Positions 1-64,000 of a DNA stretch of 64,000 bases are shown piece by piece. The DNA is taken from positions 32,001 to 96,000 of the forward strand of contig JBHLON010000002.1 in assembly GCA_048940445.1 (NCBI GenBank), read 5' to 3'. Source of the DNA: Promethearchaeota archaeon. Lineage in GTDB: Archaea; Asgardarchaeota; Lokiarchaeia; Sigyniarchaeales; SOKP01. Both the position numbers and the translations under genes were made by a program. Position 1 is the stretch's first letter. Every line of letters starts with the position of its first letter. The notes beneath the pieces are model-generated. The model searched no databases and was not told where the DNA came from. It was given only the letters and a program-made list of their open reading frames with translations.

Positions 1-171
1 GAAAACGTAAAGGAATTACAAAATAAAGAAGAAATTTTTGAACATAGCGAATCTTATGTGATTAAATTATATAATGATTTGACAAAGGCAATAAGTTCTA
101 ATGATTACAAGTCTATTTGGGAACTTTCTAAGGCAATTACAAGGTATCATTTTAAACAATCAAATGAATAA
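1..171 (+). CDS. 3' end of a protein truncated by the window edge
   Basis: Frame +1 is open from base 1 (ENVKELQNKEEIFEHSESYVIKLYNDL...KQSNE) to TAA at 169-171. Confidence 0.6.
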   Translation, partial: ENVKELQNKEEIFEHSESYVIKLYNDLTKAISSNDYKSIWELSKAITRYHFKQSNE

Positions 172-285
172 TATAATAATCGTATATATTTTTATTTAGA
201 TTTTCAAAATACGAAATTATTTATAGCCACACCCTTCTAGAATATTAAAATATAATCACTCTTAGTAATAATTTTCCAAGGGGTT

Positions 286-543
286 TTGTATTTGTACTAT
301 TGCGGGGATTATGATGATCTTTTGGAAGATTCTCTTATTGAGGAATTAAAATGGCTACAAGAAGAATTTGCATTATTATTTAAATTCAGGAAACAAGATA
401 CTTCTGAAAAGGATAAGAGACTCGCAAATCAAATGATTGAAATTATTGTTAATAGAGTAAAATATTCAGATAATAAAAGAATCAATGAGATACTAATTGA
501 AGGAATAGAGAAAATAGAATATAAATTTCCGGGACTTTTTTAG
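286..543 (+). CDS. Small helical hypothetical protein
   Basis: 85-aa ORF with TTG start and typical composition; no recognised motif. Confidence 0.6.
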   Translation: MYLYYCGDYDDLLEDSLIEELKWLQEEFALLFKFRKQDTSEKDKRLANQMIEIIVNRVKYSDNKRINEILIEGIEKIEYKFPGLF

Positions 544-645
544 ATAATTTACTTCTTTTTTTCCAATAGCCTTAATTATATCGTCTACTTCTTAATTTAT
601 ATAAAAGTCACTTTAAATTATTCATTAAGGTTAAGCACTCTCATT

Positions 646-1719
646 ATGGAAAGACTTATCATTGTGCATTGGAATAAAAGTACAGGTCCTGAACCATTAA
701 TTCAATATCCTCCAGAGAAAGAATTTCCTACAAAAGATTTATTTCTTAAAATTTGGGCTCAACATGAATTAGATAAAGAAAATTCTCTTATAGATCTCGA
801 AGATCAAAATAAGTTTTTTATTTCGACGATTCAAGAATTTGAGAGCGAATTATACTTTCTCGTTATTGTATTAAATAATAAAAAGAAAAAGGAAGAAGTA
901 ATATCTCCTGATATATTAGCTATCATTGGCAAGAATTTAATTGAATTGATGAATACAAATAAAATTACGCGAGCTATTTCTGAAGCATTTAACACAATTA
1001 AGAATTATAATAAATTAGAAAGTGAAGATTTGATCAACTTCTTTCAAGATAAAATTAAATTTACTATTTTACAAATTTTAAGAAATGGTGTAGTTTCTAA
1101 AATAGAATTGACAAATGCATTAAGATTTGATTATGGATTTTCTACTGCTAATATTGATTTACTTTTGATATCATTCTTAAGGGAAAATCTAATTATTAAA
1201 AAAAATGTTCCTGGTAGTAAAGAATGTTACTTTTTAATTAAAGACATTACTAGTGCAAGAGTTCCTCCAAAAAGAATTCCCCATGAAGATGGTATTGATG
1301 AAAAAGTTCTCAAAAAATATAAAAAAGAATTCGCAAAATTTTATTCACATTATAATTGCTCCCAAGAATTAGAAAATAGAACAATTCTTAACTTTTTAGT
1401 TGAAAAAGATGTGTATCTTTTAATGAAAAATTTAAGAAATACAAATCTCTCCGTAAATGAATGTTTAAGTTTATTAAATAATCGGCAAGACTTATTTGAT
1501 GAGTTAATCGAAAAAAGAATAATATTCGAGGCAAAAGGGATAGTATATTTATTTTCTGATATTCGATTCATAAAATTTTCTCCATTTTATATCATAAAAA
1601 CCTTAATTAATAGGTATCACAATCAAGAAATCTCTCTGAATCAATACTTGGCTCATATTGAATTATTATTAAATGAAATACATGAAAAAACAGATATTTT
1701 TGATTATATAGTCATCTAA
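646..1719 (+). CDS. Longin/uDENN-type N-terminal domain plus winged-helix domains (NPRL2-like architecture)
   Basis: N-terminal IIVHWNKSTGPEPLIQYP resembles the uDENN/NPRL2 start (hhhxFxxxxGPxhxxQxP); two wHTH-like segments (KFTILQILRNGVVSKIEL...RENLI and VYLLMKNLRNT...DELIEKRII). Confidence 0.6.
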   Translation: MERLIIVHWNKSTGPEPLIQYPPEKEFPTKDLFLKIWAQHELDKENSLIDLEDQNKFFISTIQEFESELYFLVIVLNNKKKKEEVISPDILAIIGKNLIELMNTNKITRAISEAFNTIKNYNKLESEDLINFFQDKIKFTILQILRNGVVSKIELTNALRFDYGFSTANIDLLLISFLRENLIIKKNVPGSKECYFLIKDITSARVPPKRIPHEDGIDEKVLKKYKKEFAKFYSHYNCSQELENRTILNFLVEKDVYLLMKNLRNTNLSVNECLSLLNNRQDLFDELIEKRIIFEAKGIVYLFSDIRFIKFSPFYIIKTLINRYHNQEISLNQYLAHIELLLNEIHEKTDIFDYIVI

Positions 1720-1826
1720 GTTTCGCTCTAAGTTTTATTGAAAAGTGAATAATGGAAAAATCCAAAAGAAATATATACATTTTGATTTAATAACTAATTA
1801 TTTAAAATCAAAAAAAAAGTGATATT

Positions 1827-2585
1827 ATGGTTCTTCAACTTGTTGACTATTTACAAGGACTTTTTAGCTTGATTTTTGTAATTATTTCGCTAGTTATAGG
1901 TTTTACAATACTCTCAAAATATTCTAAATATAAATCACGATTATATGTCCTAGTAGGAATCTCTTGGATTGGTGTCGCCAATCCTTGGTTTCCGGATTCT
2001 ATTAGTTTCTTAATGAATTTATTTTGGCATGAATCTTTGAATATAAGCTGGTATTTTATTATTGGTAATTGTTTCATTCCCATCGCTCTTTTAGCCTGGT
2101 TAACAGCATTTACAGATATGATTGGTAAAAAAAGACAGAAACTAGTTCTTTCATTAACTATTATTTTGAGTCTTGCGTTTGAAGGTATGTTTTTTTACCT
2201 CTTTTTTACCGATATCGATGCTATTGGAGTCATTAATCCCCTAAGACCGTTTACAGTGGATTTTGGTTTCTTTATCTTAATCTATTTAATTATCGTCATT
2301 ATTGTTATGGTTTTAACTGGAGTAATTTTTGCTCAAAAATCAGTAAAATCTGATAATAAGGAAATAAGAGTAAAGGGAAAATTATTAAGAGCCGCATTTA
2401 TTACATTTACGGTAGCCGCTATTTTTGATTCATTGTTAGGTGCCATTTTTGAGGATCCTACTGATCCAATCTTAGCAATAATGGTCGTGGTTATAAGAGT
2501 ATTATTAATATTTAGCGCTATAGAGTTCTATGGAGGATTTTTACTTCCCAGATGGATGCATTCAATCTTTATAAGAGAAAAGTAA
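1827..2585 (+). CDS. Polytopic (~7 TM) membrane protein, possible sensor
   Basis: About seven hydrophobic segments with short basic loops; no catalytic domain. Confidence 0.7.
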   Translation: MVLQLVDYLQGLFSLIFVIISLVIGFTILSKYSKYKSRLYVLVGISWIGVANPWFPDSISFLMNLFWHESLNISWYFIIGNCFIPIALLAWLTAFTDMIGKKRQKLVLSLTIILSLAFEGMFFYLFFTDIDAIGVINPLRPFTVDFGFFILIYLIIVIIVMVLTGVIFAQKSVKSDNKEIRVKGKLLRAAFITFTVAAIFDSLLGAIFEDPTDPILAIMVVVIRVLLIFSAIEFYGGFLLPRWMHSIFIREK

Positions 2586-2612
2586 TCTATCTTAAAATTT
2601 TAATCTTTTTAT

Positions 2613-3320
2613 TTATATATTCAAATCATCAGGAAAATCATCAGGAAAATCCTCATCTATGGAAAAGCCTGGTGCTTTTCCATCTCCATAAATTTGATAT
2701 AAAGCAGTTCTTCTAGCACATTCATGGAAGCTGCGATATATTTCCTTTTGTTGGTCATATAAAGCACAAGTCTCATAAATTATGGGATTCCATCGATTTA
2801 GACGATTTTCGAGGCTGTACCATAACTTTTCGTTTTTCAAAATTTGGATAAATACGTCTTTATCAATAACTTCTTCAAGATCTTGTTTATTTAGCATGAC
2901 AATAAATGGAATTTCCTTTATTAATTTATCATCAACGATACTCTTTAATTCTCTTAATGACTCAATATTGTCTTCAAGATATTTTGTTTGCGAGTCAGCG
3001 ACAAAAATGACAGCATCCGTCTTATCTTCAGGTTTATTAAATAACTTGATTCTTAATGGAGAAAAACTAGTTTGTCCAGCAACAGTAAAAACTCTATAGT
3101 AGACTTTTTTCTGTTTTGTAGATTGGAATAAACCTCTATCGAAGTATAAAGTTGCTCCACTTTCTCTGGCAATTATTTGCAAATTTCCAATTGGAACAAT
3201 ATCTTTTTTGGTCGTTTTTGTTAATTTATAAAGTGTCTGAAGTATTGTGGTTTTACCTGAACCAGCCATACCCCAATAAACAACTTTTAGACATACTTTC
3301 CCGTCTTTATATAGAACCAT
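2613..3320 (-). CDS. MglA-family small GTPase
   Basis: KVVYWGMAGSGKTT (G1), TLYFD (G2), TVAGQ (G3), VIFVADSQ, NKQD (G4). Confidence 0.85.
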   Translation of the reverse strand: MVLYKDGKVCLKVVYWGMAGSGKTTILQTLYKLTKTTKKDIVPIGNLQIIARESGATLYFDRGLFQSTKQKKVYYRVFTVAGQTSFSPLRIKLFNKPEDKTDAVIFVADSQTKYLEDNIESLRELKSIVDDKLIKEIPFIVMLNKQDLEEVIDKDVFIQILKNEKLWYSLENRLNRWNPIIYETCALYDQQKEIYRSFHECARRTALYQIYGDGKAPGFSIDEDFPDDFPDDLNI

Positions 3321-3593
3321 GATATAGTATCCTTGTTGATATCGCCTAAGTTTTGGATATATAATAAGTATTTTAAATAATGATGTTTGTAAAAAAAATT
3401 TCTTAAATAATAAATATTTTCCTTTTTATTTAGAATTCATGCCATTTAAATAAATAACATAAAATATTAGCTTTTGAAATTAAATAATATTAGTGTACTT
3501 CATTACAATACTTAATCCAATAATTTTTTTAATATGAACTATGATTAATCTATAGCAATCGAAAAACAATTTTAAAACATATTTATTTTTATC

Positions 3594-4106
3594 ATGGATG
3601 AATATTCAGACTCAGAATGGAACTGGGAGTTCTATAAAGAACTTACTAAAGATGTAGATGAAAATAAGAATTTAGTACAGTGCATTAACTGTGGAAAATG
3701 TGTAGGAGATTGCCCTGCTGCTAAAGTTTCTAATTTTAATATTAGAAAGATCATTCAAAAGGTTCTTCAAGGGGATAAGAGTGTTCTTAAAGACTCTGAT
3801 ATCTGGTACTGTTATTTATGTGAAAGATGTAAGAGAGTGTGTCCGAGAGAAGGAATTAACATACCTATGTTAATTATAAATCTAAGAAATGAATCTTTCA
3901 GAAAGGGTTTTGGACCTAAATATAACGACCTTAGAAAATATGTAGAGATGGCTGAGAGATTCCTCACAAGCGGGGTTGTGCTAGAAGAGCCATTAGGAGA
4001 AAAATTATCGAAAGAAAGAATTAAAGAATTAAATGAAATATGTAATTTTGCTCGCATAAAGTACGTGTTTAAAGCAAGCAAAAACAAAGGAAAAAAGAAA
4101 AAGTAA
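3594..4106 (+). CDS. hdrC: Heterodisulfide reductase subunit C-like 2x[4Fe-4S] protein
   Basis: CINCGKCVGDCP and IWYCYLCERCKRVCPR motifs; adjacent to hdrB. Confidence 0.85.
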   Translation: MDEYSDSEWNWEFYKELTKDVDENKNLVQCINCGKCVGDCPAAKVSNFNIRKIIQKVLQGDKSVLKDSDIWYCYLCERCKRVCPREGINIPMLIINLRNESFRKGFGPKYNDLRKYVEMAERFLTSGVVLEEPLGEKLSKERIKELNEICNFARIKYVFKASKNKGKKKK

Positions 4107-4131
4107 AATTAACTCAAATATCCAAACCATT

Positions 4132-5145
4132 ATGGAAATATATAATCTAGCACTTGATATTGAACATATTGAAAAAAGTTTTCCAGAGAACCCCCTTGAT
4201 TTCTTTAGAGACAAGAAATTGTGTTTATTTAAAGCATGTTTAGAGAAATATTTCCCTGGAGTAAGATGGGGTATTCAAGATCTACTTGAATCATTTCATT
4301 TAGAGATATCAACCTGTAAAAACCAATCTTGCTGTTCTGGAACGTTTTTTCAAAGAAATCTCATAACTCGTGCCCAATTTGCTGCAATAAATGAGCGAAA
4401 TTTAAATGAAATTAATCAACAAGCAGACATATTATTATTCTCCTGTAATGGGTGTTACAATTCCCTCTTGAGAGGGAGAGAATTTTTAAAGACGCCTCAA
4501 ATTAAGAAAAAGACGCAAGAAATTTTAGATCAATTAAAAAAAAGTTCAAAAGGGAATAATTACCCAGGCAAGTACGATATTCTAGAAAATCCAAAAGTAC
4601 GATTTATTCATGACTTAGATTTTCTGTATCTTATCAGAAATGAAGTAATTAATTCCTTAAAGTTTGATTTACGGGACCTTAATGTTGCTATTCATTATGG
4701 GTGTCATTACTTAAACTTATCCCGCGATAAAAGAACGATAGATCCCTATTTAAAAGACAAAACTAAGATGGAAGAACTAATTCATCTTTTTGGAGGCCAT
4801 CCCGTTGATTATCAAGAAAGAGAATCATGTTGTGGCTGGGGAGCCTCACAACTTATAATAAATCCACGAGAAGCGTTAAAGATTACTGCAAACAAATTGA
4901 GAAGTGCGCAAGATGTTGGAGCCGACTTTATTGTTATGCCATGCCCCACTTGTTTATATACTCTAAGTAAACCAGAATATAGAGAAAAGATGAAAAAATG
5001 GTTCAATGAAGAATTAGATATTCCCACTATTCATCTTAATGAATTAATTGCGATCTTACGAGGTTGTGAAGAAGAACGTTGTATTACCTTACGTAGAAAA
5101 ACTCCTCGTTTAGAAGAAATCTTTGATATCATAACACAACAATAA
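4132..5145 (+). CDS. hdrB: Heterodisulfide reductase subunit B-like protein (two CCG domains)
   Basis: SCCSG...CNGCY and HYGCH...CCGWG...CPTC motifs. Confidence 0.85.
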   Translation: MEIYNLALDIEHIEKSFPENPLDFFRDKKLCLFKACLEKYFPGVRWGIQDLLESFHLEISTCKNQSCCSGTFFQRNLITRAQFAAINERNLNEINQQADILLFSCNGCYNSLLRGREFLKTPQIKKKTQEILDQLKKSSKGNNYPGKYDILENPKVRFIHDLDFLYLIRNEVINSLKFDLRDLNVAIHYGCHYLNLSRDKRTIDPYLKDKTKMEELIHLFGGHPVDYQERESCCGWGASQLIINPREALKITANKLRSAQDVGADFIVMPCPTCLYTLSKPEYREKMKKWFNEELDIPTIHLNELIAILRGCEEERCITLRRKTPRLEEIFDIITQQ

Positions 5146-5268
5146 GTATGACATTTGGTTAGAGGAATATATGCGTGTTAATTATATTTAATCTCTAAAA
5201 AATTGTTTATAGTTAGATTTTAATTTCTTTGATTTTTGCATTATTTAAACAGTTTTTCAATATATTTT

Positions 5269-6174
5269 ATGGAAAAAAATAAAGAAAAATCAATACAAGA
5301 TTGGCGGAAACCATTCGCAATTGTTTTACTAATACTTACTACAGTATTATGGGGCACTACTTTTATAATTACAAAGATGCTAACCCAATCTATACCAATT
5401 TTCTTCTATTTAGGGTTGAGATATCTAATTGGATTATTAGGATTTATTCCATTATTTTTCCACTTTAAATACCTCAATAAGAAAATATTAAGCACAGGAA
5501 TTTTAACAGGTATTATTTATTATTTATCAATGATCTTTCAAACGTACGGTCTTCAGACAACCACAGCCGGAAAAGCCGGCTTCATAACAGGGCTTAGTAC
5601 TATAATGGTGCCTTTTATTACCTGGATATTTTATAAGAATAGAGTGCAATCAAGGATTTGGGTAGCAGTTCTTCTTTCTGTTATAGGTATGGCATTGTTA
5701 CTTCTAGAAGGGGAAATAAGAATTATCATTGGTGACATATTAGTTTTAGGGTGTGCAGTTTTTGTAGCAATTTTCATCGTATTAAACGATAAAAACGTCC
5801 AAATTGTTGATGTTTATCTTTATACCATCGTACAATTAATAACTTTAACGATATCATGCTTTTTGTCTTCATTACTACTTGGTGAATCATACAATCTTTT
5901 TACGACTCAATTAAATTTCTGGCTTATCATGCTTTATATGGGATTTGGAACAACAAGTTTAACATTTATTTTCCAGAATTGGGGTCAAAAGTATCAAGGA
6001 CCTTCGCAAACGGCCATTATTTTTACTTTAGAGCCCGTATTTGCTGCATTATTCGGGTTTTTACTTGGAAATGAGATATTAACTACATTTAATTGGATTG
6101 GTATGAGTCTGATTTTTATAGCTATTTTTATAACTGTTATAAAAAGCAATAGTAGGAAAAATCGTACCGATTGA
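5269..6174 (+). CDS. DMT/EamA family transporter
   Basis: LWGTTF, GLQTTTAGKAGFITG and IFTLEPVFAA motifs, ~10 TM; ATG at 5269 preferred over the track's TTG at 5236. Confidence 0.9.
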   Translation: MEKNKEKSIQDWRKPFAIVLLILTTVLWGTTFIITKMLTQSIPIFFYLGLRYLIGLLGFIPLFFHFKYLNKKILSTGILTGIIYYLSMIFQTYGLQTTTAGKAGFITGLSTIMVPFITWIFYKNRVQSRIWVAVLLSVIGMALLLLEGEIRIIIGDILVLGCAVFVAIFIVLNDKNVQIVDVYLYTIVQLITLTISCFLSSLLLGESYNLFTTQLNFWLIMLYMGFGTTSLTFIFQNWGQKYQGPSQTAIIFTLEPVFAALFGFLLGNEILTTFNWIGMSLIFIAIFITVIKSNSRKNRTD

Positions 6175-6429
6175 ATCTAATTCAATATATAAAAATAAAC
6201 GATTAACTAAATCTTTAAACGAAATATTTCTTGAGCAATTTATAGGAAGAACTGGTAAGTACGTTTTACTAATATAATTTATTTTTCATAACGTAAATTT
6301 ATTAATGTTTAACCTATGTAATAAACATTGCATAAGTGTTAATATCTTCCAACACTTTTGTGTGTAAGAATATATTAAGATTATATGTCAATTTCAATCA
6401 AATCTTCATTTTACAGATACCTAATAGCA

Positions 6430-6585
6430 ATGCAAAAAGTTAAGGGAAAAGGTTTGAATATCTGCAGTAAATGTGGTAACGTAATGGTCACAAGAGTCGT
6501 TAAAAGAGGCGTAAATCCTAAAAGAAAAGAATTAGAGAAGATACTTCAATGTATTGTGTGCAAACATTGGGAAGATATTGATTAA
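6430..6585 (+). CDS. Small zinc-ribbon protein
   Basis: CSKCG...CIVCKHW; likely start ATG 6430 (track start 6385). Confidence 0.7.
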   Translation: MQKVKGKGLNICSKCGNVMVTRVVKRGVNPKRKELEKILQCIVCKHWEDID

Positions 6586-6674
6586 ACTTCACGTAACTTT
6601 ATAAAAATTAGATCTAATTAGACTTTCTTATCCTGAATATGATTTATTATTGAAGAAAGCATAACTGAATCATT

Positions 6675-6805
6675 ATAAAAAAAGAAAGTAGATGGGAACG
6701 ATCGTTTGAGCAAAAAACAAAATCAGGGAGAGAATTAAACTCAAGGAGTTTAATAGAGGGCGAAATCCAATGTTAGCTCAAATTATCGTATTAAATTCCC
6801 ATCCC
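6675..6805 (-). ncRNA. Candidate stand-alone structured small RNA (~120-130 nt)
   Basis: Nested complementary segments 6691-6698/6796-6803, 6698-6702/6785-6789 and 6705-6711/6776-6782, plus perfect 9-bp hairpin 6734-6742/6746-6754. Minus-strand TTTTTATA at 6834-6827 lies ~25 nt before the 5' stem, and a U-tract follows the 3' stem. Confidence 0.6.
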
Positions 6806-7409
6806 AATGAGTAATATAATTTTATCTATAAAAATTCATGTATTATAAATTATAGTAAACTTAATATTTTGAAAACAACCTAAAAATTATTTCTAATCCA
6901 CTACTAAAAGAAAATAAATATTTTTATTTAATCTTTTTTTAATGATTTTACACACAAAAATCTATTTAAATTATTTATAAATCATAACGTAAAACTTAAA
7001 CTAAAGAAATCTTCTTAACATTTTTTGTTTATATTTATAAATATCTAAGTTTAAATTTGGGATCAATTTAATTTTAATTTACAATCAAATCCCGATTTTT
7101 TTACCCCATTTTTAGACTGCTATTTAACTTTATATTGAGATCATGTACACATAATAATCCTAACTTTAGCACAATAAAAAATATTTAACGCCTCAACTTA
7201 TATTTCATACTATTACTCATATCTTTTTATTCACGGGAAAAAAGTAAGTTTTATATATTGAGTTAATCTTAATTTTTAATTACTAAAGAAGACTAAATGA
7301 TCAACATTTTAATTGTGATCAATACTTGACTTCTTGAGGAGATGTGATTTAGCATCGAAAAAACATCAATATAAAATCTAATCAAAATTAAAAAATTTGG
7401 AAATGGAAA

Positions 7410-9521
7410 ATGGAAAAAAAACGAATAGCTATATTATTGATAATTTGTATGTCTTTTAGCGCGATTCCGCTTGGACTCTTTGGTTTTGTTGTTGCAAAAC
7501 CTGCCGTTTCTTATCCCGATTATCAAGCAGTAGATTGGCAAAGTGGTCTAGCTGGGGATATAAATATGCCAGATATAGCTGATACAACTTTTAAAACGTC
7601 TATGGCACAACCTCATACTGCTGCTGCACCAGAGGTAGGTGATGTTGTATATGATTGGTATTTGTCAGCAATACAAGATAATCCTTACATGACACTTAGG
7701 GCAATTGTAGGAAATGCTGAAGTTTGGGTTGCCAACGACTTAAGTTATCCAGATGGAGACCCAAGAAATGCTGATATCTTTAATTTAAATATCACAGATG
7801 CGATGTGTGAATATTTAGCTGCTCAATTTAATGATGTGATCTATCCGGCAGATACTAATTATTTTGGAATGCCTGAAGATAGGGATGGTACAAATACCAT
7901 TTTTGAACAGATTGATGGAACTAGCTTTCCTCCATATACCTACGATTGGATAAATGCAACCGATAATCCACAACGTACGATTATAAAAGTATTTAATATT
8001 CAGGATGCGAATTACTATGATCCAACTTATCCTTATTTTGTAATTGGTTTCTTTAGTTCTGGATATGATAATTATTATAATCGAAATATGATTCATATTG
8101 ATTGTTGGCAATGGTGGAGACGAGTAGGTGATTTAGGTCAATCATGGTTTCCGGATTATCCTGATAAGGTTGTGGAAGAAGGTCATGCACATGATTATGA
8201 ATCAACAATAGCTCATGAATATCAACATTTAATTCATCATGATTGGAACCCAAATGATGATGCATTCATGAATGAAGGGTGCAGTATGTATGCTGAATTC
8301 GTAACTGGTTACGGGATCGCTGATAACTACTTCAACAGTTATTTTGCTACACCAGATAATTCATTGACAATATGGGGTGATCAAGGAGATATCAATATTC
8401 TCGCTGATTATGGTGTTGCAGCTTTATGGACGATGTACTTAAGTGACCATTACGGTGGTGCTGATATTATACGTGATTTTGTTCAAGCTGGAATACCTGG
8501 AATTGATGGAATTAATGCTGCTCTAGCTGATAGGGGGTATAAAAGATCAAATTTCTATACTGTATATCATGATTGGAGACTGGCGAATTTAATCCGCGCT
8601 AGTCATGGAAAATATGGTTATGATAACGTTGATTTTACCAATTTGGATCCAATACGTATATATGATGTATCTGGATTACCCGTACCATCAACTAGTGGAG
8701 CTCAAGGATTTGGAAGTACACATACTATACTAGATTATGATACTGGAGTCTCTATGCTTGGTCCTTTTGGAAGTGATTATATACAATTCAGTGATTGGAA
8801 CAAGCCAGGATGGTTCTACTTTAATGGAGATGATCAAGCTTATTTAGGATGGCAACCAATAGCTGATGGATTTTGGTCTGCTTTTGGGGATGAACAAGAC
8901 AAGTCACTTACCGGTGAGGCATTTGTAGATCCAGCTAACCCAACTCTTGAACTTATAACAAAATATAGTATCGAACCGTATTGGGATTTTGGCTTTATAC
9001 AAGCATTTAATGAAACTTCTGGTGAATGGGTGTCCCTCGCAAACGAATATACAACATACGATCATGATCCTTCTGCTTATCCTGCTATTGTAGCAGAACT
9101 TCCAGGTTTGACAGGACAAAGCCCTGGTTGGGCTTCAGATGAATGGACAACGATGGAATTTGACCTATCCTATTGGGCTGGTCAAACTGTACAACTTAAT
9201 TTTAGATATATGACAGACTGGTCTACAACTGCTGCTGGCTGGTATATTAATCAAGCAAGCGTAAGTGGTACTCCAGTAGCTTTGACTTATGAATCAGGTG
9301 CGGCTGATTTCATGGTAACTGTAGTGCAAGTTATTCATACACGTTGGTTTAACCTGTATCTCCCATGGGATTTAAAGCTTAATGATGCTACAAACACGGG
9401 GCTTTTCTTAGGAATAGCTCATAAGCATTTTGACTTCATAGTAGTAGTGAGTCCAACTATGCTAACTGGTTTTACAGATTATTCTTTTCAAGCACAAAAG
9501 TTAAAATGGCATTGTCATTAA
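7410..9521 (+). CDS. Secreted zinc metallopeptidase (M30/immune inhibitor A-like) with C-terminal InhA-type beta-sandwich, copy 1
   Basis: Signal peptide; AHEYQHLIH...NEGCS; C-terminal EPYWDFG...LSYWAGQTVQLNFRYMTD...GWYI. Confidence 0.8.
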   Translation: MEKKRIAILLIICMSFSAIPLGLFGFVVAKPAVSYPDYQAVDWQSGLAGDINMPDIADTTFKTSMAQPHTAAAPEVGDVVYDWYLSAIQDNPYMTLRAIVGNAEVWVANDLSYPDGDPRNADIFNLNITDAMCEYLAAQFNDVIYPADTNYFGMPEDRDGTNTIFEQIDGTSFPPYTYDWINATDNPQRTIIKVFNIQDANYYDPTYPYFVIGFFSSGYDNYYNRNMIHIDCWQWWRRVGDLGQSWFPDYPDKVVEEGHAHDYESTIAHEYQHLIHHDWNPNDDAFMNEGCSMYAEFVTGYGIADNYFNSYFATPDNSLTIWGDQGDINILADYGVAALWTMYLSDHYGGADIIRDFVQAGIPGIDGINAALADRGYKRSNFYTVYHDWRLANLIRASHGKYGYDNVDFTNLDPIRIYDVSGLPVPSTSGAQGFGSTHTILDYDTGVSMLGPFGSDYIQFSDWNKPGWFYFNGDDQAYLGWQPIADGFWSAFGDEQDKSLTGEAFVDPANPTLELITKYSIEPYWDFGFIQAFNETSGEWVSLANEYTTYDHDPSAYPAIVAELPGLTGQSPGWASDEWTTMEFDLSYWAGQTVQLNFRYMTDWSTTAAGWYINQASVSGTPVALTYESGAADFMVTVVQVIHTRWFNLYLPWDLKLNDATNTGLFLGIAHKHFDFIVVVSPTMLTGFTDYSFQAQKLKWHCH

Positions 9522-9559
9522 ACAATAAATTCAAATTTTTTTTTTATTTTATTATATTC

Positions 9560-9785
9560 GCTATTTTTAATACCTTTCTACATGACTTAATATAAAATTT
9601 TTACGACGAGACTGGAGAGTCTAGATTTGCTTCAAGATGTATAATAGTTAACCGGTTTAAAGTTAGCTAGACTTTCTTGAGAGAGGGAATTAATAAGTTT
9701 AAAACAAGAATATTTACTTCATTGAATTGCTCTGAAATCCCCATTATGAAGTAAGTTTCGCTTTAAAAATGAGATATATATTGGA
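9560..9785 (-). pseudogene. Degenerate copy of the 3' part of the MBL-fold hydrolase gene at 12279-13094
   Basis: 9691-9745 closely matches 12531-12584 at nucleotide level; minus-strand translation SEQFNEVNILVLNLL...IPSLKKV*...HLEANLDSPVSS mirrors SEQFNGVNILILNLL...IPYLNKIQ...HFGAYMDSYLSS, with stops, frameshifts and a deletion; boundaries approximate. Confidence 0.8.
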
Positions 9786-10079
9786 GATTATTATTAGAAG
9801 CTCTAATCTTTTTTTAATAAAATTCCAGAAGTTTTAAATTTAAGTTTTTATTTTTAGAATATTTAAAATGACTTTAGTTTATTCTTGACAATATTATAAA
9901 ACTTATAAGTTTTCGAATCTAATTCTCAAATACACAATTTAGCGAAAGTTCCTTGAAAATTCATTTAATTTCAAGAATTCTAATTTGTGTTCAAAATGAA
10001 GATTTAAAAATGAAAAAGAATGCATTTTTTGAATGCAAAGTGAAAAAATCTATAACAAATTAAAAAAAGAGATGGAAAA

Positions 10080-12215
10080 ATGAGAAAAAAATCATTTGTT
10101 TTGTTATTAGCAACATTCTTAACTTTAAATAGCGCTACTTTTGGATTTCTATTAATTCCAACCACAGCTAAAATTGTTAATGAATTACCAGAATATATTC
10201 CTGTGGATTGGGATAGTGGACTTGCAGGTGAAGTTAAAATGCCCGAACTAGACTTGGACTCTTTAGGAACAGCGGAAACTGGTTTAGGATCATCCGCTCT
10301 CCCTATAGGAACTACTGTATGGGATTGGTATATCGGATCAGTAACAGGTAATCCTTACATGACACTTAGAGCAACTTCTACGTATGCTGAAGTATGGGTT
10401 GCTGAAAGTCTTGAATTTCCAGCGGGGGATCCGAGAAATTCTGATCCGAGAAATTATTTGGTTACTGATGAAATGGCTCAATATTTAGCTGAACAATTTG
10501 ACTCGTTTATCTATGAGAATTGTGTTAACTATTTCGGTGCTCCTTTTGATAGAGATGGGAGTGATACACTTTTTGAGGCAGTTTGGCCTACACTTCCAGA
10601 GAGATGGGATTGGATAGCATCAGAAAATCCTCAAAGGGTCATATTGAAAGTTTTAAATATAAGGGATACTAACTACTATAATGCATCTTATCCATACTAT
10701 ACAATTGGCTTTTATAATGTGTTGTATACCGGTACCTATTATAATAGGAATATGATCCATATTGACTGCTGGCAGTGGTTTGATAATTTGGGTCCTGATG
10801 GATATAATTGGTATCCAGATACTGAGGTAACAGACGCTTATTCGATTGAATCAGCAACAGCTCATGAATTTCAACATAATATTCATAGAGATTGGCAACC
10901 TCACCCTGAAGCTTTTATGAATGAAGGTTGTTCTATGGCTGCTGAATTTCTATCTGGATATCCTTACCCATGGAGTTATGTACCTTATTTCTTAGCAACT
11001 CCAGATAACTCTCTCATTGAATGGGGTGATCAATCTGATAATAACATTTTAGCAGATTATGCTCATTCTTTGATGTGGTGTACATATTTAGCGGATCATT
11101 ATGGTCCAGAATTTTTAACCCAATATGTACAATCAGGCATAGCAGGTATAGAAGGTATTAATGCTGCTCTTGATTATTTGGGTTACACCGAATCTTTTGA
11201 TGATATATTCCACGATTGGAGAATTGCGAATTTAATACATTCAGACTATCCGGGAAAAGGCAGATATAACTATAAATCAATTGATTTAGGTGAGTTTTTA
11301 GCAGGCGATTTTACCTGGGAAATACCAAGAATTTATGAAGTAGGGGGAAGAACTGTACCTTGGACTTATGGTTCAGATTTTGGGAATACAGTTGTTTACA
11401 ATGGATTATTTGTACTAAATAATATTAATATTGGGTCTTATGGTACTGATTATATTTCTCTTACCGACTTAAGAGGGCTAAATCTGGTCTTATTTGATGG
11501 TGATAAGGGAGCTACTACTCCAGGATGGGAATATGGCGTTTTTGAATCATTTGAAGCATATGGTGAGGTATGGTATTCTCAGGCCCAAGATCTTATGAAT
11601 GCTTTAATCGCAACTGAAGTTTTTGTAGATCCCCTTGATCCTTACTTATACCTTACTACATATTGGGATATTGAAGATTACTGGGATTTCGGGTTTGTTC
11701 AAGTTTCAACTGATGGAGGAAATTGGGATTCAACTTGGACATCTTTAGAAAATGAGTATACTACCTACGATCATGACCCAAGTGCTATTAGTTGGGCAAT
11801 AGAAAATCTTCCAGGACTTACAGGGATAAGTGAGCCAGTTGTAGAAATGACTTTCGATCTCTCTGCGTATGCAGGAGAAACGATTCACCTTGGTTTCCGT
11901 TTTGTCACAGACTGGGGAACTTATTACGAAGGCTGGTATCTTCTAGAAGGAACAGTTGGAACTACTGATATTCTACCTACTCTTGAACATGTATATCCAA
12001 GTGTCAATTGGATGGTTAGTCTTGTTGAAAGAAAAACCCTCCCAAAAGGACGAGTAAGTTATAATGTTCATGATATGCATATGTGCGATAATTGGGGAAT
12101 AGACTTTACTTGTGTTAATCATCTAGAAGACATTATCCTAGTTATAAGCCCTATAATGGATATAGGTGTCGCAGACTACCATTTTAGAACATTTCATCCT
12201 TGGTGTAAGAAATAA
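10080..12215 (+). CDS. Secreted zinc metallopeptidase (M30/InhA-like), copy 2
   Basis: Signal peptide; AHEFQHNIH...NEGCS; collinear paralog of 7410-9521. Confidence 0.8.
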   Translation: MRKKSFVLLLATFLTLNSATFGFLLIPTTAKIVNELPEYIPVDWDSGLAGEVKMPELDLDSLGTAETGLGSSALPIGTTVWDWYIGSVTGNPYMTLRATSTYAEVWVAESLEFPAGDPRNSDPRNYLVTDEMAQYLAEQFDSFIYENCVNYFGAPFDRDGSDTLFEAVWPTLPERWDWIASENPQRVILKVLNIRDTNYYNASYPYYTIGFYNVLYTGTYYNRNMIHIDCWQWFDNLGPDGYNWYPDTEVTDAYSIESATAHEFQHNIHRDWQPHPEAFMNEGCSMAAEFLSGYPYPWSYVPYFLATPDNSLIEWGDQSDNNILADYAHSLMWCTYLADHYGPEFLTQYVQSGIAGIEGINAALDYLGYTESFDDIFHDWRIANLIHSDYPGKGRYNYKSIDLGEFLAGDFTWEIPRIYEVGGRTVPWTYGSDFGNTVVYNGLFVLNNINIGSYGTDYISLTDLRGLNLVLFDGDKGATTPGWEYGVFESFEAYGEVWYSQAQDLMNALIATEVFVDPLDPYLYLTTYWDIEDYWDFGFVQVSTDGGNWDSTWTSLENEYTTYDHDPSAISWAIENLPGLTGISEPVVEMTFDLSAYAGETIHLGFRFVTDWGTYYEGWYLLEGTVGTTDILPTLEHVYPSVNWMVSLVERKTLPKGRVSYNVHDMHMCDNWGIDFTCVNHLEDIILVISPIMDIGVADYHFRTFHPWCKK

Positions 12216-12278
12216 AATCATGACTACGTTTTGAAATAATAATTAAATTTTTTTTTTTTAAAATTAAGTAAAATAAGA

Positions 12279-13094
12279 TCATGCTTTATGGATTAAAGTC
12301 GCTATTTTTAACTTTAGGCCATCTTCAGCAGCAACAATATTTTTGATTAATGTTTTATTTCTTAATTTCTCAATCTGGCTTGGAATAAAGTTTTTGGATG
12401 ATAAATACGAATCCATGTAAGCTCCAAAATGGGTAATGATTAATGCATCTAAATTTGGTTGTATTTTATTCAAATAAGGAATGACTTCATCAGTACATAA
12501 ATGTCGTCGGCAGGTAATTGAATCAGGTCTTAATAAGTTTAAAATAAGAATGTTTACTCCATTAAATTGTTCCGAAAAGCCATCAAATACCATTGTATCA
12601 CTTGTAAATGCTATAGAATAATCTTCTAGATTAAATCTAACGCCAAAACCCTCCATATCAGTAGAATGAACGACTTTTGTGGCTAAAATCTCTGCATCGT
12701 TATATACATACTTATCCCCAATCCTAAAAACTTCTACTTTTTTCAACATATTTATGTGATACTCAGAGATGAATTTCAAAACATCCTTAGTGGTGATTAA
12801 AATCCCCTTTTTGTAATAATGATAATGTTTATCATGTAAAATCTCCCTTGAACTTTCAATTAAAGCTGCTAAGTCATTATAATGATCGACATGGGCATGT
12901 GTTACAATAAATAAATCAGTCTTAGTTGGATCCTCTCCAAATTGATTAATTCGTACAATGGCACCAGGACCAGGATCTATGTGTGCTTGAGATCCATTAA
13001 ACTTATATAAAATTCCTCCTGTAGCTCTGTATTGAGTTCTGATATGGTGTCTCCCTCCACCAGATCCAAGAAAAACTATTTCATCATCCATCAT
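12279..13094 (-). CDS. MBL-fold metallo-hydrolase (PhnP/RNase Z-like)
   Basis: VFLGSGGG, IDPGPG, THAHVDH, TSDT, ITHF; ATG start at 13094 or 13091. Confidence 0.85.
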   Translation of the reverse strand: MMDDEIVFLGSGGGRHHIRTQYRATGGILYKFNGSQAHIDPGPGAIVRINQFGEDPTKTDLFIVTHAHVDHYNDLAALIESSREILHDKHYHYYKKGILITTKDVLKFISEYHINMLKKVEVFRIGDKYVYNDAEILATKVVHSTDMEGFGVRFNLEDYSIAFTSDTMVFDGFSEQFNGVNILILNLLRPDSITCRRHLCTDEVIPYLNKIQPNLDALIITHFGAYMDSYLSSKNFIPSQIEKLRNKTLIKNIVAAEDGLKLKIATLIHKA

Positions 13095-13143
13095 ATTTAG
13101 AATTAGAATCAAACTTGTTATGAGAATAAATTATTCATTTAAT

Positions 13144-13668
13144 CTAATATTTTCTTTTTCTCATTAATTCTTTTGCGATTGATTCAAACACGAAATTAAC
13201 ATTATGACCTGTTTTTGAAGAGGTTTTGATAAAATCTAACATATTAAAAGTATTTTTAATATCTAAAGCAGTATCATCATCCATACTAATAGCATCTTTA
13301 AGGTCCAATTTTGTTCCAACGAGCATGATAGGAAGATCTATATCATGTAATCTGATTAAATTAACCCAGTTTAGTATATTACTCATTTGAGGCATTTTGG
13401 TAAGATCTGTTAGAAGGAGAGCGCCTCTTGCACCCATAACGAAATTACCAAGTAAATGTCTAAATCTCTCTTGACCACCTAAATCCCATAACTGTAATGA
13501 ACAATTTCCAGTATCTAGGGAAATTTCCTTAAGAAAAAAGTCGACACCAATTGTAGCTATTGTGGATTCATCAAAAATTCCGTCTACATATCTCCTCAAT
13601 AAAGTTGTCTTACCAACTCCGCCATCTCCTGCTACAAGCAATTTAAATACAAAATTTCTCAGTGTCAT
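13144..13668 (-). CDS. Rab-like small GTPase
   Basis: GDGGVGKT, TIGVDF, WDLGGQERF, GTKLD, TSSKTG; no C-terminal prenylation Cys. Confidence 0.9.
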   Translation of the reverse strand: MTLRNFVFKLLVAGDGGVGKTTLLRRYVDGIFDESTIATIGVDFFLKEISLDTGNCSLQLWDLGGQERFRHLLGNFVMGARGALLLTDLTKMPQMSNILNWVNLIRLHDIDLPIMLVGTKLDLKDAISMDDDTALDIKNTFNMLDFIKTSSKTGHNVNFVFESIAKELMRKRKY

Positions 13669-13763
13669 TTTACAATAACAATTTTGGGATGCAATAAAAT
13701 GTATTTAATATATTACAAAAAAATTAACAATTTTATATTTTAATATAATATTTGCTACTTATT

Positions 13764-16016
13764 TTAAGATTGGAATTCCTTGATCACAAAATTATCAATT
13801 TTAGTGAGGATAGGTTTCAATTCTTTCTCAATGATCTTTTGTAATTTTATTTTTGAAGGAATTTGATGTGTAGTTTTAATTATATTGTTAAAAGTGCTCT
13901 CAGCAATAAGTTGGCCCTTCTTACCTAAATTCGCGATGATATTATGATTCTTATCATTTATATTAAACTTTTTTATAGGACATTCAAACGGAATTTTAAA
14001 TATATGCCTTGTACTCTTTTTAATTCTAACTTGGTTGTTGATTAAAGGTGAATTCAGAATAGCTGTTAAATAATAAGCTTCCTCAAGAGATTTTGCATCA
14101 TAGAAACTCAAATCTCCAGTAATTATATAGTCTCCTTGAATAATTGCTGAATTTAGAACGGATCCAGAATTATTATATACAACTTTTATTTTAGCTTTTT
14201 GGCGGCTATTGATCAATTTGGACCAACGATTCAGATTATCCATTAATGAATTATTATTTGTTGTTTCTTTTTTATAATTCAAATAAATTTGATTGATCTT
14301 ATCATAAAAAGCTTTAGAATTTTCACTTAACCTATCATAATTGAAGCTTAGATCCTTCTTTGATAGTGGTAAGAAAACATAATAAAAATTATATACTAAA
14401 AATCTAACTAATTCCGTGCTTTTTACAACTTTAAAAATATTATCATTCTCAATTACCTCATCCTTAAATTCAAAATCATTCCAAGGTGATTTTGCTCTTT
14501 TAAAGATATTTGGGTCTGGATTAATTTTAACTAAGGAATCATTAAGTTTTTCACATTGGACAAAGATCAGATTCCGAGGATTTAAATCTGCTCCTTTATG
14601 AAATAACTTTTTATAATCACTGGGCTTAAAAGGCAATAAATTTCGAAATTCCCCTTTAGATACTAATTTTTGAACATAAGTTTTATTTCCTTTTCTTTCG
14701 ATATGATAAGGTATAAAGTTCTCCACATTTTTAAATCTTAATTTAAAGTCTTGAAAATAGGTAATATTGGCATTTCTTTTTATACCAAAATAGTAAACAG
14801 GAATCTCAAGTGGTTCATTCACTGCCTCAGAATTCGAATTTTCAGCATATAAGCAAATAAAATCAATATTGAATATTTTTTCAATTTTTGAGTCGAACTT
14901 CCAAATTTCTAAATTTTTAAATCCATAGAAGTTACGAAAACGCGATGCATGAGACCCATTAATGATTCCTTTAGTTATTACAAAAAAGATTTTGGCATTT
15001 TTCTTCATATAACTTTTGGCTTTATAGAAAAATAATGATGAAATTTCAATGTTTAAAACATTCTTTGGACTCGGCTTGATATTTAACTTTTCTGCTAAAT
15101 CTTTTATCTTATTCTGATATATAATTGATCCTATATCTCTTAAAGTGTACCAAGGTGGATTACCAATTACCAAATCAAATCTTTCTCCAGAATTGGAATC
15201 TTTTTCTAAAAACAACGAATCCTTTACAAATAAATTTAATTTAATTATTGATATCTTGATTCGCAATAACAAGAAAAAATTAAGTTTTGCTATAAATATA
15301 GAAATGGGGTTAATATCATACCCATATAATCTACTTATTGCCAAATTTTTTTCATTTTCTGTTTTATTTGAATATAGGATACTTTTTAAGATCTCTATTA
15401 AGAAGTTAGCAGTACCGCAACTTGGATCAAGTACAAAATCTCCGAATCGATATGTAGAGTCAACCATCTTTTTTGTTAAAAACATTGGAGTATAATATTC
15501 TCCTGATTTATGCCTTATGAGACCTGAAATAAACTTTTGGATAATAACATTAAAAAAATATTCTTGTGGTATCTTCAATGAAAATAAATCTCTTTCGATA
15601 AAAGTTAAAAAATCTTCGTAAGTAACATTGGTTAATTCTTCTAAAATTTCAAAAAAAGGAATAAAGTAATCATCTGAAAGAAAAATATCTTTCTGATATT
15701 CGGTTTTAATTTTTTTTCTTACCACTTCAAACTTTTCTATTGTAAATTTCTCAAGATGAGCGAAACTCTTTTCACTTAATATAAACTTTAAAATAAAAAA
15801 ATAACCAATGCAATATATTAAACCCAGTAAAAGATATAAACGTAAATTTGTAGATTCTTTCCCATATATTTGTGTGAAACATTTTTGCCATTTAATATAT
15901 TCTCCTGTATTTCGAATATTTTTGAATTCTGATATTTCTTCAAGCTCCTTTAATAATTTTCTGATATATTTAAGGTGGGAATCCAAATTATTATCAAAAC
16001 TTGAAATGTTAACCAT
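13764..16016 (-). CDS. N6-adenine DNA methyltransferase with C-terminal target-recognition region; no obvious nuclease domain
   Basis: GEYYTP, VLDPSCGTANF (motif I), VIGNPPW (motif IV). Confidence 0.85.
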   Translation of the reverse strand: MVNISSFDNNLDSHLKYIRKLLKELEEISEFKNIRNTGEYIKWQKCFTQIYGKESTNLRLYLLLGLIYCIGYFFILKFILSEKSFAHLEKFTIEKFEVVRKKIKTEYQKDIFLSDDYFIPFFEILEELTNVTYEDFLTFIERDLFSLKIPQEYFFNVIIQKFISGLIRHKSGEYYTPMFLTKKMVDSTYRFGDFVLDPSCGTANFLIEILKSILYSNKTENEKNLAISRLYGYDINPISIFIAKLNFFLLLRIKISIIKLNLFVKDSLFLEKDSNSGERFDLVIGNPPWYTLRDIGSIIYQNKIKDLAEKLNIKPSPKNVLNIEISSLFFYKAKSYMKKNAKIFFVITKGIINGSHASRFRNFYGFKNLEIWKFDSKIEKIFNIDFICLYAENSNSEAVNEPLEIPVYYFGIKRNANITYFQDFKLRFKNVENFIPYHIERKGNKTYVQKLVSKGEFRNLLPFKPSDYKKLFHKGADLNPRNLIFVQCEKLNDSLVKINPDPNIFKRAKSPWNDFEFKDEVIENDNIFKVVKSTELVRFLVYNFYYVFLPLSKKDLSFNYDRLSENSKAFYDKINQIYLNYKKETTNNNSLMDNLNRWSKLINSRQKAKIKVVYNNSGSVLNSAIIQGDYIITGDLSFYDAKSLEEAYYLTAILNSPLINNQVRIKKSTRHIFKIPFECPIKKFNINDKNHNIIANLGKKGQLIAESTFNNIIKTTHQIPSKIKLQKIIEKELKPILTKIDNFVIKEFQS

Positions 16017-16122
16017 TTGTTTAATTCCTAATTTTATAAATTAGCAATGATTTAATATTTAATTTTAAATTTATTTTTCCTATATTTATTTATTAATTAA
16101 TATTATATGAAATATACTTCGA

Positions 16123-16725
16123 TTGAAATCTACAGAGATTAAGGTTTCTAAATTTTTGGAAAATGGTATTGAATTCTCTTGTCAAATGTGTGGAGATTGC
16201 TGTAGAGGGTTAAAAGAGGGTGAAGTTTATCTTTTTAAAGATGATATACAGCGATTAGCTAATTTCCTTGATTTGAAAGGAGAACAAGGATATCGAGAGT
16301 TTGCAAGAACCTATCTGAAAGTGATTGAAGACTCTTTTTATTGGAGGGCCCCAGAAGAAACAAGAGGAAAAACATATAAATTTAAAACTCTCGCATTTAA
16401 ATTTACAGGAAAGGATGAGCATTGTCATTTCTTAAAAGATAATTTTTGTAATGTCCATCATGCTCGTCCATTTCAATGCAGATGTTTTCCTTTTTGGAAA
16501 ATGATGGTTACAAACAAGAAAAACCTACTTAATTACTCAAAAAAATGCAAAGGACTACAATTATTAAAAGGACGTTATTACTCTAAGGAAGAAATTTTAG
16601 AATGGGCCAAAAAAGAATATAAAATAGAGAAGGAATATTTTCTGGAGATGAAAATCCATAATTTCAATATCTTAAAAGTATATCCCTTTCTTACGAAAAA
16701 AATAGTAGAAGATTTAGAGCTATGA
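16123..16725 (+). CDS. YkgJ/UPF0153 cysteine-cluster protein
   Basis: FSCQMCGDCC...CHFL...CNVHHARPFQCRCFPFW. Confidence 0.85.
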   Translation: MKSTEIKVSKFLENGIEFSCQMCGDCCRGLKEGEVYLFKDDIQRLANFLDLKGEQGYREFARTYLKVIEDSFYWRAPEETRGKTYKFKTLAFKFTGKDEHCHFLKDNFCNVHHARPFQCRCFPFWKMMVTNKKNLLNYSKKCKGLQLLKGRYYSKEEILEWAKKEYKIEKEYFLEMKIHNFNILKVYPFLTKKIVEDLEL

Positions 16726-16890
16726 TGATATTATTTATTCTTATTAATAAGTAATAAGCAACAATCTAGATTTTTTTATATTTGGGAAAAGTTAAAATTA
16801 ATTTATTTAACTTATTAGCAATAATTAAGAAACTTAAATTTTTATATATTATAAGTTTGCGTAAATTCATTCCTTGTAGGTGGTTTTAAA

Positions 16891-19290
16891 CTGAAAATTG
16901 GATTATTCATCTGTGATTGTGGCAAAAATATTAGCGGAGTTATTAATAATAAAGAGCTAATTGAATACTTCTCTAAATATGCTAATGTTCATATTATTGG
17001 AGATCAATATCTATGTTCTGAAACTGGATTAAATAAAATTATTGATGAAATAAAAGAGAATAATGTTGATCGTGTGGTGGTTGCAGCATGTTCTTTTAAA
17101 TTACATGGCCTATTGTTTCGTAAAACCATCGAAAAAGCTGGTATCAACCGGTTTCTCATCTCATTTGCCAATATTCGGGAACAAAATTCTTGGGTACATA
17201 GTGATGAACCAGAAAAGGCAACAAGAAAAGCTATTGATCAAATAAGTATGGCAATTGAGCAAGTGAAGCTTTTAGAACCGTTGGAGGTTCAATTTTCAGA
17301 AGTGATCCCCTCTACTTTAATTATTGGTGGAGGTATTGCTGGTATTAAAGCCGCGTTAGTTATAGCTGATGCAGGATATAAAGTCTATCTGGTTGAGAGA
17401 GACCTAACTATAGGAGGTCATATGGCTTTATTTGACAAGACTTTTCCTACGCTTGATTGTTCAATTTGTATTCTTGGACCTTTGATGAGTGAAGTCAAAG
17501 ATCACCCAAATATTACACTCTATAGCTATTCCGAAATAAAAAAAGTAGAAGGTTATATTGGAAATTTTGATGTATCAATTATAAAAAAACCTCGGTTCAT
17601 AGTTGAGGAAAATTGTGTCGGTTGTTTTGATATTTGTAGAGACGTTTGTCCAATTGATGTAAATGATACATATTTTCCCCGAAAAGCCATTGATGTTCCA
17701 TATCCTCAAGCAATTCCGCTCATTCCAAACATTTTAGAAGAATATTGTGTTGGTTGTAAGGCATGTGCTCAAGCTTGTGATCGGGAGGCTATTGATTTTG
17801 AACAAAATGAAGAGGAAATCAATTTTAAGGTAGGATCTATCATTGTAGCTACAGGTTTTAAAACATTTGATCCAAGTTTACTTGGAGAACTCAATTATGA
17901 AAAATATCCTGATATAATTACCACTTTACAGATGGAGCGTATGTTGAACAATGATGGTCCTACGCGAGGAAGAATTGTAAAACCTTCTGATGGAAAACCT
18001 CCGAAAAAAGTTTCTTTTGTACTATGCGTTGGATCAAGAAATCAAGTGATTCACCACGATTATTGCAGTCAAGTATGTTGTAATGTTGCCATAAAAGAAG
18101 CAATCTTAATAAAAAAAGAATATCCCGAAATAAAGATCACAATCTATTATAATGATATACGAGCTGTCGGAAAAAATTGTGAAGAATTTTATAATAGAGC
18201 TCGAGAAGATTTTGGGATTAGATTTATTAAAAGTAACATTTCTGCGATTTTAAAGAGTGATATATCTAAAGAGAATGAATTTATCGTACGTGGTGAAGAT
18301 GTAATTGAAGGGAAATTATTTGAGAATCAATCAGATTTAATTGTCTTGGCAGTTGGAATGGAACCAGCATTAGGTACAGACAACCTAAGTAAAATTTTGA
18401 ATATCTCTCAAGATACTTATGGATTTTTGCTAGAAAGACACTTAAAGATAAAACCTTCTGAGAGTTCTGTAAATGGGATATTTTTAGCTGGTGCAATCCA
18501 AGGTCCGAAAGACATTCCTAATAGTATAGCTCAAGCAGAAAGCGCAGCTTCAAAAGCAATTGCTTTAATTTCGAAAGGTAATGTGGAACTAGACCCTCAT
18601 ATCGTATATTTTAACGCTGAGGATTGTGACCTATGTAGATTATGTGAACAAATTTGCATTTATAATGCAATAAAAATAAAAGGGCGCAAATTAACTCTTA
18701 CACAAGCTAATTGTTCTGGATGTGGTGCGTGTGCAGCAATGTGTCACAAAGATGCACTTTATATCCCAGGTTTTAAAAAAAGTCAGATCTCCACTCAAAT
18801 AAGAACAATTCTGAGTAGAGAAAAGTCAGAATACCCTTTAATCATAGCATTTTTATGCAATTGGTGTGCTTATTTGGGAGCGGATCTAGCTGGTACAAGC
18901 AAAATCTCTTATCCATCAAATGTAAGAGTAATCCACGTTATGTGCACAGCAATGTTAGACCCAGCTTTAGTGTTTGAAAGTTTCTTTTTAGGAGCAGATG
19001 GGGTTTTAATTGCTGGTTGTCATGAACAAGATTGTCATTATGATAAAGGTTTCCTAAAAGCATCAGTACGTTATAGTAGTATCAAAGAAATGTTAGGGGA
19101 AACTGGTATTAATGAAAATCGCGTAAAGATTATTAGTATTTCTGCTGGTGAAGGTGAAAAGTTTGCAAAAAGTATTATAGATTTTAAGAGAGAATTAGAG
19201 ACTTTAGGTCCAATAAAGCCCGGAGAGTTTACTAAACCTTCTATCCAAGAAGATATTACTAAAGAAAAAGCAAAACTAGATGAATTATAA
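16891..19290 (+). CDS. hdrA: HdrA-MvhD fusion flavoprotein; probable CTG start
   Basis: In-frame extension upstream of the track start gives the HdrA N-terminus (KIGLFICDCGKNISG...LCS...DRVVVAACS); GGGIAG FAD site, DKTFPTLDCSIC, CVGSR, CSQVCC, ferredoxin motifs; C-terminal MvhD FLCNWCAYLGADLAG...GCHEQDCHY. Confidence 0.9.
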   Translation: MKIGLFICDCGKNISGVINNKELIEYFSKYANVHIIGDQYLCSETGLNKIIDEIKENNVDRVVVAACSFKLHGLLFRKTIEKAGINRFLISFANIREQNSWVHSDEPEKATRKAIDQISMAIEQVKLLEPLEVQFSEVIPSTLIIGGGIAGIKAALVIADAGYKVYLVERDLTIGGHMALFDKTFPTLDCSICILGPLMSEVKDHPNITLYSYSEIKKVEGYIGNFDVSIIKKPRFIVEENCVGCFDICRDVCPIDVNDTYFPRKAIDVPYPQAIPLIPNILEEYCVGCKACAQACDREAIDFEQNEEEINFKVGSIIVATGFKTFDPSLLGELNYEKYPDIITTLQMERMLNNDGPTRGRIVKPSDGKPPKKVSFVLCVGSRNQVIHHDYCSQVCCNVAIKEAILIKKEYPEIKITIYYNDIRAVGKNCEEFYNRAREDFGIRFIKSNISAILKSDISKENEFIVRGEDVIEGKLFENQSDLIVLAVGMEPALGTDNLSKILNISQDTYGFLLERHLKIKPSESSVNGIFLAGAIQGPKDIPNSIAQAESAASKAIALISKGNVELDPHIVYFNAEDCDLCRLCEQICIYNAIKIKGRKLTLTQANCSGCGACAAMCHKDALYIPGFKKSQISTQIRTILSREKSEYPLIIAFLCNWCAYLGADLAGTSKISYPSNVRVIHVMCTAMLDPALVFESFFLGADGVLIAGCHEQDCHYDKGFLKASVRYSSIKEMLGETGINENRVKIISISAGEGEKFAKSIIDFKRELETLGPIKPGEFTKPSIQEDITKEKAKLDEL

Positions 19291-19395
19291 AATTTAAATA
19301 ACAGAATATTAATCCTTGTAAATCTTACTAATAAGTCTTCTTTATAAATCCATCAATTAAAAATAAAAGATTAGATTTTATTTAATTGTTATAAT

Positions 19396-20679
19396 ATGAG
19401 AATTCGAGCAATAACAATCGGACAAAAATTACCTTTTTTAGTCGAAGATAAGGACTTACAATCCTCTTTAGAAGGAAAACTAGAGACTTTTTATTCTCTT
19501 AATGGCGAATTAACCAGAAGGTTCAAAGATATAAATATAGATGTCCAAACTAAAAGATTATGTTCTCAACCAATTTTAACATATGAACAGCAAGTATATG
19601 AAAAAAATTTAAATGAAACTCTTGCCAGAATTCACATTCAGCTAGAAATTATAGAGCGATTAATAAAAGAGTACGAAATAGACTATTTTGCTGCTTGTAC
19701 AGTCCTTGCAGACATTCAAATTGAAAAATATGGAGTCTATGAAAAATTATTTTTAAATGAAGTTCCAGAATTCATAAAACGAAAAGAAAAATTTTTTACT
19801 TCGCTCCATGTTGCTTCTTCAGATTATGGATTGAATCTCTCTGCTCTTAGATCAGCGGCAAAGATAATAAAAAGTCTGTCGGAACCAGACCCATTTAATA
19901 ATTTAAAATTTTGTGTAAGTTCAAATATAGTTCCTGATACTCCTTTCTTTCCAGCAGCCTATCATTTAGCCGAACGTCCCTCATTTGGACTGGCTTTAGA
20001 AATGGCAGACGAGGTTATCGCAATTTTTGAAAACTCGAAAACCTTAGAAGAAGCTCAAATAAATTTAAAAGCAAAATTCAATGAGATATACAATGACTTG
20101 GTGCTAATTTGTGAACAAGTTGCCAAAAATTACAATATTGACTTTCATGGAATAGATTTTTCTCCGGCTCCTTATCCTACCATTGAAAAAAGCATCGGAA
20201 CTGCTTTTGAAAAATTAGGCTTTGAATATTTTGGAGCATATGGTTCATTAATAGGAGTTGCATTAATAAAAAATGCAATTCCACGGAAAGAAAAGGTAAT
20301 TGGATTTTCGGGATTTATGCCCTCAGTTTTAGAAGATTATGCAATTTCTAGAAGCGTATCAGAAGATAAATTAAATCTGGATACACTCTTATTATATGCT
20401 ACGATTTGTGGTACCGGTCTTGATTGTATTCCTTTACCAGGAGATATCTCCCCCAAGGAGCTTTTTTACATTCTTTTGGATATGAGTATCATTTCAATTA
20501 AATTTGATAAACCACTAACTGCAAGACTAATTCCCATACCCGGTAAAGAAACGGGAGATCCTGTAGATTTTGATTTTGAGTATTTTGCTTCTTCAAAAGT
20601 GATGGATATTAAGAGATTAGCAAATTCCAAAAAGGATGATATTTTTTCAAGAAAAGAAAAAAGTTTTCGGTTCATTTGA
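19396..20679 (+). CDS. DUF711/UPF0210 family protein
   Basis: MRIRAIT start, PFFPAAYH, GIDFSPAP, ICGTGLDCIPLPGD, KPLTARLIP. Confidence 0.8.
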   Translation: MRIRAITIGQKLPFLVEDKDLQSSLEGKLETFYSLNGELTRRFKDINIDVQTKRLCSQPILTYEQQVYEKNLNETLARIHIQLEIIERLIKEYEIDYFAACTVLADIQIEKYGVYEKLFLNEVPEFIKRKEKFFTSLHVASSDYGLNLSALRSAAKIIKSLSEPDPFNNLKFCVSSNIVPDTPFFPAAYHLAERPSFGLALEMADEVIAIFENSKTLEEAQINLKAKFNEIYNDLVLICEQVAKNYNIDFHGIDFSPAPYPTIEKSIGTAFEKLGFEYFGAYGSLIGVALIKNAIPRKEKVIGFSGFMPSVLEDYAISRSVSEDKLNLDTLLLYATICGTGLDCIPLPGDISPKELFYILLDMSIISIKFDKPLTARLIPIPGKETGDPVDFDFEYFASSKVMDIKRLANSKKDDIFSRKEKSFRFI

Positions 20680-20764
20680 AAATTTATAATAATAAATTTT
20701 AAAATGAAAATATACTAGATTCCATAGGAGAAAAAATAATTATTAAAATTTATTAATGTAAAGA

Positions 20765-21220
20765 ATGACTGAAGAAGAAATAAAAAAAAAAAATTCGAAT
20801 AATCTCATTTTTTTCAATGAAGCATTAGAATATTTAGAGGATTCCGATCAGATAGAAGCTCAAAAATGCAAAATCCTTTCTCTGAAGCGCTCGAATATTT
20901 TACGGGATGAAATGCTTGAAGAATTAAACCATTTGAAAGAAGTTATCATTAATAATCCAGATTTAAAACTAGAATCTTTAAATGAACAGGAAAAAGCAGT
21001 ATTTTTTGATTTTATTGAATATTATTCCATTTGTCCGATATGCAGAAAAACGAATCACTATTCCAATTTAAAAAGAATTTATTTTAACGATACATTGGAG
21101 TCAATTAAAAAGATTCTGATACGAATCATGAATTTTGATGATTCGAAGCGAAGTATTTTCAATTTAAGTTTTGGCATTCCTTGTTGTAAATGTTATAAAA
21201 AATACTTTAATGAAACTTAA
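20765..21220 (+). CDS. Hypothetical zinc-binding protein
   Basis: CPIC...GIPCCKCY. Confidence 0.65.
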   Translation: MTEEEIKKKNSNNLIFFNEALEYLEDSDQIEAQKCKILSLKRSNILRDEMLEELNHLKEVIINNPDLKLESLNEQEKAVFFDFIEYYSICPICRKTNHYSNLKRIYFNDTLESIKKILIRIMNFDDSKRSIFNLSFGIPCCKCYKKYFNET

Positions 21221-21224
21221 TTAA

Positions 21225-21551
21225 TTAACGAAGATACTCAACAACTTTACCAGATTGAGTTATGCTGTATTGTATTTCTCCATCAACAAACTTCTTTTCA
21301 ATGCATAATGCTTTAAGGAGAAAATCAACATGATAATCTAAAATAGAAAATTCTGTTAATAGCTTCTTTTCAGATACTATATCAAATAAATCATTTCTTG
21401 AAATTTTTTTTGAATTATTAATAATATTAAGAAGTTCTTTCCTAATGGGATGATTTACCGCTTTTAAGTAAAGCGTATGATATTCACGACTTCCATTAAG
21501 AGTTTCGCATGCTTCTTCTACAGTCTTATAATTCTCAGACTCATCTGGCAT
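21225..21551 (-). CDS. ArsR-like winged-helix transcriptional regulator
   Basis: LKAVNHPIRKELL...LDYHVDFL...YSITQSG. Confidence 0.75.
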   Translation of the reverse strand: MPDESENYKTVEEACETLNGSREYHTLYLKAVNHPIRKELLNIINNSKKISRNDLFDIVSEKKLLTEFSILDYHVDFLLKALCIEKKFVDGEIQYSITQSGKVVEYLR

Positions 21552-21648
21552 ATATGATAAAAAATATCAATTAAGAAAAACTTTTACTCATAAATCTATT
21601 AAAATTAAATTTAATGATTAAAAATAATCTAGAAGAGATGATATAAAT

Positions 21649-22710
21649 ATGGATTTAAGTGAAATCAAAAAGATACTAGGTTCAGAAGCAGAAGACTTAC
21701 TAAGTCATACATGTACAGGTATTCCAAAAAATATGATTCATATTCCTGGTCCTGATTTTATAGAGCGTATATTCGAAAAATCGGATCGAAATAATATAGT
21801 TTTGGGAAATATGGAACGTTTATTTAATCAACGTGGGAGGCTAGCAGGTACGGGTTACTTATCCATCTTACCTGTTGACCAAGGAATTGAACATAGTGGC
21901 TCAGCAAGCTTCGCAGCAAACCCATCTTATTTTGATCCTGAAAATATTATAAAGCTGGCACTTGATGGGGGGTGTAATGCAGTAGCCTCTACTCTTGGGG
22001 TTTTAGGAGTAACGAGCAGGAGATATGCAAGAAAGATTCCTTATATTGTAAAAATTAATCATAATGAACTTTTAACGAAACCAGAAATTTCTGATCAAAC
22101 TCTCTTTGCAAGTGTAGATCAGGCATGGAGTATGGGAGCTATTGCTGTAGGAGCAACCATCTACTTCGGATCTAAAGAATCTCGGAGACAGATTCAAGAA
22201 GTTAGTGATGCATTCCGTTATGCTCATGAACTTGGATTAGTTTGTATTTTATGGTGCTATTTAAGAAATAAAGAGGAATTTATAAAGGATGGGAAAGATT
22301 ATCATACAGCTAACGATTTAGAATCCCAAGCAAATCATATTGGAGTGACTATTGAAGCAGATATAGTAAAACAAAAGATATCTACAATTAGTAGAGGTTT
22401 TCTTGATTTAAGGTTCGGGAAAACTGATAATCTTGTTTATGAAAAACTTGCAAAAGATAATCCTTTAGAATGGAATCGATACCAAGTAGCAAACTGTTAT
22501 ATGGGACGTGTGGGCTTGATTAATTCCGGTGGTGAATCTGGCGGTAATGACCTTCAAGATGCTGTAAAGGCTGCTGTAATTAATAAGCGTTCAGGTGGTA
22601 CGGGACTTATTCTTGGACGAAAAGCATTTAAAAAACCAACACCAGAAGGAATTAAAATTCTGAATGCAGTACAGGATGTATATTTATGCGATGAAATTAC
22701 AATTGCCTAA
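21649..22710 (+). CDS. fbaB: Class I fructose-bisphosphate aldolase (FbaB/DhnA type)
   Basis: [27 protein letters not shown] Schiff-base Lys, [16 protein letters not shown]. Confidence 0.95.
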
Positions 22711-22867
22711 CTAAAATTTAAACAAACATTTTTTCTCTTTTTATAATCTCAGTCGGTGAATCAAGTAATAAATATTGGACTACAATAACTTAAATAAATG
22801 TAATTTTCATATAGATCATAAGCTAAAAGAAGATAAAAGAAAATGATCAAAATAAGAGAGTTAAAAA

Positions 22868-23545
22868 ATGGGTAAAGAATATTATCGGCCTGCAGGAGAA
22901 AATCCTTATAAAGTGAGAAATACTCCTTCAAAAGTGCAAAATCAAACTCCACCAAAAGATACTCCAATAAATTTTAAGACGGAGCGTGTTTGTCCTGCAT
23001 GCGGTAAAATCATTAAAATTAGCCACAATTTTTGTAAATTTTGTGGAATTGACTTGAGCACTATTATTCCATTGGGTGATTCTGATAGAACCGTAATAGA
23101 GTTAGCTAAAACAGCCTTAACTGACCAAGATGCAGATGTAAGAAGAGATGCTGTTAATACAATCGGAGACTTAGGAGAACGTGATGTTCTTGGTATTTTA
23201 ACATATATCTTAATAAATGATATTGATGCTTTGGTAAGAAAAGAAGCAGCTAATGAATTGGGAAATAAACATAATACAATTTCGATCGATATACTCACTA
23301 AGGCCTTAAAAGATAGAAGTCCAATTGTTAGAAAACAAGCAATTGAAGCTTTAAAGAGAATTAAAAAGCTGGCACATCCAGAGCAAAAACATGATAAGAT
23401 AGTTGAACAACAAGTACCATTAGAAAGGGAGGTAGAGAGTGAACAAAAAGCTGATTCTAATCATGAAGTATCTGAAGAAGAGGACAAAATAGAAGATCCC
23501 CTAAGAGAAATAGACCCTCATGACGATGATTTCTATAACGTATAA
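22868..23545 (+). CDS. Zinc-ribbon plus HEAT-repeat protein with acidic tail
   Basis: CPACG...FCKFCG; three DxxVRxxA HEAT repeats. Confidence 0.8.
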   Translation: MGKEYYRPAGENPYKVRNTPSKVQNQTPPKDTPINFKTERVCPACGKIIKISHNFCKFCGIDLSTIIPLGDSDRTVIELAKTALTDQDADVRRDAVNTIGDLGERDVLGILTYILINDIDALVRKEAANELGNKHNTISIDILTKALKDRSPIVRKQAIEALKRIKKLAHPEQKHDKIVEQQVPLEREVESEQKADSNHEVSEEEDKIEDPLREIDPHDDDFYNV

Positions 23546-23565
23546 GTTGATACTAATTAAATATA

Positions 23566-24501
23566 CTATTTATTTGCGCTTGGGACTTTAGGTAGTTTTC
23601 GTTTTACTGGTTTAGAGTTGCCTTCCACTTTATTTTGTTTATTAGAGATTGTTTTAATTTGTTTCAAATCTTCTGCCCTTTTTAAAACTTCTATAGCCTC
23701 TACAATCCCTTTTTTCTCATCAAAATAAATCCTAAATTTATTTTTATCTAGTATCATCACTTCCTTTGGAACCTTCTTAATCTCTTCCCAGGAAGTGTCA
23801 ACTACGTTCTTTCCAAATACTTTGACAACTTTTGAAACAGCTCCATAAAGAGAATGCCCTAAAATTAAATTCTGGCGTTCATAATTGGCAGGAACATCTA
23901 ATTCTAATATCCTCTTCTTAATTTTCTCTTTCTCCTCTTCAGATAAACTAATAACCTCTTTAGTATAGGGAGTTCTTATATGTTGAGTACCTATTCTCTT
24001 ACCAGGTTGAGCTTCTACAGCAAATGAAGAAATAATAACATCATCAGTAATATTTTCCAAACCGGGAGAATAATAAACTTCTTTCGTGTTCTGTTCTTCA
24101 ACTTTACCCAGAGTTTTAAATTGTTGTTTTTCAATATTTCGAATATAACGCATATCTGGTAATCGTTCTTTTACTTCCATTGATTCCAATTTAAACGCGT
24201 TGAGAAATTCTTGTAGTTCATCACCTTGATCAATTGACACTATCTTACATCTATGATATCGTGGATCATCCATAAGTTCTTTTTGTAATTCTTGAGCAAC
24301 TTTAGAACTAATAAATCTTTTCCTTACAGGAGATTTTGAGCCTTTCCATATATATATTCTTCTCAAATCTTCACGTATAATTATTAAAACTTGTTCGGGG
24401 TTTAAATGAGTTTGAAGTTCATCTTGTTTTATTTTTAGAATCTTGCGTTCCCCTGTATTCTCTAAATCAAATACCACGAATTCATCATATACTTCTACCA
24501 T
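23566..24501 (-). CDS. Gelsolin-domain protein (one gelsolin domain plus extra C-terminal domain)
   Basis: LNPEQVLII...RIYIWKGSKSPVRKRF...IDQGDELQEFLNAF gelsolin-repeat signature. Confidence 0.8.
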   Translation of the reverse strand: MVEVYDEFVVFDLENTGERKILKIKQDELQTHLNPEQVLIIIREDLRRIYIWKGSKSPVRKRFISSKVAQELQKELMDDPRYHRCKIVSIDQGDELQEFLNAFKLESMEVKERLPDMRYIRNIEKQQFKTLGKVEEQNTKEVYYSPGLENITDDVIISSFAVEAQPGKRIGTQHIRTPYTKEVISLSEEEKEKIKKRILELDVPANYERQNLILGHSLYGAVSKVVKVFGKNVVDTSWEEIKKVPKEVMILDKNKFRIYFDEKKGIVEAIEVLKRAEDLKQIKTISNKQNKVEGNSKPVKRKLPKVPSANK

Positions 24502-24686
24502 AAAAAATTCCCAACTTTTTACGTACTAATAATTATCGAAAATATTAAATAAGGAAATTGTTCCCTTTCTATTCTTTTCAGTCTACCAAAATATAAAATT
24601 ACTAAAATAAAAATTTATTTAATCAATTAATTTGGATTACTATTAAAATTATAACCTAAACTTTTTCTATCAAATTATTCAATTGT

Positions 24687-25487
24687 TTAGAATGTTCTAG
24701 GAAACCTTCCACCTCTTCGATAAGGGCCTCTCCAAACTGGGCCTAGTCTAAATCCTGGACTAGGTCCCATAGTGTCGTGCAACACGTTATCTATAGATAA
24801 AACAAATCCTACTAAAATACGACGATCTGTTTCGTTATCTAAGATTTTTAGAGCATAAATATCAGTGAAGTCAAAAATACCTCCTAAAAAAACATCACGC
24901 CAACGATCTGCTTTTTCGATTTCTGCAATTAAGTTTCTTGAGGTTACTTCATAAATCTTAAAAGACCAGCCCATAAAATCCCCTTCAGCTGTATACCATC
25001 TCTGTCCCGAAGGATCTTCAAGATAGAAGACATTTCGAAAGAATGTTAAAATTTTTCTTTTTATTCTCGCAATCAACTTTCCTGATGGATCTTTTAAATC
25101 TTGCGCTCCACGTGCTGAAATAATTTTACTATGGATTGTAGCAGCAACAGTTCCATCGACTTCTTGAAGTTCAACTCGCCTTCTAATACTAAAAATTACT
25201 CTATTCATTTTCCCGATTAAATTTCCTTTTTCATCCTTTATATCACCAAATCCCATATCCCACATTCGTTCTTTGATCAAGTAATAATTCCTGTTAATAT
25301 CAAATAAGCTTGTTTCCTCACGTTTTATAGATTTAGTATCCATTTCTTGGGGTTTAATCTTTATATTTGGGGAAATATCTCTTTCCGGTTGTCCTCTTAA
25401 CTCAGTTCCACATTTTTCGCAATACTTTTGATCACGTGAAGTAATTTTTTCACCACAATTCTGACAAAACAATTCTTCTCTCTCCAA
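24687..25487 (-). CDS. Zinc-ribbon plus LURP-one/scramblase (Tubby C-like) protein
   Basis: FCQNCG...YCEKCG; repeated hxDxxGxxhAxhxxKhhs beta-hairpins; C-terminal hydrophobic helix ILVGFVLSID. Confidence 0.75.
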   Translation of the reverse strand: MEREELFCQNCGEKITSRDQKYCEKCGTELRGQPERDISPNIKIKPQEMDTKSIKREETSLFDINRNYYLIKERMWDMGFGDIKDEKGNLIGKMNRVIFSIRRRVELQEVDGTVAATIHSKIISARGAQDLKDPSGKLIARIKRKILTFFRNVFYLEDPSGQRWYTAEGDFMGWSFKIYEVTSRNLIAEIEKADRWRDVFLGGIFDFTDIYALKILDNETDRRILVGFVLSIDNVLHDTMGPSPGFRLGPVWRGPYRRGGRFPRTF

Positions 25488-25614
25488 CTGAAAATCTTTA
25501 TTTAAGCATCAAAAAGTAAATTAATTTAATAAATTTAAGGATAAGGTGTAAAGGAAATTTTTTAATAAACTAAGCTTTTATTTATAATAAAAAGAAAAAA
25601 GTTATAATCATTTT

Positions 25615-26382
25615 ATGTCTACGATTCCGAAATCATTAAAATTAAAAGATTATATCACATTGGTTGGTACAACTTTAGGGTTGATTGCTATAATTTTTGC
25701 TGGTATAGGGAGGCGTGATGCAATTTCTTTTGGATTTTTTCTTATTACCCTTTCTTTAGGTACAGATTTGATCGATGGATATATTGCTCGGAAAACTGGG
25801 ACTGTAAATGAAATGGGGAAACAACTTGATTCGCTAAGTGATAGTTTAACTTTTGGAATTGCCCCTGCAATTCTAACTTTTCAAGGCTTTAAGAGGGGTA
25901 CTCCTTATGATATTATCTTATTGATCGCCTGTATTCTTTTTGCCATGGGTGCCATGCTAAGACTAGCTAGGTTTAATATTCAGGAAGCAAAAGGCTATTC
26001 TGGTGTCCCTAGCCCTGCAAGCGCTTTAATGATGATTGTATTCTTTTATGCTAATTATTTCTATTCATTTGCTTTAGGGGGAATAAACTATCCATTTCTA
26101 GAGATAGCCTATTATACGATCCCCTTTTTCTTAGTGTTTATCAGTTGGTTAAATATTACCACCCATATAAGTTTTGGAGAGAAAGGAAAAACCACTTATA
26201 TAGTTATTATTTTATTTGCCCCTACTTGTCCTGTTTTTGGAATTATTGGAATTCTCAACCCAAATTTCGTAATATCAATTGTAGCAGCGATCTTTTTTAC
26301 AAGCTCTTTTTTTGGATTATTAATTTATGTAATCTACCGACTTTTTCATAGATTTTATAAAACTAAAAAAAAAACCACATAA
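25615..26382 (+). CDS. pssA: CDP-alcohol phosphatidyltransferase, PssA/archaetidylserine synthase-like
   Basis: DLIDGYIAR...GKQLDSLSDSLTFGIAP, LRLARFN, GVPSP. Confidence 0.8.
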   Translation: MSTIPKSLKLKDYITLVGTTLGLIAIIFAGIGRRDAISFGFFLITLSLGTDLIDGYIARKTGTVNEMGKQLDSLSDSLTFGIAPAILTFQGFKRGTPYDIILLIACILFAMGAMLRLARFNIQEAKGYSGVPSPASALMMIVFFYANYFYSFALGGINYPFLEIAYYTIPFFLVFISWLNITTHISFGEKGKTTYIVIILFAPTCPVFGIIGILNPNFVISIVAAIFFTSSFFGLLIYVIYRLFHRFYKTKKKTT

Positions 26383-26397
26383 TTGTTAATTAGGACT

Positions 26398-28311
26398 TTA
26401 TAAAATATGAGTTTTCCATTCTTCAATATTAATCATAATTTCTCTTACGTTATCAGGAGTTAAGAGATTTAATTGTTCTTTATATTTATTTATCATACTA
26501 CGTAATTTATGGAGGGTAACCGAAAATCCTTTAGTTTCTAAAATTAAATCTGCAACTTTTTGCAATTCAATGCTAAATTCTTCCCCTTTCAAAGTACCTA
26601 ATTTTTGGATTAAAATATTAAATGCATTATTAATCAACATGGATGACTCATCTAGCGCTTTAGGTGTTACTTTTGATATGAATTCAGAATGTTGCTGAAC
26701 TTGTTGAGGTAAATTTGTCTCTGCCGTGTAATTGAGGGGAATTTCTTGAGGTGGTTGCGCTTTAGGCATCCTTCCATAATTTGGGTGATCGTCTTGAACA
26801 TCTAAAGCCTTGGGAAGAATATTTACATTTGTAACATCTGTTTTTATAGGTTTTGTAGTTGAAAAATATTTTGGAGCTTGGTGTAATTCATTAACTGCCT
26901 TTGTCCAAAATGAATCTATGATGGGGTTTAATAATTCTATGAAAGGTTTATAATTTGTTCCAATTCCTATGAAATTATTGAGTTTATCTTTCGATTCAGT
27001 TACGCTAATACCTATGATTAAATAGTTGGTATTTGATTTTACTATAAATAGATTATCATTTTTAAGAGTTCGATATTCAAAATTTTGAATTTCTTTTAAT
27101 TTCCTAACACTACTATTAGTAAAAGCCTCTGAGGATGCTACCTTTACCTTTACGTTTCGGGATACTGGTTTGAACTCTTCAAATATTAAATTATCTTCTA
27201 ATTTCGGAATTATTAAAAGAATTTCTGTTTTAGAATTCTTAACTAAATTTTGAACTTCTTCATTTACCTTTAAAATACTATTAACAACCCATAAATTATT
27301 CATTTGTATATTTTCAGGTTTAAAAATTTTTTTAAAATCATTCATTACATTGTTTATCGGATTGCTCAGAGCAGCAACAGAATCTACAGAATTTTTAATA
27401 ACCCTATCAAGATTTTTTATAATGCTCTCCTGGAATTCTTCTAAGTCCCTTGATAACAATTCTTTCTTTTTCTTTATTAAATCGAAAATTGAAGTCATTT
27501 TTAATTCGAAACCATTTATAGTGTTTATTAAAAGCATTTTAAAATCATCCCTAAATTGGAGGCTAGATTCGATAATATTATTTAAAGATTCTATTTTCTT
27601 ATTAATCTCTTCTTCGATATGACCATGTAAATCCTCAGCAAATTTATTTATAGAATTATTTATTTTTTTATTGAATGCATCTTCTACAATCATTTTGACT
27701 TCTTTTTCATACTTTTTAAGGCCCAATAATTCAAGTTCATTAAGTATATCTTTTTTTATATTTAATAGAGTCTTATTTAAAGTTTGAAATTGGCTGTTAA
27801 TTACTTTAATGATAGTTTGATGGAGATCATCTAGAACTTCTTCCATCATTCGGAAATTTTCCATTCCCTTAACGATATCTTCAACTTCTTGCTTTTGAAT
27901 AATTGTTTCTTCCTGAATATCGTTTCTAATATCTTGAGATGCATTAAGGATTGTATTTAATTCAATTAGTTTATTATCTTTAAATAGTTTACTTAAAGAA
28001 TTAGCTAATAATTGGTGTAATTGATTTTTGATACTTCCAAGGTTAGCATTTACGTTAGTTAAGTACTTTACGATTGGATTAAAGGGGGGTAGTACCAAAT
28101 ATTGGGTTATATCCCCTCCTCTTTGAGGAGTTATTGATAATAATAGACCTGCAGCCTCTAATTCTTTGATTACTTTTAGAAATTCTTGTTGGGAGATTAT
28201 AGGTATTAATGAATACAATTCATTTGAAGATAAAGGTTTTCTACCTAATGAATCAATGTAAATTTTTATAGCGTACTCTGAGAGCTGAATTTGTTTTAAA
28301 AATTCCTCCAT
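26398..28311 (-). CDS. TrmB-like wHTH + long coiled coil + PLD-like effector domain protein
   Basis: LSEYAIKIY...IKELEAAGLL...YLVLPP N-terminus; ~250-aa heptad-rich region; KTEILLIIP...VKVKVA effector-like domain. Confidence 0.65.
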   Translation of the reverse strand: MEEFLKQIQLSEYAIKIYIDSLGRKPLSSNELYSLIPIISQQEFLKVIKELEAAGLLLSITPQRGGDITQYLVLPPFNPIVKYLTNVNANLGSIKNQLHQLLANSLSKLFKDNKLIELNTILNASQDIRNDIQEETIIQKQEVEDIVKGMENFRMMEEVLDDLHQTIIKVINSQFQTLNKTLLNIKKDILNELELLGLKKYEKEVKMIVEDAFNKKINNSINKFAEDLHGHIEEEINKKIESLNNIIESSLQFRDDFKMLLINTINGFELKMTSIFDLIKKKKELLSRDLEEFQESIIKNLDRVIKNSVDSVAALSNPINNVMNDFKKIFKPENIQMNNLWVVNSILKVNEEVQNLVKNSKTEILLIIPKLEDNLIFEEFKPVSRNVKVKVASSEAFTNSSVRKLKEIQNFEYRTLKNDNLFIVKSNTNYLIIGISVTESKDKLNNFIGIGTNYKPFIELLNPIIDSFWTKAVNELHQAPKYFSTTKPIKTDVTNVNILPKALDVQDDHPNYGRMPKAQPPQEIPLNYTAETNLPQQVQQHSEFISKVTPKALDESSMLINNAFNILIQKLGTLKGEEFSIELQKVADLILETKGFSVTLHKLRSMINKYKEQLNLLTPDNVREIMINIEEWKTHIL

Positions 28312-28465
28312 ATTAATACACTTATTATTCTCTTAGTTCTAATTATCAATCTCACTTACATTAATAAGTAATATCAAATTTTACTTTTTAAAACTTTGGA
28401 AGAAAAAAATATTTAAAAAATTAAAATCTTAAACTAAATTAAAACGAATTTAAGTTTATAATTTT

Positions 28466-29659
28466 ATGAAAACACTTTATGAAGAAATTTATTTCTATTT
28501 AGATCTAACAAAAGATCTGATAAAAAAAAAAGATCTGATAAAGGCAATTAAATTTTACATCTCTGAGAAAAATAAAAGTAATCTCAAAGGACACTATGGG
28601 TTATTAATTTTTCAAGAAGAAGGTAATCCAATATTCATTATTGAAAAAAAAGATTCTAATATTATAACGAATGCCATAGAAGAAAATTGGAAATCACGCC
28701 CTAAGAAAAAGTCTTATTTCGAAAACGGTCTATTCTATATTTTTTCTTATATTGCGGAAACTGTGAGAAAGAAGTCAAAGATGAATAGAATAATTGTAAT
28801 AACTGATACCCCCAGTGATTTATCTGAAGATTATACTGAAGCTCTTTTCAATTTAATCTCAAAAATCAAAACATTCCCTACTTTTATTGATATTGTTCGA
28901 ATATCTAAACAAGATGAAAGATTTTTTAAAGATGATGTGAAATTGAATATCTTAGCGAGCGATACTAAAGGAAGCATTTTTTATGTACATGATAAAAATA
29001 GTTTTTTTGATATTATAGAACATCTAATCGAATCCAAACAAATGACTTTAACTGAACAGAATAAGCTTAAAATTAAAAAAGAGGATTATAAATTTTATTC
29101 CAAGTTAGCTAAAGATTTAATACACCCTTCTGAAAGATTCACAGAAGTAAAATGTTATTTATGTCATGAAGCTATCTGCCCTGTTTGTACTGATATATTT
29201 GACATCCCAAATTATTGTGAAAATTGTGGTAGTGCTTTTCATAACTGTTGCATTACAAATTTTACAATTCAAAACAATATTGGTATCCCTCATATTTTCA
29301 GATGTCCAAAATGTGATGTTCTATTAAAGATCAAACAAGATGAGATAGTTGAATTGAAAGATGATAGGACAAAATCGGTTGAACAATATATTGAGAGTGA
29401 GTTTACTGGTTTAAAACCTGAGGTTGTAGAATCAAAGAGTCACCTAAAACGAGTTAAAGTCGGTGGTTTTTTCGGGAAGTTTTATTCTGTAAAAAAGGAA
29501 GCCGATAAACTGGTTTATAAAAAAATCTCTCATAAACCTCAAACCTACCTAAAAAGTAAAAATGGGAGTACCTTTACTATTTGTCCTGAATGTAATACTC
29601 AAATAAAGGGAACTAAAGAGCATTTTAAGCATTGTCCTTATTGTGGGCATAAATTTTGA
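28466..29659 (+). CDS. vWA + RING/PHD-like Zn finger + C-terminal Zn ribbon protein, paralog 1
   Basis: YGLLIF, SYFENGL, RIIVITDTP, FIDIVRI (vWA); CYLC-CPVC-CENC-HNCC-CPKC; CPEC...CPYC. Confidence 0.75.
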   Translation: MKTLYEEIYFYLDLTKDLIKKKDLIKAIKFYISEKNKSNLKGHYGLLIFQEEGNPIFIIEKKDSNIITNAIEENWKSRPKKKSYFENGLFYIFSYIAETVRKKSKMNRIIVITDTPSDLSEDYTEALFNLISKIKTFPTFIDIVRISKQDERFFKDDVKLNILASDTKGSIFYVHDKNSFFDIIEHLIESKQMTLTEQNKLKIKKEDYKFYSKLAKDLIHPSERFTEVKCYLCHEAICPVCTDIFDIPNYCENCGSAFHNCCITNFTIQNNIGIPHIFRCPKCDVLLKIKQDEIVELKDDRTKSVEQYIESEFTGLKPEVVESKSHLKRVKVGGFFGKFYSVKKEADKLVYKKISHKPQTYLKSKNGSTFTICPECNTQIKGTKEHFKHCPYCGHKF

Positions 29660-29807
29660 CATAATTTCATTTAATTTCGGGAAGAGATACACTATTTTTT
29701 AAAAAAATATAGAATAAGATAAGATCAATAAAAATAAATAAAAATTCTATTATTATTTTATATAAACTAATAACTTTTTTACGTAATTTTTTTTAATTGG
29801 TGTTGAG

Positions 29808-31109
29808 ATGTTTGGGAAAGCTTCGGTTAATTCAGAAGAATTCATATTCTACATTGATCTTTTATCGGATTTCTTAAAAAAGAAGGTATTAACGAGAGCT
29901 ATTAACATATTTATTAAAGATAGAGAAAAATTTAATAGTTTAAGTTCATATGGGATAATTTTATTCCAAGAAAAGGGGGCTCCTGTGACTTTATATGATC
30001 AAAAAGGAGCAGATCCATTAGTCAAGACTATAGAAGAATATTGGGACAGTCGAGAAATTAATATGAGTTATCTGGAAAATGGCTTATTCGAAATCTTATC
30101 ATACGTATTTAGGAAAATCAGGACAGCTAGGAAAAATTATAGAATAATTATAATATCTGATACACCAAGTTCTCTTTCTGAAGAATATCATAATGCATTA
30201 TATGATTTATTATTAAAAGCTAGAAAATTTGACACATTTATTGATATTATTAGATTGGGGGACCAGAAATTTTATGATGATGATGTAAAGTTAAAAGTAA
30301 TTGTTTCAGAAACTCATGGTGGTGTATTTTACTGCAATGATGCTAAATTATTTCAAAATATTTTAGGGTCTTTAATTCAGAGTAAGACAGAATTTAATGT
30401 TATCCACTCAAATGAAACAGAACAAATACTTAAAGAAGATAAATTATTCTATGAAAAACTTGCAGTAGATTTAATATCTTTAGGTTCTGATGAATCAGAA
30501 AAATGTGATATCTGTGAACAAGATTTATGTCCAATATGTGAAGCTTATTCTGACGAAATCCATAAATGCTTTAATTGTAATGCTAAATATCACGCATGTT
30601 GTGGAGCAGAATATTCAATTGCTAATAATATTGGATTTAAACATTTATTTAGATGCGTAAAGTGTGACACTCTATTGAAATTGGATGAGGATTTTGTAAA
30701 TTTAATCTATCAAGAGAATCATGCAGAACAAATAGAAGTTGATTATGAGGAGCAATATATTGAAGAAATTAATGTTCAATCTACCGAGAAACTAGCTAAT
30801 GACGTTCCAATAGAACAAATTGTGCGTGAAAGTGAACCCAATTATAAAAAAGTCCGAGTAGGTGGATATTTCGGCCCAGAAATTATTATCGAAACAAAAA
30901 ATGGTAATAAACCAAAAATATTAGAGCCTATGACAAATCCTGTAATAAGAGATTCTGAAGACTCTGAAACATCTACATTAATGCAAGAAAAAATATCTAT
31001 TACGTCATTAAGGCCTCCTAAGAGAAAAACAATCAATCTGTGTAGAATATGTGGCACAACTCTTAGAAATACTTCTATTTGCCCAAATTGTGGAGCAAGA
31101 GTTGATTAA
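29808..31109 (+). CDS. vWA + RING/PHD-like Zn finger + C-terminal Zn ribbon protein, paralog 2
   Basis: Collinear with 28466-29659: SSYGIILF, SYLENGL, RIIIISDTP, SETHGG; CDIC-CPIC-CFNC-HACC-CVKC; CRIC...CPNC. Confidence 0.75.
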   Translation: MFGKASVNSEEFIFYIDLLSDFLKKKVLTRAINIFIKDREKFNSLSSYGIILFQEKGAPVTLYDQKGADPLVKTIEEYWDSREINMSYLENGLFEILSYVFRKIRTARKNYRIIIISDTPSSLSEEYHNALYDLLLKARKFDTFIDIIRLGDQKFYDDDVKLKVIVSETHGGVFYCNDAKLFQNILGSLIQSKTEFNVIHSNETEQILKEDKLFYEKLAVDLISLGSDESEKCDICEQDLCPICEAYSDEIHKCFNCNAKYHACCGAEYSIANNIGFKHLFRCVKCDTLLKLDEDFVNLIYQENHAEQIEVDYEEQYIEEINVQSTEKLANDVPIEQIVRESEPNYKKVRVGGYFGPEIIIETKNGNKPKILEPMTNPVIRDSEDSETSTLMQEKISITSLRPPKRKTINLCRICGTTLRNTSICPNCGARVD

Positions 31110-31183
31110 ATGTTTTTCTACCTAATTAAAAGATTTAATTTTATCGTATTTTTATTTATTATTAGAAAAATATAAAATTAGAT

Positions 31184-31720
31184 ATGGAAAATACAAATAA
31201 TATTCATTCTTTGATTAGGAAATTTGATTTTGATGACCTTAAATTCATAATAGAAAATAGTCAGGATGAGAATCTAAGAGTTAAATGTATAATACGCATT
31301 AAGAATTTAGGTTTAAGAAACGAAAATTCATTTCATTTTTTGGAACGTTTATTGATTTGCGATTCAAGCGAATCTATAAGAAGAATTGCATTTAAGTCAT
31401 TAATTCTTCTTAATTCCAATAAAGTTGTTAAAACAATTCTCCATGCGATTCTTAATGAGTCTGGAACGTTTTTAATAGATTTAATCGAATTTTTATTTAG
31501 AATTAATCCTTTTTTATGTAAACATATATTAATAAAAAAAATACAAGATATAGAAAAAAAAACACCCCAAATTTTATTCAAAAATATACATCCAAGAAAG
31601 TTACATCTTTATCAATTAAAAGAGCTCTTATATAATTATCAGTTAAATAATTCTTTAGAACGTCTCTACTTTCATAGACATTCAGTCCCTATAGCTCTCG
31701 ATCTTTATGGAATAGAATAA
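31184..31720 (+). CDS. HEAT-like repeat hypothetical protein
   Basis: DENLRVKCI and DSSESIRRIAF helical repeats. Confidence 0.6.
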   Translation: MENTNNIHSLIRKFDFDDLKFIIENSQDENLRVKCIIRIKNLGLRNENSFHFLERLLICDSSESIRRIAFKSLILLNSNKVVKTILHAILNESGTFLIDLIEFLFRINPFLCKHILIKKIQDIEKKTPQILFKNIHPRKLHLYQLKELLYNYQLNNSLERLYFHRHSVPIALDLYGIE

Positions 31721-31732
31721 AATAATACAATA

Positions 31733-32656
31733 ATGATTTTAATGAAAGCCAAAAACCATTATTTCAGCCCAACTATCTCGAAAATTAGTATGTTTTTATC
31801 GGGTATTTTTATGGGGAATGTGGGATTATTTATAACTTTTTTATCAAACTTTTCAATTTATACTATTGTATTGCTTAGAGGTATATTTGGGACTCTCTTT
31901 TTAACACTCTTTATGTTAATTTCAAAATCTTTATCAAAAGAATTTTTAAAGCAAAGTTTTAAAATGCATTGGAAGTATTTACTTCTTTTAGGTATAACCA
32001 ATCCGTTAGTCATTCTTTTATATTTTCTAAACATTTCTATCACTGGATATGCTATTGCAGCCTTCTTATTATATACGAGCGGTATTTTTCTTCTAATTAT
32101 TCTCTTAATGACAAAAGAAGAGAAAATCTCAAAAATAAATATCATATGTTTTATTTTGGCTACAATTGGGGTAGCTATTATAATGGAATTTTGGAATACA
32201 AATTTTCTTTCAATAGGAATTATATTTGGGATTTTATCAGGAATAAATCTTGCAATTTTAGTTTATTCCAAAAAGAAAATCTATAACTATAGGTTAAAAA
32301 AACAACAAGAAATTAAACTGAATGGAAATTTTGATATATTTTTATCATGGTTTAGCACATTATTATTACTTTTTATTTTTCTACCTTTCGGTTTATTAGA
32401 TCTTAAAAAATTGACCTTTATAGATATTATTATTTGCTTATTGTTAGGATTAATCCCCACTGCTTTAGCGTTCACCTTATACAATGTCGGGGTAAAAAGT
32501 GATAAAGGAGGTAATATTGTTATTCTTTCTTATTTTGAACCCATTATGGCAACAATTAATACAGCTATTTTTCTGAAAAACTTATCATTCTTTACAATAA
32601 TAGGAGGAGCATTAATTCTAACAGCGAACATAATAATCCTAAGATTCTCAAAGTAA
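31733..32656 (+). CDS. DMT/EamA family transporter
   Basis: ~10 TM, IPTALAFTLYNVG, SYFEPI, GGALIL. Confidence 0.85.
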   Translation: MILMKAKNHYFSPTISKISMFLSGIFMGNVGLFITFLSNFSIYTIVLLRGIFGTLFLTLFMLISKSLSKEFLKQSFKMHWKYLLLLGITNPLVILLYFLNISITGYAIAAFLLYTSGIFLLIILLMTKEEKISKINIICFILATIGVAIIMEFWNTNFLSIGIIFGILSGINLAILVYSKKKIYNYRLKKQQEIKLNGNFDIFLSWFSTLLLLFIFLPFGLLDLKKLTFIDIIICLLLGLIPTALAFTLYNVGVKSDKGGNIVILSYFEPIMATINTAIFLKNLSFFTIIGGALILTANIIILRFSK

Positions 32657-32748
32657 TATTACTTAACAAAAATTAAAAGATATCTTTAAAAATTTGATTT
32701 TTTTTTATTATTTAATAAATGCAGTGGAAATTTGAATTGGGGAAAGAA

Positions 32749-33474
32749 ATGTCAAACGAAGATAATCACGAAATCTCAAGAATTAAGGAACTTGAAAGTA
32801 CCAATTTAGCAAGTGATGAAATTAGAGATATAGTAGTACAAACAAAAAAAAAGTTAGAACAAGATAACGATTTACTCGCTCAGAAAATCCATCAAAACTT
32901 AAAAGCTAATAATATTCTATCTATTGATATAGTAGGAGCAATTGGTGCTGGAAAAACAGCTTTAATTGAAGAAGTAGTCAAAAAGCTTAGTAATGAAAAA
33001 CGAATTTTAGTGATTAACGGTGATGTAACTACGCGGGTGGATGCAGATCGCATCGAAAAGCACGGTGTTAAAACAATACAAATTAACACAGGACGAGAAT
33101 GTACCTTAAATGCATATCATATTCATCAGATTTTAAAAAACATAGATTTAAAAAATTATGATATTATATTTATTGAAAATGTAGGAAATTTGATTTGCCC
33201 CTCTGAATTTCTCTTAGGAACAGATAAAAGGATTGTTATTGTGTCTATTACAGAAGGGGAATGGGTTATTGAAAAGCATCCAATGTTATTTAAGATGTCA
33301 GATATTGCAGTTATTAATAAGATTGATTTAAAGGAAAGATTAGGGACAAATGTTAACAAGATGATTGCTGATGCAAAGAGGATAAATTCAAATATTGATG
33401 TAATTACTACTAGTGTTAAAACTGGTGAAAATATTGATCAACTCCTTAAATTGATGGAATTAAATATAAAGTAA
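32749..33474 (+). CDS. hypB: Hydrogenase nickel-insertion GTPase HypB
   Basis: GAIGAGKT, INTGREC, IENVGNLICP, INKID; start 32749 or 32719. Confidence 0.9.
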   Translation: MSNEDNHEISRIKELESTNLASDEIRDIVVQTKKKLEQDNDLLAQKIHQNLKANNILSIDIVGAIGAGKTALIEEVVKKLSNEKRILVINGDVTTRVDADRIEKHGVKTIQINTGRECTLNAYHIHQILKNIDLKNYDIIFIENVGNLICPSEFLLGTDKRIVIVSITEGEWVIEKHPMLFKMSDIAVINKIDLKERLGTNVNKMIADAKRINSNIDVITTSVKTGENIDQLLKLMELNIK

Positions 33475-33484
33475 GTGAATAATT

Positions 33485-33904
33485 ATGAGTGAAGAATTAA
33501 AAGAAATAGAACAAGCTTGTACTGATTTAGAAGATATTAAAAAATATAATATTAAAAAGCTATTGAGTACTTTTTTGTCAAAAATTCAAATTAAAATCGA
33601 TAACTATATTGGGGATTATCCTACTTTTATAGAGCCTGTACATTTAGAGGAAAACGTTAAGATTGGTGAAGATGTTCTTATCGGACCAAATGTTTATATA
33701 GGGGCGAATACCGAAATAGGAGATTATGTTGAAATTTCGAATTCAATCATATTCGAAAATGTTAAACTTGGTGAAAATTTTAAATTAGAAAATTGTATCA
33801 TTTTAAAGAATAGCAATTTAAAAATAAGTAACATCAGCTTAAAAAATTGTATTCTTAAAGGTAAATGCAATTCTGAATCTGAACTTGAAAGATATGAGAT
33901 CTAA
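33485..33904 (+). CDS. Stand-alone left-handed beta-helix (hexapeptide repeat) protein
   Basis: VKIGEDVLIGPNVYIGANTEIGDYVEISNSIIF repeats; no nucleotidyltransferase domain. Confidence 0.8.
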   Translation: MSEELKEIEQACTDLEDIKKYNIKKLLSTFLSKIQIKIDNYIGDYPTFIEPVHLEENVKIGEDVLIGPNVYIGANTEIGDYVEISNSIIFENVKLGENFKLENCIILKNSNLKISNISLKNCILKGKCNSESELERYEI

Positions 33905-33948
33905 TTTTTTATAGTACAATTAAACAAATCTATTATCCCTTGATTTTT

Positions 33949-34788
33949 ATGAAGGATCTAGAAAAATATTTTGAATTTAATTTAAAAAGATGGAATGAAT
34001 TAGCAGAAATTAATCCAAAATCGAAATTTTATGATTTAGATGGATTTAAGAAAGGAAAAACCTCATTATTACCAATAGAACTTAAAGAGTTAGGACCAGT
34101 TAAAGGAAAATCTCTATTACACTTGCAATGCCATTTTGGTATGGATACGCTATCCTGGGCACGAAGAGGAGCTATAGTGACTGGAGTTGACTTTTCAGAT
34201 AAAGCAATTAGATATGCAAAACAATTGAGTGAAGAATTAAGGATTAAAGCCAAATTTATTCATGCTAATGTTTATGATATCCCAAAAGTAATAAATCAAA
34301 AATATGATATCGTTTTCACATCCTATGGAGCCATCTGTTGGTTACCTGATTTACCTAAATGGGCAGAAATCATTGAATATTGCTTAAAACCTGGAGGTAC
34401 TTTTTATATTATTGATAATCATCCATTCGGGATTATAGTAGATGAGAAAAAGCAGCCATTCCAAGTAGGCTATAATTATTTTACAGAAGGGAAACCTGTC
34501 TATTGGGATGATTCTGGAACTTATGCTGGAGAAGAAATAGAACTTGAGAATACAACTAGTTATGAGTGGTTTCATAAAATGGGAGACATTGTAAATTCTT
34601 TAATTAATGCTGGTCTCATCATAGACTTTTTACACGAATTTCCCTTTAGTTTTTTTAAATTACATCCTGATATGAAAAAAAGAGAAGATGGCTATTGGGA
34701 ATTTCAAACCTTGAAATTTTCAATACCAATGCTGTTTTCTCTCCGAGTTAAAAAAAGTAAAATATCAAACCCTATATTAGCACATTAA
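33949..34788 (+). CDS. Class I SAM-dependent methyltransferase
   Basis: LLHLQCHFGMDTLSWARRGA, GVDFS, LKPGG; ATG 33949 or TTG 33940. Confidence 0.9.
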   Translation: MKDLEKYFEFNLKRWNELAEINPKSKFYDLDGFKKGKTSLLPIELKELGPVKGKSLLHLQCHFGMDTLSWARRGAIVTGVDFSDKAIRYAKQLSEELRIKAKFIHANVYDIPKVINQKYDIVFTSYGAICWLPDLPKWAEIIEYCLKPGGTFYIIDNHPFGIIVDEKKQPFQVGYNYFTEGKPVYWDDSGTYAGEEIELENTTSYEWFHKMGDIVNSLINAGLIIDFLHEFPFSFFKLHPDMKKREDGYWEFQTLKFSIPMLFSLRVKKSKISNPILAH

Positions 34789-35006
34789 CAATAATGAATT
34801 TCATCTTATATCACCTTAAATGACAAATTCTACCTTATTTGAATAGTCAAAAATTCATCATAAAGCTAGTCTCATGGAATTCTGTTATTAAATCTACTCT
34901 ACAAACTAAAAGGAAAGTAATTAGTAGAAAAATAAAGAATCGTATTTTCATTTGTTCTCAAATATTACAAATTAATATTTTGTAAGCATTAATGTTATAA
35001 TCATAA

Positions 35007-35029
35007 CACAACTCCAGAGCTTAATAAAC
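35007..35029 (+). repeat. 23-bp direct repeat, copy 1 (promoter/leader of small membrane gene)
   Basis: CACAACTCCAGAGCTTAATAAAC, identical to 35466-35488, just downstream of a TTATAA box. Confidence 0.85.
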
Positions 35030-35083
35030 GAATTATATGATTTTCAAGTAATTTCTATTAAATTTATAAAGGGAAGGGGAAAA

Positions 35084-35269
35084 ATGAATGCCTGGAAATT
35101 AAGGCTCATAGTAATAGGCCTTATAAATGTAATTATAGCTGTTATTTTACTTATTTCAAGAGGTTTTGCAATACTGTATATAGCATATCTTACTGTCGCA
35201 ATAATCGTTTGTGTGATCGGAATTATTTGGAAGCCTAAGGTAAAATCAATTGATAACAGCACGAACTGA
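35084..35269 (+). CDS. Small 2-TM membrane protein, paralog 1
   Basis: 61 aa, purine-rich SD-like GGGAAGGGG upstream; W(K/N)L(R/K)...IGxIW pattern shared with 35528-35722. Confidence 0.7.
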   Translation: MNAWKLRLIVIGLINVIIAVILLISRGFAILYIAYLTVAIIVCVIGIIWKPKVKSIDNSTN

Positions 35270-35465
35270 AAGATTCTTTCTTACATTATGACCAATATAA
35301 TTTTATAAATTATTGAAAAAAACCTTGAAAAAATTATAATATTAAACTTATAATGTAAAATTTAGAAGATGCATAATAATAAGAAAAATTGCTTTAATTC
35401 ATATTGAAATGTTATGTAATAAACTACTAATTTACAATTTGAAGATAAAAGATTTATATTCATAG

Positions 35466-35488
35466 CACAACTCCAGAGCTTAATAAAC
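35466..35488 (+). repeat. 23-bp direct repeat, copy 2
   Basis: Identical to 35007-35029, just downstream of a TTTATA box. Confidence 0.85.
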
Positions 35489-35527
35489 TGACTGTATGGT
35501 TTAAAAATAGCAAAAGATGTACAAAAT

Positions 35528-35722
35528 ATGGCATTGTTCTGGAATTTAAAAGCAAGGTTTATAGTAGCGGGATGTATTGTTGCAATTATTGGCGTTATAT
35601 TGCTCATTATACGCCCTGATTTGTTCATTTCTTATGTACTAATAATCCTGGGAATAATTGTATTAGTGATCGGTTTAATTTGGAGATTTAAGACGAAACC
35701 AAATGATACGAGTACACATTGA
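35528..35722 (+). CDS. Small 2-TM membrane protein, paralog 2
   Basis: 64 aa, paralog of 35084-35269, directly upstream of the ABC genes. Confidence 0.7.
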   Translation: MALFWNLKARFIVAGCIVAIIGVILLIIRPDLFISYVLIILGIIVLVIGLIWRFKTKPNDTSTH

Positions 35723-35757
35723 AGGAAAAAAGTTTAAAATGATAAAGTGATAAAATA

Positions 35758-36678
35758 ATGATTAAAATTGAAAATTTGACCAAGAAATATGGAAATCTGA
35801 CAGCTGTTGATAACTTATCATTGCAAATTGAAGAAGGAGAAGTATTTGGTTTGCTCGGGCCTAATGGTGCGGGGAAAACCACTACTATTCGGGTGCTTTG
35901 TTGCCTGATATCTAAAACAAGCGGGAAAGCAATGTTGAATAATTTATCGATTGATGATAAAAAAAATAAGATTGAAATTCGTAAAATAATCGGACTATTA
36001 CCGGAAAATGTGGGGCTTTATGAAAGCTTGTCTGCGTATAAAAATTTGGATTTCTATGCAAAACTTTACCACGTTACTGAAACTCAACGAAAAGAACGGA
36101 TTGAATATTATCTCAAAATGTTTGAACTCTGGGATAAAAAAGATGTTGCTGCTGGAACATTTTCTAAAGGAATGAAACAAAAATTGGCATTAGCTCGAGT
36201 TCTAGTTCATGATCCAAAAATCTTATTTTTAGATGAGCCAACAGCAAGTCTGGATCCAGAAGCCACTAAAATGGTTAGGGATTACATCCTAGAACTAAAA
36301 AAAGAAAAGCGGACCATTTTCTTGAATACGCACATGCTCGATGAGGCGGAACGGATCTGTGACCGTGTGGGAATTTTGAAAACTCAATTATTAGACATTG
36401 GATCCCCCGAAAAATTACGGGAGTCCTTGTTGGGAAAGAAATCTGTTGTTGAGGTGGATGCTGTTACAGATAACATCCTCAAAAGCATAAAATCTTTTGG
36501 ATTTGAACAAATTTCGGTAGATAACAATAAAATGACTATTGATGTTAATGATCCTCGCAAAGATAATCCTTCCATCATACAAGCAATCCAAGATGCTGGA
36601 GGACTAGTTCAATCTATTTCAGAACTCCTTCCAAGCTTAGAAGATATTTATTTAAAAAAGGTACGGAGGGAAGAGTAA
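35758..36678 (+). CDS. ABC-2 type exporter ATP-binding subunit
   Basis: GPNGAGKTT, FSKGMKQK, LFLDEPT, C-terminal PSLEDIYL. Confidence 0.95.
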   Translation: MIKIENLTKKYGNLTAVDNLSLQIEEGEVFGLLGPNGAGKTTTIRVLCCLISKTSGKAMLNNLSIDDKKNKIEIRKIIGLLPENVGLYESLSAYKNLDFYAKLYHVTETQRKERIEYYLKMFELWDKKDVAAGTFSKGMKQKLALARVLVHDPKILFLDEPTASLDPEATKMVRDYILELKKEKRTIFLNTHMLDEAERICDRVGILKTQLLDIGSPEKLRESLLGKKSVVEVDAVTDNILKSIKSFGFEQISVDNNKMTIDVNDPRKDNPSIIQAIQDAGGLVQSISELLPSLEDIYLKKVRREE

Positions 36679-36679
36679 A

Positions 36680-37402
36680 GTGAATCGTAAAAATGTTTGG
36701 ATCATAACTACAAAAGATCTTGGGCTCTTTTTTAAAAAGAAAGTGATCCTGTATTCCGCATCGGTTTTACCGTTAGCTCTTTCAATTGTGTTACCCTTAA
36801 TAGTCTGGTATGCTTCAAACAACAGACATGTCCCAATAAATTCCTTACTTCCGGTAATTAACGCGTTTTCGTTCTTTTTTCTGGTTCTTGCTGCGATAAT
36901 TCCAACTGTCATTGCGTCTTACAGTTTCGTAGGGGAAAAAACTGAAAAAACTCTTGAACCCTTATTAGCAACTCCAACTACTGATGATGAAATCTTACTT
37001 GGGAAGAGTTTAGCCGCATTTTTGCCCGTAATATGCATGATATTTATCAGTGCTGTTGTATTCACGGTTTTGATGGACATTTTTATTGGACGTATATATT
37101 TCCCAAACTGGAACTTTGTGATTATAATTCTTTTAGCCACTCCGCTAGCATGCGTTATGAGTATAGAATTTAGTATAATAATTTCTTCTCGCATGAATGA
37201 TGTCCGCTCAGCCCAACAATTAGCTGGACTTATGCTGATTCCATTCGTTTTACTATATCTTCTTCTCGAACTTCATGTCATTGATCTTGAAACTATTACA
37301 TTGCTTATAATTGCTGGAATCCTTGCCGTAATTGACATTTGCTTGTTTTTTATCAGTCGAGGTTTATTTCAACGTGAAGAAATCCTAACAAAATGGAAAT
37401 AA
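36680..37402 (+). CDS. ABC-2 type exporter permease
   Basis: SFVGEKTEKTLEPLLATP...ILLGK, 6 TM. Confidence 0.9.
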   Translation: MNRKNVWIITTKDLGLFFKKKVILYSASVLPLALSIVLPLIVWYASNNRHVPINSLLPVINAFSFFFLVLAAIIPTVIASYSFVGEKTEKTLEPLLATPTTDDEILLGKSLAAFLPVICMIFISAVVFTVLMDIFIGRIYFPNWNFVIIILLATPLACVMSIEFSIIISSRMNDVRSAQQLAGLMLIPFVLLYLLLELHVIDLETITLLIIAGILAVIDICLFFISRGLFQREEILTKWK

Positions 37403-37481
37403 AGACCTTAATTTTTCATCTTCCCTAAATTCTCCATTATTTAGAAATGATTGAAAGATTAAAGGAATAAACAATTTTATC

Positions 37482-37604
37482 GTAGATTATAAAAGAATCT
37501 ATAATTCGCCTTTTTCAACAAAAAGATGAAATTAGAGGTTTAAAAATGATATATGAGTCAAAATACTTATTTTTTTCCAAGCTCGATTTGAAAAAGTAGA
37601 TTAA
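37482..37604 (+). pseudogene. 3'-terminal remnant of tryptophanase/tyrosine phenol-lyase
   Basis: With frameshifts reads VDY.KESIIRLFQQKDEIRGLKMIYESKYL.FFQARFEKVD*, matching the TnaA/Tpl C-terminus (IRGLKxxYEPxxLRFFxARF). Confidence 0.75.
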
Positions 37605-37631
37605 AATCTAAATCTTTATTGGAAAACGAAT

Positions 37632-38603
37632 TTAAAAGTTTAATGCACTAATTGGAAAGAAAATTGCAATAGAAATTATTGCGGCAATTGGAAAGGTTAG
37701 TATCCAAATTAATATTATTTTCCGGACATTTTTACTGGTGGGTGCTCTTCTAGCTTTTGCTACTCCTATTAATGATGCGACCAGCATATGAGAGCCAGAT
37801 AATGGGATCCCAAATAAAGTTCCAAAGAATAATATAACTGCCATTGGAATCTCGCTTGCAAATGCAGTACTTGGACGAAGTTCCGTAATGGTACCAACAT
37901 TTCGAATCACATTTCTCCCTAAAATTACTATTCCACTAGCTAAACTTAATCCTGTAATAATTAAAAGGAGAGATAGATCAATATTTGCTTGAGCTCCCAC
38001 TACGATACCTACTGCGTTTGAACAATCATTTCCAGCTCGTGAAAAAGCGGTCCAACATATCACTGCTAATAAAATATAGGAAAAATATTTTTCTGTTCTT
38101 TCAAAGCTCTTAAAACCAGAAAGACGTTTGATGATAAACTTATTTATCGCTTTATATGATACATATGTTACTACATAGCCTATAAGTGGAGATAGTAACC
38201 ACCAAATACCCATCTCGAAAATAGTAAACCAATTTACTCCAAAAAGCCCGCTATGTAAAAGACCAATTCCAATTATACTACCTATAGTTGCATGTGTGGT
38301 TGAGATGGGCAATCCAAACGCAGAAGATATGATAAGCCACATAGCTGTTGAGACTAAAACTGTTAAAACAATTGAATTAGATATTTCAAATGAAAACAAA
38401 TCTTTTCCAACAGTTTCACTAACTGCTCTCCCAAAGATAAATGCCCCCAAAATTGCCAAAATAGTCGCAAGGATTAATAATTCTTTCATTCTTAATGTCT
38501 TTGAGCCATATAAAGTGGCCATAGTTTCGTCGTTAGCACCAATTCCAAAACTTATAATCATTGAAATGATCAAAAAGATGATAATTATAGAGATTAACTC
38601 CAT
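37632..38603 (-). CDS. PiT family inorganic phosphate transporter
   Basis: GIGANDE, GLPISTTHA, AGNDCSNAVG, GIPLSGSH. Confidence 0.9.
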   Translation of the reverse strand: MELISIIIIFLIISMIISFGIGANDETMATLYGSKTLRMKELLILATILAILGAFIFGRAVSETVGKDLFSFEISNSIVLTVLVSTAMWLIISSAFGLPISTTHATIGSIIGIGLLHSGLFGVNWFTIFEMGIWWLLSPLIGYVVTYVSYKAINKFIIKRLSGFKSFERTEKYFSYILLAVICWTAFSRAGNDCSNAVGIVVGAQANIDLSLLLIITGLSLASGIVILGRNVIRNVGTITELRPSTAFASEIPMAVILFFGTLFGIPLSGSHMLVASLIGVAKARRAPTSKNVRKIILIWILTFPIAAIISIAIFFPISALNF

Positions 38604-38622
38604 TTTTCACTCCATTTATTGA

Positions 38623-39267
38623 TTATTTAGTGGGATACTTAATGATTAATCCTCTTAGATAATCTGAAATTTCTTCAGCCCAAGACGCAATCTCATATTG
38701 ATAAGTAACAAGCTTAGAAGTTAAGTAAATTTTCATCGGTTCATCTTTTTTTTTATAAAGGATATCAAGCAGTTCAAATTTAGCTCTCCGAGCATCCCTT
38801 CGAATTGATTCTACACTAAAAGTAATTCGATAAGCTTCGCCAAAATCAGTTTCAATTAGAGTTGCGCATTTTAGTAATTCTTTAACTGTTTTATAACAAA
38901 AATTAGATAAACTCTTTAAGAGTTCCTTAATATCCTCATAAATTTCAAAAGGAAAAACTTGAAGAAAGCGAGCAAAAAATTCTGTTTTGTCATTAATTTG
39001 ATCAATCATCATTAGGATGTTGTATCTATCTTCCACAAGGAAAGGTAAAGCTCTTTTTTCGTTATATAGTACTTGGACATATTTTTCTTTAATACGATCA
39101 GACTTTTGCTCTGACAGGATTACATCTTCAAGATCTTCTGGTTTTAGTTTATTATCCAAAAGTTTTCTAACTAAATTATGCATAATTTCAGCAGCATTTG
39201 AAGTTTCTTCTAGAAACTCCTTATTAATTTCAGTTAATTCATTTTTCTTTTCTTTTAAAAATTTCAT
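38623..39267 (-). CDS. DUF47 / PhoU-like phosphate transport regulator
   Basis: Helical protein with EQKSD...EDR...ID and EEISD motifs; operonic with PiT. Confidence 0.85.
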   Translation of the reverse strand: MKFLKEKKNELTEINKEFLEETSNAAEIMHNLVRKLLDNKLKPEDLEDVILSEQKSDRIKEKYVQVLYNEKRALPFLVEDRYNILMMIDQINDKTEFFARFLQVFPFEIYEDIKELLKSLSNFCYKTVKELLKCATLIETDFGEAYRITFSVESIRRDARRAKFELLDILYKKKDEPMKIYLTSKLVTYQYEIASWAEEISDYLRGLIIKYPTK

Positions 39268-39431
39268 TTTAGACCCATAAAACTAATAAGATTCTCTTAA
39301 ATAGATTCAGAAGTTAATATATTATTCTAAATATGTTTTATTGTTTAAAAGCCTTATATCTTTCGGATAATATCAAGAGAAATACTTTTTTAGAACCGCT
39401 GGTTATTTCAATTAGTGATTTTATAAATTTT

Positions 39432-39959
39432 ATGAGTGATATATTGCCCTTTCTTAAGCTTAAGTTAAAAGATATCTGTTTTGATCCAAATGTACAAAAT
39501 TATTGTAATAATCCAAAATATAAATGTCCAAATTACAATAGCTCGTGGGCTTGTCCTCCACAAGCTCCCTATTTGGAAAAAACAATTTCTAAATTTAAGA
39601 CATTCTTTTTAATATACTTGAAGTTTAATTTAACAGAATTCTATAAAAGAAGTTCATTCTATTCCAATGAAGTCGACCGAGACTACATGGAAAAAGAGAT
39701 CTACGACTTTTTAAATGATTATAATGAAATTTATGTAGATAAACTAATTTTATGGGATGGATATTGCCGAATTTGTTCTAAAGAAGGTAAAAAATGTACA
39801 TATATTTTAAAGAAAGCTTGCCGTTATCCAAATGAGATAAGATATTCAATGGAAGCAGTAGGGATAGATGTTGATAAAACAGTTAAAAATGTTAATATAA
39901 TTTTAGAATGGCCACCACTGAACTATTCTTATCGTTTTGGTTTGATTTGTCTCAAATAA
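39432..39959 (+). CDS. DUF2284 family metal-binding protein
   Basis: CPNYNSSWACPP, GYCRIC...C...CRYP...YSMEAVGIDV; start probably ATG 39432. Confidence 0.8.
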   Translation: MSDILPFLKLKLKDICFDPNVQNYCNNPKYKCPNYNSSWACPPQAPYLEKTISKFKTFFLIYLKFNLTEFYKRSSFYSNEVDRDYMEKEIYDFLNDYNEIYVDKLILWDGYCRICSKEGKKCTYILKKACRYPNEIRYSMEAVGIDVDKTVKNVNIILEWPPLNYSYRFGLICLK

Positions 39960-39991
39960 AATTTTTTAATGATTAGAGGTGAAAAGTAAAG

Positions 39992-41853
<1,862 letters not shown>

Positions 41854-42000
41854 AATTCAAATCTAATTTAGTTTAAATTTGATTTAATATCAAAAATCTA
41901 GTCCAAAATTGATTATTCTTTAAGATTTAAAAAGTTTTTAGTCTCTTCATTATCAATACAATAATTTTTAAATAATAATTTTCTTGAAGTTTATAGAAAA

Positions 42001-42879
42001 ATGTTGGAAAGAACAATTCTTTTTGATTTATTTCACAATGAAATGTTAAATATTGAAGATAAGGATTTTTCTAATTTCTTAAATTTGCTTAAACAGTTTA
42101 ATTTAAAAATTAAAAAGAACGATACAAAAAGTTTAACAATAAAAGCTTTAGAAAATATAGATATTTTAGTCATTGGAAATCCTATTGATGACTATTTCTC
42201 AAATATAGAAATAAAGGATATTAGTGATTTTGTCAGAAGTGGTGGCTCGTTATTATTAATTAGTGAATATGGAGCAGACTATCTTCAGAAAACAAATTTA
42301 AATGATATTTCTGGTTCAAATTATGGGATTTTTTTCCAAAAAAATCTGGTTAAACAATTAAGTATTACTGACCAAAAAGATTCAAGTATAATAAACGTAA
42401 CTAATTTTAGGAGTGATGAGATTACTAATAATTTACGAGAAATAGTAATTGGAGGATCTTGTTCTTTATTATTAAATAAAAATGCCATCCCATTATTAGA
42501 ATCACGTGATCAGCACATATGGACGGAAGTATTTAAAAATTCAAAAGAAGAATGGGTTAAGGATAAGGAAGAACAACAAATTTTAGCTTCTTATACAGAA
42601 TCTGGGCAAGGAAAGGTCGTTGCCTTAGGTGATATTGACATTTTTACAAACGATAATAATATCGGAATTAATGCTTTAGATAATTACATCTTTATACAAA
42701 ACATTTTAAATTGGCTCACTAAACCCGTAAAAGAATCTAATGTCTTTTCATATGTTTTAAATCAAATAGGAATTTTAGAAGGTAAAATCAGGGAATTAAA
42801 TTTGACAATTAATAATTTGATAGAAACTATAACTATTTTAGAAAAAAGAATTTCCCATTTAGAAGAAGAACATCATTAA
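42001..42879 (+). CDS. Cytoplasmic GIFT (GldG/IFT52-like) domain protein with C-terminal coiled coil
   Basis: TILFDLFHNE, DILVIGNP...FSNIEIKDISDFVRSGGSLLLISE...TNLN...YGI, GKVVALGD...N...NILNWL. Confidence 0.7.
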   Translation: MLERTILFDLFHNEMLNIEDKDFSNFLNLLKQFNLKIKKNDTKSLTIKALENIDILVIGNPIDDYFSNIEIKDISDFVRSGGSLLLISEYGADYLQKTNLNDISGSNYGIFFQKNLVKQLSITDQKDSSIINVTNFRSDEITNNLREIVIGGSCSLLLNKNAIPLLESRDQHIWTEVFKNSKEEWVKDKEEQQILASYTESGQGKVVALGDIDIFTNDNNIGINALDNYIFIQNILNWLTKPVKESNVFSYVLNQIGILEGKIRELNLTINNLIETITILEKRISHLEEEHH

Positions 42880-42996
42880 ATTGTACGTCCAGATTTATTT
42901 ATTATACTAAAATTAAAAACATTTCACAAAATAAATCTAAAATTTCTTTAATTATATTTTATTACTCTTTTTTATTAAAAGACAATAGATGTTATT

Positions 42997-44379
42997 ATGA
43001 TTGAGAACTCTTATGATGAAATTTTCTCTCTTTTTGAAGAAATCTCAAATGGATTTAATCGTAAAAATCAATATTTTGATCTCTTATATGACTCTATGTC
43101 ATCCACGCAAATATTTAAAACACCTTCTACTGAAGATATTTCTGTTAACAAAAAAACTTCTGGTATTGTTGCTCGAACTTTTTTAGGATCTTGGAAAGAG
43201 ATAAGCTTCGATAATCTTTCAGATATTAATATAATTCAAAAGAGAATACCAAGAGTCGCAAATATGGGAGAAAAGATTGCTCAATTTGAAAGCTGGAGAT
43301 TAAATAAAGAAATAATCCCTAAAATCGATCCTTCTACGATTCCGATACAAGATAAAATAAAAAGAGTTAGAGAGATTTATGACTATGTAAAAAATTTTGA
43401 TGAAAGAATTGTAAAAGTAGAAATTAGATACCTTGAATTTCTATTAGAAAGAATCTTTTCTAATAATGAGGGATGTCTCTTAAGACAAGTAATTCCAAGA
43501 CTTAGACTTTTTATTTTCCCAATAGCAAAAGAAGGGAGTGTTATTGATTTCGATTATTATGTTAAAAGCCAAGAAACCGGTTATGAAATTTTTAATGAAA
43601 TCAATAATGAAAAATTAGACGAAATCGCCCAAAATTCAATAGATATGTTAACTGCAAAAACACCGCCTAGTGGGAGATTTCCTGTAATCCTAGATCCTGG
43701 TATGACAGGAATTACAGCCCATGAAAGTTTTGGACATGGTCTTGAGGCTGATCAAGTTTTAAGGGAGAGAAGTTATCTAAAGAAATATTTGAATAAAAAG
43801 GTTGCTTCAACTATATGTAAAATATACGATACTCCTTCACTAAACGGGCCAATAGGATCCTATTTTTTTGATGATGAAGGTATTCGAGCTGGTAAAAATG
43901 TGTTAGTAGAAGATGGAATTTTAAAAAATTTTATATATGACAGAAGAACTGCTTCTGAATTTAATGCTATACCTCAGGGAAATGGACGAAGAGAAAGTTT
44001 TGCCCATCCGATAAATGTGCGTATGTCAAACACATACTTTGAGGCTGGAGATTATTCTTTAGAAGAGATGATATCTGAAATAAGTAAAGGTGTAATACTG
44101 ATACATGGCTACTTTGGAATGGAAGATCCTATAGGTGGTGGTATGCAAAGCACTTCTAAAAAAGGATATTTAATAGAAAATGGAGAAAGAACAAAATTAT
44201 TAAGGAAAATCGCATTAAGTGGATCTGTCTTAGAACTTTTACAGAATATTGATGCTATTTCAAAAGATAATATTAAATTAGATGGAGGCACTTGTGGTAA
44301 AGGTAGTGAAGATTATGTACCTGTAGGTTCTGGTGGAAGTTATATTAGAATCAAGAACGCAATCATAAGTCAAGGGTGA
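42997..44379 (+). CDS. tldD: TldD family metalloprotease
   Basis: AHESFGHGLEAD, FDDEG, GNGRRES, RMSNTY, GTCGK. Confidence 0.9.
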   Translation: MIENSYDEIFSLFEEISNGFNRKNQYFDLLYDSMSSTQIFKTPSTEDISVNKKTSGIVARTFLGSWKEISFDNLSDINIIQKRIPRVANMGEKIAQFESWRLNKEIIPKIDPSTIPIQDKIKRVREIYDYVKNFDERIVKVEIRYLEFLLERIFSNNEGCLLRQVIPRLRLFIFPIAKEGSVIDFDYYVKSQETGYEIFNEINNEKLDEIAQNSIDMLTAKTPPSGRFPVILDPGMTGITAHESFGHGLEADQVLRERSYLKKYLNKKVASTICKIYDTPSLNGPIGSYFFDDEGIRAGKNVLVEDGILKNFIYDRRTASEFNAIPQGNGRRESFAHPINVRMSNTYFEAGDYSLEEMISEISKGVILIHGYFGMEDPIGGGMQSTSKKGYLIENGERTKLLRKIALSGSVLELLQNIDAISKDNIKLDGGTCGKGSEDYVPVGSGGSYIRIKNAIISQG

Positions 44380-45716
44380 ACGAAAAAATGTCAAAAAATG
44401 CATTAGATCTTATTGAAAGAAGATTGAAATTAAAAAAAGTTCAAGATTATGAAATTTTTTTAGTTGAAAAAAATGTCTTTGAATCGATTTTACTTAAAAA
44501 TAGAGTTGATAATGAGAGGGAAATTTCTAGTACAGAATATTATATTAGAATTTTAGACCAAAATGAAAACAAGACGGGTGTGGGTATAACAAAAGGAAAT
44601 TCCTTAAAACACATAGACATTGATGATAATATCGAAACTTGTCTAAGTTTATCCAAAACTAATAGAAGTTCGAAATATTCTTTTCCAGAAAAAAAACCAT
44701 TTCCAAAACTTATAACAGTAGATAAAAGTATTTTAAATGATCCAGTTGGAATAAAAAGAGACTTATGCGAAGAATTAACTAAAGTAGTAAGTGATCATAA
44801 TGAGATAGTTCCCACTTTCGGAAGGTTCAGAATTCATTATCATAATTCATTTTTACGAAATAGTATAGGACTTGATCTTAAAACATCAAAAACGTTTTTC
44901 TTTATTGAATTGTCATTGAAAGCTGAAAAAAATGGAAAATTGGCTGAATATTGGACTGTAGATTATTATAAAGAACGAAATCATCTAGATTTTGAAAATA
45001 GGGTAGAAAAATGGGCAAAACACGCGAAAGAAAGTCTTTCAGCTGAATTACCAAAGCCAAATCCTGATGCAATAGTAATCTTTCCACCTCATGTACTGAA
45101 AGAAGCAATACATCCAGTGTTGGGCCTACATTCATTAGCTAAAACGCATCATGAAAAAACCTCTGCTTTTGAAATAGGATCTCAAGTAGCATCTGATAAT
45201 TTTTCATTAAGTGATAATGGAATTTTACAAGGCGGATTAAATTCAAGTCCATGGGATCGAGAAGGTAATCCTCATCAAGACACAGAAATCATAAATCATG
45301 GCGTTTTTAAAAATCGATTATACGATGAAAAATATGCGATTTTGGATAACACATCCTCAACCGGAAATAGCGTGATGGGTTTTGGAGGTTCAGTTTCTAA
45401 TGGAATTAGCAATTTTGTGATATTACCTGGAGATATAACTTATGATGATATGATTTCAAACATAAATGAGGGTTATTTAATTGAGAAATTTTCATGGTTA
45501 AATCCAGAATCTCTTTCAGGATTTTTTGGAGCGGAGATTAGAACAGGTTATTACATTAGAGATGGAGAATTCAAAAATCCAATCAAATTTGGTAATGCTA
45601 GTGGAAATATTTTGCAAATGATAAAGAATATCTTATACATTTCAAAAGAACGAGAGTTTGTAGAAAATGGGCTTTTTCCTTATATTGCATTTAAAGGATT
45701 AGAAATATCTTCTTAA
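44376..45716 (+). CDS. pmbA: PmbA/TldE family protein
   Basis: WDREG, STGN, SGFFG; lacks HExxxH; overlaps the tldD stop. Confidence 0.85.
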   Translation: MNEKMSKNALDLIERRLKLKKVQDYEIFLVEKNVFESILLKNRVDNEREISSTEYYIRILDQNENKTGVGITKGNSLKHIDIDDNIETCLSLSKTNRSSKYSFPEKKPFPKLITVDKSILNDPVGIKRDLCEELTKVVSDHNEIVPTFGRFRIHYHNSFLRNSIGLDLKTSKTFFFIELSLKAEKNGKLAEYWTVDYYKERNHLDFENRVEKWAKHAKESLSAELPKPNPDAIVIFPPHVLKEAIHPVLGLHSLAKTHHEKTSAFEIGSQVASDNFSLSDNGILQGGLNSSPWDREGNPHQDTEIINHGVFKNRLYDEKYAILDNTSSTGNSVMGFGGSVSNGISNFVILPGDITYDDMISNINEGYLIEKFSWLNPESLSGFFGAEIRTGYYIRDGEFKNPIKFGNASGNILQMIKNILYISKEREFVENGLFPYIAFKGLEISS

Positions 45717-45794
45717 AAGTATTGCTCATCTTTTTTTTCTACTTCTCTTAACGATTTAAATGGCTTAATTTTATTTAAAAATAAAATTGAAAAA

Positions 45795-47027
45795 TTAAGT
45801 ATTATTTTCAAGTTCTACTTTAACTAAATTATAATCCCGTGTGCCTAAACCTACTTCTTCAGCAGCTTTTAATTGAATCTCCCAATGTTTTGATTTTTTT
45901 CCATTGAAATTCAAATCTAATTTACCAGATTGCGGATCAAATCTTGGTATATAAGAAAACCATTCATTTCCATTATTCTCTAATTTCTTAATGTCACCTA
46001 GCACTGAGTTTTGAATAAAGTTAGAATCATGCACAAGATCTATACATGCTTGATCTAAAGCTACTGGATCTAAAGAGGACAAAATTCCTATATCTGAGAC
46101 AAAAGGAATATCACTAGATCCACAATCACATTGCCAAGATATATCAATCGCATAATTTACATAAAAAATCTTGTCGTTACCAAAATAGTCAACAACACCT
46201 TTAGCATTATCAACTAGTTGAATTATAAATTCTTCCTGTGAAGATGCTCCAATATCTACCACTTTATTCTTAGTAAGATTACAAATAGAATGACACATAT
46301 AACAATAGCGGCATTTATCCCAATCTTTCTTTAAGATTTTGTTAGAACCTTTAATTAATGCACCAGTTGGGCATATATCAACACATTTATTACAATCCTC
46401 AACACATTTACTAAAATCATATTCAAATTTTTTTCCATTATGAGCTTGGACTTTACCTCCTTTACTTACGCATCCAATGCCCAAGTTTTTAATAGCCCCT
46501 CCAAATCCTGCATTTGAATGGCCTTTAAAGTGTGAAGCCAATATCATGTAATCAAATTCACTTAGACGTCCAGCAACTAGAATTTCATTAAATCTATTCC
46601 CATTTATTTTTTGAACTTTATAATCAGTACCTATTGGACCATCCAACATAATTATTGGCGCTCCCATAGTTTCTGGAGTAAATCCGTGGATTAATGCAAC
46701 TTTTAAGTACTCTTTTTCATTTGCTCGACCAGTATATTCTGAATGAACTCCTGAAATACTTTCAGGCAAACCCCACCCACAAGATTCTGCTATTGTGGTT
46801 TTTGCACCAACTTGTTTAAGATAGTCACTTAAAAATCTAATATAAGAAGGTCTGAGGTATCTTGTATTTTCTAACGCCCCAAAATGAGTTTTAATAACTA
46901 CATTATTATCTTTTCCAACCTTACTCTTAATTCCTAGCTGTTCTAATGCAAGTGGCCCTTTTACTTTACTCATTGACTCTTTATATGATTTTGATCTAGA
47001 AGTTAAATAGTATACATCTGATTTCAA
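45795..47027 (-). CDS. DUF362 family Fe-S protein with ferredoxin insert
   Basis: IKTHFG, SHFKGH...FGGAIKNLGIGC, CNKCVDICP, CRYCYMC, QCDC, DPVALDQAC. Confidence 0.85.
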   Translation of the reverse strand: MKSDVYYLTSRSKSYKESMSKVKGPLALEQLGIKSKVGKDNNVVIKTHFGALENTRYLRPSYIRFLSDYLKQVGAKTTIAESCGWGLPESISGVHSEYTGRANEKEYLKVALIHGFTPETMGAPIIMLDGPIGTDYKVQKINGNRFNEILVAGRLSEFDYMILASHFKGHSNAGFGGAIKNLGIGCVSKGGKVQAHNGKKFEYDFSKCVEDCNKCVDICPTGALIKGSNKILKKDWDKCRYCYMCHSICNLTKNKVVDIGASSQEEFIIQLVDNAKGVVDYFGNDKIFYVNYAIDISWQCDCGSSDIPFVSDIGILSSLDPVALDQACIDLVHDSNFIQNSVLGDIKKLENNGNEWFSYIPRFDPQSGKLDLNFNGKKSKHWEIQLKAAEEVGLGTRDYNLVKVELENNT

Positions 47028-47159
47028 AGTCTCTCACTAACAATTTTAAAATAAATTTTAATTTCGAAAATCTAGAATTGAAAATAAATTTGGCTCTTAT
47101 CTAGAATAATTATTTTAACGGCGAACAATTTTATTATATATAAAAAATAAAAAAAAATT

Positions 47160-47393
47160 ATGGCAAATAATTGTCCAGAGTGCGCCGGAAAAATGAAATA
47201 TCAACCCGACATTAAGCATTTAGTTTGTCAGTCCTGTGGTTTGTCTCTTACTCGAGGAGAACTCGAAACATACTGGCAAAAAGTTAGAAATGAAAGAGGA
47301 ACAGAAGCTGATGCGGTTGATAGAGCCAAAAGTCGACGTAAGGAATGGCTTGATTGGTATGCCCAATCTAAAAAAGAAAAGGAGAATTATTGA
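47160..47393 (+). CDS. Small zinc-ribbon protein
   Basis: CPECAG...CQSCG followed by a charged helix. Confidence 0.8.
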   Translation: MANNCPECAGKMKYQPDIKHLVCQSCGLSLTRGELETYWQKVRNERGTEADAVDRAKSRRKEWLDWYAQSKKEKENY

Positions 47394-47523
47394 TTAGATT
47401 AGAAAAAGATTATAATCATTAATTATTGGACAGTTGATTTTCTCCTTATAATGAAATGTATATCTTTTTATATATAGTAAACCTATATTTTTACTTATAA
47501 GAAAATTTGAGAGTAAGATTTTG

Positions 47524-48282
47524 ATGGATGAACTTATTATTTTTAATTTTATTATGATATTCTTTACGATTGTAGGTATTGCAATGTTTTTTCTTTTATT
47601 TTTTGTGACAGCACCCTATGGACAACATATAAGAGATAAATGGGGACCAAATATTAATAATAAACTAGGGTGGTTTGTTATGGAGGTTCCAACTGTTATA
47701 ATCTACTTAATTTTTTATCTGATTGGAGATAGGAAAACAGATATCGTTTCTATTTTATTTCTATTTATTTGGATGGTGCACTATGGCCAGAGAACCTTCA
47801 TTTTTCCACTTTTAATAAAAGCTAAGCAACCAATGCCGATAACTATTATTAGTTTTGGTCTAATGTTCAATGGAATTAACACTTATTTACAGGCACGGTG
47901 GTTATATACATTTTCCCCTCCTTATCCTTCAAATTGGATAATTACTCCGTTTTTTATAACTGGAATAATCATTTTTATTATTGGAATTGTTATAAATCTT
48001 CATTCTGATCATATTATACGTAATTTAAGAGAACCTGGTGAAACTGAATATAAAATTCCCTATGGGGGTGCATTTAAATATGTAAGCTGTCCCAGCTATC
48101 TTGGAGAAATAACAGAATGGGTAGGATGGGCAGTTATGACATGGAGCTTACCTGGACTTATATTTGCCCTATGGACTTTTTTTAATCTTGGTCCACGAGC
48201 GCGGTCTCATCATAAATGGTATCTTAAAACTTTTCCAGATTATCCTAAGAATAGAAAAGCATTAATCCCCTATATTTATTGA
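47524..48282 (+). CDS. 3-oxo-5-alpha-steroid 4-dehydrogenase (SRD5A/DET2-like)
   Basis: APYG, GWFVMEVP, HYGQR, NLHSDHIIRNLR, YKIPYGG, CPSYLGEITEW, RARSHHKWY, RKALIP. Confidence 0.9.
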   Translation: MDELIIFNFIMIFFTIVGIAMFFLLFFVTAPYGQHIRDKWGPNINNKLGWFVMEVPTVIIYLIFYLIGDRKTDIVSILFLFIWMVHYGQRTFIFPLLIKAKQPMPITIISFGLMFNGINTYLQARWLYTFSPPYPSNWIITPFFITGIIIFIIGIVINLHSDHIIRNLREPGETEYKIPYGGAFKYVSCPSYLGEITEWVGWAVMTWSLPGLIFALWTFFNLGPRARSHHKWYLKTFPDYPKNRKALIPYIY

Positions 48283-48295
48283 AACGGCTCTTAAA

Positions 48296-49282
48296 TTATT
48301 TCTTCCTCTTTTTGTATTCTTTATAATATGCTGATCTTCTAATTAAGTATTTCCTCAAAAACCATTTTATAAGAGGAGCTAGATATCTTTTAAATCCAAT
48401 CCATCTTTTTGCTTCAGCATAAAAATCTTGTAATGTATAATTTTGAAAATTAAGCTTATTTTCTAAACCACTAGGTGTACAATATCCACAGTTGTATCCT
48501 ACTGTAGAAAAAGCTTCTTTCGGTAGAAAATCTCTACCTAATCCCATTATTTTGAACATATTTGCCAGAAATTCACTATATTCGATTCTACAATCAACTC
48601 CACCGCCAATGATATAAATACTTCCCCAAATCTCTTCTAATTCCAAGGCGTTTACTATGGCTCGCCCAACATCCTCTGTTCCCACAATTTCTATTTTTGT
48701 TTCTAATGGTATCCTAAACATAGCTGGATGAAATTTTAGAATGCTTGTTGATGCACAAAATGATAATCTAAAAATACAGTACATCAAACCAGAACTTCGA
48801 ATAATATTTTCAGCTTTTAGTTTCGATTCTCCATAATAGTCACCTGGACTTGTGGTAGTTGGATCGTTAATACTAATCCAAGGATTTTGCACACGATCTC
48901 CATAAACAGCAATCGAAGATGTATAAATTATTTTAGGGGTAGATTTAGATGTTTTTATGGCCAATAATAAATTCTTTGTACCTTCTACATTCACTGCATA
49001 TACATTATCAGGATTATTATATTTTGAAATGGGAATTACTCCAGCTATATGAATAATTATGTCTACATCCTTTACAGCTCGTTCCAGAGAAATTAGATCA
49101 AATAGATCTCCCCAAACTATCTCTATATCATCTTTATATTTCTTAAACAATTTTCTGTTCTTTTTAGAATCTCTTAATAGTAACTTAATTTTATATTTAT
49201 GACTTTTACGATATAAAGCATCAAAAATTTTTATCCCTACGCTTCCTGAAGCTCCAGTTAAAAGAATTACCTGATTAGGCAA
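48296..49282 (-). CDS. Extended SDR, NAD-dependent epimerase/3-beta-HSD-like
   Basis: TGASGSVG, HIAG, VNVEGT, SSIAVYG, YGESK. Confidence 0.85.
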   Translation of the reverse strand: MPNQVILLTGASGSVGIKIFDALYRKSHKYKIKLLLRDSKKNRKLFKKYKDDIEIVWGDLFDLISLERAVKDVDIIIHIAGVIPISKYNNPDNVYAVNVEGTKNLLLAIKTSKSTPKIIYTSSIAVYGDRVQNPWISINDPTTTSPGDYYGESKLKAENIIRSSGLMYCIFRLSFCASTSILKFHPAMFRIPLETKIEIVGTEDVGRAIVNALELEEIWGSIYIIGGGVDCRIEYSEFLANMFKIMGLGRDFLPKEAFSTVGYNCGYCTPSGLENKLNFQNYTLQDFYAEAKRWIGFKRYLAPLIKWFLRKYLIRRSAYYKEYKKRKK

Positions 49283-49397
49283 ATTTAATCAAATTGATTA
49301 TGATATAAATTAATTCTTTAAAATTAATTATTATTTTTATAGATTACACAATGAGAGAGCTTTATTTTAAAATTCAATAGGTGAAATGCGAATAAAG

Positions 49398-50591
49398 TTA
49401 ACTAAATTTTCTTTCAAAAATCTCCATTAAGAATTCTTCCAACTTTGGAGCCGGGATATCTAACAAGGTAATTTCTAAGTGTCTCCCGCGATCTTTTTCT
49501 TCAATTCTTACTGTTTTTGAGGCAACTACATTTAAATTATTCAGTTCTCTGACATATTTTCTGAAACTCATTTTAACATGAGGTTCAATTGAATATGCTT
49601 CACATATTGCTTGATATTCTTCATATGCTTCTTCCACAATCGTAAAAGGCTCATCTGTATTCATTAAAGCTCGTGTAATACCGTATAATGCTAATAATTC
49701 TTGATCACTAAGGCGATCTACAATCTCTCCTCGAAAAGTAGGATAAACCTGATTTGAAGCTGCTCTAATGGCATCTGGTAATATTTTTTCCAAACCCTCT
49801 TTATCAACGTGTAACCCGCTCATTCGCAAAATTTCTATTCCATGTCGCATATTCTTATGTTGGGTAACAATTTGACTTACCATATTTAAGATTTCATCAT
49901 TTACTACATTTTCTTTAAAGGCTAAATCACTTCTATATTGCAATATCTGTTTAGATTGCTCTAGGTTATAGGGTTTGAGTTTAATAGTGTGATTAATTCG
50001 ACTTAATATTCTTTCAGTTTCGACTTTCATCCATGCATTACTTCGTGAAACTAAAACAAGTGATAACTTAGCATTCTGATGTCCAAAAGTCTCTGCTATA
50101 TCTAAAAATGCTAATATTTCATCAGATTGCAATAAATGAATCTCATCGATTATGAGGAGCATATATCCAGATTCTCTTACTAACTTTGTTAAGATTAACT
50201 TCAAGGCTTCATCATCGCTGAACCCCCTACCACTTCCATGGGTATATTTAGCCAAAAGATCTCTAATTATTTTACTTTTGGATCTAAAATTAATACAGTT
50301 GTAGTATTCTACAAAAAAGGAAACATCTCTTTCAATTGCTATATTTCTAAAATTTCTACCAAAATATCTAGAAGTCGCTGTCTTGCCTACTCCCGCTTTT
50401 CCTAAAATTAAACAATTAATAGAAGGTTGCTCTTCCTCATCTAAAATTCTTCGGAACGCAAAAATAAGCTCCTTAATTTCTTTATCTCGACAATATAGTT
50501 TGTCTGGGACAAAACTTAAATCAAGAGAATTAAATTGTCTGAAGACAGATTTCTTCATGAATTGTTTTCTAAATTCGTTCTCGTCAGACAT
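49398..50591 (-). CDS. cdc6: Orc1/Cdc6 replication initiator
   Basis: FVPDKLYCRDKE, GKAGVGKT, LLIIDE, RILSR, PYNLEQ, C-terminal wHTH. Confidence 0.9.
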   Translation of the reverse strand: MSDENEFRKQFMKKSVFRQFNSLDLSFVPDKLYCRDKEIKELIFAFRRILDEEEQPSINCLILGKAGVGKTATSRYFGRNFRNIAIERDVSFFVEYYNCINFRSKSKIIRDLLAKYTHGSGRGFSDDEALKLILTKLVRESGYMLLIIDEIHLLQSDEILAFLDIAETFGHQNAKLSLVLVSRSNAWMKVETERILSRINHTIKLKPYNLEQSKQILQYRSDLAFKENVVNDEILNMVSQIVTQHKNMRHGIEILRMSGLHVDKEGLEKILPDAIRAASNQVYPTFRGEIVDRLSDQELLALYGITRALMNTDEPFTIVEEAYEEYQAICEAYSIEPHVKMSFRKYVRELNNLNVVASKTVRIEEKDRGRHLEITLLDIPAPKLEEFLMEIFERKFS

Positions 50592-50722
50592 CGCGTCATA
50601 TCAACCCATAGTAAATATGCTATATATTTAAATATAGTATGATCTAAGTTTAAAGTTTGTATCAAAAAATATTAGATTAATAAAATAAGCTTATTTTAAA
50701 TTTTTTTACTTTCCACACAAGT

Positions 50723-51646
50723 TTAAAATTTTTTTGAGTTGTTAAGAGGATGCATCATCGAATAAGACTGTTTTAATTTAGTAATATCGTTCTTAGCGTA
50801 TATACGGGTTGTATTAGGAGAACTATGACCCAGAATATCTTGTAACTCACTAATATCCATTCCTGAGCGTCTAAGATGGGTCGCTCCTGTATGTCTAAAC
50901 ACATGTGGGGTAACTGCTTTTGAATCCGGAAATCCACATTTTTCTTTTATAATTTTAATGTCAGATTGTACAACGCGAGGACTTAACTTTTTTCCCCATG
51001 TATTTACCAATAGAAAATCCTCGGATTTGTATGAAATGCGATTTCTAAGATTTTCTTTGAACAATTCTAATGTTTTTTTATCTACTGGAACTATACGTTC
51101 TTTGTTTCCTTTACCACTTAATTTTAAATAACCTTTTTCAAAATCGATATCCTTTATTTGAATATTACATAATTCACTTACTCTTGCCATTGTTGAATAT
51201 AATAACCTTACAATTAAGTAATATCTTTGACTTTTCTTAGAACTAAAAAGCCTTTTATCTTTTAACTTATTAAATATTTCCTCAATATCGGATACTTTAA
51301 GAAACTTTGGAAGACTTTCCTCAAGCTTTATTTTTGGAGAGTGTATTTTTGTCATCGGATTCTTCTCTAAGTACTCATTTAATGATAAAAATTTAAAGAA
51401 AGATCTTAAACAGGCAATCTTTCTCCCAATTCCCTTTTTAGTATATCCCATATCCTTTAATTTTTTTAAAAATAATCTTACTCTCTGTGGCATAACAGGT
51501 GAATCTATTTCAATATCTCCCATTAGTTCAATAAATTTTTCAATATCATACTGATATGCTTTGATAGTTGATTGAGTACATCCTTCTTCAACCTCTTTTG
51601 AAATTAGAAAATCATTAAGGAAATCGGAAATTTTGTATGTTACCAT
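50723..51646 (-). CDS. xerA: XerA-like tyrosine recombinase
   Basis: RVSEL, GKGNKER, TPHVFRH, LGHSS...TTRIY catalytic residues; N-terminal SAM-like domain. Confidence 0.88.
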   Translation of the reverse strand: MVTYKISDFLNDFLISKEVEEGCTQSTIKAYQYDIEKFIELMGDIEIDSPVMPQRVRLFLKKLKDMGYTKKGIGRKIACLRSFFKFLSLNEYLEKNPMTKIHSPKIKLEESLPKFLKVSDIEEIFNKLKDKRLFSSKKSQRYYLIVRLLYSTMARVSELCNIQIKDIDFEKGYLKLSGKGNKERIVPVDKKTLELFKENLRNRISYKSEDFLLVNTWGKKLSPRVVQSDIKIIKEKCGFPDSKAVTPHVFRHTGATHLRRSGMDISELQDILGHSSPNTTRIYAKNDITKLKQSYSMMHPLNNSKKF

Positions 51647-51667
51647 AATAATTTCAATATGATCCGG

Positions 51668-51695
51668 ATATTACATAATACCAAGTAATATCTAT
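51668..51695. promoter_or_regulatory. dif-like recombinase site (11-6-11) upstream of xerA
   Basis: Minus strand ATAGATATTAC-TTGGTA-TTATGTAATAT; right arm 9/11 identical to E. coli XerD arm TTATGTTAAAT; overlaps inverted repeat GATATTAC/GTAATATC. Confidence 0.55.
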
Positions 51696-51742
51696 GTGAC
51701 ATTTCCAAAAGATGGTATTAAAAAAGAATTCAATTTAGATTT

Positions 51743-52684
51743 TTAATCTTTTTTTAAATGGCGTAAATATTTACTAGCATTAATTGCTGCACGTGCTCCT
51801 TCTGCTGTAGCGAAAACAACTTGAAATAGACCACCAGTAACATCTCCGGCAGCATACACACCCTTTACATTAGTTTGTTGGCTATCATCAACTTTTACAT
51901 TCCCATTCTCATCCAATTCAATTCCTGCTTTTTTAAAAATTGAATTAGAAGGAACATGAGATAATATAAATAAACAGTCTAATTCAACTTCTTTGACATC
52001 TTGTTCACTTGTTCCCTCCTTATTGCTAGATTTAAAAGTCATTTTCTGAATTATGCCTTCCGAATCGGCTATAGCTTCAATAATCTCTGTATTATATAGT
52101 ATTTCTATATTATTTTGCTTTACTTCCTCTATTTTTTCTGGTAGTTCATTTGCACCTAATTTAGTTATAATATGAACTTTACATCCCATCTGCTTGAGAG
52201 CTAATGCGTCTTCCAACATTTCTGCATCATTTCCATAAATATATACTTCCTTTTCTTTATATAAGGGACCATCGCATAAAGCACAATATGAAATACCAAA
52301 ACCTATTAAAGAACTTTCTCCCTTAATTATTTCCTTCCTTTTTCCTGTTCCCGTAGCTATAATGACCACGTCAGAAGTAATGTTGGCTGTACGAGTGGAA
52401 ATCATATTAGCACCCATTCCTATCATTAATGAAATAACATCTCCTTCAATAATTCTCACTTTCTCGAAATTTTCTGCGTGTTCCTTAAACTTTTTCAACA
52501 ATTCAATCCCCGAAGTATCTTTTTCACCAATCCAATTTTGAATTTCTTTTGCTTTTATTAATGCAGAAGGTTCTTTTCCATCTAAAATAATCGTATCTCT
52601 ATTCGCTCGACCACAATAAACACCCGCAGTTAATCCAGCGGGACCTGCTCCAATTATTAAAACTTCGCATTTATATTCATCCAT
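51743..52684 (-). CDS. trxB: Thioredoxin reductase-like flavoprotein
   Basis: GAGPAG, IATG, SYCALCDG, GVYAAGD; NADPH motif degenerate. Confidence 0.85.
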   Translation of the reverse strand: MDEYKCEVLIIGAGPAGLTAGVYCGRANRDTIILDGKEPSALIKAKEIQNWIGEKDTSGIELLKKFKEHAENFEKVRIIEGDVISLMIGMGANMISTRTANITSDVVIIATGTGKRKEIIKGESSLIGFGISYCALCDGPLYKEKEVYIYGNDAEMLEDALALKQMGCKVHIITKLGANELPEKIEEVKQNNIEILYNTEIIEAIADSEGIIQKMTFKSSNKEGTSEQDVKEVELDCLFILSHVPSNSIFKKAGIELDENGNVKVDDSQQTNVKGVYAAGDVTGGLFQVVFATAEGARAAINASKYLRHLKKD

Positions 52685-52902
52685 AAGAACTAACCTAATA
52701 CTGATACTATATAATTAATGATTTATTGGCTTTCTTAAATTTTTTTACCTTTTTTATTAAAACTAGGTATTTATCCAAATAAAAAATATAGCGCTACAAT
52801 TTAGTATTGCGTGATTAATCAATTTTTACAGCATATTTTTATAGATGATCATAGAGATATATTGTAAAAATCTAATAAAAAAAATCACATATTTGGTGAA
52901 CT

Positions 52903-53571
52903 ATGTTGGAAATGAAGAAAGCATTGAAGATAATAGCTATTATTGGAATTATCTTAATTATTATAGGTCCTATTTTGGGGATTACATTGAATAAAATTAC
53001 AATAGTTTCTCGAGGTCCAGAAAATCCAGTTGTAATACAAGATAGTAGTGCAACTTCGATTCGAGATGCATATGCTCAAGAAGTGACCATTACAGAGAAT
53101 CAAAAAATTGTAATTGAATTTTCAGCTTATTATCCTAATATCTCAGTAACTTTAATTATTTTAGGAAAGGGTACATACGATCACGAATATGCATTAGATC
53201 ATTCGCCTCCTGTATCAGGGTTAAGTTTTATTTATTCACAATTCACTTGGGGGCTTGCTCCCCAAAATTCAGTAAATGATGCTACTTCCCTTACAATAAA
53301 TTATGATGGATTTTGGTATATTGAATTTGCAGGGAGTGTAAATACTATCTATAATTATTTGACATCAATCCCAGGAAATTATATCATTGTAGTATATGGT
53401 ACGAATAGTGGGTCATCAACAGATGTCAGATTCGATCTAAACGTTAAAATGGATGGGCCGGGTGCATTTCTAAACACACTCTTTCTAAGTATTGGCATAA
53501 TACTTCTTGCTGTTGCCGCCATATTGTTTTCTTATAGTTATCTAAATAAATTACGGAGGGGTATTGACTAA
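52903..53571 (+). CDS. Membrane protein with two terminal TMs flanking a beta-rich extracellular domain
   Basis: Hydrophobic N- and C-terminal segments. Confidence 0.7.
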   Translation: MLEMKKALKIIAIIGIILIIIGPILGITLNKITIVSRGPENPVVIQDSSATSIRDAYAQEVTITENQKIVIEFSAYYPNISVTLIILGKGTYDHEYALDHSPPVSGLSFIYSQFTWGLAPQNSVNDATSLTINYDGFWYIEFAGSVNTIYNYLTSIPGNYIIVVYGTNSGSSTDVRFDLNVKMDGPGAFLNTLFLSIGIILLAVAAILFSYSYLNKLRRGID

Positions 53572-54047
53572 TGGGTGAAGAAAGAAAGAAAAAAGGTCGG
53601 TTAATTGATAACATTCCTCTATTAGACAAAAAAAAAGCAATTAAATTTATTATTTACGGTCTAATTGCTGCAATCTTATTTGGTTTAATAATGATGATTA
53701 GTAGGTCTATTGCTCAAAACGCCTCTGCATGGCAAGCCTTAGCTCTTCAAGATAATAATATGGCATATTGGAATGGAGAATATGGTTATAGTGATTTCGT
53801 TCACAGGCAACAAGAGATTTATAGAATAAGCGATTGGATGGCCTTTCAAGATGTAATCTTCGTGAATATAGCTAGAGTTGGAGTAAATATTGCATTGGTT
53901 TTTATGCTTGTTGGTTTTTTAAGTCTAGGTGTTTCTGAAAACATTGACGAAAGAGCAAGGCGAATTTATTTGATTATTTCAGGTCTAATCTTATTTGTAA
54001 TAATGTTTACGACTTTTTTCGCCTCAATTAGCATTTCAGTGTCATAG
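53571..54047 (+). CDS. Hypothetical 3-TM membrane protein
   Basis: Three hydrophobic segments; start overlaps the upstream stop. Confidence 0.7.
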   Translation: MGEERKKKGRLIDNIPLLDKKKAIKFIIYGLIAAILFGLIMMISRSIAQNASAWQALALQDNNMAYWNGEYGYSDFVHRQQEIYRISDWMAFQDVIFVNIARVGVNIALVFMLVGFLSLGVSENIDERARRIYLIISGLILFVIMFTTFFASISISVS

Positions 54048-54436
54048 ACTAATTCTAAATCTTTTTTTTTAATTTTGAAATTCGTAAAACGTATGTTTCA
54101 CGGCTATTCAATAATATCTGGATCATATTTCGGTATTTTAAAGGTATAATCTTCGTAATATTTAGCGCTTATTATTACAATCAAATTATATAGAATCGAA
54201 TATGATAAGGGTGTTGGAACTATTAATGAATTAATCTGGACTTCTATAAAACCAACTATTGAAGGAATTTTTGAAAAAATACAATGCTGTTTAGAAAATT
54301 ACACGGATGAAACAAGAGATCAACAAGCACATGAAATTGAAGATTATGCTAAACTAATCCATGAAATGTTAAAATATGCTGAAACTTTTTAGACTCTTTT
54401 TTATTGTTTTGTCTACTATTCTAGTGGTCAAAGTAA

Positions 54437-54568
54437 TGGTTACTAACTGGAGCTTTAAATGTTGAAATAGGTTTAAAAGTATTATGGTCGATTTTCCCTG
54501 CCTTAGCGTGTTTATTAGCATTTATCTTCATGTCGTTCTTCAAATTGAATCACCAGAAGAAAAATTAA
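54437..54568 (+). pseudogene. Probable C-terminal remnant of an MFS (GPH-type) transporter
   Basis: WLLTGALNVEIGLKVLWSIFPALACLLAFIFMSFFKL resembles the last TM of GPH transporters; preceded by an in-frame stop. Confidence 0.45.
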
Positions 54569-54800
54569 AGAAAAATTGCTAAATTTTTTTTCCATGTTTT
54601 TCTCTCCATTTATGTCCAATATATAGAAAGAAATAATAAACTTTTAGACTTATTTCAATTAAATTTGAGTAATAGAATATTACAATTTTCTTGGTAGTTG
54701 TTATAAGAAGTAAATTGAAACTTTAAAATCTTGATAGCCTTAAATTTAGTTAATGTTTAACAAATTTTAATTTAATAATTATAATGAAGTAAAATTAGAC

Positions 54801-57311
54801 ATGAGTCAAACAAATAAAAATTTAGATAAAAGAGAAAGACCACAGAAATTTCAAGTAGCCGAATCTCATATTTTGTCTAAACGATCGAAATGGTTAAGAG
54901 ATTATTTCTATAAGGGAAGGGAAAGAGAGTGGAATAATCAATTTATGCCTTTTACTACTGGAACTGAATGGGATATCAATTGGCATGAGGGAGATTGGTA
55001 TATTAATCCAGAAGTATATTTCTTTATACAAGTATTAGGTAAAAAAGATAAAGGAGTCTTTGCATCATCATATAGGTCAATGGCTGTTCCGATTAAGTTG
55101 CCTTCCAATTTCTGGGATTTATCTATTCCAGAGAGAAGAATTTTATTTCTTGAAGAAGTAATGTTGAATTACATCCCGCAAGAGATTATTTCTGAGAATG
55201 ATTTGATTGCGGGAGGACGATTTAATACTCAATTATCCAAATGTTTCAATAAAAAAGAATTTAAAAAATACTGGAAATGGAATATTAGAAACCGAGAAGC
55301 AAACTTTAAGTTTCATTATTCTGGATTTGGAAATGTGGGTGCTGCTCCTGGACATCTTATACCTGACTATAAGACAGTAATACAAAAAGGCTTTAAATAT
55401 ATCCACGATAAAACAAAAAATAGATATGAGAGATTAACCGAAAGAGAAAAGAAAGAATTAAAAGGAAAAGAACTTCGAGGGATTTTGATGGCAACAGAAA
55501 TTCCTAAAAAGCTAGCTCAAAAATATGTTGAAGAGTGTAGAAGATTAAAAGCCGAATCTCCTTCTTCTGAGCGTAGCCAAGAGTTAGAATGGATGGCACA
55601 GAATTTAGAAAAAGTCCCTTGGAAACCCGCAGAGACTTTTTGGGAAGCCCTCCAGTCCTTATGGTTAACCCATTTATTATTGATGGCTGAAGAGTCTTAC
55701 CCCGGAGCAGGATTATCATTTGGTAGAATGGATCAATATTTATGGCCCTACTATAAAAAAGATGTGATAGACGATAAGTTAATAACAAAAGATTTCGCGA
55801 AGGAACTTCTTAGTAGTTTTTGGTTCCATTGTAATACCGCTTACGATGCAATGATACGGTTAGGTAAACAAGGAATAACTTCAGCATACGGACAATTATT
55901 AACACTTTCAGGATGTGGACCTAACGGTGAAGATCTAACAAATGAACTTACCTACACAATTTTAGAGGTAATAGATGAATGGTACCCAAGTTTAGAGCCA
56001 AAACCTAATGTTAAGTTGCACCGAAATACTCCAGATAAGTTTCTTAATACAATAATAGATATGATTTCTCGCGCGCAAGGCGCACCGTTTCTTATCAATT
56101 TTGATGAAAGAAGTATGGCAGGTTTAACTGCTGAAGGAGTTCCCAGAGAAGATGTGTGGAATTATGCTTGTGTAGGTTGCCTTGAAAATACCATGCAAGG
56201 TAATGATCGTTCTGGAACAGTAAACTGTAATCCAAATCTTGTTAAATCAATAGAATTAACATTGTGGAATGGTAAAAATATGCCTGGGAATATTAGAGCA
56301 ACTAAAGAAGGTGAACAAATAGGCCCAAAAACAGGAATTCCAGAAAAATTTGAAATCTGGGAGGAGTTTTGGAATGCTTGGAAAAAACAGATAGAATTTC
56401 TAATTAAATATATGGTTGATGTTTATAATCAAGATGAAAATATTGCAGCTAAGCTTATGCCAACTCCTTTATTATCTTCAATTGTGCGAGGATGCATAGA
56501 AAAAGGTCTAGATATAAGACAAGGAGGTCCTGAGTATCGTTATGTTACTGTTAATGGAGTTGGTTTTGCAACTTTAGTAGATTCTTTACTAGCCATTAAA
56601 AAATTAATTTATGATGAGAAGAGATATACAATAAGTCAATTAAAGGATGCAATTATGAATAATTTTGAAGGATCTGAATATGAAAAAATGAGAATCTTCT
56701 TAAAAAATAAGGTTCCCAAATTTGGAAATGATATTGATGAAGCTGATAATTTTGCAAAGAAGATAATGAAAATTTGGGCGGATGAATGCTGGAAATACAA
56801 AACTCTTAATAATTTTCAGTATCGTCCTGGAATGCTCTCATGGAACTACTGGGCAGGAGAAGATGCGAGTTTAACAATTGCCACACCCAATGGTAGAAAG
56901 AAAGGAACCTTTTTGTCTAATGCGATTTGTCCAACAAGCGGAGCAGATATAGAAGGTCCTACCTCAGTTACTAACTCAGTAGGAAAAGCTTTGGGAGGCA
57001 AAACTGAAAAAGGTGAATTCATTAATTACCTACCAAATGGTTCAAGTCAAACAATTACATTTAATCCTAGTATTTTAAGAGATCCTGAGAATAAAGAAAA
57101 GTTTAAGTCATATTTAAAGAGTTACGTTGAAAATGGAGGTACGTGTTTACAAGTTAATATGTTAGATGCAGAAATGTTAAAAGACGCTCAATCAAACCCA
57201 GATAATTATAAGAATCTCTTAGTCCGGGTAACTGGTTATAATGCCTATTTTACAGCAATAGGGAAAGAACTTCAAGATGAGATTATAGCAAGAGAATGTC
57301 ATAAAATGTAA
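54801..57311 (+). CDS. Glycyl radical enzyme, eliminase-type, substrate unknown
   Basis: SFGRMDQYL, ACVGCLE (CxE), PKFGND, ATPNGR, LVRVTGYNAYF glycyl loop. Confidence 0.9.
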   Translation: MSQTNKNLDKRERPQKFQVAESHILSKRSKWLRDYFYKGREREWNNQFMPFTTGTEWDINWHEGDWYINPEVYFFIQVLGKKDKGVFASSYRSMAVPIKLPSNFWDLSIPERRILFLEEVMLNYIPQEIISENDLIAGGRFNTQLSKCFNKKEFKKYWKWNIRNREANFKFHYSGFGNVGAAPGHLIPDYKTVIQKGFKYIHDKTKNRYERLTEREKKELKGKELRGILMATEIPKKLAQKYVEECRRLKAESPSSERSQELEWMAQNLEKVPWKPAETFWEALQSLWLTHLLLMAEESYPGAGLSFGRMDQYLWPYYKKDVIDDKLITKDFAKELLSSFWFHCNTAYDAMIRLGKQGITSAYGQLLTLSGCGPNGEDLTNELTYTILEVIDEWYPSLEPKPNVKLHRNTPDKFLNTIIDMISRAQGAPFLINFDERSMAGLTAEGVPREDVWNYACVGCLENTMQGNDRSGTVNCNPNLVKSIELTLWNGKNMPGNIRATKEGEQIGPKTGIPEKFEIWEEFWNAWKKQIEFLIKYMVDVYNQDENIAAKLMPTPLLSSIVRGCIEKGLDIRQGGPEYRYVTVNGVGFATLVDSLLAIKKLIYDEKRYTISQLKDAIMNNFEGSEYEKMRIFLKNKVPKFGNDIDEADNFAKKIMKIWADECWKYKTLNNFQYRPGMLSWNYWAGEDASLTIATPNGRKKGTFLSNAICPTSGADIEGPTSVTNSVGKALGGKTEKGEFINYLPNGSSQTITFNPSILRDPENKEKFKSYLKSYVENGGTCLQVNMLDAEMLKDAQSNPDNYKNLLVRVTGYNAYFTAIGKELQDEIIARECHKM

Positions 57312-57347
57312 TTTTACTTTTTAAAAATTATTTATTAGGTAAGAAAT

Positions 57348-58307
57348 ATGGTGGAATCAGATAAGGGATTGATCTTTGAAATTCAGAAAATGTCTACTGA
57401 AGATGGTCCCGGCATTAGAACTACAGTCTTTTTCAAACAATGTCCATTAAGATGTATCTGGTGCCACAATCCTGAATCTATTTTAAAGATTCCTCAATTG
57501 GAATGGATAGAACACAAATGTATCGGTTGTAAAACTTGTATAGAAACATGTAAACAGAATGCATTGACGCTAGATCAAGAAGGGATGCATATTGACAGGG
57601 ATAAGTGTATAAGTTGTGGTGATTGTGTGAAGGAGTGCCCTAGTACAGCACTCCACATGTTTGGAGAGTGGTGGAATATAAACGATTTATATCATGAAAT
57701 CCAAAAAGATAAAGTATATTATCAGCAATCAAAAGGAGGTATTACGGCATCCGGTGGAGAACCTACCCTTCAATCTGATTTTCTTTTGAAATTTCTAAAA
57801 AAGTGTAAAGAAAACGATATTTCAACAGCATTGGACACGTGTGGATTCGTTAATAGAAACACATTAGAAAAATTATTACCTTTTGTTGACCTAGTTTTAT
57901 TAGATATCAAAGAAATCAATTCTGAGAAACACAAAGAATTCACAGGAGTTAGTAATAAACTTATCTTAGAAAATGCTGAGTGGATTGTCGATTATGTTAA
58001 GTGTAATCAAAAGAAGATATGGATTCGTACTCCCATTATCCCAAATTATACCGCTACAGAAGAAAATGTTGAAGGAATAGGAAACTTTATTGTAAAAAAA
58101 TTAAATAATATACCTGAACGTTGGGATTTATTGGCTTTTAATAACTTATGTACTGCTAAATATGAACGTTTAGATATGAATTGGTCATTGAAAGGTACTA
58201 AATTAATGACTAAAGCTGAAATTGAATTTCTTTATCATATTGCAATAGATACAGGAGTAAAAAATGTCCAATGGTCGGGTTTAACACAAATAGAAGAAAA
58301 AAATTAA
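57348..58307 (+). CDS. Glycyl-radical activating enzyme (radical SAM with ferredoxin insert)
   Basis: DGPGIRTTVF, CPLRCIWCHNPES, CIGCKTC and CISCGDC, SGGEP. Confidence 0.92.
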   Translation: MVESDKGLIFEIQKMSTEDGPGIRTTVFFKQCPLRCIWCHNPESILKIPQLEWIEHKCIGCKTCIETCKQNALTLDQEGMHIDRDKCISCGDCVKECPSTALHMFGEWWNINDLYHEIQKDKVYYQQSKGGITASGGEPTLQSDFLLKFLKKCKENDISTALDTCGFVNRNTLEKLLPFVDLVLLDIKEINSEKHKEFTGVSNKLILENAEWIVDYVKCNQKKIWIRTPIIPNYTATEENVEGIGNFIVKKLNNIPERWDLLAFNNLCTAKYERLDMNWSLKGTKLMTKAEIEFLYHIAIDTGVKNVQWSGLTQIEEKN

Positions 58308-58342
58308 AAAATCTCAATATAATTAAAAAAACAAGGGTGTGA

Positions 58343-59236
58343 TTGAAATTGGGTAAGAAAAAAGAACCAATAAAATGGTATACGGAATTTTCAGAAGATA
58401 TGATTAAATTTACAGAACCTGTTATGATGGTTAAATTATTGGGAACAATAGATTCTCGAGGTTGGCCTCATTTAACTGTAATTACTTCAAATGCGGCACG
58501 GGGTAAGAATTTGGTGGTGTGGGGCGAAATGACTAGTGGGATGAGTAATAAGAATATTAAAAGTAATCCAAAACAAGGTGTGTTCTATATGACAGCAGAA
58601 ATGCCTTTTAAATTTATCCAAGCTAAAATTAAGTATACCCATTCAAGATCAGATGGTGAAGATTTAGCTTTTTTTAATAGATCTGAATTAATGCGTTATT
58701 TGACCTATATTAACATTTATAAGGCTCATTATAATGAAGTTTACGCGGTAAGTCCAATAAGAAATCTACCTTTAATCGGGATAATCAAAGGAATCTTGAA
58801 AGATATCATCGGAAAAAGAGGAGCAAAAACTAAATTAAATGAAAAGAGATTAAATCCTATTGGATATAAGCTATTCACAAACATGATTGGTGTTAGAGCA
58901 ATCTCCTATGTTGACCCATCTGATGGATATCCTATTATCATTCCATGTATCCCATTACAAGCAGCAGATCATAATCGTCTGGTATTTCCTATAGGGACTG
59001 CTTTAAAACATGATTTACTTGCCATTCCCTATCAGACAAAATTAGCCATTCTTGCTTCAAACTTTGATATGGCATACCAAGTTGTAAAAGGAACTTATAC
59101 TGGAATTCATAGGGTTCGAGGAATAAAGTTTGGAGTAGTTGAAATCGAAGAAATATACAATGGAAGTCCACCTATAATAGGAAAAATTTACCCTGAGATT
59201 GAAGTTTTACCAAAGATCACAGAATTTAAACTTTAA
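58343..59236 (+). CDS. Tandem pyridoxamine-5'-phosphate-oxidase-like (split-barrel flavin-binding) protein
   Basis: LGTIDSRGWPHLT...NIKSNPK and second ISYVDPSDGYP repeat. Confidence 0.65.
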   Translation: MKLGKKKEPIKWYTEFSEDMIKFTEPVMMVKLLGTIDSRGWPHLTVITSNAARGKNLVVWGEMTSGMSNKNIKSNPKQGVFYMTAEMPFKFIQAKIKYTHSRSDGEDLAFFNRSELMRYLTYINIYKAHYNEVYAVSPIRNLPLIGIIKGILKDIIGKRGAKTKLNEKRLNPIGYKLFTNMIGVRAISYVDPSDGYPIIIPCIPLQAADHNRLVFPIGTALKHDLLAIPYQTKLAILASNFDMAYQVVKGTYTGIHRVRGIKFGVVEIEEIYNGSPPIIGKIYPEIEVLPKITEFKL

Positions 59237-59335
59237 ATCTAATAATTAAAAAATAAATTGAAAACCTTATTTTGGATTTTAATTTTTTCTATTTAAAATT
59301 TAATTATTAAGCTGTGTATTTTTTCGGTATCGATA

Positions 59336-59509
59336 ATGAGCGAAAAAATGAACATATTGTTTTTTATTACTGATCTACATCGAACTGATATGTTGGGTTT
59401 TATTCCAGAGGATCTATATAGTATTAAATTTGTAGAAGAAAATACGATAAATTTTCTTGAAAGATACTCGGATGGAAAATATGAAGAAAAACCTTATTGC
59501 ACGAAGTAG
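59336..59509 (+). pseudogene. Internally deleted sulfatase remnant
   Basis: 57-aa ORF: MNILFFITDLHRTDMLG (sulfatase N-terminus) joined directly to YSIKFVEENTINFLE...EKPY (mid-sulfatase KPF region); CxPxR missing. Confidence 0.7.
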
Positions 59510-59589
59510 ACTTTCCAAGAGAGAAGGAGCTACATGAATGAGTAGAGAAGTTTTAATTCTTGGAAAGAAAAAAATTGAATTAATAAATT

Positions 59590-60483
59590 ATGATCTGGAA
59601 AACTAAAATTACCCAAATGTTAGGAATTAAATACCCATTGGTGATGGGAGCATTTGGTGGATGGGGTAAGTCTGATTTTGCCTCAGCATTCTCAAATGCT
59701 GGAGGGCTAGGAGTTATTGCAGCTTTAAATTTTCCAGATATAGATGATTTTAAAAATGATATAAAAAAAATGCGATTACTTACAGATAAACCGTTTGCTA
59801 TAAATCTTTCTTTACCACATCATAAGTTCGAGGACACGGAGGAGAATGAGAAAACCAAAAAACGATACTTAGAATATGTTAGAATGGCAATTAATCAGAA
59901 CTGCAAAGTTTTTACGACTTCAGGTTATAAGGCAGACTTTATTGGAAAAAGAGTTCATGAGTCTGGTGCATACTGGTTTCACAAATGTGTTTTAGTTAAA
60001 CATGCACTTTCTGCTGAAAATCAAGGTGCTGATGCAGTAACATTGGTAGGTTTGGAGGGTACTGGTTTTAAAAATCCTCTGTCACATAGTACATTAGTAA
60101 ATATAACTATGGCAAAAAGATTGCTAAATATTCCCATTATTGCTGCTGGGGGGATAGGTGATACGAGGGGATTTTTAGCTGCTCTAGCTATGGGGGCTGA
60201 TGCAATTTGTCTTGGAACAGCACTAATGGCAACTATAGAATGCCCTGTACCTCAAAAGATCAAAGAAAAATGGATTAATCTTGACATTTTTAATGAGGAT
60301 TTTTATCAAAAAATTTATCATTATAATCTTAAGAATTTTATGGCACCATCAACCGCAATAGGGCATTTTGAAAAAGTGGTTCCAATTTCTAAGTTTATCC
60401 TTGATCTTATAATTAATTCGGAAAATATTCTAAATTTATGGGGATTTAATAATAATCAATTTAATTCAACGGATTTTTATTAG
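59590..60483 (+). CDS. Nitronate monooxygenase/FabK-like FMN oxidoreductase
   Basis: TKITQMLGIKYP, SNAGGLG, TDKPFAIN, IPIIAAGGIGD, ALAMGAD. Confidence 0.85.
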   Translation: MIWKTKITQMLGIKYPLVMGAFGGWGKSDFASAFSNAGGLGVIAALNFPDIDDFKNDIKKMRLLTDKPFAINLSLPHHKFEDTEENEKTKKRYLEYVRMAINQNCKVFTTSGYKADFIGKRVHESGAYWFHKCVLVKHALSAENQGADAVTLVGLEGTGFKNPLSHSTLVNITMAKRLLNIPIIAAGGIGDTRGFLAALAMGADAICLGTALMATIECPVPQKIKEKWINLDIFNEDFYQKIYHYNLKNFMAPSTAIGHFEKVVPISKFILDLIINSENILNLWGFNNNQFNSTDFY

Positions 60484-60690
60484 TATTATTAATGGATATT
60501 CCGATCTAATAAGAATTAAATCAATATACAATTCGACCTCATTTATTATACATCAATTGATATTATATTTATATTCGTAAAATTAAATTCTTTAATTCTT
60601 TCACAAAATTCAAAATATTTAAAGGATTTAGGCAAATAGATAGAATATATTTTGTAAACTAATTTTAAAAAATCTAAAAAATAATAAAAT

Positions 60691-62790
60691 GTGAATAATA
60701 TGTCTGAGACATTTATACTAGTTGCATTAATTGCTGGAATCGTATCTATTTTACTAGCAGCTTACTTTGCGTGGATCGTTTTAAGAAAAGATTCTGGGAA
60801 TGAACGAATGATTGAAGTCTCAGGATACATCGAGAAAGGAGCAAAAACATTTATCAAAGTTCAATATAAGGTATTAGCTGTTTTTGTGATATGTTTAGCA
60901 TTAATAATTTTGTTTTTTATCCAATCACCCCGTGGTTCTGTTGTAAATTGGGAACAATCAATTGCCTATGTTATCGGATCTATAGCTTCTATGTTAGCTG
61001 GTTGGATGGGTATGTATGTAGGTGTAAAAGCAAATACTAGATCCGCTCAAGCATGTACTAAAGGAATTAAAGCAGGTTTTGATGTGGCATTTTTTGGTGG
61101 AGCATTTATGGGATTAGCTGTTGTAGGTTCGGCTCTAATTGGTATCTCAATTATCTATTTAATATTCCAAAATGCATTTGTAGTTTTAGGATTTAGCTTT
61201 GGAGCAAGTAGTATTGCCTTATTTATGAAATGTGGTGGTGGAATCTACACTAAAACAGCAGATGTAGGTGCCGATTTAGTGGGAAAAGCAGAGTATAATC
61301 TTCCAGAAGATGATCCGAGAAATCCTGCAACCATTGCTGATAATGTAGGTGATAATGTTGGCGATATAGCTGGTATGGGATCAGATTTGTTCGATTCATA
61401 TGTGGCATCTATTCTAGCAGCCATGATACTTGCAACATTATTAATTCCTATTACTGAACAGTCGACTTTTATTTTGTACCCACTTGTATTCTCTGGTGTA
61501 GGATTGATTTCCTCTGTAATTAGTATCTACTTAATAAAGTGGAAAGGTTCAGAGGATCCAGGTAAATCACTGAATAGAGGGACCTATGCTGCAACCCTTA
61601 TTTTTGCTGGATTAGCGGCATTATTTGCTTTATTTATGTCATTTGGAGTTTCTGGAGAGTTTATCGCAAAAATATGGAAAAATTATTTTGCAACTCTTTT
61701 TGGACTTGGGAGTGGTATATTGATTGGTTTTACAAGCGATTATTTTACACGGGATGATAGGAAACCTACTCACAATATAGCAGAATCAGCCAAAGAAGGG
61801 CATGCTGTTGTAATTCTTTCTGGTTTTGCATATGGTCTTATAAGTGTTGCTCCTGCTGCAATAGGTATTGTAGTAGCTATGGTTTTTTCTTTCCTTTTAG
61901 ATGGAATATTTGCTATAGCAATGGCTGCAGTTGGAATGCTTTCAATAGTAGGAACAATTGTATCAAACGATGCATATGGCCCAATCGTGGATAATGCTCG
62001 TAGTATTGCCGAACAAGGAGAACTCGGAGAGGATACTATTCGGATCGCTGATAAAATGGATTCGGCTGGAAACACGGCTAAGGCTATAACTAAAGGATTT
62101 GCAATTGGTGCAGCTAACTTAACTGTAATTGCACTATTATTTTCTTATAATGAAGACGCTCAAACCAGACTAATTGACTTGGGCCTCCCTCCTATAAACT
62201 TAAGTCTGTTGAATATTGATGTATTGATCGGAGCATTCATAGGGATAATTGTTCCAGCGTTGTTTTCAGCACTATTAATCCTTGCAGTTCAACGAAATGC
62301 CGCGAAGATGGTTGATGAAATTAGGCGACAATTTGAATCTAACCCGAAAATCCTAACAGGTGAAGAACCTGCTGATTTTACTAAAACCGTGGCCATAGCA
62401 ACTAAAGGTGCCTTGCGAGAATTAATACTTCCAAGTATCATCTCAATTGCTGTTCCATTGGCAGTAGGGTTTCTTTTTGGTGTAGCAGCATTAGGTGCAT
62501 TCCTTGCTGCTTCAATCTTATCTGGTTTCGTATTTGCTATATTCATGGCCAATGCTGGAGGCTCTTGGGACAACGCAAAGAAATGGATCGAAGACGGAAA
62601 TCTTGGTGGTAAAGGTACAAAAGTACATAAGGCTTCTATTACAGGAGATACGGTTGGTGACCCTTTCAAGGATACAGCAGGTCCTAGTATCAACACACTT
62701 CTTGTAGTAATGTCATTGACTGCGACAATCTTCATGCCGTTGTTAATTACGCTCTCTCCTTTCGGTCTGATTATATTCCCAGCTCTATAA
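60691..62790 (+). CDS. hppA: Membrane-bound H+-translocating pyrophosphatase, K+-independent type
   Basis: GGGIYTKTADVGADLVGK, EDDPRNP, DNVGDNVGD, GNTAKA, GDTVGDPFKD. Confidence 0.95.
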   Translation: MNNMSETFILVALIAGIVSILLAAYFAWIVLRKDSGNERMIEVSGYIEKGAKTFIKVQYKVLAVFVICLALIILFFIQSPRGSVVNWEQSIAYVIGSIASMLAGWMGMYVGVKANTRSAQACTKGIKAGFDVAFFGGAFMGLAVVGSALIGISIIYLIFQNAFVVLGFSFGASSIALFMKCGGGIYTKTADVGADLVGKAEYNLPEDDPRNPATIADNVGDNVGDIAGMGSDLFDSYVASILAAMILATLLIPITEQSTFILYPLVFSGVGLISSVISIYLIKWKGSEDPGKSLNRGTYAATLIFAGLAALFALFMSFGVSGEFIAKIWKNYFATLFGLGSGILIGFTSDYFTRDDRKPTHNIAESAKEGHAVVILSGFAYGLISVAPAAIGIVVAMVFSFLLDGIFAIAMAAVGMLSIVGTIVSNDAYGPIVDNARSIAEQGELGEDTIRIADKMDSAGNTAKAITKGFAIGAANLTVIALLFSYNEDAQTRLIDLGLPPINLSLLNIDVLIGAFIGIIVPALFSALLILAVQRNAAKMVDEIRRQFESNPKILTGEEPADFTKTVAIATKGALRELILPSIISIAVPLAVGFLFGVAALGAFLAASILSGFVFAIFMANAGGSWDNAKKWIEDGNLGGKGTKVHKASITGDTVGDPFKDTAGPSINTLLVVMSLTATIFMPLLITLSPFGLIIFPAL

Positions 62791-62948
62791 ATAGCTATCT
62801 TAAATTATCCTTTATTTTTTTAATATAACTTCTATTCTACTCTCCTTTCAATCTTATTTTGGTAAAAAACTTCTAATATCGTCTTTTAATGTTGTCACTT
62901 TAATAGTGAATTTATTTGATAGGACAAGTAAACTTGAGAATAGAAAAA

Positions 62949-63755
62949 TTATTCTTTATCAGATACTATTTTTTGAATTCCCTTTACTTTAAGTATATCT
63001 GCAACACCAGCTACAGGTAGGTTTGCAGGTACCATTATAATTGTGCTTTTTCCTGTTACCGCTGCTTCGTAGATAAGGTTCATCCATCTTAATTCCATCG
63101 CTTTTTCATTCTTTGTATATTCTTCTGCTGCTTCTACCATTTTGAACGATGCTTGTGCTTCAGCTGTAGCTAATGTCACACGTGCTTGACGCTCTCTCTC
63201 TGCTTCAGCTTGTCTAGCCATTGAATCAATTAGATTCTGAGGTAATACAACGTCTCGAACCTCAACACTTGTGACCTTAATACCCCATCGTTCTGTTTTA
63301 GAATCTATTATTTCCTGTAAATGAGTACTTATTTTGTCTCGTTCACTTAGTAGTTCATTAAGTTCTACTTTGCCCATCACTTCTCGCAATGTTGATTGAG
63401 CAGCCCAATTCGTTGCAACTAAATATTCTTCCACTTCTAAAATAGCTTTTTCAGGATCTACAACTTTATAATACATTATTGCATCTACACTTACACTAAC
63501 ATTGTCTTTTGTTAAGGTTTGTTCACTTCTAAACGTGTATGTTAAGATTCTCGTTGAAATTTTCATTGGTATAGTATAAATTCCTCGGAGATACCAAATC
63601 AAGCCTGGTCCTTTTAACCCCTTGTATTTACCAAACTTTAATAATGGAGCCTTTTCCCATTGTTTTATGACCTTAAAGCCACTCACAAACCAGATAAAAA
63701 GGATAAATCCAATAATAGAGATTATAGTATAAATTGCTATTTGTTCTATGGACAT
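62949..63755 (-). CDS. SPFH/stomatin (band 7) protein
   Basis: N-terminal TM, TKDNVSVSVDA, AQSTLR, WGIKVTSVEVRDV, MARQAEAERE. Confidence 0.92.
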   Translation of the reverse strand: MSIEQIAIYTIISIIGFILFIWFVSGFKVIKQWEKAPLLKFGKYKGLKGPGLIWYLRGIYTIPMKISTRILTYTFRSEQTLTKDNVSVSVDAIMYYKVVDPEKAILEVEEYLVATNWAAQSTLREVMGKVELNELLSERDKISTHLQEIIDSKTERWGIKVTSVEVRDVVLPQNLIDSMARQAEAERERQARVTLATAEAQASFKMVEAAEEYTKNEKAMELRWMNLIYEAAVTGKSTIIMVPANLPVAGVADILKVKGIQKIVSDKE

Positions 63756-63933
63756 AACAATTCCTCTTATTTTTTTTGATTATAATTCTAGCTAGACATA
63801 GTAAATTCAATTAAAAAATGTAGTTCTAACAAATCCTAGAAAAATCTGATTTCTTACTATATCTATATAAACTCAAATACATTTTATATTGTAATCTATA
63901 AACAAGAGATTGAAATTCAAATACTTCGATAAA

Positions 63934-64000
63934 ATGAACGTATTATTAGAAACAAAAGATATAAAAGTACTTCTAGATGCAATAGAGAGTAATTTAGACG
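63934..64000 (+). CDS. 5' start of an ORF running off the window
   Basis: ATG 63934 (or TTG 63910) MNVLLETKDIKVLLDAIESNLD, open to the edge. Confidence 0.4.
   Translation, partial: MNVLLETKDIKVLLDAIESNLD

Follow-up and report, generated by a model that had tools for sequence, protein, structure and literature searches.

Several C/U-rich small RNAs are known to act at ribosome-binding sites. LhrC1-5 of Listeria monocytogenes (PMC4132741) and RsaE of Staphylococcus and Bacillus (PMC2790875) are C/U-rich sRNAs that block Shine-Dalgarno (SD) sequences. In archaea, the trans-acting sRNA162 of Methanosarcina mazei uses a single-stranded region to mask a ribosome-binding site; its linker varies more than any other part, and homologs were found in no genus other than Methanosarcina (PMC3510493). 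Archaeal splicing endonuclease (EndA) substrates include tRNA, rRNA and mRNA (PMC6379350), the 5' UTR of Haloferax HVO_1309 (PMC7714728) and the ends of the permuted SRP RNA of Thermoproteus (PMC4731332). Our literature search found no report of internal introns inside a stand-alone sRNA, and nothing on the RNA described here, including by literal search for its core. Small RNAs of Asgard archaea have hardly been catalogued at all.

The RNA at the present locus resembles LhrC1-5 and RsaE in its small size, its conserved unpaired C/U-rich candidate seed of anti-SD character and its low-GC host, and LhrC is also multicopy. In contrast to these sRNAs, with which it has no sequence homology, it is archaeal and has candidate targets only, its ends form one rod, it carries a single invariant 16-nt core that includes CAU, and its relatives contain introns. 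It is not homologous to sRNA162 either, and differs from it in that the loop strand is the most conserved part and the RNA is multicopy and intron-bearing. By analogy, the small RNA may work like LhrC, RsaE or sRNA162.

The window, meaning the whole stretch of 64,000 nucleotides that was analysed, comes from an AT-rich Loki-type Asgard archaeon, and records of its relatives are titled Promethearchaeota or Promethearchaeia. The element is flanked on one side by a convergent 66-aa zinc-ribbon ORF (6385-6585) and on the other by a divergent gene for a secreted peptidase-like protein, which starts at 7410. Neither lies on the strand of the element, so it cannot be a UTR of either. Its parts, together with one neighbouring gene, are as follows.

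6834-6827 (-): TATA-like box, TTTTTATA, ~23-30 nt upstream of the first helix, recognized by sequence
6690-6805 (-): predicted small RNA of ~115 nt, from folding, the covariance model and family conservation, with a putative 5' end
6797-6804 (-): purine-rich 5' arm of P1, pairing with 6697-6690
6776-6789 (-): 5' arms of P2, pairing with 6711-6698 (ACGAU, 6789-6785, with 6702-6698; UUUGAGC, 6782-6776, with 6711-6705)
6756-6771 (-): near-invariant 16-nt core, AUUGGAUUUCGCCCUC, with AC directly before it, giving CAU
6764-6765 (-): intron site 1, empty in the window copy, with 22 distinct inserts in relatives; central helix UUGG/CCAA
6761-6762 (-): intron site 2, empty in the window copy, with 13 distinct inserts in relatives; central helix GAUU with GAUU, AAUU or GGUU
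6734-6754 (-): P3, a perfect 9-bp hairpin (arms 6754-6746/6742-6734)
6712-6733 (-): variable, pyrimidine-rich (C/U-rich) 3' loop strand, with a run of 7 or more pyrimidines in 156 of 178 members
6677-6688 (-): U-rich tail resembling archaeal terminators, with one A after the stem and one C inside
12279-13112 (-): RNase Z-like metallo-beta-lactamase gene (Lactamase_B_2, weak RNase Z profile), the usual syntenic neighbour of the window paralog

A preliminary description had proposed a stand-alone structured small RNA gene of ~120 nt on the minus strand. The paired ends, 9-bp hairpin, C/U-rich loop, TATA box and U-tract that it listed are all present on that strand as placed, and the gene itself, with its own promoter and U-tail, is supported. 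The span first proposed folds at -34.3 kcal/mol (z -4.46) and the span 6684-6806 has a z of -5.25, with 0 of 200 shuffles as good in either case. The plus strand also folds (z -4.61), leaving the strand unfixed by single-sequence folding. We assigned the minus strand because G-U cells exceed A-C cells in the covarying helices (49 vs 7) and because the intron motif, a bulge-helix-bulge (BHB), exists on this strand only.

The conservation and covariation check suggested in that description recovered a family with covarying helices. For P2 and P3 together, 92.6% of cells are paired vs 83.3% when shuffled, and compensatory changes occur in 12 of 16 aligned pairs (7/8 in P2 and 5/8 in P3, where 98.6% of cells are paired), with every slid control far lower. 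Similarly, in an alignment-free test over 92 clusters, the 5' and 3' arms of the same RNA pair at -23.8 kcal/mol vs -14.8 kcal/mol for swapped arms. Stem sequences vary freely among members, and conservation lies in the loop rather than the stem; the sequence of P3 is wholly replaced in divergent genera while AUUGGAUUUCGCCCUC persists. A TATA-like motif is found at -35..-19 in 93 of 117 members vs 23 of 117 in the adjacent control window, a C+G minimum lies at -31..-25, and U-rich tails recur across the family. The alignments demonstrate an element with its own predicted TATA promoter and U-tail, in which a covarying rod of P1 and P2 encloses a large loop and the core lies 5' of P3.

BLAST returned full-length matches in >20 genomes of the genus, with second loci in many of them. 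GTDB contigs contain at least 115 occurrences of the exact 21-nt core, and the 80 records listed are all titled Asgard or uncultured archaea. The covariance model, which scores the window copy at 108.6 bits with that copy included in the model, found matches in 24 of 25 genomes of the host family (1-7 per genome) and two weak matches only elsewhere in the phylum. A 13-nt core pattern is present in 102 of 134 family genomes, in all 13 genera, and many family genomes without it carry an intron-split core instead. One clear homolog lies outside the host family, in neighbouring family f3 (L370). Families f2 and f4-f7 (25 genomes, complete ones included) gave no homolog by the model or by a core search allowing 2 mismatches, a search that could miss intron-split or diverged forms, and viral contigs held no copies.

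We collected 178 distinct members, which fall into 92 clusters less than 80% identical to one another; among them is a short subfamily of ~95 nt in which P3 is absent and the core retained. The host genome has three copies: that of the window, one at C58:2072-2194 and a degenerate one at C47:96274-96388. The core occurs only within the RNA genes, where it belongs to no covarying helix and is single-stranded; its columns are invariant in the alignments and are kept in the most divergent members, family f3 included. An unchanged 16-base loop across 13 genera and many paralogs implies a partner for the core. We are nearly certain that this conserved non-coding RNA is real.

Three core-like sequences were seen farther afield. 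L204 (G162:C43:14275-14408), from another Asgard class, is a weak model match (E 0.013) with a core-like stretch and could have arisen by chance. L444 (G057:C165:353 and 627), from a family f6 genome, is a non-coding, repeated segment of ~50 nt with another fold that carries a core-like 16-mer twice, 274 nt apart. In family f17 genomes, L383, L384 and L389 share a conserved GC-rich non-coding segment with a core-like 13-mer, which is possibly an unrelated structured RNA.

By eye, the preliminary description had seen no resemblance to tRNA, 5S, SRP or C/D RNA. Rfam returned nothing at the gathering threshold and, at E<10, only chance matches outside the element; ARAGORN found no tRNA in it, and it has no cloverleaf. 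Y and vault RNAs are ~110 nt long, with paired ends, a large pyrimidine-rich loop with an inner hairpin, a U-tail and paralog clusters. The likeness to them suggested at the outset proved to be one of outline only. Here the loop rather than the stem is conserved, there is no conserved Ro-binding bulged helix and no match to an Rfam Y model, and PF05731 (Ro60/TROVE) was found in 0 of 161 class genomes by a search whose controls were positive in Deinococcus and Bacteroides. Likewise, there is no match to the vault RNA model and there are no A/B boxes. An Sm-class snRNA was rejected for want of a conserved single-stranded RAU4-6GR site between stems, and a looser Sm-like RAUUUU[UG] occurs in 53 of 178 members. 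The U-rich tract first put forward for Sm/Lsm binding, GAUUUUGUUUUUUG, is private to the lineage (3/178), whereas a long pyrimidine run is general and the genome holds three Lsm genes; the 3' loop strand is a possible site for Lsm or another protein. We also rejected a template RNA of a retron, telomerase or DRT, because the host genome, 93% complete, gave no RVT_1 match and the core is not repeated in DNA. A triplex clamp formed from mirror pyrimidine tracts was rejected too, since the 3' tract is too variable for it.

Gapped searches uncovered inserts of 29-41 nt within the core, at two positions 3 nt apart that correspond to window 6765/6764 and 6762/6761. All 35 distinct inserts examined form a BHB with a 4/4 central helix and both 3-nt bulges in the exact register of the splicing endonuclease, while other 4-mers of the same introns pair at 6.4%. 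The helix at site 2 relies on G-U pairs and cannot form on the opposite strand. As flanking helices, the exon side has one base pair (the HBh' form) and the intron side has at least 2 bp directly at the junction in 29 of 35, the remainder beginning with a mismatch. Neither site lies in a 5-bp anticodon-like stem. Heteromeric splicing endonucleases accept relaxed motifs (PMC6379350), which the two EndA genes of the host genome fit. These inserts share with archaeal BHB introns the 4-bp central helix, the two 3-nt bulges with the cut after the second bulge base, and the form of short hairpin introns that are repeatedly gained or lost. In contrast, their host is a stand-alone small RNA rather than a tRNA, rRNA or mRNA, their exon-side helix is just 1 bp, and they are internal instead of forming a terminal circularising motif. 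A terminal BHB that circularises the whole RNA was rejected, as the lower stem of the window copy, which is itself intronless, has the wrong geometry.

In a tree of exon-joined RNAs, rough because the sequences are short, several supported clades place intron-bearing copies beside intron-free sisters, and this holds at both paralog loci. Introns have therefore been gained or lost repeatedly, as reported for Asgard tRNAs (bioRxiv 10.64898/2026.10.13.758758). A search for intron sources gave no match above chance, and a 16-nt insert at L290 was discarded as a chance match outside the RNA context.

Since the core accepts insertions only if they are removed at the RNA level, we infer that the element is transcribed, acts as RNA and needs an intact core. 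The small RNA is very probably transcribed as a ~115-nt species, and it is just as probable that the intron-bearing copies are spliced by EndA, the tRNA splicing endonuclease, and a ligase would then restore the exact core. The family would extend the known host range of tRNA-type introns to small RNAs that stand alone. With two sites 3 nt apart and both intron-bearing and intron-free sisters, it offers a clean system for studying how BHB introns arrive. Furthermore, in vitro work with EndA on the intron-bearing copies would give a direct test of transcription, strand and function.

The core is a candidate anti-SD and anti-AUG seed, and the reading that we tentatively favor, short of even odds, is a free-standing, multicopy, trans-acting sRNA directed against the ribosome-binding sites of multiple targets. 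The core would serve as the base-pairing seed, in which the 3' part UCGCCCUC would pair with SD sequences and the CAU would cover the start codon. Such pairing would block 30S loading on many mRNAs at once, like the C/U-rich sRNAs of low-GC bacteria, and a role with many targets would explain both the invariance of the core and the redundant copies. The complement of the core consists of an SD-like GAGGGCGA octamer, a 6-nt spacer and AUG, a spacing that equals the modal SD-AUG spacing of the host genome. This genome uses SD motifs, and within GUGA the UGA is most frequent at -9 to -7, in register with the core.

The signal at start regions is modest, and it emerged after we had pursued other hypotheses. 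In-register pairing with the CAU on the start codon occurs in 28 genes vs a mean of 6 for CAU-keeping shuffles (0/300). The fairest control was full shuffling with any register allowed; it gave p of 0.02-0.04 in the host genome and 0.045 for 932 genes from five other family genomes, and no significance in genomes that lack the RNA, for which the sample was smaller (436 genes). Internal Met codons yield half or more of the signal (29/2715 vs 53/2924; 11/873 vs 17/932), register-free duplex energies of the core with start regions are no better than for shuffles, and a search for a conserved specific mRNA target found none. Most core variants are C-to-U changes, which keep pairing to G; the same change is also the most frequent one in genomes rich in AT. 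Pairing with SD sequences, proposed in the preliminary description, thus gains modest support through the invariant 5' loop strand (6771-6756), but the CUCUCCC tract named there is present in only 88 of 178 members.

Two narrower target sets did not hold up. Secreted-protein leaders gave a strong pattern in the host genome (14/83 vs 48/2843), and among 7-mers upstream of large signal-peptide genes GGCGAAA ranked first (p 9e-7); the genes concerned include Loki-CTERM surface proteins and are partly paralogous. This pattern was not replicated elsewhere, with 0/41 in random pieces of five other family genomes and 0/23 and 2/37 in homologs, and we retain it as no more than a lead. TFB ribosome-binding sites were discarded, as 0 of 8 TFB-like genes pair at the start and the best duplexes (-20 kcal/mol) fall in coding motifs.

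On contigs C27, C32, C35, C44, C47, C104 and C110 of the host genome (L569-L578), GGCGARR lies within 20 nt before the start of 11 genes, and 8 of the 11 encode signal-peptide proteins (subtilase, C1 peptidase, SBBP propellers, beta-helix and Loki-CTERM). This motif mismatches the 16S anti-SD, matches the RNA core and was not seen in samples of other genomes; it may be a shared leader module. The host genome has at least eight TFB-like genes (C20, C55, C46, C3, C21, C139, C94 and C58), in two of which the complements to the core lie inside the conserved motifs EWRAF and RGE.

A broader proposal, which we consider improbable, is an RNP RNA of a new archaeal class that would read mRNA starts by SD and AUG pairing as a general translation gate or initiation adaptor, and that could be switched by tRNA-type splicing of its seed. 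If true, control of translation would be linked to the machinery of tRNA splicing in close relatives of eukaryotes.

The invariant GGA of the core faces A/U-rich spacer positions and is thus left unexplained by generic start-site pairing; by folding prediction, the GG is mostly paired inside the RNA in variable registers. This GGA matches the 16S rRNA 3' end, which keeps alive a model in which the RNA is a protein-binding scaffold or decoy (Y, 6S or CsrB-like), although we regard it as rather unlikely. The rod would display the core for recognition by a sequence-specific protein, such as a factor reading the 3' end of 16S rRNA (UGGAUCACCUCCU, which the core resembles), and copy number would set titration. 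Consistent with this model are the invariant UGGAU, which mRNA pairing does not explain and which matches the 16S 3' end, as well as the end-paired rod with its large loop and U-tail, the Lsm genes, and a 71-aa protein that is the persistently convergent neighbour of the second paralog. However, Ro60 is missing from the class genomes searched, the sequence of the 3' U-tract is not conserved, and no gene is common to the flanks of all paralogs. The 71-aa protein is beta-rich (L002:1866-2078 (-), G000:C58), holds its position in several genera and has 23 homologs; it could be assigned neither to a Pfam family nor, at a best Z of 4.0, to a known fold.

A ribosome-associated guide or chaperone (snR30/U14-like) or a hibernation RNA, in which the core would pair with helix 22/23 of 16S rRNA, is improbable. 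The core and this helix share a 9-nt exact complement, UAGAGGGCG, extendable to -20.5 kcal/mol, and the 16S site is invariant in all family 16S genes examined. Additionally, both main paralog loci adjoin RNase Z-like or RNase J-like nuclease genes, and abundant stable RNAs typically gain introns, as is established for tRNA and rRNA. On the other hand, the best 16S and 23S duplexes are no better than shuffles (3/20 and 2/20 as good), on which ground an rRNA guide was set aside. C/D and H/ACA guides were rejected on these duplexes and on the lack of conserved boxes in the alignments, where no C/D boxes, K-turn or ACA tail were found. Moreover, the 16S site is nearly identical in family f2, where the RNA was not found, and in several members the 9-nt match is broken at its 3' end. 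The 16S-like matches at L257 and L265, in two family genomes, differ from all others at helix 22/23, and L265 adjoins a bacterial-type tRNA-Ile-like sequence; these divergent 16S sequences are probably bin contamination.

Less probable still is a nuclease guide (U7/CPSF73-like), in which an Lsm ring on the U-rich strand would bring a beta-CASP or RNase Z-like enzyme to purine-rich RNA ends. The second paralog, near the gene of the 71-aa protein, lies ~300 nt upstream of an RNase J-like beta-CASP gene at 18 or more loci. The window paralog usually lies just 3' of the RNase Z-like gene, which adjoins ~40 related RNA copies and is itself behind a Rab-like GTPase gene (window 12279-13668); in the window, two secreted peptidase-like genes (7410-12215) separate it from the RNA. 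Against a partnership, many copies have neither nuclease as a neighbour, orientation flips relative to the RNase Z-like gene, and there is no conserved Sm-type site. The other RNA copies have unrelated neighbours, which argues that nuclease adjacency is inherited synteny.

Several neighbouring genes are of note in their own right. The genes at 7410-9521 and 10080-12215 (+) are paralogous and encode secreted immune-inhibitor-A-like peptidases. A conserved cluster at 12279-16016 (-), comprising N6-adenine methyltransferase-like, Rab-like GTPase and RNase Z-like genes, adjoins the RNA across genera. The zinc-ribbon ORF (6385-6585 (+); CxxC...CxxC) is ~52 aa in relatives, is convergent with the RNA in ~17 loci and has a weak Zn_ribbon_RPB9 match. 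At several second-paralog loci, the adjoining gene encodes a methyltransferase fused to an HgcA-like corrinoid domain (L069:1990-3642 (-)).

Finally, a non-RNA element (a MITE, terminator, UTR element or DNA cruciform) is highly improbable: genomes do hold several copies, some in tandem ~300 nt apart, but the G-U pairs are strand-specific, the TATA motif is conserved, the inserts are removable only by RNA splicing, ~600 nt of intergenic DNA extends upstream to the divergent gene, and a MITE, the refuting case raised at the outset, is rejected by just three, divergent, copies in the host genome and by synteny that is stable across genera. Within this upstream DNA, 5' of the TATA box, the window paralog carries across the genus a second conserved block (TATAATACA-like, 6836-6850 (-)), a possible BRE or regulator site.
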